Shown here: positions 1-28,478 of the stretch, piece after piece | How the letters are laid out: each line of letters opens with the position of its first letter | How positions within the stretch are numbered: position 1 is the first letter of the stretch | Assembly (NCBI GenBank): GCA_949298295.1 | Contig: CASFWS010000001.1 | Location: 2,627-31,104 of the forward strand | Source: an uncultured Bacillota bacterium | GTDB lineage: Bacteria > Bacillota_I > Bacilli_A > RFN20 > CAG-826 | Length of the DNA: 28,478 nt | Direction: 5' to 3' | Notes under the pieces: generated by a model | Told to the model about the DNA's origin: nothing | Seen by the model: only the letters and a program-made list of their open reading frames with translations | Databases searched by the model: none | Translations under genes and position numbers: made by a program

Positions 1-1
1 T

Positions 2-592
2 GACGTAAGATTCATAAAAATCATGCCGGGACAATTTCGGATTGTCGTAAAGCTCAGGAAAACTCCCGCGCACTATGTGCTTGAACAAGTCCTGTGCCGT
101 CCAAGGGCATTGTTTCGCGCGCTCCTGCAGCAAGGAAAGGTTCTCGGGCAAGAAAGGAAGTTCAGGACGCTCGAGAATCTCGCTCCTGCTAAGCGGGGAC
201 ATCTCAATGATGGATACGCGCCCAGCCATGGATTCCGTTATCCCACCCATCATCGAATAGCTCTGCGAGCCGGTAAGGATGTACATCCCATAATTTCTAA
301 CGCTTCTAAGCTTCGCTGCGTCCACCGAATTCTCAAGTGCTCGGAATAGATTCGGAGCATTCTGCACTTCGTCAACAATCAAAGGATAGGGATGAAGTTG
401 CAAAAATAACTCTGGGTCGCGCTGGGCAGATAGCATGTCTGCAGTATTGTCAATCGAAACATAGGCGAACCCATTTCCCCGAAAAGCGGCAGCCAGCGTG
501 GTTTTTCCAACTTGGCGTGCTCCGGTAATCATAGTAACCGGCCTTGACTCGACGCTATTTCGGACTCTTTCCTCGATGGTTCTTTTGATCAT
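2..592 (-). CDS. AAA_14-family ATPase (AAA+/DUF4143-type protein), 5' part only; runs off the left edge
   Basis: Missing from the ORF track because it has no stop inside the window. Manual translation from ATG at 592 (GGAG SD about 7 nt upstream) gives MIKRTIEERVRNSVESRPVTMITGARQVGKTT (Walker A), LIVDEVQ (Walker B), YILTGSQ, ESMAGRV and RGSFPE, which are typical motifs of this family. Confidence 0.85.
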   Translation of the reverse strand, partial: MIKRTIEERVRNSVESRPVTMITGARQVGKTTLAAAFRGNGFAYVSIDNTADMLSAQRDPELFLQLHPYPLIVDEVQNAPNLFRALENSVDAAKLRSVRNYGMYILTGSQSYSMMGGITESMAGRVSIIEMSPLSRSEILERPELPFLPENLSLLQERAKQCPWTAQDLFKHIVRGSFPELYDNPKLSRHDFYESYV

Positions 593-712
593 TTGCTTCT
601 CCACTGCTGAAATCTTGACATAGCCATTTCCGGATTTCAATTCCGCTTTTGTCTATTTCTAGTCAAAGAAAGGACGGCATTCCCTCGAAACTGCAACCAG
701 TGATTTCAAAGA

Positions 713-2053
713 GGGAGTAACCAGAATCTTGTGTAAATGACGACGGAGGAGTCATTTCCCCCTCAGACCCCTAGGGGTCTCGCCGGACTGCAAGAAAAGC
801 AGGGTTCCCGTAAGATTTGCTTTGCCCACAATCGAAAGGAGCCCTGCATGGGAGATTTTAACGGAAAGCCTCGAGTCGGCGATGAGGAAGGCGGCCGCCC
901 TCGCGACCAAGGAGGCCATCGAGTCCTTGCCCGAAACGGAGGTCGCCTCGATGCTCGGATACGCTAGATACGAGGCTGCCGGGAGGAATTCGGGCGACTC
1001 GAGGAACGGCACGTACCAAAGGACGATCCAGACGTCGCTCGGCCCGATATCCGTGGAGGTGCCGAGGGACAGGAACGGCGAATACAAGCCCATCGCCATC
1101 CCGAGGTACCAACGGAGGACCGACCTGATAACCTCGACGGTGCTCAAGCTCTATTCATCCGGGATGACCGACGAGGAAATGAGGCTCGCCATATCGTCGA
1201 TATACGAGGCCAACTGCTCCAAATCGACCCTCTCGGCGATCACCGACGCCGTCATCGAGGACGTCAGGGGCTTCTCGAAAAGGGCCCTCCCCAGGCGGCT
1301 CTTCGCCATCTTCCTCGACTCCACGTACGTGCCGCTAAGGCGCGGCACCGTCGCGAAGGAGGCCGTAAACATCGCGCTCGGCGTAACCGATGCCGGCGAG
1401 CCCATCGTGGTCGGCTATTCGATAACGCCGCAGGAATCGGCCGAGGCCTACGGCGAGCTGCTCGCCGACTTCAGGTCGAGGGGGCTCTCCGAGATCGAGG
1501 TGGCCGCGGCCGATGGGCTTCCCGGAATCGACGATGCCCTGTCCTCGGCCTATCCGAAGGCGAAAAGGCAGAGGTGCTTCGTCCATCTTCTCCGGAACGT
1601 CTGCTCCAAGGTCAGGCCGTCGCGCCGATCCGGGGCGGCCGACGGCTTCATGTCCATGGCCAAGCAGGACTGCGCGGAGTCCGGGAAGAAAGCCTTGGGG
1701 GATTTCGTCGCCAAATGGAAGGGGGAATACCCGAAGCTCGGGCTCTGGTCCGAGAAGGCCGAGAACACGCTGACGTTCTACGAGTTCCCAGAGGGCCTCA
1801 GGGGTCTCATATACACGAACAATCGGATAGAGTCATTCAACAAGCAGATAAAGAGAACGCTCAAGAAGCAGATCCAGTTCGTCACGGAGGAGGCTTTGGA
1901 AAAGAGGCTGGTCTCCATGTTCCTCCATTACAACGAGGGGATCGGAAAGAGGAAGGCCAGATGCTGGAGGGAAATCGTTGCCTACTATGAATCAAAATAG
2001 CTAAAATTCGGACGTCTTACCGGAACCGTTTACACAAGATTCCGCACACTCTC
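713..2053 (+). mobile_element. IS256-family insertion sequence
   Basis: Imperfect 25-bp terminal inverted repeats flank the transposase: GGGAGTAACCAGAATCTTGTGTAAA (713-737) and the reverse complement of 2029-2053, GAGAGTGTGCGGAATCTTGTGTAAA. I found no matching target-site duplication. Confidence 0.85.
822..2000 (+). CDS. IS256-family (mutator-type) DDE transposase; 5' start uncertain or frameshifted
   Basis: Motifs SRNGTYQR, VPRDRNGEY, DDE residues in FLDS / AADG / NRIES, and QRCFVH. The SD-supported ATG at 848 is out of frame; the next in-frame ATG is 882. Confidence 0.9.
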   Translation: MPTIERSPAWEILTESLESAMRKAAALATKEAIESLPETEVASMLGYARYEAAGRNSGDSRNGTYQRTIQTSLGPISVEVPRDRNGEYKPIAIPRYQRRTDLITSTVLKLYSSGMTDEEMRLAISSIYEANCSKSTLSAITDAVIEDVRGFSKRALPRRLFAIFLDSTYVPLRRGTVAKEAVNIALGVTDAGEPIVVGYSITPQESAEAYGELLADFRSRGLSEIEVAAADGLPGIDDALSSAYPKAKRQRCFVHLLRNVCSKVRPSRRSGAADGFMSMAKQDCAESGKKALGDFVAKWKGEYPKLGLWSEKAENTLTFYEFPEGLRGLIYTNNRIESFNKQIKRTLKKQIQFVTEEALEKRLVSMFLHYNEGIGKRKARCWREIVAYYESK

Positions 2054-2537
2054 AACAGGAGGATCAAGTCGAAAGCAAAATGGATGCCCCCGGCCAAATG
2101 CCGGGCGGCATCCACGTTGGCGAGATGAGAGAAGCCTAGGGATAATAGTGTCCAGGATTCGGGGCACGCATCAGAATAGGCACCGGCCGTGCTGAATAAA
2201 CCGACGACTAGTTCAGGCCACCGATAGTGAGCCATCAGCCAAGATGGCGAGGTCCCACGTCGCCGCCTTGAAGCCACGGAAAGCACTATCTCCTAATGCC
2301 TCCATACCAGCAAAGTCAGGCTGGAGAAATTATTTGGTACGATTAGCCGAATTTGCATATTAGCTTTCCCGTCCTTATTTTGGCTCGATTGTCCTAGCTT
2401 CGAAGGGAAAGCGCCAGTTCTAATCTTTAACAAAATCAAAACCTTTTTGCTTCCTACCAGAACGGCAAAATAAAGAGTCAATATTATTTTTGTGACAAAA
2501 GTTTACAGGCGCCATCGAGATACAAAACTCTAATTGA

Positions 2538-3200
2538 TTAGTTGATATAGTAGGCGACAAGGAATATCGCAACTATCAAAGCTATGATGACAGTGGGGAA
2601 GGCGATAACAAATATAAGTTTTCCTTGTTTCTTTAAAATCGAATCAGGCCAAAGCAGGCCGAACATTCCGAAAATGAGGAAAATCGCGAGTAAAAAAGTC
2701 AAATTAACAAGAAGCGTACTTTTAAGCGAGTAATCATTTAATATCGATAGATTGGCAACAATTAATCCAATGACAGCAACAAATAATGAGCAGAAAGAAA
2801 TAATCTGAGGGAGAAGCTTCCTTGTGTCCTGCTCCAGCATCCTAAAACTTGTGTCTTCTTCTTTCTGCCAATCGGTCAAACTCTTTTGGAGCGCTGAAAA
2901 TTCGTTTTTGTAAGAAAGATAAAACCTTGCCAACACGCTCGCCAATTGTCCGTTTAAGAAACTAGATACTGCGTAAAACTGTAAGTAGTCGTTCGAAAAG
3001 TCTGACCTCTCGTCGTTGCTGAACTCTACGTTTTTCATGTATTTCGAATAGAATGTGAGGCCTTCTTTGGTTAAAGAGGACACTTGATCATAAATTGCCG
3101 ACGCCTTCTCTATGTCTATGTCTTTCGGAATTGAAATATCATTAATTTTTTTAACAAAAGATTTGCTCTTCTTTTTCAGGTTTTCAACAGTTAAAGACAT
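2538..3200 (-). CDS. Hypothetical membrane protein (helical N-terminus, about 3 C-terminal TM segments)
   Basis: 220-aa AT-rich ORF with three hydrophobic stretches in the last ~95 aa. I recognise no family. Confidence 0.7.
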   Translation of the reverse strand: MSLTVENLKKKSKSFVKKINDISIPKDIDIEKASAIYDQVSSLTKEGLTFYSKYMKNVEFSNDERSDFSNDYLQFYAVSSFLNGQLASVLARFYLSYKNEFSALQKSLTDWQKEEDTSFRMLEQDTRKLLPQIISFCSLFVAVIGLIVANLSILNDYSLKSTLLVNLTFLLAIFLIFGMFGLLWPDSILKKQGKLIFVIAFPTVIIALIVAIFLVAYYIN

Positions 3201-3215
3201 ACCGCTTGATTTTCG

Positions 3216-3383
3216 CTACTTTTTTTTCGGCATCGCGAAAATGAAAGATACTTGCGGCTTGATAGACTTCTTGCCTGCCTTTTTTGTAACTACTGAAATT
3301 TTGGGAGCGTTGTTACGATTCGCAAAAACGCTCTTGGTTAGAGCTCGTGCCATTTGAATTTCGTTGTAATTTTCTGCTGGCAT
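3216..3383 (-). CDS. Small basic hypothetical protein (55 aa, MPAENYNEIQ...PKKK)
   Basis: A strong SD (AAGGAGGTG) lies just upstream of ATG 3383, with a TATAAT further upstream. This favours the short start over the GTG at 3560 in the ORF track. Confidence 0.55.
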   Translation of the reverse strand: MPAENYNEIQMARALTKSVFANRNNAPKISVVTKKAGKKSIKPQVSFIFAMPKKK

Positions 3384-3887
3384 AATAGAACACCTCCTTC
3401 CGCGATGATTATATATCACTTCGAGGTGGTATAGTGCGGCTATAGGGTTCGGTATTATATTCTTGAAGTCATATTCTTGTGCTGGATATAGCGTCGTTCC
3501 AAAAACATTTGTGCACGAGCGGAAAAGGACTAGAACGATATGATTATTTATAGTTTCCACTTATGGTTGAGATTTTTCGGCTTATCGAGATATCATTATC
3601 AGCAACTCAGTTGAAGACGAACGGAAGAAACAATTCCAGTTCTATGGGCATAAGCACCTTTAACTTTGCTTTGATGTTAGGTATGAAGCTCATCGCAACC
3701 TGAGCTTAAGTTTTGGCCGCGTCCCGAGCGAACGCCTTTCCGTTTGGACGACCTCGCCAAAGTTTGAGTTACGAGGCCCCCAAGTCCATAATCAGGGTGT
3801 TGCAAAGGGGCGCCCCTAACGAGTTGCTCGGGCCCGTCGCAACGGGGCCGTTCGCGGGGGCTTGTGTTCCTTGCTCGGGCCAGCCGG

Positions 3888-3919
3888 GGTTAGGCTATCG
3901 GTAGTAGCCTAACCTTTTT
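3888..3919 (+). terminator. Intrinsic terminator-like hairpin
   Basis: Perfect 10-bp stem GGTTAGGCTA/TAGCCTAACC, 7-nt loop, followed by TTTTT on the + strand. Confidence 0.5.
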
Positions 3920-4183
3920 CTCTGGGACCCGGCGGATCCAGGGTCTTGCCGGGGAATTCCTTGCCAAACTTTCTCCCGGCGATGCCGTATGGGGCCTGGC
4001 CCCCTGCTCTGCCTGACGTAGGAGTCGATGTCTACGGAACGTCTCGCCGGCTACCTCCTGCGTCAGCCGGACGAGGCCGGGGCGGCGTATCTTTTCTGCC
4101 TCTTGATGGCAATTCCCTTTCGGGACGATGAGCAAAGAAGGCAAGGCCATGTCCAAAACCCCTTGGAGCTTTGGGGCGGCCAA
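3890..4183 (-). pseudogene. Decayed IS30-like transposase C-terminal remnant (frameshifted)
   Basis: GC-rich island inside AT-rich DNA. Pieces from three frames join into IVPKG...LTQE / DIDSYVRQSRG / GQAPYGIAGRKFGKEF / IRRVPEKKVRLLPIA*, resembling the PKG...TQE...INSY.R.S..G.TPY C-terminus of Firmicute IS30 transposases. Confidence 0.45.
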
Positions 4184-4246
4184 AGCGTTGCGTTTGCTTC
4201 GCTAACTAACGTTATGTCCTTCCCAACAGGTCTTCACACTTTGATG

Positions 4247-4262
4247 TGCTAAATTAGACGAT
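4247..4262 (+). promoter_or_regulatory. Putative extended -10 promoter giving a leaderless AbiH mRNA
   Basis: TG-c-TAAATT (TAAATT at 4250-4255) ends 7 nt before ATG 4263, and there is no SD. Confidence 0.35.
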
Positions 4263-5225
4263 ATGCAGAATTTATTTATTATAGGTAATGGCTTCGATTT
4301 ACAGCATGGGATGCCGACCAAAATGTCCGACTTCAAAGCATATATTGAATCTGTGTATTGCAAGGATGACACTTCAATCGTTCCCTTGAGCACGGAAATG
4401 CTTCCGGACGGAGCTATCGTCGCCTCAAACGAGTCTCTTGCTAGATTGATTTATAACCTCGTTGAATACGCCGCTTGTCTTTGCGGAGATTCCGAATGGA
4501 GTAATTTCGAAAACTATCTTGCCTGTATCGAATGGGAACAATACTTTTCTGAAGTTGCTCTAACAGTCGAAGAATGTATCGAAATGGATGATAACCCGTT
4601 TTTAGGAACCTCTCTAAATGAGGAGTATGCTGGGGAATTGGTGGAAGGATTGGGGTCTGTCCCGAAGCTATTTGGAGAATGGGTCGAAGATGCTGAGAAC
4701 AGTTCTAATCCCGAGCCAATCCAAGACTACTCCTCGCTGTTTTCCGAAAAGGACTCCGCATTCGTAACATTCAATTACACCTGTACCCTCGAATTCACAT
4801 ATGCGATTCCAGAAGATAAAATCTGCCACCTTCACGGCATATGTCATTACGGAGACATCATTGTTGGCCATGGAAGAAATGAGTATCAAGGCAACGACCC
4901 GGAATTCGAGTTTCTCGGCATATTTGATGCATGTAGGCAAGCGTTTGAACGATTGAAGAAAAACGGCAATCAAGTGCTTGAGGAGCATTACAATTTTCTA
5001 AAAAAGGCAACTCAAAACTGTAAAAATGTCTTCATTTGCGGCCACGGCCTTGGCCCAAGCGACGATTATTTTTATAGGTTTCTACAAACTGAATTAGCAG
5101 ATGATGTGAACATCATCGTTTTCGATTATAAAGGGGATAGTGCAGATAAAATAAAGAAGTTGAGAGACGACTTCGATTTCAAAAACGTCGTTGCTATGCC
5201 GTTGCCCGGTTCTCGCTCCACTTAG
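4263..5225 (+). CDS. abiH: AbiH-family abortive-infection (Sir2-like fold) protein
   Basis: Diagnostic N-terminal LFIIGNGFDLQHGMPT...DF, WSNFE, FVTFNYTCTLE, ICHLHG, IIVGHG and FICGHGLGPSDDYFY. AT-richer than the host genes. Confidence 0.85.
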   Translation: MQNLFIIGNGFDLQHGMPTKMSDFKAYIESVYCKDDTSIVPLSTEMLPDGAIVASNESLARLIYNLVEYAACLCGDSEWSNFENYLACIEWEQYFSEVALTVEECIEMDDNPFLGTSLNEEYAGELVEGLGSVPKLFGEWVEDAENSSNPEPIQDYSSLFSEKDSAFVTFNYTCTLEFTYAIPEDKICHLHGICHYGDIIVGHGRNEYQGNDPEFEFLGIFDACRQAFERLKKNGNQVLEEHYNFLKKATQNCKNVFICGHGLGPSDDYFYRFLQTELADDVNIIVFDYKGDSADKIKKLRDDFDFKNVVAMPLPGSRST

Positions 5226-5419
5226 ATTCTGGCAGTCTTTCGTATTGTTTAAGATAGGGATGATGCGAGCTGAAGTACTTCAAATTTTAGCAACAACCTT
5301 TAGATTTCCTTTTGGTTTAATAGTTTCCGGCCTAAATCAATCTAAACCCATGCCTCGGAATTATCTTGATTGCTCTGTAAGAATTCATCGAGGATCGTGT
5401 CACCTTCCTTCGCGTCTTT

Positions 5420-5457
5420 GCCGTAAGAAACCTACGGCTCCGTAAAATTTTTACGGA
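5420..5457. repeat. Two adjacent CCGTA-N7-TACGG palindromes (19-bp period)
   Basis: CCGTA-agaaacc-TACGG at 5421-5437 and CCGTA-aaatttt-TACGG at 5440-5456. The second extends to a perfect 9-bp inverted repeat (5439-5447/5449-5457). Confidence 0.7.
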
Positions 5458-5520
5458 CATCCCTCAGTAGCCATCGAATGTTTTCGGGCCAAGTTTTGGA
5501 GTTCACCCAGAACCTCCTTC

Positions 5521-5563
5521 CGAAACAAAAGGAGCCGTCCCCCTCGGACGGCTCCCTGTTTCG
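5521..5563 (-). terminator. Intrinsic terminator of the esterase gene
   Basis: GGAGCCGTCC/GGACGGCTCC 10-bp stem followed by TTTTGTTT on the - strand, just after the distal in-frame stop at 5570-5572. Confidence 0.8.
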
Positions 5564-5719
5564 CCTCGATTAGGCTAGGTAAGTAGTCGTGTACTCGATG
5601 GTGTAGGAAGGGATGTTCACCGGATCGAACTCCGAGAAGGGGATGACTATTTCCTCGTAGACCGTCACGAGGCTTCCGTCCTCCTTCCGCTCGAAGACCT
5701 GGTCGTCATAGACGCCTTC

Positions 5720-7873
5720 TTACGGGCCGGTGCAGTAGCCGAAGGTGAAGTAGACAAGTCCGCTATAGGCGGTGGTGCTCAAGGTGTACGTCCTTCCCTC
5801 CTTGAGGGTCATCGGGCTGTCGCGGTAGGAGGTACCGAAGATGCCGTTGTAGAGGCCAGGGAGGAAGGCACCCTCCGTCGGGATTTCGAAATCCTCTTGG
5901 ATCGTTACCTCGACCGTGAGGTCGATCGGGAGTTGGAACCCGGCGAGGTCGTAGCTCCCCTCGGTCTTACCCGAGGTTCCAAGTTCGATGAGATGGGGGT
6001 CTTCAACCAAACGGCCCTCCTCGTCGATTTCGTAGGCTTCAAGCCCCGTCGCATTGTCGAAGTAGAGGAACATGAAGGCCACGCTGGTCCCGGGTTCGAG
6101 ATAGGTGTGGACCTTATAGACGGTGTCGCTTTCCTTGGTTGGGTAGAGGGAAGAAGCCAAGGAGCCGGTATAGAGGACGAAGGTGGCTCCCTCGCCGAAG
6201 AAGGAGAAGTACTCACCGATATTCGCCGGCATGTTGATCGTGTAGTCGAGAAGCTCTTTCTTCTCGAAGGAGGCGATTTCGAGGGCGAAGGATTCTCCGT
6301 CTTCCTTGAAGAGGTGGGTGTAGCTCGCCTCGGCTCCTTCTCCGTCGAGGCCGAAGGTTTCGATCACCGTGTCTTCGTAGTAGAGGACATAGTAGGTTTC
6401 CTCGGTGTCGAGCCGGCCCGAGAGTTCGGCCTCGTAAGTAAGATCGTCGACCTTATCGAGAACCGGGCTCGTGGCCAGTTGGCCGTTGAAGAGATAGAGG
6501 GTCCCTTCCGCCTCGAGGGAGGAAAGGTAGGAGGCGGCCTCCTGGCTCAGGGTGACCGTGGCCGTGGCATTGACCCGGGTAGGATCGTAGTTTCCACCCT
6601 CGCTCGAGCGGACCCAAGCATAGGCATCGGGGAAAAGGGAACGCCAATTGGCTTCGTTATGGGAGCCGCCTTCGTTCACCGCGACATAGAGCCTTTCGGC
6701 CACCGGGAAGCCGAGGGTATGGAGTTCCATCGCCACGGTGTCGAGATAGGGCTCAAGCGGCTCTTCGGAACCGGCAGCCAGATAGAGGCGGGGCATGCTC
6801 TCTTTATCCAATGAAGAGAGGAAGGCGTTCCGGGCCTCGGTCGTGTTGATCTGGAAGGAAGGGGAGAGGGCGAGGATGGCGCCGAAGGTTTCCGGATACT
6901 TCATGCCGGCATAGAAGGAGATGAGCCCGCCCATTGATGAGCCCCCGATGATCGTGTTCTCGGCTTCCTTCAAGGTCCGGTAGTTCGCGTCGACGTAGGT
7001 CTTGAGGCTGCCCTTGATGAACGATACGTAGGCATCGCCCTTCGCCTCTGGAGTGTCTTCCCACGGCGGAGTGTATTCGTCCATCCGGTCGGCGGTGTTG
7101 TCGATCCCGACGACGATGGCCGTCTCGAGGCCGTAAGCCAGCCGCTCCTCCATCGTTTCGTCGATTCCCCATTCACCGGCAAAGGAAGTGGCTTGGTCGA
7201 AGAGGTTCTGGCCATCTTGCATGTAGATGACGGGGTAACTTTGGCCGCTCGTCTCATAGTCGCTAGGTGTATAGACGCGGATCGTCCGGGTGCTTCCCTC
7301 CCCGAGTTCAGAGGACTCGACTTCGAGAATGTCGAGGTTTCCGACGACGGTCGGCTCCTCGGAGCCATGGGGATCGCGGAAAGTGGCCACGACATCGTTT
7401 ACTTCCGTCGTTCCGGTCGAAGTGGGAGTCAAGGTGAGGGTGCGGTTATCGATTTCGCTTACCCCGTCGCTGGCCTTCTCGACCCCGAGCCAAATGTCGT
7501 CCGGCCCGTAGGTCGGAAGCTGAATCGTCCATTTGTACTCGATTTCGAGAGGCAGGCGCTCCTCGGGGAAGGAAAGGGTCAAGCGGTAGTGGGTATCATC
7601 GACCTTCGAGGCGAAGTAATCCTCGTCAGAGGGATCCCAGTTATTGAGGGTCGAGCCAATCGAGATGGACGCATCATCTTCAATGGCTTCGGGAATCTCC
7701 ACATTGAGGACGAGGGTCTCGGTTTCGCCCTCCACCTCGCTCGAATCGACAGGGCCGGAAGTGCTCGAGCTCTCTCCCTCGTCGATGGATGAACTCGAGC
7801 TCGTCCCTTCCTGGGCACAAGATAGGGTAAGGAACAAGCTCGAGCCAATGATAAGGAAAGCGACTTTCTTCAT
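5720..7873 (-). CDS. Lipoprotein: CBM20-like module + alpha/beta-hydrolase (putative esterase, PF00756-like) + about 3 degenerate C-terminal beta repeats; ends at a probable premature stop
   Basis: Lipobox LTLSC and Ser-rich linker; IGSTLNNWDP...IEYKW module; RTIRVYTPSDY, YPVIYMQDGQNLF, EWGIDE, nucleophile elbow GSSMGG, and GSHNEANW (catalytic His). Confidence 0.8.
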   Translation of the reverse strand: MKKVAFLIIGSSLFLTLSCAQEGTSSSSSIDEGESSSTSGPVDSSEVEGETETLVLNVEIPEAIEDDASISIGSTLNNWDPSDEDYFASKVDDTHYRLTLSFPEERLPLEIEYKWTIQLPTYGPDDIWLGVEKASDGVSEIDNRTLTLTPTSTGTTEVNDVVATFRDPHGSEEPTVVGNLDILEVESSELGEGSTRTIRVYTPSDYETSGQSYPVIYMQDGQNLFDQATSFAGEWGIDETMEERLAYGLETAIVVGIDNTADRMDEYTPPWEDTPEAKGDAYVSFIKGSLKTYVDANYRTLKEAENTIIGGSSMGGLISFYAGMKYPETFGAILALSPSFQINTTEARNAFLSSLDKESMPRLYLAAGSEEPLEPYLDTVAMELHTLGFPVAERLYVAVNEGGSHNEANWRSLFPDAYAWVRSSEGGNYDPTRVNATATVTLSQEAASYLSSLEAEGTLYLFNGQLATSPVLDKVDDLTYEAELSGRLDTEETYYVLYYEDTVIETFGLDGEGAEASYTHLFKEDGESFALEIASFEKKELLDYTINMPANIGEYFSFFGEGATFVLYTGSLASSLYPTKESDTVYKVHTYLEPGTSVAFMFLYFDNATGLEAYEIDEEGRLVEDPHLIELGTSGKTEGSYDLAGFQLPIDLTVEVTIQEDFEIPTEGAFLPGLYNGIFGTSYRDSPMTLKEGRTYTLSTTAYSGLVYFTFGYCTGP

Positions 7874-7968
7874 ACGCTAATGCCGGGGGTCGATTCCCCG
7901 CCTCCTTTGCTATTGATGGCCCGGACGCAAGGTTCCGTCAAACCTCTGGTTAATGGAGTATTAGCAGT

Positions 7969-8004
7969 TTGGCAACTTTGGCAACTTTGATAAGATATGT
8001 ACCA
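7969..8004 (+). promoter_or_regulatory. Sigma70-type promoter of the XRE regulator, overlapped by 9-bp direct repeats
   Basis: TTGGCA (7969-7974), 16 nt, then TG-a-TAAGAT (7991-7996) ending 8 nt before ATG 8005; no SD. Tandem GCAACTTTG repeats overlap the -35 and spacer. Confidence 0.5.
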
Positions 8005-9204
8005 ATGAAGAGCAAACTTGGGGAATTGCTTTCCGCCATCGGCCTTCCGCTGACGGAGCTCGCTCGGGAAACCGGGCTTTCGAAATCGTATCTCTCCCGC
8101 CTCGCTAGCGAGCGACCCCTCAAGCCCGATACGGCGACTTACCTAGCGATCAAGAAAGCGCTTATCGACTATCATGAGGCGGATTTGCATGTGTTTTTTG
8201 CGGCAAAGCACGGCCTAGCCAAAAGTTTGGACGAGTATTTCTTCCCGCCGAGGCACGGGATTGGGTCTTTTCTTGAACCCGAAGGGAAGGACTTCATTGT
8301 TTCCCTTTCTGGCTCTTCTCTTTCTTTCTTGCGGGAAGTTCTCTCGGCCCTCTCCCCGTTTCTCCGAAAGGATCTCTCTTCCAAGGTCCGGGTGCTCTTA
8401 CCGCCTGATTACGGGAAGATTGTCTATTCCCTTTCCGAGGCTTTCTTCTTCCTCTTTCTCGAGGGGCGCCTGTCCTTTTTCGTGAGCGAAAAGGATCCAC
8501 CTCTTTTCGCCCTCCTCGGCCGGCGTCTCGTTTTGGGAAACGAGCATCGGGGAAAGGAAGTTTTCCATTTCCTCGATATCGATGCCCCGGCCCGTTCTTT
8601 CTACGAAAGTTATTTCCTCGTGCCGGGGAAGGCGCTCTACCGCCGGGAACGCGAGTTCATGAAGGCCTACCGGCCCTTCCTTGCCTCCCTTCGGAGGAGC
8701 CGTCGCGGGTTCTTCCTCCTTGAGAACCCTTCTTGCCTCTATATGGGCGAAGCGGTCTTTTCTTCCTTTTCCTCCCGGCTGGACGATCAAGTGTCCAGCC
8801 TGCTGGAAGCCTCGCGAGAGGCCTTCCGGGGAATGAAGAAAACCCTGGCCATCCGTCTGGAAGGCCTCTCCTACAAGATGAATCGGTCCGATCCTCTCGT
8901 TAACCTCCTTTCGGGTTCCGAATGCCCCCTCAAGGAAAGCGAGTACCGGGCCTATCTTTCCGGGCTTGCTTCCCTCTCGGGCCGTTCATGCTCCCTTTTC
9001 CGGCTCCGGAACACCATCTTCTCTTCGATCGTCGTCCTCGATGACTTGGCCGTAATCTTTCCCCGGCGTTACGCCATCAAAGAAACGCCGGTTCTCTTCG
9101 ACGATCCCTCGGTCGTCAAAGCCTTTCAGGACAATTGCCGGAAGGAAATTCGACTCGAGCGCCTTAAGAAGGAAGACCTCCAATCCGCCATTTCCTCCGT
9201 CTAA
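8005..9204 (+). CDS. XRE-family HTH transcriptional regulator with a long uncharacterised C-terminal region
   Basis: N-terminal MKSKLGELLSAIGLPLTELARETGLSKSYLSRLAS helix-turn-helix; transcribed divergently from the esterase gene. Confidence 0.7.
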   Translation: MKSKLGELLSAIGLPLTELARETGLSKSYLSRLASERPLKPDTATYLAIKKALIDYHEADLHVFFAAKHGLAKSLDEYFFPPRHGIGSFLEPEGKDFIVSLSGSSLSFLREVLSALSPFLRKDLSSKVRVLLPPDYGKIVYSLSEAFFFLFLEGRLSFFVSEKDPPLFALLGRRLVLGNEHRGKEVFHFLDIDAPARSFYESYFLVPGKALYRREREFMKAYRPFLASLRRSRRGFFLLENPSCLYMGEAVFSSFSSRLDDQVSSLLEASREAFRGMKKTLAIRLEGLSYKMNRSDPLVNLLSGSECPLKESEYRAYLSGLASLSGRSCSLFRLRNTIFSSIVVLDDLAVIFPRRYAIKETPVLFDDPSVVKAFQDNCRKEIRLERLKKEDLQSAISSV

Positions 9205-9213
9205 TTCATGGAC

Positions 9214-9273
9214 AAACTTCCGCAAAATGGATGCATAAACTTCCGTAAAAACGATGAACATTCTTCCGCAAAT
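9214..9273. repeat. Three CTTCCGYAAA direct repeats at an exact 23-bp period
   Basis: CTTCCG cores at 9217, 9240 and 9263 (AAACTTCCGCAAAA, AAACTTCCGTAAAA, ATTCTTCCGCAAAT), plus a further AAACTTCCGC at 9521-9530. Confidence 0.7.
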
Positions 9274-9716
9274 CATCAAACAATCCCGATATTATCGAGC
9301 GAAATCGCTGTCTAAAACGATCGTCAAAATCTATATTCGATGGGATTGAAAGTAGCGATTTGGCAACATTTCGCCGATTGCCTGCATTGGACCAAGAGGT
9401 ACTCGCGTTGCTTTTCGCAAGATTGATATCGAGCGCTTTGGCATTCCGGCTGCTTGAATGGCTGTTGGACTGCCGAATTTCAATGTCCTTCCTCCTTTTT
9501 GCCAAAGGGACCGACCGTATAAACTTCCGCTGTTCATTTAGACTTTTATCCGCATGCGGGAAGTTTTGGCAAATCCATCAAGGTCATCGCTTTTGGGCAG
9601 TTCGCCTTTTCTCTCTTATTTTGATAATTGGCGTTGGTTCAAGTGGATGCACGGCAAACGCAATTTGAAAGCCAATTTCCGACAAGCCAAAAATTGAATT
9701 TGTCTGAAATAGCTTC

Positions 9717-10913
9717 TCAATCCCGATGGTAGACATCGCGGGTGAAGACTTTATCGATGACCCCATCGAGGGAACTTCCGATCCGATTCGCAACAATGAG
9801 GTCGGCCTTCGCCTTGAAGGCTTCGAGGTCGTTGACCAAGGCGTTCCCTTCATAGGACTCCCCTTGGAGAGAAGGCTCGTAGATTATGGCTTTCCCGCCT
9901 TTCGCGTTGAGACCCCTGAGAAGATCGACCGTCGAGGAAGAACGGAGGCCGTCGCTTCCTTCCTTGCTGCTTAGACGGTAGAAGCCGATCGTCTTCCCCG
10001 GGTTTTCGGCCCGATAGGCCAAGAGGCGGGAAAGAAGACTCTCCTTACGGGCCTCGTTGGCAAGATCGATCGTCGGGATGAGGAGGGCTCTCTCCTTCGT
10101 GAGGGTTTTCCCAAGTTCCTTGGTGTCTTTGCTCAGGCAGTAGCCGCCGTAACCAAAGGAGGGGTTGTTGTAGCCCTCGCCGATCCGCGGGTCGAGTGAG
10201 ACGCCATGGATGATGGCCTTGGCCGAGAGCCCGTGGCCCAAGGCATAGCTGTCGAGTTCATTAAAGAAAGCCACGCGCATGGCGAGATAAGCGTTGGAGA
10301 AGAGCTTGATGGCTTCAGCCTCCTCGGCCTTCACGAAGGAAAGGTCGACCCGTTTTCCCTTGAGGGGAGAAAGAAGAAGGAAAGCCGCTTCCTCGGCCGC
10401 TTTTCGGGCCTCTTCCCTTTCCTTGAGCATCCCGATGACGAGGCGGGACGGGGAGAGGGTATCTTCGAGGGCCTTTCCTTCCCGGAGGAATTCCGGGACG
10501 AAGAGGAGGCGGTCGAAAGAAAGCTTCTCCGAAAGCTTCCGGGTGAAGCCGATCGGAAGGGTCGAGCGGATGAGACACCAAGCCGCTGGATTTGTTTCCT
10601 TGACCAGCCGGACGACGCTTTCGACCGATGAGCCATCGAGGCCTTTCTTTTTGGGGTCGAAGTCGGTGGGGGTGGCGACGATGACGAAAGAAGCGTTTCC
10701 GTACCCCTCTTTCGGGTCGTTGGTTGCCCGGAGGGAGAAACCTCCCTTTTGAAAGGCATCCTCGGTGCTTTGATCATGAATTGGAGAGCGCCCCGAATTA
10801 AGGCAGTCGACTTTCCTTTGGTCGATGTCGACGACAAGGACCTCGTTTTCCTTACCGAGGAGAAGAGCGTTGCTAAGCCCGACGTAGCCGGCGCCGGCGA
10901 CCGTGACTTTCAT
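9717..10913 (-). CDS. ugd: UDP-glucose 6-dehydrogenase
   Basis: MKVTVAGAGYVG (NAD-binding), IVATPTDFD, IRST, VPEFLREGKAL, EAIKLFSNAYLAMRVAFFNE and catalytic NNPSFGYGGYCLSKD. Start taken at ATG 10913. Confidence 0.93.
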   Translation of the reverse strand: MKVTVAGAGYVGLSNALLLGKENEVLVVDIDQRKVDCLNSGRSPIHDQSTEDAFQKGGFSLRATNDPKEGYGNASFVIVATPTDFDPKKKGLDGSSVESVVRLVKETNPAAWCLIRSTLPIGFTRKLSEKLSFDRLLFVPEFLREGKALEDTLSPSRLVIGMLKEREEARKAAEEAAFLLLSPLKGKRVDLSFVKAEEAEAIKLFSNAYLAMRVAFFNELDSYALGHGLSAKAIIHGVSLDPRIGEGYNNPSFGYGGYCLSKDTKELGKTLTKERALLIPTIDLANEARKESLLSRLLAYRAENPGKTIGFYRLSSKEGSDGLRSSSTVDLLRGLNAKGGKAIIYEPSLQGESYEGNALVNDLEAFKAKADLIVANRIGSSLDGVIDKVFTRDVYHRD

Positions 10914-10992
10914 CTGTTCCGATGGCCTTTCTTCCTTAAGGCGTATCTTAACTTCCTCTCCTCGTTCCATCAATCGGCCCGGGGACAAGAAA

Positions 10993-11014
10993 AGGGTTCC
11001 CGCTTGGGAACCCT
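10993..11014 (-). terminator. Intrinsic terminator after the cyclase gene
   Basis: AGGGTTCCC/GGGAACCCT 9-bp stem with a 4-nt loop, followed by a T-rich run on the - strand about 20 nt after the cyclase stop. Confidence 0.75.
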
Positions 11015-11033
11015 CCTTGTTACTTGGAAGAAG

Positions 11034-11768
11034 TTACTTCACCTTCTTTTCGATCCAGGCCCCGTAGCCGGCATCGAGAAGAGAAGCGTGGTAGCACCAC
11101 ATGTTCAGCTCTTTGGAGAACTTCCGGGTGAAGAATTCCCAATAGCCTTGCTTTTCGTTGGCCGCATAGTTTTTGATGTTGTCGAAGTAGAGGCGGTCGA
11201 TGATGATTTCCCCGAAGTCGTCCTTGGCGGCCTGGCGGGCCATCTTCGCCGCGTCGAAGAGGGAATCCCCGACATAGGCCAAAGGAGCATCTCCTTCGCC
11301 CGTTTTGACAATCAAGCATTCGGACGTCGAAAGGCCGATCCCGATTTCGAAGGTGGCCATCCCTTTCTTGTCGAGGCTCCGCTGGAGCATCTCGTTGAAG
11401 GTGTTGACGTAGATGGCGTCCTCAAGGAGGGAGACGAGGTCTTCCTGCCCCGGGGTGTTGTAATAGGCAATCATCTTGTCGCCTTCGATCGTGAGGCGGA
11501 GAAGCTTCTTGTTTCCGCGAAGGATGGCGGCGGCTTCTCCATAGAAGGCGCGGACGATGCGCGCGACATCGAGCCTCTCCTCTTCCTTGAAGAGGGGGGC
11601 GGCGTTCCTGATGTCGATGACCATGGCGGCCATCCAGCCTTTGACGCCGTTTTCCTTCAAGGCGGCTTCCTTGAGGTCGATGGAGTTGACGGTGGCGATT
11701 TTGGTGGTGGAAGACAAGATGGCGTCGACCCTCTTTTTGGAGGCCGCGTAAATCTCCTCGTTGGTCAT
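11034..11768 (-). CDS. Class III nucleotide cyclase domain protein (Pycsar PycC-like)
   Basis: Metal-binding motifs AMVIDIRNA and TIEGDKM, then IGIGL...LIVKTG and YVGD...AAKMA. Stand-alone ~244-aa cyclase. SD GAGGAG lies 8 nt before ATG 11768. Confidence 0.7.
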   Translation of the reverse strand: MTNEEIYAASKKRVDAILSSTTKIATVNSIDLKEAALKENGVKGWMAAMVIDIRNAAPLFKEEERLDVARIVRAFYGEAAAILRGNKKLLRLTIEGDKMIAYYNTPGQEDLVSLLEDAIYVNTFNEMLQRSLDKKGMATFEIGIGLSTSECLIVKTGEGDAPLAYVGDSLFDAAKMARQAAKDDFGEIIIDRLYFDNIKNYAANEKQGYWEFFTRKFSKELNMWCYHASLLDAGYGAWIEKKVK

Positions 11769-12293
11769 AGGCACTTCTCCTCTATTTATTTATCCTTATT
11801 CTAACGGCAAGTTTTACTTTTCGTTACTATTTCAAGCGAATCGATGATATTTTTCCGTTTTGTTACATGGTAAAGCCGATTGAAAGGTGGCGGAACGGGG
11901 GTGGAGGATCCGCCTCTCAATGGCCTCTGACAACCGTCTTGGAACTGTTCAGCCTTGGCTACAGGGCTACCCCTAAAATTGGCATTGGGCGACCGAAAAC
12001 GGTAACCGTGAATCTGCTTCTTAGGGGGGTGAAGACCAAGCGTCGGAATGGCGGTGGTTTCTTTACGAATCAGCCCCCTGGAGGTGCCTGTTTTTCCCGA
12101 ACGGAAAAGCCATTACCCCTGCCTCGGTCCTCATATAGAAGCGAGGCCGCACATTTCGGATTTTCGTATTTTTCAGATGATATCGGTTGTTTTTGCGGAA
12201 TATTTGTGCAAATTCAACGAAATTTTCCCAAAGTCTCAAAATACGGGCATTTTCTATACACTGTTAATCGGTATATCAAGTCAACCTTGAAAA

Positions 12294-12348
12294 TCCAAAT
12301 CCAAAATCTTTGAGGAAAGCGGGGATTTGCAAAGATATTGGATTTGGA
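12294..12348. repeat. 19-bp inverted repeat (18/19 match) with a 17-nt spacer upstream of the SipW cluster
   Basis: TCCAAATCCAAAATCTTTG (12294-12312) and CAAAGATATTGGATTTGGA (12330-12348). Confidence 0.75.
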
Positions 12349-12506
12349 GCTTGGCAATCAGTTTCTTTTGCTTGTAGAGCGCAATCGACAATGCAAGAAT
12401 TGTGCCAGGCGGATGGCCCCAATAGGCAAGGTGCGCTACTCGTCATGAGAGCGGCAACAGCGGCCTGTTTGATACCATCGTGCCCGAGCATTCAAAGGAG
12501 GTTAGC

Positions 12507-13328
12507 ATGAAAAAGCAAACCAAGCTCGAAAAGCGTCGCAAGACCGTACTGGGAGCCGTTCTCGGATTCGGCGCGGTGGCGCTCCTCACCACGGCCACGG
12601 CAACCTATATCATTTCCGTTAACAATCCGAGCGGAGACGTGAACGGCAACGTTACCGTCGATACGATCAAGGGCGACTTGGTCGAGTTGAAAATTGGGGA
12701 TACTGATACGACCGACGATCTCAAAGTGAATCTTGCCGAATCCGGCGAAGCAATTCCCTCTGATAGCTATGCTGTTGGATACGATCCCTCCAGCGGAAAT
12801 CCGGGTGCTGATCTTGAGATTACCCTCCCTAACATCACTCTTACTTATGGTAGCGATTGGTCCGGAGCTGAAAGTCCTAAGCTTCAATTCTCTTTGGACG
12901 AGGCTAAAAACGCTGCGAACCACCTAGATAGTTCTGATGTCAAAGTTCAAAACGTCCGTGAAGGTGAACCCTGGACTTATGTGGATGCTCCCGATGCCGA
13001 AACCATTACCGAGAAGCCTGGCATGACTAAGCAGACTAACGGCAAAACCACGACTTGGACGATTACTGGGCTCAAGGTCGAGTTCAAATGGGGATCCTTC
13101 TTTGGCCGGATGAGCCCGGCGAACTTCTACAATTCGAAGTTCTACAAGGCCGATGATACCGGAAGCTCCGCCCTTGACGGTGATCCGATAGGCACCCGGA
13201 AAGAGCTTACGGTCGACACCGCCGGCCATATTGTCGAAGAAATTAATGCCATGAAGACGGCCTTTGAAGGTGAAGGCGGGGGTCTCGTCCTCACTGTCAC
13301 GGCCGTCAATGGAGGAGCCGGGGCCTAA
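12507..13328 (+). CDS. Secreted TasA/CalY-like protein with a SipW-cognate-type signal peptide (paralog 1)
   Basis: SD AAAGGAGG before ATG 12507. Basic N-terminus, Gly-rich h-region and TATA|TYII cleavage-like motif. Shares F.WGS.FG..(S/N)P with the next gene and lies upstream of sipW. Confidence 0.6.
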   Translation: MKKQTKLEKRRKTVLGAVLGFGAVALLTTATATYIISVNNPSGDVNGNVTVDTIKGDLVELKIGDTDTTDDLKVNLAESGEAIPSDSYAVGYDPSSGNPGADLEITLPNITLTYGSDWSGAESPKLQFSLDEAKNAANHLDSSDVKVQNVREGEPWTYVDAPDAETITEKPGMTKQTNGKTTTWTITGLKVEFKWGSFFGRMSPANFYNSKFYKADDTGSSALDGDPIGTRKELTVDTAGHIVEEINAMKTAFEGEGGGLVLTVTAVNGGAGA

Positions 13329-13354
13329 ACATCGCCTATATCTAAATTAAGGTT

Positions 13355-14122
13355 ATGAAAAACAGCAAACTCAAAGGCAGCAAGAAGATTGCCTACCTCC
13401 TTTCCGGGGCCGGGGCCATTGCCCTTACCGGCATCGCCTTTTCCGCCTGGATTATCACCAGGGAGCCCGTGCCGGTCGACGTCAGCCCCATCAGTGTGAC
13501 TGTCGGGGACGTCGAGGACCATAGCGTCAAGATCCTTGAAGCCGAAGCCGTGGAGGGGCATGACTCCCTCAGCTTCGATGCCTCTCCGGGTGACACCACT
13601 GGGCCGATCGTTGCCGGTCCTGATTCGAAGGAACAACTTACATTCAAAGTTCAATTTTATATCAGCGGCGCCGTTTCGATCGATACAGGAACATTCACTA
13701 GTTGGTATGGCGGATTCAAGGTAGCCTTGTCGGTCGTTACGAAAGATTCGTCAGACAGTTCCTTGTCCATCAACGCTGCCGGCGCGGCCTTGAATAGCGC
13801 CGTTACCTCGGGCTACCTCTCGATGCCAATTGCTGATGAGGTTACCTTCACCCCTGATACTACTGCCCCTCAACACCTAGATACCGTTTCTGGCGATGGC
13901 CTCACTGCAACTTGCACTTCTACGGGAACCGCTGGAAGTTACGGCGTTCACGTCGAACTCAAATTCGCTTTCAGTTGGGGATCGGCCTTCGGTTCCGAGA
14001 ATCCCGGATTCACGACCGCCAGCGACGATTCCTCCCTAAACAGCATCAATGCGGCCTTGACCGAGTTGAAGAAAGCCTCCGGGGCCCATCTGAACGTCCG
14101 CCTGACGCCTCAAATCAAATAG
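13355..14122 (+). CDS. Secreted TasA/CalY-like protein with a SipW-cognate-type signal peptide (paralog 2)
   Basis: MKNSKLKGSKKIAYLLSGAGAIALTGIAFS|AWII signal; FSWGSAFGSENP motif shared with paralog 1; similar length and C-terminal helix-strand pattern. Confidence 0.6.
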   Translation: MKNSKLKGSKKIAYLLSGAGAIALTGIAFSAWIITREPVPVDVSPISVTVGDVEDHSVKILEAEAVEGHDSLSFDASPGDTTGPIVAGPDSKEQLTFKVQFYISGAVSIDTGTFTSWYGGFKVALSVVTKDSSDSSLSINAAGAALNSAVTSGYLSMPIADEVTFTPDTTAPQHLDTVSGDGLTATCTSTGTAGSYGVHVELKFAFSWGSAFGSENPGFTTASDDSSLNSINAALTELKKASGAHLNVRLTPQIK

Positions 14123-14196
14123 CCTGATCCAAGGCCAGGCGGCTTTTCTGGCGCTTCGCCGGCAGCCGGAGGTTGCCGCGAAGACGACCAATCAAC

Positions 14197-15177
14197 ATGT
14201 CCAGCATTGAAATCCTCTCGCTAATCGTGACGATCGTTGCTCTCGTGAGCCTCTCGTTCGTCTTCACCTTCCTCTTCCGCAGCTACTTCCGCGGAATCGT
14301 CGAGGCGGTGGAAAGCGGGGAAGAAGATGCCGAACTCATCTACGAAGAAGCGATGGGGAAGCGGGAGAAGACCCTTCCTCAGAAACTTCTCCATTACGGA
14401 GGCAAAGCCCTCTCCTACCTCGTACTCGTTGTTCTGGTCGGGGTGTTTGCCTGGTCCCTCGCCGCGCGGTTCATGGGGACCGAGATGTCCCTTGGGGGCA
14501 ATATCCCCTTGGTCATCGTCTCGGGATCGATGTCCTATAAGAACGAGGACAACCAATACCTATACGACAACGATCTGGACAATCAGTTCCAGACCTACGA
14601 CATCATCGTGGTCAACCAAACCGCGAGCCCCGACGACATCGAACTCTATGACGTCATAGCCTTCTATTCGTCGGACGGGACCGTCGTCGTCCACCGGGTC
14701 GTCGAGATCGTCGATACCTCTGAAGGCCCGATGTATGTCACCCGCGGCGACGCCAACGACACCAGCGACGCCAATGCCCTCTATGGGGACTATCTGCCTT
14801 ATCAGCAGATTGTCGGCGAATACCACGGAGTGCGCGTTCCAGCCATCGGGGCCTTCGTCCTCTTTCTTCAATCGGGAGCCGGCGTCGTCTGCGTCGTCTC
14901 CATCGTCTATTGCTTCGCCATCTTCGAGTTCTACCGCCGCAAGATGGACATCGCCATCGAGGAGCGGACCGCGAAGCTCTTCTCCTTCCTCGATGTCGAC
15001 GAGGTTGACGAGAATGCCGACGTCAACTTCACGGAAGTCCTGACCTACAAGGGAAAGGACTACGTGCTCCCCAATGGGGAGTTGCCGGTTGGGAAGGAGC
15101 AGGGGACGGCTCCCTCCGCCCTTAACGGGGAAGAAACAGAAAATAAAGCCACATCCACCAAGGAGGATCAGCAATGA
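14197..15177 (+). CDS. sipW: Signal peptidase I, SipW/ER (S26B) type, with extra N- and C-terminal TM segments
   Basis: IVSGSMS (catalytic Ser), DIIVV, DVIAF, VVHRVV (His general base rather than Lys) and YVTRGDAN. Confidence 0.8.
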   Translation: MSSIEILSLIVTIVALVSLSFVFTFLFRSYFRGIVEAVESGEEDAELIYEEAMGKREKTLPQKLLHYGGKALSYLVLVVLVGVFAWSLAARFMGTEMSLGGNIPLVIVSGSMSYKNEDNQYLYDNDLDNQFQTYDIIVVNQTASPDDIELYDVIAFYSSDGTVVVHRVVEIVDTSEGPMYVTRGDANDTSDANALYGDYLPYQQIVGEYHGVRVPAIGAFVLFLQSGAGVVCVVSIVYCFAIFEFYRRKMDIAIEERTAKLFSFLDVDEVDENADVNFTEVLTYKGKDYVLPNGELPVGKEQGTAPSALNGEETENKATSTKEDQQ

Positions 15178-16982
15178 AAGGGCTCTTCAAACGTGTCGAC
15201 GGGATCGCGCTCTCCCTCGTCTTCTTCTATTGCCTCATCGTCGGTTTCGTCGGGTTCTGCCTCGATCCGAACTCCACGATCGTGATGGCCTCGAATCCCA
15301 TTGCCTCCTTAGCGAGCGCCCTCGGCTTTGCCCAAATCGAGTCCCTCGGGATCCCAAGCGGCATCATGCTGGCCATGATCCTCGTCTACACCTTCCTCTT
15401 TGCCCTTGCCGTCACCGTGGAAGTGCGGCTGGCTGAGAACGCTGACGAAAGGCCCTATTCCGCGAAGTGGCTGTCGATCATGGCTGCCTCCTTTGTCGTT
15501 CTCTACGGCCTTGGCATCGGTATCGGGTCGGTTTCCCACCTCGCCTTCGAGGACGGAAGCACCCTCATCGTCGAGTCGCTGGCCTATTCCGGCGAGGCGA
15601 TGCTCATCGGCCTCGTCATTGCCATCGTCCTCTACCTCGCTCTCTTCTTCCTTGTTCTTCTCGTCTATTGCCTGCTCGCCAAAAGCAAGCCGATCGAAGA
15701 GCAAGTCGCTCCCGAGACCGAGGAAGCGAAGAAGCTCGAGGAACTCGAGGCCAAGGTCGACGAGGCTCTCGACGCCCGTAACGGCGATGTCGCCTCTTCC
15801 TTTGCCGATCACGGAACCGCCCAAGGGACGGCAACCGGCCCGCTTATGGGCAATCCCGACGATTTCTACGTTCTCGACCGGAACCGGGTCTTCCCCTCGA
15901 TTTCCCGCGTCGATTCCCGGGCTGACCTTGTCGCCGTCAAGGAGTTCAAGGACGACGAAGGACTCGATCTCCGCACATTGGCCGACGATTTCCGCGATTT
16001 CCTTGCCGGGACCGAGGGCCTCTACTACGAAAAAACGGCAGTTCGGGCTTTTATCGCCGGCCTTTCCGCTTCGCGCCTCATTATCCTCCAAGGGCTTTCC
16101 GGCACCGGTAAGAGCTCGATTGCCCGTTACTTCTCGACCTTCATCGGCGAGAAATCCTTCTTCGTGCCGGTCCAGACGACCTGGCGCGACCGGACCTCGA
16201 TCCTCGGCTACTGGAACGACTTCAGCAAGACCTACAACGAAACTGATTTCCTCGTCCGCCTCTATGAGGCCACCTACCGTTCCCAGGACATCAATGTCAT
16301 GGTCCTCGACGAAATGAACATCGCTCGGATCGAGTACTACTTTGCCGACTTCCTCTCGATCATGGAGTACCCGGTCGATGAACGCTACCTCAAGATCATG
16401 AACGTTCCTTATGACTTTGTGACCCCGGAGCATCTTCCTGACGGTACCCTCAAGATCCCGGAGACGACTTGGTTCATCGGGACGGCCAACCGCGACGACT
16501 CGACCTACACGATCACCGACAAGGTCTATGACCGCTCGATTGTCATTTCCTTCAACGAGCGCAACGAGCCCTTTGCCGTGAAGAGGACGCCCGAGCCCTA
16601 TTCGATTTCCTATTCGAAGCTCATCTCTCTTTTCGAGGCCGCCCAAGGCGACGCCGACAAGAAGATGGGCAAGGCCGACTGGGCCAAGTTCCGGAATGTC
16701 CTCAACCGGGCATACGAGGATTTCGAGCTCACCTTCGGGAACCGCGTTTACCACCAGATCGAGCTCTTCGTCCCGGTCTTCGTCGCCTGCGGCGGAACCA
16801 AGGAAGAGGCTCTCGACTTCATGTTTGCCGAGAAAATCGCCAGCAAACTCGAGGGGCGTTATGAGGATTTCGTGAAGGATGCCCTCATCTCCCTCAGGGA
16901 AGAAATCGACAAGAACTACGGGAAGAACGGCTTCCCCCTCACCCGCGAACGCCTCGCCCACTTGCTCCGGAGATTCCAATAG
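15174..16982 (+). CDS. Membrane-anchored McrB-like AAA+ (AAA_5) NTPase
   Basis: About 5 N-terminal hydrophobic helices (aa ~10-168), a helical linker, Walker A GLSGTGKS, PVQTTWRDRTSILGYWN, Walker B VMVLDEMNIARIEYYFADFLS and GTANRDDS (NxxD). ATGA overlap with sipW. Confidence 0.8.
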   Translation: MKGLFKRVDGIALSLVFFYCLIVGFVGFCLDPNSTIVMASNPIASLASALGFAQIESLGIPSGIMLAMILVYTFLFALAVTVEVRLAENADERPYSAKWLSIMAASFVVLYGLGIGIGSVSHLAFEDGSTLIVESLAYSGEAMLIGLVIAIVLYLALFFLVLLVYCLLAKSKPIEEQVAPETEEAKKLEELEAKVDEALDARNGDVASSFADHGTAQGTATGPLMGNPDDFYVLDRNRVFPSISRVDSRADLVAVKEFKDDEGLDLRTLADDFRDFLAGTEGLYYEKTAVRAFIAGLSASRLIILQGLSGTGKSSIARYFSTFIGEKSFFVPVQTTWRDRTSILGYWNDFSKTYNETDFLVRLYEATYRSQDINVMVLDEMNIARIEYYFADFLSIMEYPVDERYLKIMNVPYDFVTPEHLPDGTLKIPETTWFIGTANRDDSTYTITDKVYDRSIVISFNERNEPFAVKRTPEPYSISYSKLISLFEAAQGDADKKMGKADWAKFRNVLNRAYEDFELTFGNRVYHQIELFVPVFVACGGTKEEALDFMFAEKIASKLEGRYEDFVKDALISLREEIDKNYGKNGFPLTRERLAHLLRRFQ

Positions 16983-16991
16983 GGAGGGTCC

Positions 16992-18302
16992 ATGGAGGGC
17001 TTCGAGAGCCGGTTTGAAAAATCCCTGGCCGCCCTCATCGGGAAGCGGGCCGCTTATTCCTCCTTTGCCGAGGAAAAGCTTTCCTTTTCCTATGTCGACC
17101 CTTCGAAAGGGGAAATCGAGGAGCTTTCCTCCCTTCTTGATACCTTCATGGGAATCGCCCTCTCCCCGCATCGGAAAAGCGAGCCCCACGAGATCGTCGA
17201 GCGAAGCGAACTCGCTTCCTCTTTGACTCCCGATGAATTCCGGAAGACGTACCTCGACTCCTCCTTCTGGCGCATGAAGAAGGACGGCTCCTTCTATCCC
17301 GAGTACGTCTATGGGAGCGAATACGACGATAGCCTCCTCACCTATGAGAATAGGGCCATCTATTTCATCTATCGCCTCATCAAGGCCCGCCTCGAGGAAC
17401 TCTCGACCTCGGTGAAGGAAGAGGGGAACTCCCTCGAAAAGCTTTATCAGTCCCCCTTGGCCATTTTCCCCGATGAAGGCCCTTTGTATCTGGCCGAGAA
17501 GCGCGGCAAGAGCGTCGCGAGCTACCTCCTGAAGAAAAAAGACGACGCTTCCGGCCCCCTTCTCATCAAGGCCCTTGGGAAGGCTCGTCGCCTTCTTTCT
17601 TCCCAGTTCGCGCGGACGCTCGCGAAAGGGAACCACGAGGTCATTTTGCCTCTCCAGCCGACGAACATCCTCATCCACGACCCCCGTTACAACCGCCTCT
17701 ACCGGTACTACCTTTCCCGCCTCAGCCACGAGAGGAAAGGTTCGCGTTCCTCGCCTTATGTCTATTTGGCCTACCGTCTCCTTCAGGAGATGGGCAAGGC
17801 CGGCTACCGTTTGGCCCAGGAGCCGAACTTCAAGTACAAGGACGGGACCTTCACCATCACGGCTTTCGCCTTCAGCCTCGACGGCTTCCTTTACCACTGC
17901 AAGATCGACGAAGACGTCCTCCGCATCGAGATTCTCTACCGCGGGGCTGTCTACCGGCGGGAGGTCTACCTATACGACACCTTCATTCCGACCTCCGATA
18001 ACCGGGAGGTCCTCGCCAACCATTACGTCGTCTGCCTCCGGAACCTTTCCGGCGTCTACGACGGGATCCTCGAAGTCGATCCCTTGAGCAAGGAAGCGGT
18101 GTTCCCGCGCCTATTTGCCGCCCTTTCCCTCGTCTTACCTCTCGACGGGAAGGAACTCGGCCATTGCCCGGTCTGCGGTTCCTCTTCCCTCGTTTCCTCG
18201 GCCAAGAAGGAACTCCTTTGCCCTAAATGCGGATCGCTGGCCGCCCTTTTGGGCGGACGGGTCGACCCGGCCATTTGGATTGCCTCGATCAGGGGGAGAT
18301 AA
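16992..18302 (+). CDS. DUF2357 / McrC-like partner protein with a C-terminal Zn ribbon; no PD-(D/E)xK motif visible
   Basis: DDSLLTYENRAIYFI and NILIHDPRYNRLYRYY resemble DUF2357 motifs. It directly follows the McrB-like gene with a GGAGGG SD and ends in CPVCG-x13-CPKCG. Confidence 0.6.
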   Translation: MEGFESRFEKSLAALIGKRAAYSSFAEEKLSFSYVDPSKGEIEELSSLLDTFMGIALSPHRKSEPHEIVERSELASSLTPDEFRKTYLDSSFWRMKKDGSFYPEYVYGSEYDDSLLTYENRAIYFIYRLIKARLEELSTSVKEEGNSLEKLYQSPLAIFPDEGPLYLAEKRGKSVASYLLKKKDDASGPLLIKALGKARRLLSSQFARTLAKGNHEVILPLQPTNILIHDPRYNRLYRYYLSRLSHERKGSRSSPYVYLAYRLLQEMGKAGYRLAQEPNFKYKDGTFTITAFAFSLDGFLYHCKIDEDVLRIEILYRGAVYRREVYLYDTFIPTSDNREVLANHYVVCLRNLSGVYDGILEVDPLSKEAVFPRLFAALSLVLPLDGKELGHCPVCGSSSLVSSAKKELLCPKCGSLAALLGGRVDPAIWIASIRGR

Positions 18303-18304
18303 CT

Positions 18305-19090
18305 ATGAAGATCAAGAAGTCCCTCGAAATCGACGTCGACAAGATCGCCAACGACCTTTCTTCGAACGCCGTCTCCATCGTCGACGTCCACAAGTCCTAT
18401 GGCAGCCACGAAGTGCTTAAGGGCGAGAACATCGAAGTCCGCCGGGGCGAGATTTTCGGGCTCCTCGGCAAAAACGGGGTCGGCAAGTCGACGACCATCG
18501 ATTGTCTTATCGGGGCCAAGGATTTCGACCAAGGCGAAATCAAGATCTTCGGGCTTCCGATCGACGAATATCCCCTTGAGGTAAAAAGCCTCTACGGTTA
18601 CGTTCCTTCCGAGCCGCTGCTTTATGAGCAGATGACCGGCTACGAGTACCTCCAGTTCGTGGCTTCGGCCTATGGCCTTAGCCAGGAGGCTTTCGATAAG
18701 AACCTCGCCTTCCTCGATGGGGCCTTCCAGCTCGGGGAGGAGGCCCTCTCCCGGCCGATCAGCGGCTACTCCCACGGCATGAAGCAGAAGGAGGGACTCA
18801 TTGCTTCCCTCATCCATAACCCGAAGCTTTGGATCCTCGACGAGCCGACGGTCGGTCTTGACGTCATGGCCTACGAAACGCTCCTCGGGATGATGAAGCG
18901 TTACCGCGATAACGGAAATACCATCGTCTTGACTTCCCATAACATCGATCTCATCGCCGACGTGACCGATCGGGTGGCCATATTGAACGAAGGGAAGGTC
19001 GCGACCCTCATCGATTTCCATCGGGAACCGCAGAAGCGGAAGGACCTGAAGCTCGTCTTCTTCAAGGTCTATGGGGTATCGCTCCCATGA
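18305..19090 (+). CDS. ABC exporter ATP-binding subunit (ABC-2/CcmA-like)
   Basis: Walker A GKNGVGKS, Q-loop, signature YSHGMKQK, Walker B LWILDEPTVGLD and H-loop LTSH. Starts 2 nt after the upstream stop. Confidence 0.9.
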   Translation: MKIKKSLEIDVDKIANDLSSNAVSIVDVHKSYGSHEVLKGENIEVRRGEIFGLLGKNGVGKSTTIDCLIGAKDFDQGEIKIFGLPIDEYPLEVKSLYGYVPSEPLLYEQMTGYEYLQFVASAYGLSQEAFDKNLAFLDGAFQLGEEALSRPISGYSHGMKQKEGLIASLIHNPKLWILDEPTVGLDVMAYETLLGMMKRYRDNGNTIVLTSHNIDLIADVTDRVAILNEGKVATLIDFHREPQKRKDLKLVFFKVYGVSLP

Positions 19091-20703
19091 GCCTCCACAT
19101 CTTCATCAATGAACTGAAGGGCATCCTCCCGAAGGGGAGCCTCCTTTCGCGCGTTCTCAAGTCTCTCCTTTTCCTCCTCGTCCTCGCTTGCTTCCTCGCT
19201 CTCGAGGTCTATATCTATTTGGCCCTCGACGCCCAGCTGAAGGAGTTCTCGAGCTACGGTTCGGGCGATTTCCTCGTCCTCTTCCTCTTTCTTTATTTCT
19301 TCCTTTCGGTCCTTTCTTCTCTTCCCTTAGCCGACCGTTGCCTTTATCGCCGGCGCGACGAGGAAATCCTTTTCCCGCTTCCGGTAAGCGACGATGACGT
19401 CATCCTCGGCAAGGGACTCTATCTTTATATTCGCCTCGTCTTTTCGACCCTCTTCTTAGCTACTCCTCTCCTCATCGCTTACGGGACGACGTCGGACATG
19501 ATGCCGCAGTACTACGTCCTCGCGATCGTTTATCCCTTCGTCGTCTCCTTCGTCTCGATTGGGCTTCTTCTGGCCCTTCTCCCTCTTTATCACCGGCTCG
19601 CCCGCTTCATGAAGGGAAAGTTCCTCCTCCAGCTCGTCCTTGGGGTCGGGGTCACGGTCGCCCTCTGCTTTCTTTATCGATATGTTCTCGAACTTTTCCT
19701 CAATATCGTGCAGGGGAGCCGCCTCGACGCTCTTTTCTCGGCTTCTTTCCTAGCCGGTCTCCACGAGGCCTCGCCGTGGTTCATCCCGGTCAGCAACTAC
19801 TTTGCCCTCATGAGCGGGACTGAGAACGTCATCAGCAATCTCCTTTACCTCCTCGGAGCCATCCTTCTCATGGCTTTCCTCGGAATTTATCTCCTTAGCT
19901 ATCTCTATCGTTCGAACAAGGAACCCTCGACCGATGAAAAGAAAAAAAGAAAGGAAAAGAAAGCCTCTTTGCGGGTGCTTTCGCCCTTTCGGGCTCTCCT
20001 CAAGAAGGAGTTCATCCTCCTATTCCGGAACGGGAACTATCTCTTTTCCTTCTCTTCTCTCCTCTTCATGCAGCCTTTCCTTTGCTATGTCGTCATCTCC
20101 TCCCTTTCGCGTCTTCTATACAGCAACCTTGCCATCTTCCTCGACTTCTTCTCCGAGCTCCCCAACGGGATTTCTCTCCTTTTGCTTCTCCTTTTTGCTT
20201 CCCTTGTCTCTTCGGGGGCGGCCGATGGGATTGCCCGGGAGGAAAAAGGGCGTCTCTTCCTTAAAACCTCGCCCCTCTCGCCCATCAAGATGACCTTGGC
20301 GAAGCTTCTCCTCCCCGTTGCCGTTTCCCTCTTTTCCTTTTATCTCAGCGCGATCGTCCTCCTCGCGAGCGGCGAAATCGGCGTTCCCCTTTTCTTCGTC
20401 GCCTTCGTAAGCGGCACCTTCCTTATCGTCTCCGTTTCCAGCTACGGCCTTCTCGGGGACCTCGCCGCCCACTCCTACGGCGGGCGGGGCAAGGGGTTCC
20501 TCGGGGCCCTGCCGGCCCTTCTTTCCGTCCTCTTCCCTCTTATGGTGGCCCTCATCCATTTCTCCCTCATGTTCTTTGCCCGCCTTCCTTCCGCGGCCAT
20601 TTACGGCATCGAGATTGCCTTCAGTTTCCTTCTCCTCGTCCCCCTTCCCTTCGTTCCCCGGCGCCTTGACCGCCTTTATCTCCAAATGGAGGCTGGCATA
20701 TGA
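19087..20703 (+). CDS. ABC exporter permease (two-repeat, about 12-14 TM)
   Basis: Highly hydrophobic, with two repeats carrying LFPLPVSDDDVILGK and FLKTSPLSPIKMTLAK ABC-2 motifs and ALLKKEFILLFRN. ATGA overlap with the ATPase. Confidence 0.8.
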   Translation: MSLHIFINELKGILPKGSLLSRVLKSLLFLLVLACFLALEVYIYLALDAQLKEFSSYGSGDFLVLFLFLYFFLSVLSSLPLADRCLYRRRDEEILFPLPVSDDDVILGKGLYLYIRLVFSTLFLATPLLIAYGTTSDMMPQYYVLAIVYPFVVSFVSIGLLLALLPLYHRLARFMKGKFLLQLVLGVGVTVALCFLYRYVLELFLNIVQGSRLDALFSASFLAGLHEASPWFIPVSNYFALMSGTENVISNLLYLLGAILLMAFLGIYLLSYLYRSNKEPSTDEKKKRKEKKASLRVLSPFRALLKKEFILLFRNGNYLFSFSSLLFMQPFLCYVVISSLSRLLYSNLAIFLDFFSELPNGISLLLLLLFASLVSSGAADGIAREEKGRLFLKTSPLSPIKMTLAKLLLPVAVSLFSFYLSAIVLLASGEIGVPLFFVAFVSGTFLIVSVSSYGLLGDLAAHSYGGRGKGFLGALPALLSVLFPLMVALIHFSLMFFARLPSAAIYGIEIAFSFLLLVPLPFVPRRLDRLYLQMEAGI

Positions 20704-23096
20704 AAAAGACTCTGCCGGTCCTTCTTCTCGTCCCCTTTGCCGTCGCGATCCTCACTTTCGTTTCGATTACCCCGATCCGAAACCTCATCGCCGTCGACAT
20801 CGACGGCATTTCCTGGGATTACCTCGATAGCGAAGGCTTCAAGGTCGGGGAGTCCTACGAACTGAAGGCTTCTCCCATTTACGACGAGAAATTCACCTTG
20901 GCCGAAGGGAACGACCTCGTTTGGACAAGCAACGACGAGACCGTGGCGGCGATCGAAACTAGCGGCGAGACCTTCTACCTCGATGCCCTCCAGGAAGGAA
21001 ACTGCCGGATTACCTGCTCCAACGAAAAGGGAAGCGTCTCCCGGGCATTCCTTGCGACGGTCTATGAAGACGGGGCCATCACCATCGTCGACGCAGGGAC
21101 CCCCGCCTCGGGCGATAGCTTCGAGGAGACGCGGATCTATGGCCAGTACGACTATTCCTACGAGGGCGGCTCGCCTAGCAAAGTTGCGGCCGAGATATCC
21201 CTCTCCTTCGGGATTTATAGCGACTACGCGGGCGATAGGGCGACGCTGACGGCGATTTCAAGCAACCTCTCCTATAGCGACGGCGTCTTAACGGTCGAGG
21301 CCCCGGGGTCTTCGTATGCGACCTTCGCCCTCGAGAAGATGCCTTTCGTCACCGCGACCTATTCCTTCGAAGTCCTCGAAGGAGCGGTGAACGTCAAAGA
21401 TTACGAGGACCTCATGCAGGCGACGAACCTCTCTTCGGAAGGGGAGGCCATTTGCCTCCAGCGGAACCTCCTCTCCCTCAAGTCGACTTATCGTAGCGAC
21501 GGGAACGGGGGATACGTCGACGAATATCTGAATGCGAACACCCGCCTTTTCGGGCGTTACGACTTCTCGCGGGGGACGACTTCTTTCGACATCTATTCCT
21601 TCGATACGACCTATCCCCATGATTACCTCGACGATTACTTTGCCTTGAATCCCCCGAGCGCGGGGCAGGAAGACTACCTGAAGGTGAAGACCGGCATCCA
21701 CGTCCAGAAAGACTTCGTCGGGAACGGATTCTCCATCTCCTGCCAAGAGCTCTGTTACACCTACCATGGCGGCTATCTCGGGAACGGCCGCTGGAGCCCC
21801 TCGAGTGACGGGACGAACATAAGCGATTACTTCGAAGGCCCCCTTCCCTTCGTTTTCCTCGGGCCCTACGAACTCCAGGTCATCACCGCCTACGGGCAGG
21901 ACAACTCGGCGATGTACGTCGATGGCGATAACATCGAAATTTCCGACCTCAAGCTCATGGCCGTCGACAACGTCGACGATTTGAATCTCCTCGAGTACGT
22001 CGGCTCGACGATGGACGTCCTCGGGGAAAACGTGACCGTCTCCGACACCTACCTCCGGAACGGACGGACGGCCCTCCGGGTCTACTCCTCCCCGAACTTC
22101 CTTCTCGACAACTGCTATCTCAATAACGCCCGCGAGTTCCTTCTCAAGGTCGGGAGCAACGAGGTTAGTCGCCCCGATCCATCGACCCGGGTGAATGCCT
22201 CCTATCAAGGCATCGCGGCCCAAGGGAGCCTCGAGGAAACCTTCGCGGCCGGCGGCGGGGCCGACCAGATCCTCGATGCCGCGGTCCGGAGCGGAGCCGA
22301 CATCTCGGCGGCGATGGGGGCGATGAACGCCATCCAATCGTCCCTCGACGAGGCCCCGTCCCTCGAGCCTTGGGAGATGAGGGTCCGGGACGTCTATTTC
22401 GAGACGAGCGGCCTCTTCTCCATCGCTTTCGAAAGCGTCTTCAACGGCGGTTACCTCTATAGCGGAATTCCCTCCTTCGTCTCCGATCTCCTCGATACCT
22501 TCATGGGGGCGATGAACCTCAACTCGGTCCCGCCCGATCGAATCGGCGGGGTTTCCCGGCCGGTCGCCATGAAGATCGAGGGCGACACCCGCTTCTACGA
22601 CTACAAGGACATCTCCTCGATCGACGCGAGCTGCCTCATCTACGAGCAGATCTCAGCCATCCTTGCCGGTATCGGAAGCGGGGAAGGCGGAGACCTCACC
22701 TTCCCGATCGATTCCTATTTCCCGATCAAGAACCTGCTTCAGACCGCGGCCGAGACGGTCGGGGCCAATTACCGGACGGAGGAAGGCAACTTCGTCCTCG
22801 GGGCCATTGCTTTCTACGGCGGTGGGCTTAACCTATCGACAGTCGATGCCTCGGGGATTCAAACCTCGCCCTTCGGGGACGAGTTGAGCATCGATTACGC
22901 GACGGCTTGCCTTTCCGGCATCGGCCTTGCCGAAGGCAATGACCTCTCTGCCTACCTTGCCCGGTGCGTCCCCTTGGCAGCCGGGACCAACCCCTTCCGC
23001 TTCGTTTTGAGCGGAGACCTGCGACAAGTCGAGACGCCATACCTATTCGGGGAAGTGGCCGACATCAATGCGCTTAAGGCGCGAGGAGGAAACTGA
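20700..23096 (+). CDS. Large N-anchored/secreted surface protein with an Ig-like (Big_2-like) domain and a probable beta-helix region
   Basis: N-terminal hydrophobic segment; LVWTSNDETVAAIE...ALQEGNCRITCSN Ig-like motif; VTVSDTYLRNGRTALRV...LLDNCYLNNAREFLLKVG resembles parallel beta-helix rungs. ATGA overlap with the permease. Confidence 0.55.
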   Translation: MKKTLPVLLLVPFAVAILTFVSITPIRNLIAVDIDGISWDYLDSEGFKVGESYELKASPIYDEKFTLAEGNDLVWTSNDETVAAIETSGETFYLDALQEGNCRITCSNEKGSVSRAFLATVYEDGAITIVDAGTPASGDSFEETRIYGQYDYSYEGGSPSKVAAEISLSFGIYSDYAGDRATLTAISSNLSYSDGVLTVEAPGSSYATFALEKMPFVTATYSFEVLEGAVNVKDYEDLMQATNLSSEGEAICLQRNLLSLKSTYRSDGNGGYVDEYLNANTRLFGRYDFSRGTTSFDIYSFDTTYPHDYLDDYFALNPPSAGQEDYLKVKTGIHVQKDFVGNGFSISCQELCYTYHGGYLGNGRWSPSSDGTNISDYFEGPLPFVFLGPYELQVITAYGQDNSAMYVDGDNIEISDLKLMAVDNVDDLNLLEYVGSTMDVLGENVTVSDTYLRNGRTALRVYSSPNFLLDNCYLNNAREFLLKVGSNEVSRPDPSTRVNASYQGIAAQGSLEETFAAGGGADQILDAAVRSGADISAAMGAMNAIQSSLDEAPSLEPWEMRVRDVYFETSGLFSIAFESVFNGGYLYSGIPSFVSDLLDTFMGAMNLNSVPPDRIGGVSRPVAMKIEGDTRFYDYKDISSIDASCLIYEQISAILAGIGSGEGGDLTFPIDSYFPIKNLLQTAAETVGANYRTEEGNFVLGAIAFYGGGLNLSTVDASGIQTSPFGDELSIDYATACLSGIGLAEGNDLSAYLARCVPLAAGTNPFRFVLSGDLRQVETPYLFGEVADINALKARGGN

Positions 23097-23097
23097 G

Positions 23098-24201
23098 ATG
23101 AAAAGAAGGAATGCCCTATTGGCCCTGGCGGCTTTTGCCCTCGGGGCCTTCTCGCTTACGAGCTGCGGCTTCTTCGCCGGAAGCGGATCGTACTCGATCG
23201 AAGAGGTGACGGCGACGACGACGGGGACCGGGGACACGGTGGTAACCATCTCCTATACCGATAGCCGCCTCCCGGACACGACCTTCACCATCCCGAAGGG
23301 CGAGACCGGGGTCGGGATCGACGAGATCACGGCCAACGTCGACGAGGCGGGGAAGACGGTGACGGTTACGATCACCTATACCGACGGGAGGGAGCCGACG
23401 GTTTATAGTTATCCAATCGTCGAAGGGAACGGCATCGAAAGCGTGGTCTTCACCTATCAGGAGGGGAGCACGACCCAGGTCTACTCCTTCCACTTCGTCT
23501 ACACGAACGGGACGATCAGCGACGAGATCATCCTCCCGAAGGGCAACGGCATTGCCGAAATCGAGGCCGTGAGCAACGAAGGGGACGGCTCGACCGACAT
23601 CGTCATCACGATGGACGACGGGAGCGAGGTTTCCTTCAATATCCCCAAGGGCGAGAAGGGCGACCCCGGCGAGGACGGCTTCTCCCCGGAGATCGTCGGC
23701 ATCAGCCTCGGGGACGACGGGAACTGGTATCTCTATGTGACCCGGCCTGACGGCGGCACCGACCAGAAGCTCATCGAAGGGATGCCGACGTGGATCGTCG
23801 GGGAGGGGAATCCCAACGAGAATCCCACCTACGACGATTACGCGACCGGCTATATCTACGTCGACACCTTGACGCGGACCATCTATTACAAGACCCGGGA
23901 CAACGGCTGGGTCATTTGGGTCGACCTCGGGCAAAAGGCCACCTATACGGTCACCTTCCACGCCGGGGAGGGAATCATCGATCCGAGCGACCTCATCGGC
24001 TATACGATCGGGGAAGGGAATACTTATCTACTTTCCGTCGAGGAAGGCTCGACGATCGACCTTCCGACCCCGGAAGCCCCCTCGGGGCAATCTTTCCATG
24101 GGTGGTATACCTCGAGTGATATTTCCGACCCCAACGTCGGGAAGATGGATGATCTCACTCCGGTCACCCGGAGCCTCGACCTCTACGCGATTTACGCGTG
24201 A
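23098..24201 (+). CDS. Lipoprotein with 4-5 tandem ~40-aa beta repeats, a short collagen-like segment and a C-terminal InlB B-repeat-like domain
   Basis: Lipobox LTSC; repeats GI.EI.A......T.V.ITYTDG......IPKG; GEKGDPGEDG; DDGNWY; C-terminal YTVTFHAGEG...LPTPE...FHGWY...LDLYAIY. ATG is 1 nt after the upstream stop, with SD GAGGAGG. Confidence 0.7.
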   Translation: MKRRNALLALAAFALGAFSLTSCGFFAGSGSYSIEEVTATTTGTGDTVVTISYTDSRLPDTTFTIPKGETGVGIDEITANVDEAGKTVTVTITYTDGREPTVYSYPIVEGNGIESVVFTYQEGSTTQVYSFHFVYTNGTISDEIILPKGNGIAEIEAVSNEGDGSTDIVITMDDGSEVSFNIPKGEKGDPGEDGFSPEIVGISLGDDGNWYLYVTRPDGGTDQKLIEGMPTWIVGEGNPNENPTYDDYATGYIYVDTLTRTIYYKTRDNGWVIWVDLGQKATYTVTFHAGEGIIDPSDLIGYTIGEGNTYLLSVEEGSTIDLPTPEAPSGQSFHGWYTSSDISDPNVGKMDDLTPVTRSLDLYAIYA

Positions 24202-24219
24202 GGAGGGGCTTCTTCTTTG

Positions 24220-24234
24220 TATAATGGCTCTAGC
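24220..24234 (+). promoter_or_regulatory. Putative -10 box giving a near-leaderless mRNA for the PFK-like gene
   Basis: Perfect TATAAT at 24220-24225, 9 nt before ATG 24235, with no SD in between. Confidence 0.4.
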
Positions 24235-25365
24235 ATGAAGAAAGCTCTTTTGATTTTGACCCTCGAAAAGACGGTCGCCGTGACCAACGCTGCTCTCTAC
24301 GGAGCCATCCTCGAAGCTCGGAAATCCTCGTTTATCGAAGGGATTTACGGGGCAAAATGCGGTTTGGAAGGTCTTCTCAACGACGATATCGTCGACCTTG
24401 AAAAGGAAGAGAAGGAGGAAATCGAGAAACTCCCCTTCCTTCCCGGATCGATCCTTGGGACATCCGGGATCGCCCTTTCCTACAACGACTGCACCCTCGA
24501 GATGGAAGCCATCAAGAAAGTCATCGCCCGTCTCAATATCGGCTATTTCCTCCTCCTTGGCGGGGAGAAAACATCTGAGCTTTCCCTTTCTTTGTCGACT
24601 TCCTTCCTCCTCGGGGGAATCGAGGCCTCGGTCCTTTGCCTACCGATGAGCGAAGATAACGCCATCGCGATGAGCGACCATTCTCTTGGCTACCCTTCGG
24701 CGGCCATGCGTCTACTTTCGAGCGTCCGCTCGATCGTCGAGGTCGCCCGTTCTCTCCGAAATAGGAAGGTCTATCTCCTTTCCGTCGAGGATACGAGCAA
24801 CGGGAGCCTTTCCTCTTCCGCCTTCCTTTTGCCCGAAGAGGAGCGCCCCGACCTCATCTATCCGCTCGAAAGCGCGGCGACTAAAGAAGAAGTCCTCGCT
24901 TCTATTTCCGAGGTCCTTTCCGCGAAAAGGGAAGCCATCGTCTTGGCCGACCGCGCCTTCATCGAGCGGACGGGACTCGAGCAAATGCCTTTCGGGGTTC
25001 CTGCTGAGAAGATTCCCCTTACCTATTTCCATCGTTCCGGGCCCGAGGGACTTGCTTCCCTCGACGTCTGGGAGGCCGAGTCGGCGGCCCGGCTGGCCGT
25101 CCTTTCCTTCAAGAACGGGGAAAGCGGGAAGATGGCCTCGATCGTCCGCGAGAAGGATGTTCCTTATGAATCGAGCCTTACCCTCGTCCCCCTTGGGCAA
25201 GCCGTCGGCGCCCGTCGGCCTTTTCCAAAGGAGTGGATCGTTTCCCCAAGCGAAGGGAGCCCCGAGCTTCGTTCCTATCTATCGCCCCTCGTTTCCGGGG
25301 AGGCGGCCATCCCGCCCTCCCTTCTCCTTAAGGCCGGCCCTAACCTTCTTTATAAGAAGGTCTAG
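24235..25365 (+). CDS. Phosphofructokinase-family protein (PPi/ATP-PFK-like) with degenerate catalytic motifs
   Basis: The PFK pattern is clear overall (AVTNAAL.G, IYGAK.GLEGLL..DIVDL, PGSILGTS, DHSLGYPSAA, PDLIYPLE, GESGKMASI.R), but GGP, GGxDS, PKTIDND and MGR appear as LEK, GGEKT, PMSEDNA and EDT. Confidence 0.75.
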   Translation: MKKALLILTLEKTVAVTNAALYGAILEARKSSFIEGIYGAKCGLEGLLNDDIVDLEKEEKEEIEKLPFLPGSILGTSGIALSYNDCTLEMEAIKKVIARLNIGYFLLLGGEKTSELSLSLSTSFLLGGIEASVLCLPMSEDNAIAMSDHSLGYPSAAMRLLSSVRSIVEVARSLRNRKVYLLSVEDTSNGSLSSSAFLLPEEERPDLIYPLESAATKEEVLASISEVLSAKREAIVLADRAFIERTGLEQMPFGVPAEKIPLTYFHRSGPEGLASLDVWEAESAARLAVLSFKNGESGKMASIVREKDVPYESSLTLVPLGQAVGARRPFPKEWIVSPSEGSPELRSYLSPLVSGEAAIPPSLLLKAGPNLLYKKV

Positions 25366-25371
25366 TTTGCC

Positions 25372-25400
25372 TATAATGGCCTCGAAAAGGAGCAAAAAAC
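25372..25400 (+). promoter_or_regulatory. -10 box and SD of gpmA
   Basis: TATAAT at 25372-25377, then AAGGAG about 8 nt before ATG 25401. Confidence 0.5.
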
Positions 25401-26105
25401 ATGTTACTAGTACTCTGCCGGCACGGGCAAAGCGAATGGAACCTCAAGAACCTCTTCACCGGCTGGACCGACGTCGATCTTTCCGAGAAGGGCGTCGAGG
25501 AAGCCCGGGAAGCGGGAAAGGCCCTCAAGGCCAACGGCTTCAGCTTCGACGTCGCCTACAGCTCGGTCCTCAAGCGGGCCAACCGGACGATGGACCTCAT
25601 CCTCGAAGAACTCGGCGAAGAAGATATCGAGAAGCATTATTCGTGGCGTCTCAACGAGCGCCACTACGGGGCTCTTCAGGGCCTGAACAAGGCCGATAGC
25701 GCCAAGAAGTGGGGCGACGAGCAAGTCCACGTCTGGCGGCGGAGCGCCAACGTACCCCCGCCCGCCCTTACCGAGGACGATCCGCGCTTCCCGGGGCGCG
25801 ACCCGAAGTACCAAGCCCTCGTCGAAAGCGGGGAGATGAGCAAGGAAGACCTCCCGCTTACCGAGTGCCTCGTCGATACCGCCAAGCGGGTCAAGCCCTA
25901 CTTCGTCGGAACCATCCTCCCGGCCCTCAAAGCTGGCAAGAAGGTTCTCATCGCCGCCCATGGCAATAGCCTCCGGGCCCTCGTGATGGAACTCGAGCAT
26001 CTGACGGCCGACGAGATCGTCTCCGTCGAGATCCCGACCGGGAAACCCCTTGTCTACGAACTCGACGATGCGACCCTTGCGGTCAAGACAAAGTACTATC
26101 TCTAA
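25401..26105 (+). CDS. gpmA: 2,3-bisphosphoglycerate-dependent phosphoglycerate mutase
   Basis: [60 protein letters not shown] and [11 protein letters not shown]. Confidence 0.97.
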
Positions 26106-26124
26106 TCGCTTCGACCGTCTCTCC

Positions 26125-26148
26125 AAGGACCCTTAGGGGTCCTTTTTC
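26125..26148 (+). terminator. Intrinsic terminator after gpmA
   Basis: AAGGACCC-TTAG-GGGTCCTT followed by TTTC. Confidence 0.8.
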
Positions 26149-26293
26149 GTCCCTTCTCTTTTTCGTGGAAGCGATGGTAGAAACCGTATTGCCACGACTC
26201 CATCGGTCTTTTGCCATCATGCGTCCCATTTCTGATTTGCTTAAGGCCGCGCTTTGGCCTAATGTAGTCTTGCTTAGGCAAGGAGGCTTTGTC

Positions 26294-27355
26294 ATGGCCC
26301 GTAAACAATTGATTGCCCTTATCGCTTCGGCGGCTCTTCTCGTTTCCTGCGGGGAGAGTGCCGCCTCTTCTTCCCTCTCCTCCTCGGAAGCTGGAAGCTC
26401 AACCTCTTCCTCTTCGAGCGTCGAGAAGACCCCGGAGCAGCTTTTCCAGTCCGAGATCACGAAAGGCCTCGTCAAATTTGCCGCGGCCGACCGCCTTCAG
26501 CTCGACGTCGACTTCTCCCTTGTCGGAAGCGTCACGATGGTAAGTTACGCCCTCGACGAGGAAAACTCGACGGAAGAGGTCCCGGTCTATACCGACGAAA
26601 TCGCCTCGACGACCGTCATCGGCATCAACGAGCTGACCGTCGCCGGTAGCCTCATTGCCGAAGGGATCCAAGGCGAGGATGAGTCTTTCCGCCTCGGGGC
26701 CGTCTCTGACGGCTCCCTCGACGTGGCGATCCCGACCGGCGAGACTTCGATGGCCATCAAGGACGACCACCTCGATTTCTCGGCCTATGTCATCGACGAG
26801 AAAGTGTATATCGATGCCTCGGGGATCCTCGAATCCTACATGCCGATTCTCATGGCCCTTCTCCAGCAACAAGGGCTAAGCGACCTTCCCCCTCTCGACT
26901 CGCCCTTCTACATCCAAAGCGACGCGGCGAGCATCGCGAGCATCAAGGAAGGGTTCCTAACCTACGGGCGGACCCTCTTCACGAACTTCACCGAAGCCTT
27001 CGGCGAGCCAGAGTATAGCAACCAGAACCACACGGCGAGCGTCGACCTCACGGCCGAGGCTCTCGAGGGGCTTCTCCAAGGCCTTGACCCGACGATGTCC
27101 CCGAGCCTAGGAAACTTCACCTTCGAGAATCTTGTCCTCTCGGAGACCTTCACCGATCCGAAGATGCATTACGACATCGAGGGCGGGGTGGCGATGGATA
27201 CCGTCAACCTCGGAAACGGAACTGGGCTTGCCTTCGATCTCGAGCTCGGCTTGACCGTCGGGATGACTTATAACGCCCCGGTCCTCGAAGTTCCGACCGA
27301 TGAAGAACTCGCCGAGTACGAGGAATACGTTCCCGGCGCCTCCGCGGCAGCCTGA
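26294..27355 (+). CDS. Lipoprotein of unknown function (paralog A)
   Basis: SD AGGAGG before ATG 26294; lipobox LVSC; Ser-rich linker; acidic, beta-rich body. Confidence 0.75.
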   Translation: MARKQLIALIASAALLVSCGESAASSSLSSSEAGSSTSSSSSVEKTPEQLFQSEITKGLVKFAAADRLQLDVDFSLVGSVTMVSYALDEENSTEEVPVYTDEIASTTVIGINELTVAGSLIAEGIQGEDESFRLGAVSDGSLDVAIPTGETSMAIKDDHLDFSAYVIDEKVYIDASGILESYMPILMALLQQQGLSDLPPLDSPFYIQSDAASIASIKEGFLTYGRTLFTNFTEAFGEPEYSNQNHTASVDLTAEALEGLLQGLDPTMSPSLGNFTFENLVLSETFTDPKMHYDIEGGVAMDTVNLGNGTGLAFDLELGLTVGMTYNAPVLEVPTDEELAEYEEYVPGASAAA

Positions 27356-27377
27356 TCTACCGACCTAAACTCCCCTT

Positions 27378-27400
27378 GCCCCTCCTCGGAGGGGCGTTTT
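27378..27400 (+). terminator. Intrinsic terminator between the two lipoprotein genes
   Basis: GCCCCTC-CTCG-GAGGGGC followed by GTTTT. Confidence 0.7.
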
Positions 27401-27462
27401 CGTTTGCTATTTCTTTGCCGTTCCTTTTGCTAAACTTTAAGTACCTTAAGGAGGTGGAAACC

Positions 27463-28410
27463 ATGAACAAAGCCTTAGCCTTACTCCCCCTTGGTCTTGT
27501 TGGGCTTCTTTTTAGCTGCAGCCCGGACCAACAGACGGCTTCTTTCCCGAGCCAAGAGGGCGAAAGCGATTATTCTTCCTTCGTTTCGAGGCAGGAGGCG
27601 GCCCAAAGGAAGGTCGCGACCGCGGACGGAATGAAGATCGACGCCCATGCCGCGGGAACTCTCTATTACGAAAGCGGGGATACCACGCTCAATCTTAGCC
27701 AATTGGAAGCTTCCTTTTCCCTCACGGCCGCCGGCCTCAATGAGGGAAAGGTTTCCGAGCTTGCCCTCGGGGCGACCTCAGAAGGGACCTTGGCCCTAAG
27801 CGTCGGGAACGGTTCATCGAGCGCCGACTTAAATACCCCGATCGACGCCTCGCTCTTCCTTCGGGAAGGCCAAGTTTATATCGACCTCACGAAGATCGCC
27901 TGGTCCTCGATCGTCGGGGACTCGTCGAGCCTTCCTCCGGTTTTTGCCGATAAGGTCGTAAGCGTGGGCCTCGAAAGTGATCAAGATGCGGCCTCGACCG
28001 CCGAAGAACTCCGGACGATGGCCGACGATCTGTTCTTCGGCCTTGCCGAGGGTGCTGGGGAAGAGACGACCTATTACGAATACGCGGACGGCTCCGTCGG
28101 CTTCGAGGCCCCGATGAGCAAGGATGCCCTGGCGTTGATCATTGCCCAGAATGTCGATCCGACCGCTTCCATGGAGGACATGCTCGTCTTAGCCGCGGAA
28201 ATCGCCGGGGGCATCGATTTGACGACCTTCCTTGTCAAGGTGGCCTATGGCGAGGACCTCGCCCATCTCTCCTTCGATGTCGACCTGACGTTCGATACGG
28301 GAGAGGGGGAAACGGCGGATGTCGACATGACGCTCGATATGGGGGCTGTCTTCTCCGACGAACTCGACGTTGAATTCCCGACCGACCTCGACACCTACGT
28401 CGAAGCCTAA
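27463..28410 (+). CDS. Lipoprotein of unknown function (paralog B)
   Basis: SD AAGGAGGTG before ATG 27463; lipobox LFSC; shares LGA.S(D/E)G(S/T)L, VYID and C-terminal PTD motifs with paralog A. Confidence 0.75.
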   Translation: MNKALALLPLGLVGLLFSCSPDQQTASFPSQEGESDYSSFVSRQEAAQRKVATADGMKIDAHAAGTLYYESGDTTLNLSQLEASFSLTAAGLNEGKVSELALGATSEGTLALSVGNGSSSADLNTPIDASLFLREGQVYIDLTKIAWSSIVGDSSSLPPVFADKVVSVGLESDQDAASTAEELRTMADDLFFGLAEGAGEETTYYEYADGSVGFEAPMSKDALALIIAQNVDPTASMEDMLVLAAEIAGGIDLTTFLVKVAYGEDLAHLSFDVDLTFDTGEGETADVDMTLDMGAVFSDELDVEFPTDLDTYVEA

Positions 28411-28426
28411 GCGTTGCCTCCTAAAG

Positions 28427-28457
28427 AAAGACCCATCCTTCAGGGATGGGCTTTTTT
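28427..28457 (+). terminator. Intrinsic terminator after paralog B
   Basis: CCCATCC-TTCAG-GGATGGG followed by CTTTTTT. Confidence 0.8.
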
Positions 28458-28478
28458 CGTCTCAAAGCTGGTGCCTAG

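Follow-up and report, generated by a model that had tools for sequence, protein, structure and literature searches.

The DNA analysed here (the window, 28,478 nucleotides from an uncultured Bacillota bacterium) carries nine genes, A to I, whose open reading frames were all called on the + strand between positions 12507 and 24201 (Table 1). Read directly from the sequence, ATGA overlaps join C to D (at 15174), F to G (19087) and G to H (20700), and gaps of 9, 2 and 1 nt separate D from E, E from F and H from I, respectively; a GGAGG-like Shine-Dalgarno site lies upstream of most of the starts. The gene calls, the shared orientation of the nine genes and all of the junctions given in the initial annotation were confirmed in the sequence, and the translational coupling that it proposed is borne out by the ATGA overlaps and the gaps of 1-9 nt. 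Gene A starts at the ATG at 12507, which is preceded by AAAGGAGG, and not at the upstream GTG. For C, the ATG at 14197 is the more likely start than 14173, because a methionine at the former position is common to 67 of 74 homologues. Promoter and terminator scans of the operon gave no signal above shuffles that would split it.

Table 1. Genes of the operon, with their positions in the window
Gene	Position	Strand	Assignment
A	12507-13328	+	ORF with Shine-Dalgarno site; exported 273-aa protein
B	13355-14122	+	ORF; exported 255-aa protein
C	14197-15177 (alternative TTG start 14173)	+	SipW/Sec11-type signal peptidase I
D	15174-16982	+	Membrane domain and McrB-type AAA+ GTPase, NxD branch
E	16992-18302	+	Cytoplasmic McrC-like (DUF2357-type) partner
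F	18305-19090	+	ABC ATPase, DrrA/ABC-2 type
G	19087-20703	+	Permease of ~12 helices, ABC_tran_2 / 12TM_1 / ABC2_membrane kind
H	20700-23096	+	798-aa protein: membrane helix, Big_2-like Ig domain, right-handed beta-helix
I	23098-24201	+	Lipoprotein, Listeria-Bacteroides repeat

The leader upstream of A is 730 nt long. Within it, a GC-rich stretch of 285 nt at 11876-12160 occurs once in the genome, is not conserved in the nearest relative and has a fold z-score of -0.83. A c-di-GMP or other riboswitch 5' of A was considered and rejected, as there was no Rfam match either in the window at gathering scores or in 11700-12600 at E<=1. The genes that flank the operon here are of the housekeeping kind (ugd-like, pfk-like and gpmA), with no defence island, and the sequencing runs listed for the locus are all DNA metagenomes, with no RNA run among them.

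That the grouping of these genes goes beyond chance follows from synteny across relatives rather than from the window alone. Gene order is kept in all 17 of the relatives' loci, and in 54 of the 60 loci that come from named MAGs and have enough flanking DNA, D is accompanied by all of C, E, F, G, H and I, down to 34-38% D identity. C adjoins D in 57 of these 60. Among the six exceptions, three have a diverged 360-aa partner ORF at the position of E (two of them read directly), two are D/E-only paralogues (L090 and L095) and one has no detectable I; across 80 loci, I was found in 61, inside the cluster every time. Conservation within the set is highest for F (47-97% identity), and the D proteins from ABC-containing loci form one clade. 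The alternative, that three independent units (SipW and its substrates, the McrBC-like pair, and the ABC exporter plus adhesins) simply lie side by side, strikes us as very improbable. Each of these units does exist alone elsewhere, as in the two D/E-only loci and in sets of SipW, D' and E' without ABC, H or I, and one pair of loci is mosaic (81-97% identity over A-C, 51% for E) and shows recombination between sub-modules. The independence of the units is nevertheless already contradicted by the same order in 54-57 of 60 loci from several families, by the stop/start overlaps that join C to D, F to G and G to H, and by the single clade of D, so that the claim of a gene set that is more than a chance adjacency stood up to this gene-neighborhood check.

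The operon is a conserved but accessory element of small-genome gut Bacilli (RF39 / 'Mollicutes'-like MAGs). Its distribution is patchy, with the operon present in about 12 of the 22 high-quality genomes of the genus; in an 'empty site' comparison, the flanks in same-genus genomes that lack the cluster were not syntenic with this locus. The host lineage, RF39-like and apparently wall-less, has not been cultured and occurs commonly in the guts of animals and humans; a penicillin-binding protein was found in none of 36 genomes of the genus, and no sortase was found in this genome.

The product of C matches the NCBIfam SipW model (4.6e-19) and scores 53 bits with TIGR02228, above the cutoff of 51.85, and its catalytic Ser, His and Asp residues (S119, H174, D193 and D199) are the same in 74/74 homologues. 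Judged by these residues and models, C is a SipW-type peptidase, as initially annotated, and its catalytic triad is of the active type. It has three hydrophobic segments; a conserved membrane helix at the N terminus is additional, and a tail extends the C terminus. These family-specific cytoplasmic and membrane extensions are conserved. Because the genome also encodes a LepB-type peptidase, C is an extra, dedicated enzyme.

In the family alignment, A and B are the A-type and B-type paralogues of a variable subunit pair, and paired A-type and B-type paralogues are present in most loci. A has a basic N terminus, a single hydrophobic segment (residues 14-32) that ends in TATATYII and a C-terminal F.WG..F...SPA.FYN motif, and the N-terminal signal of B ends in GIAFSAWII. 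Four further ORFs elsewhere in the genome bear the same xGF(A/S)x(W/Y/F)(I/V/L) signal. By eye this signal resembles the SipW-cognate signal, which we treat as a lead only; the TIGR04088 signal HMM matched 0 of 57 members of the A/B family at E<=1. The mature part of B was modelled as an Ig-like beta-sandwich with two helices (AF2 model m5d14b955990b, pLDDT 83), in which the sandwich of the monomer looks complete and the conserved post-cleavage strand motif V.V..V.D is poorly packed. The closest shapes to B in the ESM Atlas belong to clusters auto-named 'SipW-cognate class signal peptide' (TM 0.50-0.59). A and B had at first been described as TasA-like, and this description had to be abandoned: neither matched any Pfam family, including that of TasA/camelysin (Peptidase_M73), the A/B family profile found no sequence match in the PDB, and a fold comparison of B returned matches of a generic Ig-like kind (best Z 6.6), and none of the top 50 among 48,161 chains was TasA.

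A and B are also hypervariable. They diverge fastest in nearly every close pair of loci, and in the nearest pair they are 36-40% identical, compared with 85-97% for C to I. At the DNA level, positions 12161-12626, which include the 5' end that codes for the signal of A, are 87.6% identical to the nearest relative, mature A has no detectable DNA similarity to that relative, and only 13354-13459 of B can be aligned with it. The hypervariable cassette marks A and B as the side of the cell that is exposed and under selection, which makes them candidate factors in adhesion and in immune or phage recognition, and candidate markers for strain typing.

D consists of a membrane domain of 4-5 helices (approximately residues 5-167), a short charged helical linker and a McrB-type AAA+ domain. 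The linker (~25 residues) is variable, gap-rich and not conserved, and paralogues of ~520 aa match D only from about the last membrane helix onward. Matches to AAA_5 (1.8e-4) and NCBIfam McrB (1e-4) are weak, the PADLOC model PDC-M26A matches at 5.9e-39, and the best PDB matches of the D profile, again weak (E 0.008-0.02), are the McrB chains 6HZ4_A, 6UT6_A and 7VSR_A, over a span that runs from Walker A to the signature motif. Walker A (GxSGTGKS) and Walker B (VLDEMN) are invariant or nearly so, and in the family alignment Asn-439 and Asp-441 are invariant and Asp/Glu-442 nearly so, which constitutes the shortened NxD signature; in a set of 92 sequences that includes paralogues, 83 read GTAN.D[DE] and 3 GTCNKDD, with 5 of the rest not resolved by text search. 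Residues 1-170 match no domain, including no DNA-binding specificity domain, and hold hydrophobic helices instead; this membrane domain had no usable match in the ESM Atlas, and Pfam gave no match to FtsB/DivIC in D at E<=0.01. Hydropathy together with the McrB, AAA_5, PDC-M26A and PDB profile matches thus upholds the membrane-tethered McrB-like NTPase of the initial annotation.

The partner protein E has a DUF2357-type N-terminal domain (approximately residues 2-250), a beta-rich and poorly conserved middle domain (approximately 253-383) without nuclease residues, and a C-terminal zinc ribbon (CxxC...CxxC, 392-413) whose four cysteines are invariant. For its AF2 model (me834541f2db7, pLDDT 84), the top four VIA-align matches are McrC chains (Z 7.3-8.8), and the AFDB yielded clusters named DUF2357 (best 8.4e-24, TM 0.69). 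A direct Pfam match to DUF2357 is weak (E 0.17), and hhalign connects E to a paralogue scoring above the DUF2357 cutoff of Pfam (probability 98.1, E 6.8e-14). Between residues 250 and 390 no Asp, Glu or Lys is invariant or near-invariant in 46 homologues, and family HMM searches found no nuclease match in E, in agreement with the DUF2357-like partner without a nuclease motif that had been put forward. The longest helix of the model has 24 residues (118-141), and by this measure E contains no long coiled coil.

D and E share with the McrBC type IV restriction systems (E. coli McrB/McrC; T. gammatolerans, PDB 6UT5/6UT6/6HZ4) the AAA+ GTPase core with its Walker A, Walker B and sensor-1 Asn, a partner with the N-terminal domain by which McrC enters the McrB ring, and two adjacent, coupled genes. 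They differ from McrBC in that D has a membrane domain in place of the DNA reader and carries NxD rather than NxxD, in that E is without the conserved PD-(D/E)xK residues, and in the position of both genes inside an envelope operon.

By their family matches, F and G are an ABC-2 type exporter pair. F matches Pfam ABC_tran (2e-21) and TIGR01188 drrA (1.6e-45), and G scores above the cutoff with PF16949 (28.5 bits), has ~12 hydrophobic segments and has 12TM_1, ABC_tran_2 and ABC2_membrane proteins as its Atlas feature neighbors. H begins with a membrane helix that bears an invariant Pro-Phe and also has invariant GNG and GQDN motifs; its Big_2 domain is weak in Pfam and appears among the Atlas neighbors too, and Pfam Beta_helix was matched in 7 of 50 H homologues (best 2.5e-5). 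Searching the PDB with the H profile gave only spurious Ig (nanobody) matches, to the Big_2-like region. I carries the lipobox LTSC, short beta-rich repeats and a C-terminal Listeria-Bacteroides repeat, for which Pfam Flg_new gives 30 bits, above the cutoff. The ABC exporter and the surface proteins that had been assigned to the cluster are both borne out by these features; what F, G, H and I do is guessed from the kind of domain each carries.

The core of this gene set has a counterpart in the literature. Bell et al. (eLife 2024, PMC11090510) named NxD-McrB/McrC sets linked to signal peptidases 'CoCoPALM', covering them in two sentences without analysis or experiment, read such sets as linked to pilus assembly and placed the class among the McrBC conflict systems. 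The operon here has in common with CoCoPALM an NxD McrB-type GTPase with a membrane anchor, a DUF2357 partner without an active nuclease, an obligatory association with the signal peptidase family, and its occurrence in Bacillota. The CoCoPALM GTPase, however, has a single FtsB-like helix together with an extended coiled coil where D appears to have its 4-5-helix domain instead, E lacks the long coiled coil and ends in a zinc ribbon, and further genes of the operon, for an ABC-2 exporter, a Big_2/beta-helix membrane protein and a lipoprotein, are not mentioned for CoCoPALM (PMC11090510). The nine-gene form is a distinct clade and an elaborated form of the CoCoPALM class. Hence, the view that no described system has this composition fails for the core, and it holds for the full composition with exporter, beta-helix protein and lipoprotein, which still appears to be undescribed in print. 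Any bench result on the CoCoPALM class would be new.

Given the McrBC ancestry, the operon could be an envelope-linked conflict or defence device, in which D and E would watch a phage-receptor surface structure or the membrane and respond via the ABC transporter or the membrane domain, with A and B varying by a phage arms race. The PDC-M26A match, the patchy occurrence in the genus, the hypervariability of A and B and the placement of the class by Bell et al. (PMC11090510) all favor such a device, as do the nearest annotated relatives of the GTPase domain of D, which are plasmid-borne AAA + DUF2357 pairs, one of them next to a type I restriction gene. We nevertheless consider it unlikely, as Pfam, NCBIfam and PADLOC found no nuclease, HEPN, toxin or other effector domain in the nine proteins, E has no conserved acidic or Lys residues where the McrC nuclease sits, the flanks are housekeeping genes rather than a defence island, and seven of the nine genes are of the envelope or export kind, in an order fixed across families of the order. 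PDC-M26 is itself only a candidate system, and the operon could not be matched to it: among D and the partners and peptidases of the paralogues, only the GTPase matches (PDC-M26A).

The operons that encode SipW-dependent fibres (tapA-sipW-tasA of B. subtilis, sipW-tasA-calY of B. cereus and sipW-bsaABC of C. perfringens) likewise have a dedicated SipW-type peptidase gene and two adjacent paralogous exported beta-sandwich proteins with signals that end in small residues and then an aromatic one. They are not known to contain an NTPase, McrC-like protein or ABC exporter, and by the tests above A and B are not TasA/camelysin proteins. With the type IV pilus core (prepilin peptidase PilD, hexameric ATPase PilB and polytopic platform PilC) the likeness is one of logic only: a peptidase dedicated to a particular N-terminal signal, a cytoplasmic hexameric NTPase, a polytopic membrane part, and subunits with a conserved N terminus and a variable body. 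There is no homology: C belongs to the type I (Sec11/SipW) peptidases, whose cut lies beyond the hydrophobic segment, and the NTPase belongs to the McrB family rather than to PilB/GspE.

We propose that a variable surface fibre or coat is made by this operon in a GTP-coupled process, a reading to which we give an even chance, and we infer its mechanism, including the cleavage site, the polymerization, the target of the GTPase and the roles of F to I. In its favor we count the synteny and coupling of the genes, the membrane domain of D, the nuclease-less partner, the dedicated peptidase, the paralogous sets of similar make-up, the Atlas shapes nearest to B, the fast divergence of A and B, the four further ORFs with the signal, the negative searches for sortase, penicillin-binding protein and effector domains, and the independent link to pilus assembly drawn by Bell et al. 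(PMC11090510). Against it stand the negative TasA and TIGR04088 results for A and B, and the PDC-M26A match and patchy occurrence, which would suit a conflict system equally. After Sec-dependent export, A and B would stay in the membrane by way of their conserved N-terminal signal, and the further proteins of the genome that bear this signal may be handled in the same way. C would then cut after the small-residue motif and free a new N-terminal strand (V.V..V.D), which could enter the Ig-like sandwich of the following subunit in the manner of other SipW-dependent fibres; it is by this analogy that A and B would polymerize. D would form a GTPase hexamer that its own polytopic domain keeps at the membrane and that E plugs as McrC plugs McrB. 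The two proteins, with DNA reader and nuclease lost, would act on the protein or membrane side, where they may couple GTP hydrolysis to the hand-over, polymerization or anchoring of the processed subunits. Together with C, they would functionally resemble the ATPase-platform-peptidase trio of type IV pili, and the F/G pair, the ATGA-coupled and membrane-anchored H and the lipoprotein I would form the outer part of the apparatus. To our knowledge, the known SipW-dependent fibres (TasA, BsaA) need no NTPase, which counts against a motor-driven fibre.

That the fibre reading extends to a new surface-filament machine, in which a nuclease-less McrC activates a membrane-bound, McrB-derived GTPase hexamer that drives or gates the polymerization of processed Ig-like subunits, and the ABC-2 exporter and beta-helix protein are outer parts, is conceivable but doubtful. 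If true, it would be an assembly route distinct from the type IV, sortase, chaperone-usher, curli and TasA-type routes, and also the chief appendage on the surface of wall-less gut Bacilli. D and E might instead act as a GTP-dependent switch or checkpoint that gates either C or the exporter from within the cytoplasm, for example by nucleotide status, with A, B and other substrates as monomeric variable antigens or adhesins. The conserved extensions of C and its translational coupling to D fit such a switch, and the N-domain of E aligns with a 993-aa AFDB cluster that bears the annotation 'Signal peptidase I', a hint that peptidase and partner may be physically linked; the assembly of TasA-type fibres without energy and the apparently complete sandwich of the B monomer are in keeping with it as well. 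However, the pair of A- and B-type proteins in most loci and the conserved post-cleavage strand resemble major and minor fibre subunits, and proteins of the McrB family are reportedly processive hexameric motors stimulated by McrC (Niu et al. 2020, cited in PMC11090510), so that we regard a switch as rather improbable.

McrBC is the textbook GTP-driven restriction motor, and here its two subunits, with a membrane anchor gained and DNA reader and nuclease lost, are fixed in an envelope operon. This is a clear instance in which a defence motor was taken into the biology of the cell surface, or the other way round. The theme recurs in paralogous clades of these genomes, which encode a protein with a canonical signal (..STYAWFS / SATYAAFSD), followed by SipW, a membrane McrB and a DUF2357 partner. 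Direct homology of A and B to the canonical-signal protein of one paralogous locus was rejected, as hhalign found nothing beyond the signal region. One of the paralogous sets has a GGDEF-EAL gene alongside.

We read every junction of the nine co-oriented genes, A to I, in the window sequence and confirmed the gene coordinates of the initial annotation. The genes are tightly coupled: ATGA overlaps join C to D, F to G and G to H, the intergenic gaps at D/E, E/F and H/I are 9, 2 and 1 nt, respectively, and GGAGG-type Shine-Dalgarno sites lie ahead of most of the nine starts. The start of C, the SipW-type peptidase, is most likely the ATG listed in the table because this Met is common to 67 of its 74 homologues.

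The gene set is widely conserved. The source genome is a MAG of 1.17 Mb and 82% completeness. The full-length homologues of D, the membrane McrB-type GTPase, whose loci were compared belong to 17 relatives, some of the same genus and some of other families in the order. Searched by tblastn with the nine window proteins, all 17 loci show these genes in unchanged order up to the contig ends, with D identity falling to 38%, and in this comparison the genes flanking the operon are common only to the two closest genomes. When one genome was scanned for each species, at least 587 related stretches came up; the best 80 come from gut or rumen MAGs labelled as uncultured Bacilli, Mollicutes, Acholeplasmatales, Anaeroplasmataceae, Ca. 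Onthovivens, Ca. Enteromonas, Ca. Scatosoma or 'Staphylococcus sp. CAG:324'. The synteny count was based on the 60 of these 80 loci with sufficient flank on both sides, and in 54 of them D is surrounded by C, E, F, G, H and I. Adjacency of the nine genes by chance, a reading left with only a trace of probability, is contradicted by this synteny and is excluded; the grouping first noticed in the sequence alone thus holds.

Three of the six exceptions are Acholeplasmatales-type loci without a tblastn match to E, the McrC-like partner of D. Two of them, L099 and L108, when read directly, have a diverged 360-aa ORF (E') at the position of E and a shuffled order (substrate, C, D, E', I, substrate, a large substrate-like protein, F, G, H). 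Two more are copies with D and E only, and the last has no detectable I. Of the 22 high-quality genomes of the genus, about 12 carry the window-type operon, so we regard it as accessory. Identity between the L041 and L059 loci is mosaic (81-97% in A, B and C, only 51% in E and 64% in G), a pattern that suggests recombination between a subunit/peptidase half and a motor/exporter half of the operon. Extra proteins of 770-950 aa with a similar hydrophobic N-terminal signal lie between C and D or ahead of F in three loci and are possibly tip or adhesin components.

Features of the operon, its flanks and related loci (window positions unless a locus is named)
Feature	Position	Strand	Remark
Class III cyclase-like gene	11034-11774	-	Flank marker only; 95% identity in nearest relative
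Leader ahead of A, from the divergent cyclase-like gene	11775-12506		About 730 nt, non-coding, unusually long
GC-rich part of leader	11876-12160		Unique in genome; missing from nearest relative
Genes A to I	12507-24201	+	Nine ORFs
Start of A	12507	+	ATG, preceded by AAAGGAGG
Alignment gap against L030	12627-13353		Mature part of A
Alignment gap against L030	13460-14196		Mature part of B
Weak hairpin	14122-14140		Just past stop of B, ahead of C; consensus scan gave minus strand only
Start of C	14197	+	ATG, most likely
PFK-like gene	24235-25365	+	Flank marker only
Extra 770-950-aa protein	L045:7444-9960
Extra 770-950-aa protein	L099:14517-16835
Extra 770-950-aa protein	L108:14901-17753
GGDEF-EAL gene	L115:13206-15749		Directly after a paralogous SipW/membrane-McrB/DUF2357 set

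The assignment of C as a SipW-type peptidase stands. C belongs to the SipW/Sec11 type (NCBIfam SipW, 4.6e-19; TIGR02228 over its cutoff) and has a conserved extra N-terminal membrane helix, and its residues Ser-119, His-174, Asp-193 and Asp-199 are invariant in 74 of 74 homologues, from which the enzyme is predicted to be active. Because a second, LepB-type signal peptidase is encoded on another contig of the genome, C is an additional, dedicated enzyme. D is indeed a membrane-tethered McrB homolog: 4-5 hydrophobic helices are followed by a short charged linker and an AAA+ core whose profile has McrB as its best PDB sequence match. It also matches the PADLOC candidate model PDC-M26A (5.9e-39). 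On the exporter side, F is an ABC-2-type ATPase and G a permease of ∼12 helices; H combines a Big_2-like domain and a right-handed β-helix (Pfam Beta_helix matches 7 of 50 homologues) with a single membrane helix at its N terminus, and I is a lipoprotein carrying a Listeria-Bacteroides repeat.

For E, Pfam gave a zinc ribbon and DUF2357 only at sub-threshold level. The AF2 model of E (pLDDT 84) is closest in structure to four McrC chains (Z 7.3-8.8) and also matches AFDB clusters named DUF2357 (down to 8.4e-24, TM 0.69), and its profile matches that of a paralogous partner, which itself passes the Pfam DUF2357 cutoff, with 98% probability. Across 46 homologues the four zinc-ribbon Cys residues are invariant, and the stretch from residue 250 to residue 390 lacks any conserved acidic or Lys position, in agreement with the earlier remark that the partner of D shows no nuclease motif. 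E is a McrC relative without nuclease, and the D/E pair as a whole appears to have lost both DNA reader and nuclease. Residues 1-242 of E, its N-domain, also align with an AFDB cluster named 'Signal peptidase I' (A0A3D2N2X5, rank 26, 993 aa), in which partner and peptidase may be fused. This match hints that the two are directly linked and would suit D/E as a GTP-dependent switch that gates peptidase or exporter, with A and B as monomeric antigens, a reading we hold to be unlikely.

The exported proteins A and B each have a basic N terminus and one hydrophobic segment closing in a conserved small-residue/aromatic motif (family consensus TGFAxWII), followed by a V.V..V.D stretch and, close to the C terminus, an F.WG..F...NP motif. 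Their description as TasA-like was not borne out. The model of B (pLDDT 83) is an Ig-like sandwich plus two helices, with residues 31-58 poorly packed ahead of it; its best match (Z 6.6) is to generic Ig domains, and TasA chains are absent from the top 50. The TIGR04088 signal HMM matched none of the 57 family members, and a sequence search of the PDB with the family alignment profile (A3) gave no match. In the ESM Atlas, the shapes nearest to B are clusters automatically named for SipW-cognate signals (TM 0.50-0.59), and A and B are plausible SipW substrates. An HMM of the N-terminal 60 columns identified four more ORFs with the same signal as A and B, here xGFS(T/S)(W/F/Y) or, in longer form, ..GFS[TS][WFY][ILV].., on other contigs of the source genome (C9, C11, C40 and C58). 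Because these share the signal, C probably serves a small substrate set beyond A and B, with the four ORFs as probable further substrates. One of the four, of 574 aa, is β-helix-like by eye.

Compared with the nearest relative (L030), whose D shares 92% identity, genes C to I show 85-97% identity, whereas A and B reach only 40 and 36%, respectively. At the DNA level, the alignment is continuous at 81-88% identity save for two gaps that coincide precisely with the mature parts of A and B and have cassette-like boundaries; the signal-coding 5' ends still align, and the GC content of the variable stretch is 0.49 against about 0.57 around it. Nearly all of the 57 close pairs compared show their strongest divergence in A and B. 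Exposed subunits such as pilins and flagellins vary in just this way, with a conserved assembly end joined to a body that is replaced or diversifying. Variable subunits would also suit a defence or conflict device, as would the ancestry of D/E, the PADLOC hit of D, plasmid-borne relatives and the patchy presence of the operon, but we think this improbable, the nine genes having no effector domain and a neighbourhood of housekeeping genes.

A biogenesis operon for a surface structure, working as a whole, is the reading we prefer, and we give it about an even chance. A search of 36 genomes from the genus, including 22 of ≥90% completeness, found no PBP transpeptidase domain, whereas 2-4 are present in several other families of the order, and no sortase was found in the source genome. 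Cells of this lineage are probably wall-less, and their surface structures must therefore be membrane-held. In the proposed mechanism, A, B and the other signal carriers would be exported via Sec and cleaved by C, and the N-terminal strand freed by cleavage could provide the contact between subunits. D would form a membrane-held GTPase hexamer plugged by E, coupling nucleotide hydrolysis to hand-over, polymerisation or anchoring of subunits, with F/G, H and I as the outer part of the apparatus. A further step, in which the GTPase itself would drive filament assembly of a new kind, seems to us rather unlikely.

The claim of an undescribed system needs qualification. A major McrB branch is marked by an NxD motif typically followed by E or D (Bell, Makarova, Wolf, Koonin, eLife 2024, PMC11090510), and in our alignment the D signature, Asn-439-x-Asp-441 followed by Asp or Glu, is invariant. 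That clade was named CoCoPALM and its treatment deferred to a later paper (PMC11090510); the supplementary text of that study does not mention CoCoPALM, the term was not found in later papers, and we found no paper linking a SipW/TasA operon to McrB. The window operon is a variant of a class already named but unstudied, and its form with ABC, H and I genes appears to be undescribed. The same genomes hold one to four further D-like genes. Among 12 paralogue loci examined, several have the plain CoCoPALM layout (signal protein, SipW-type peptidase, membrane McrB of ∼520-630 aa and DUF2357 partner), with canonical ..GSTYAWFS or SATYAAFSD signals and none of the ABC, H and I genes. The GTPase-domain tree groups the D proteins of ABC-containing loci in a single clade that also includes, nested within it, the two D/E-only copies; the ∼520-aa and ∼890-aa paralogues make up two other clades. 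From these clades and layouts we conclude that the window operon is a distinct, elaborated lineage of the class. The GGDEF-EAL gene (c-di-GMP turnover) beside one paralogous set fits regulation of a surface structure.

Two non-coding stretches were also noted. The GC-rich part of the leader ahead of A has no Rfam match, which speaks against a c-di-GMP riboswitch at this locus, and its fold is not significant (z -0.83). The weak hairpin between B and C could reduce read-through from the subunit genes to the machinery genes.
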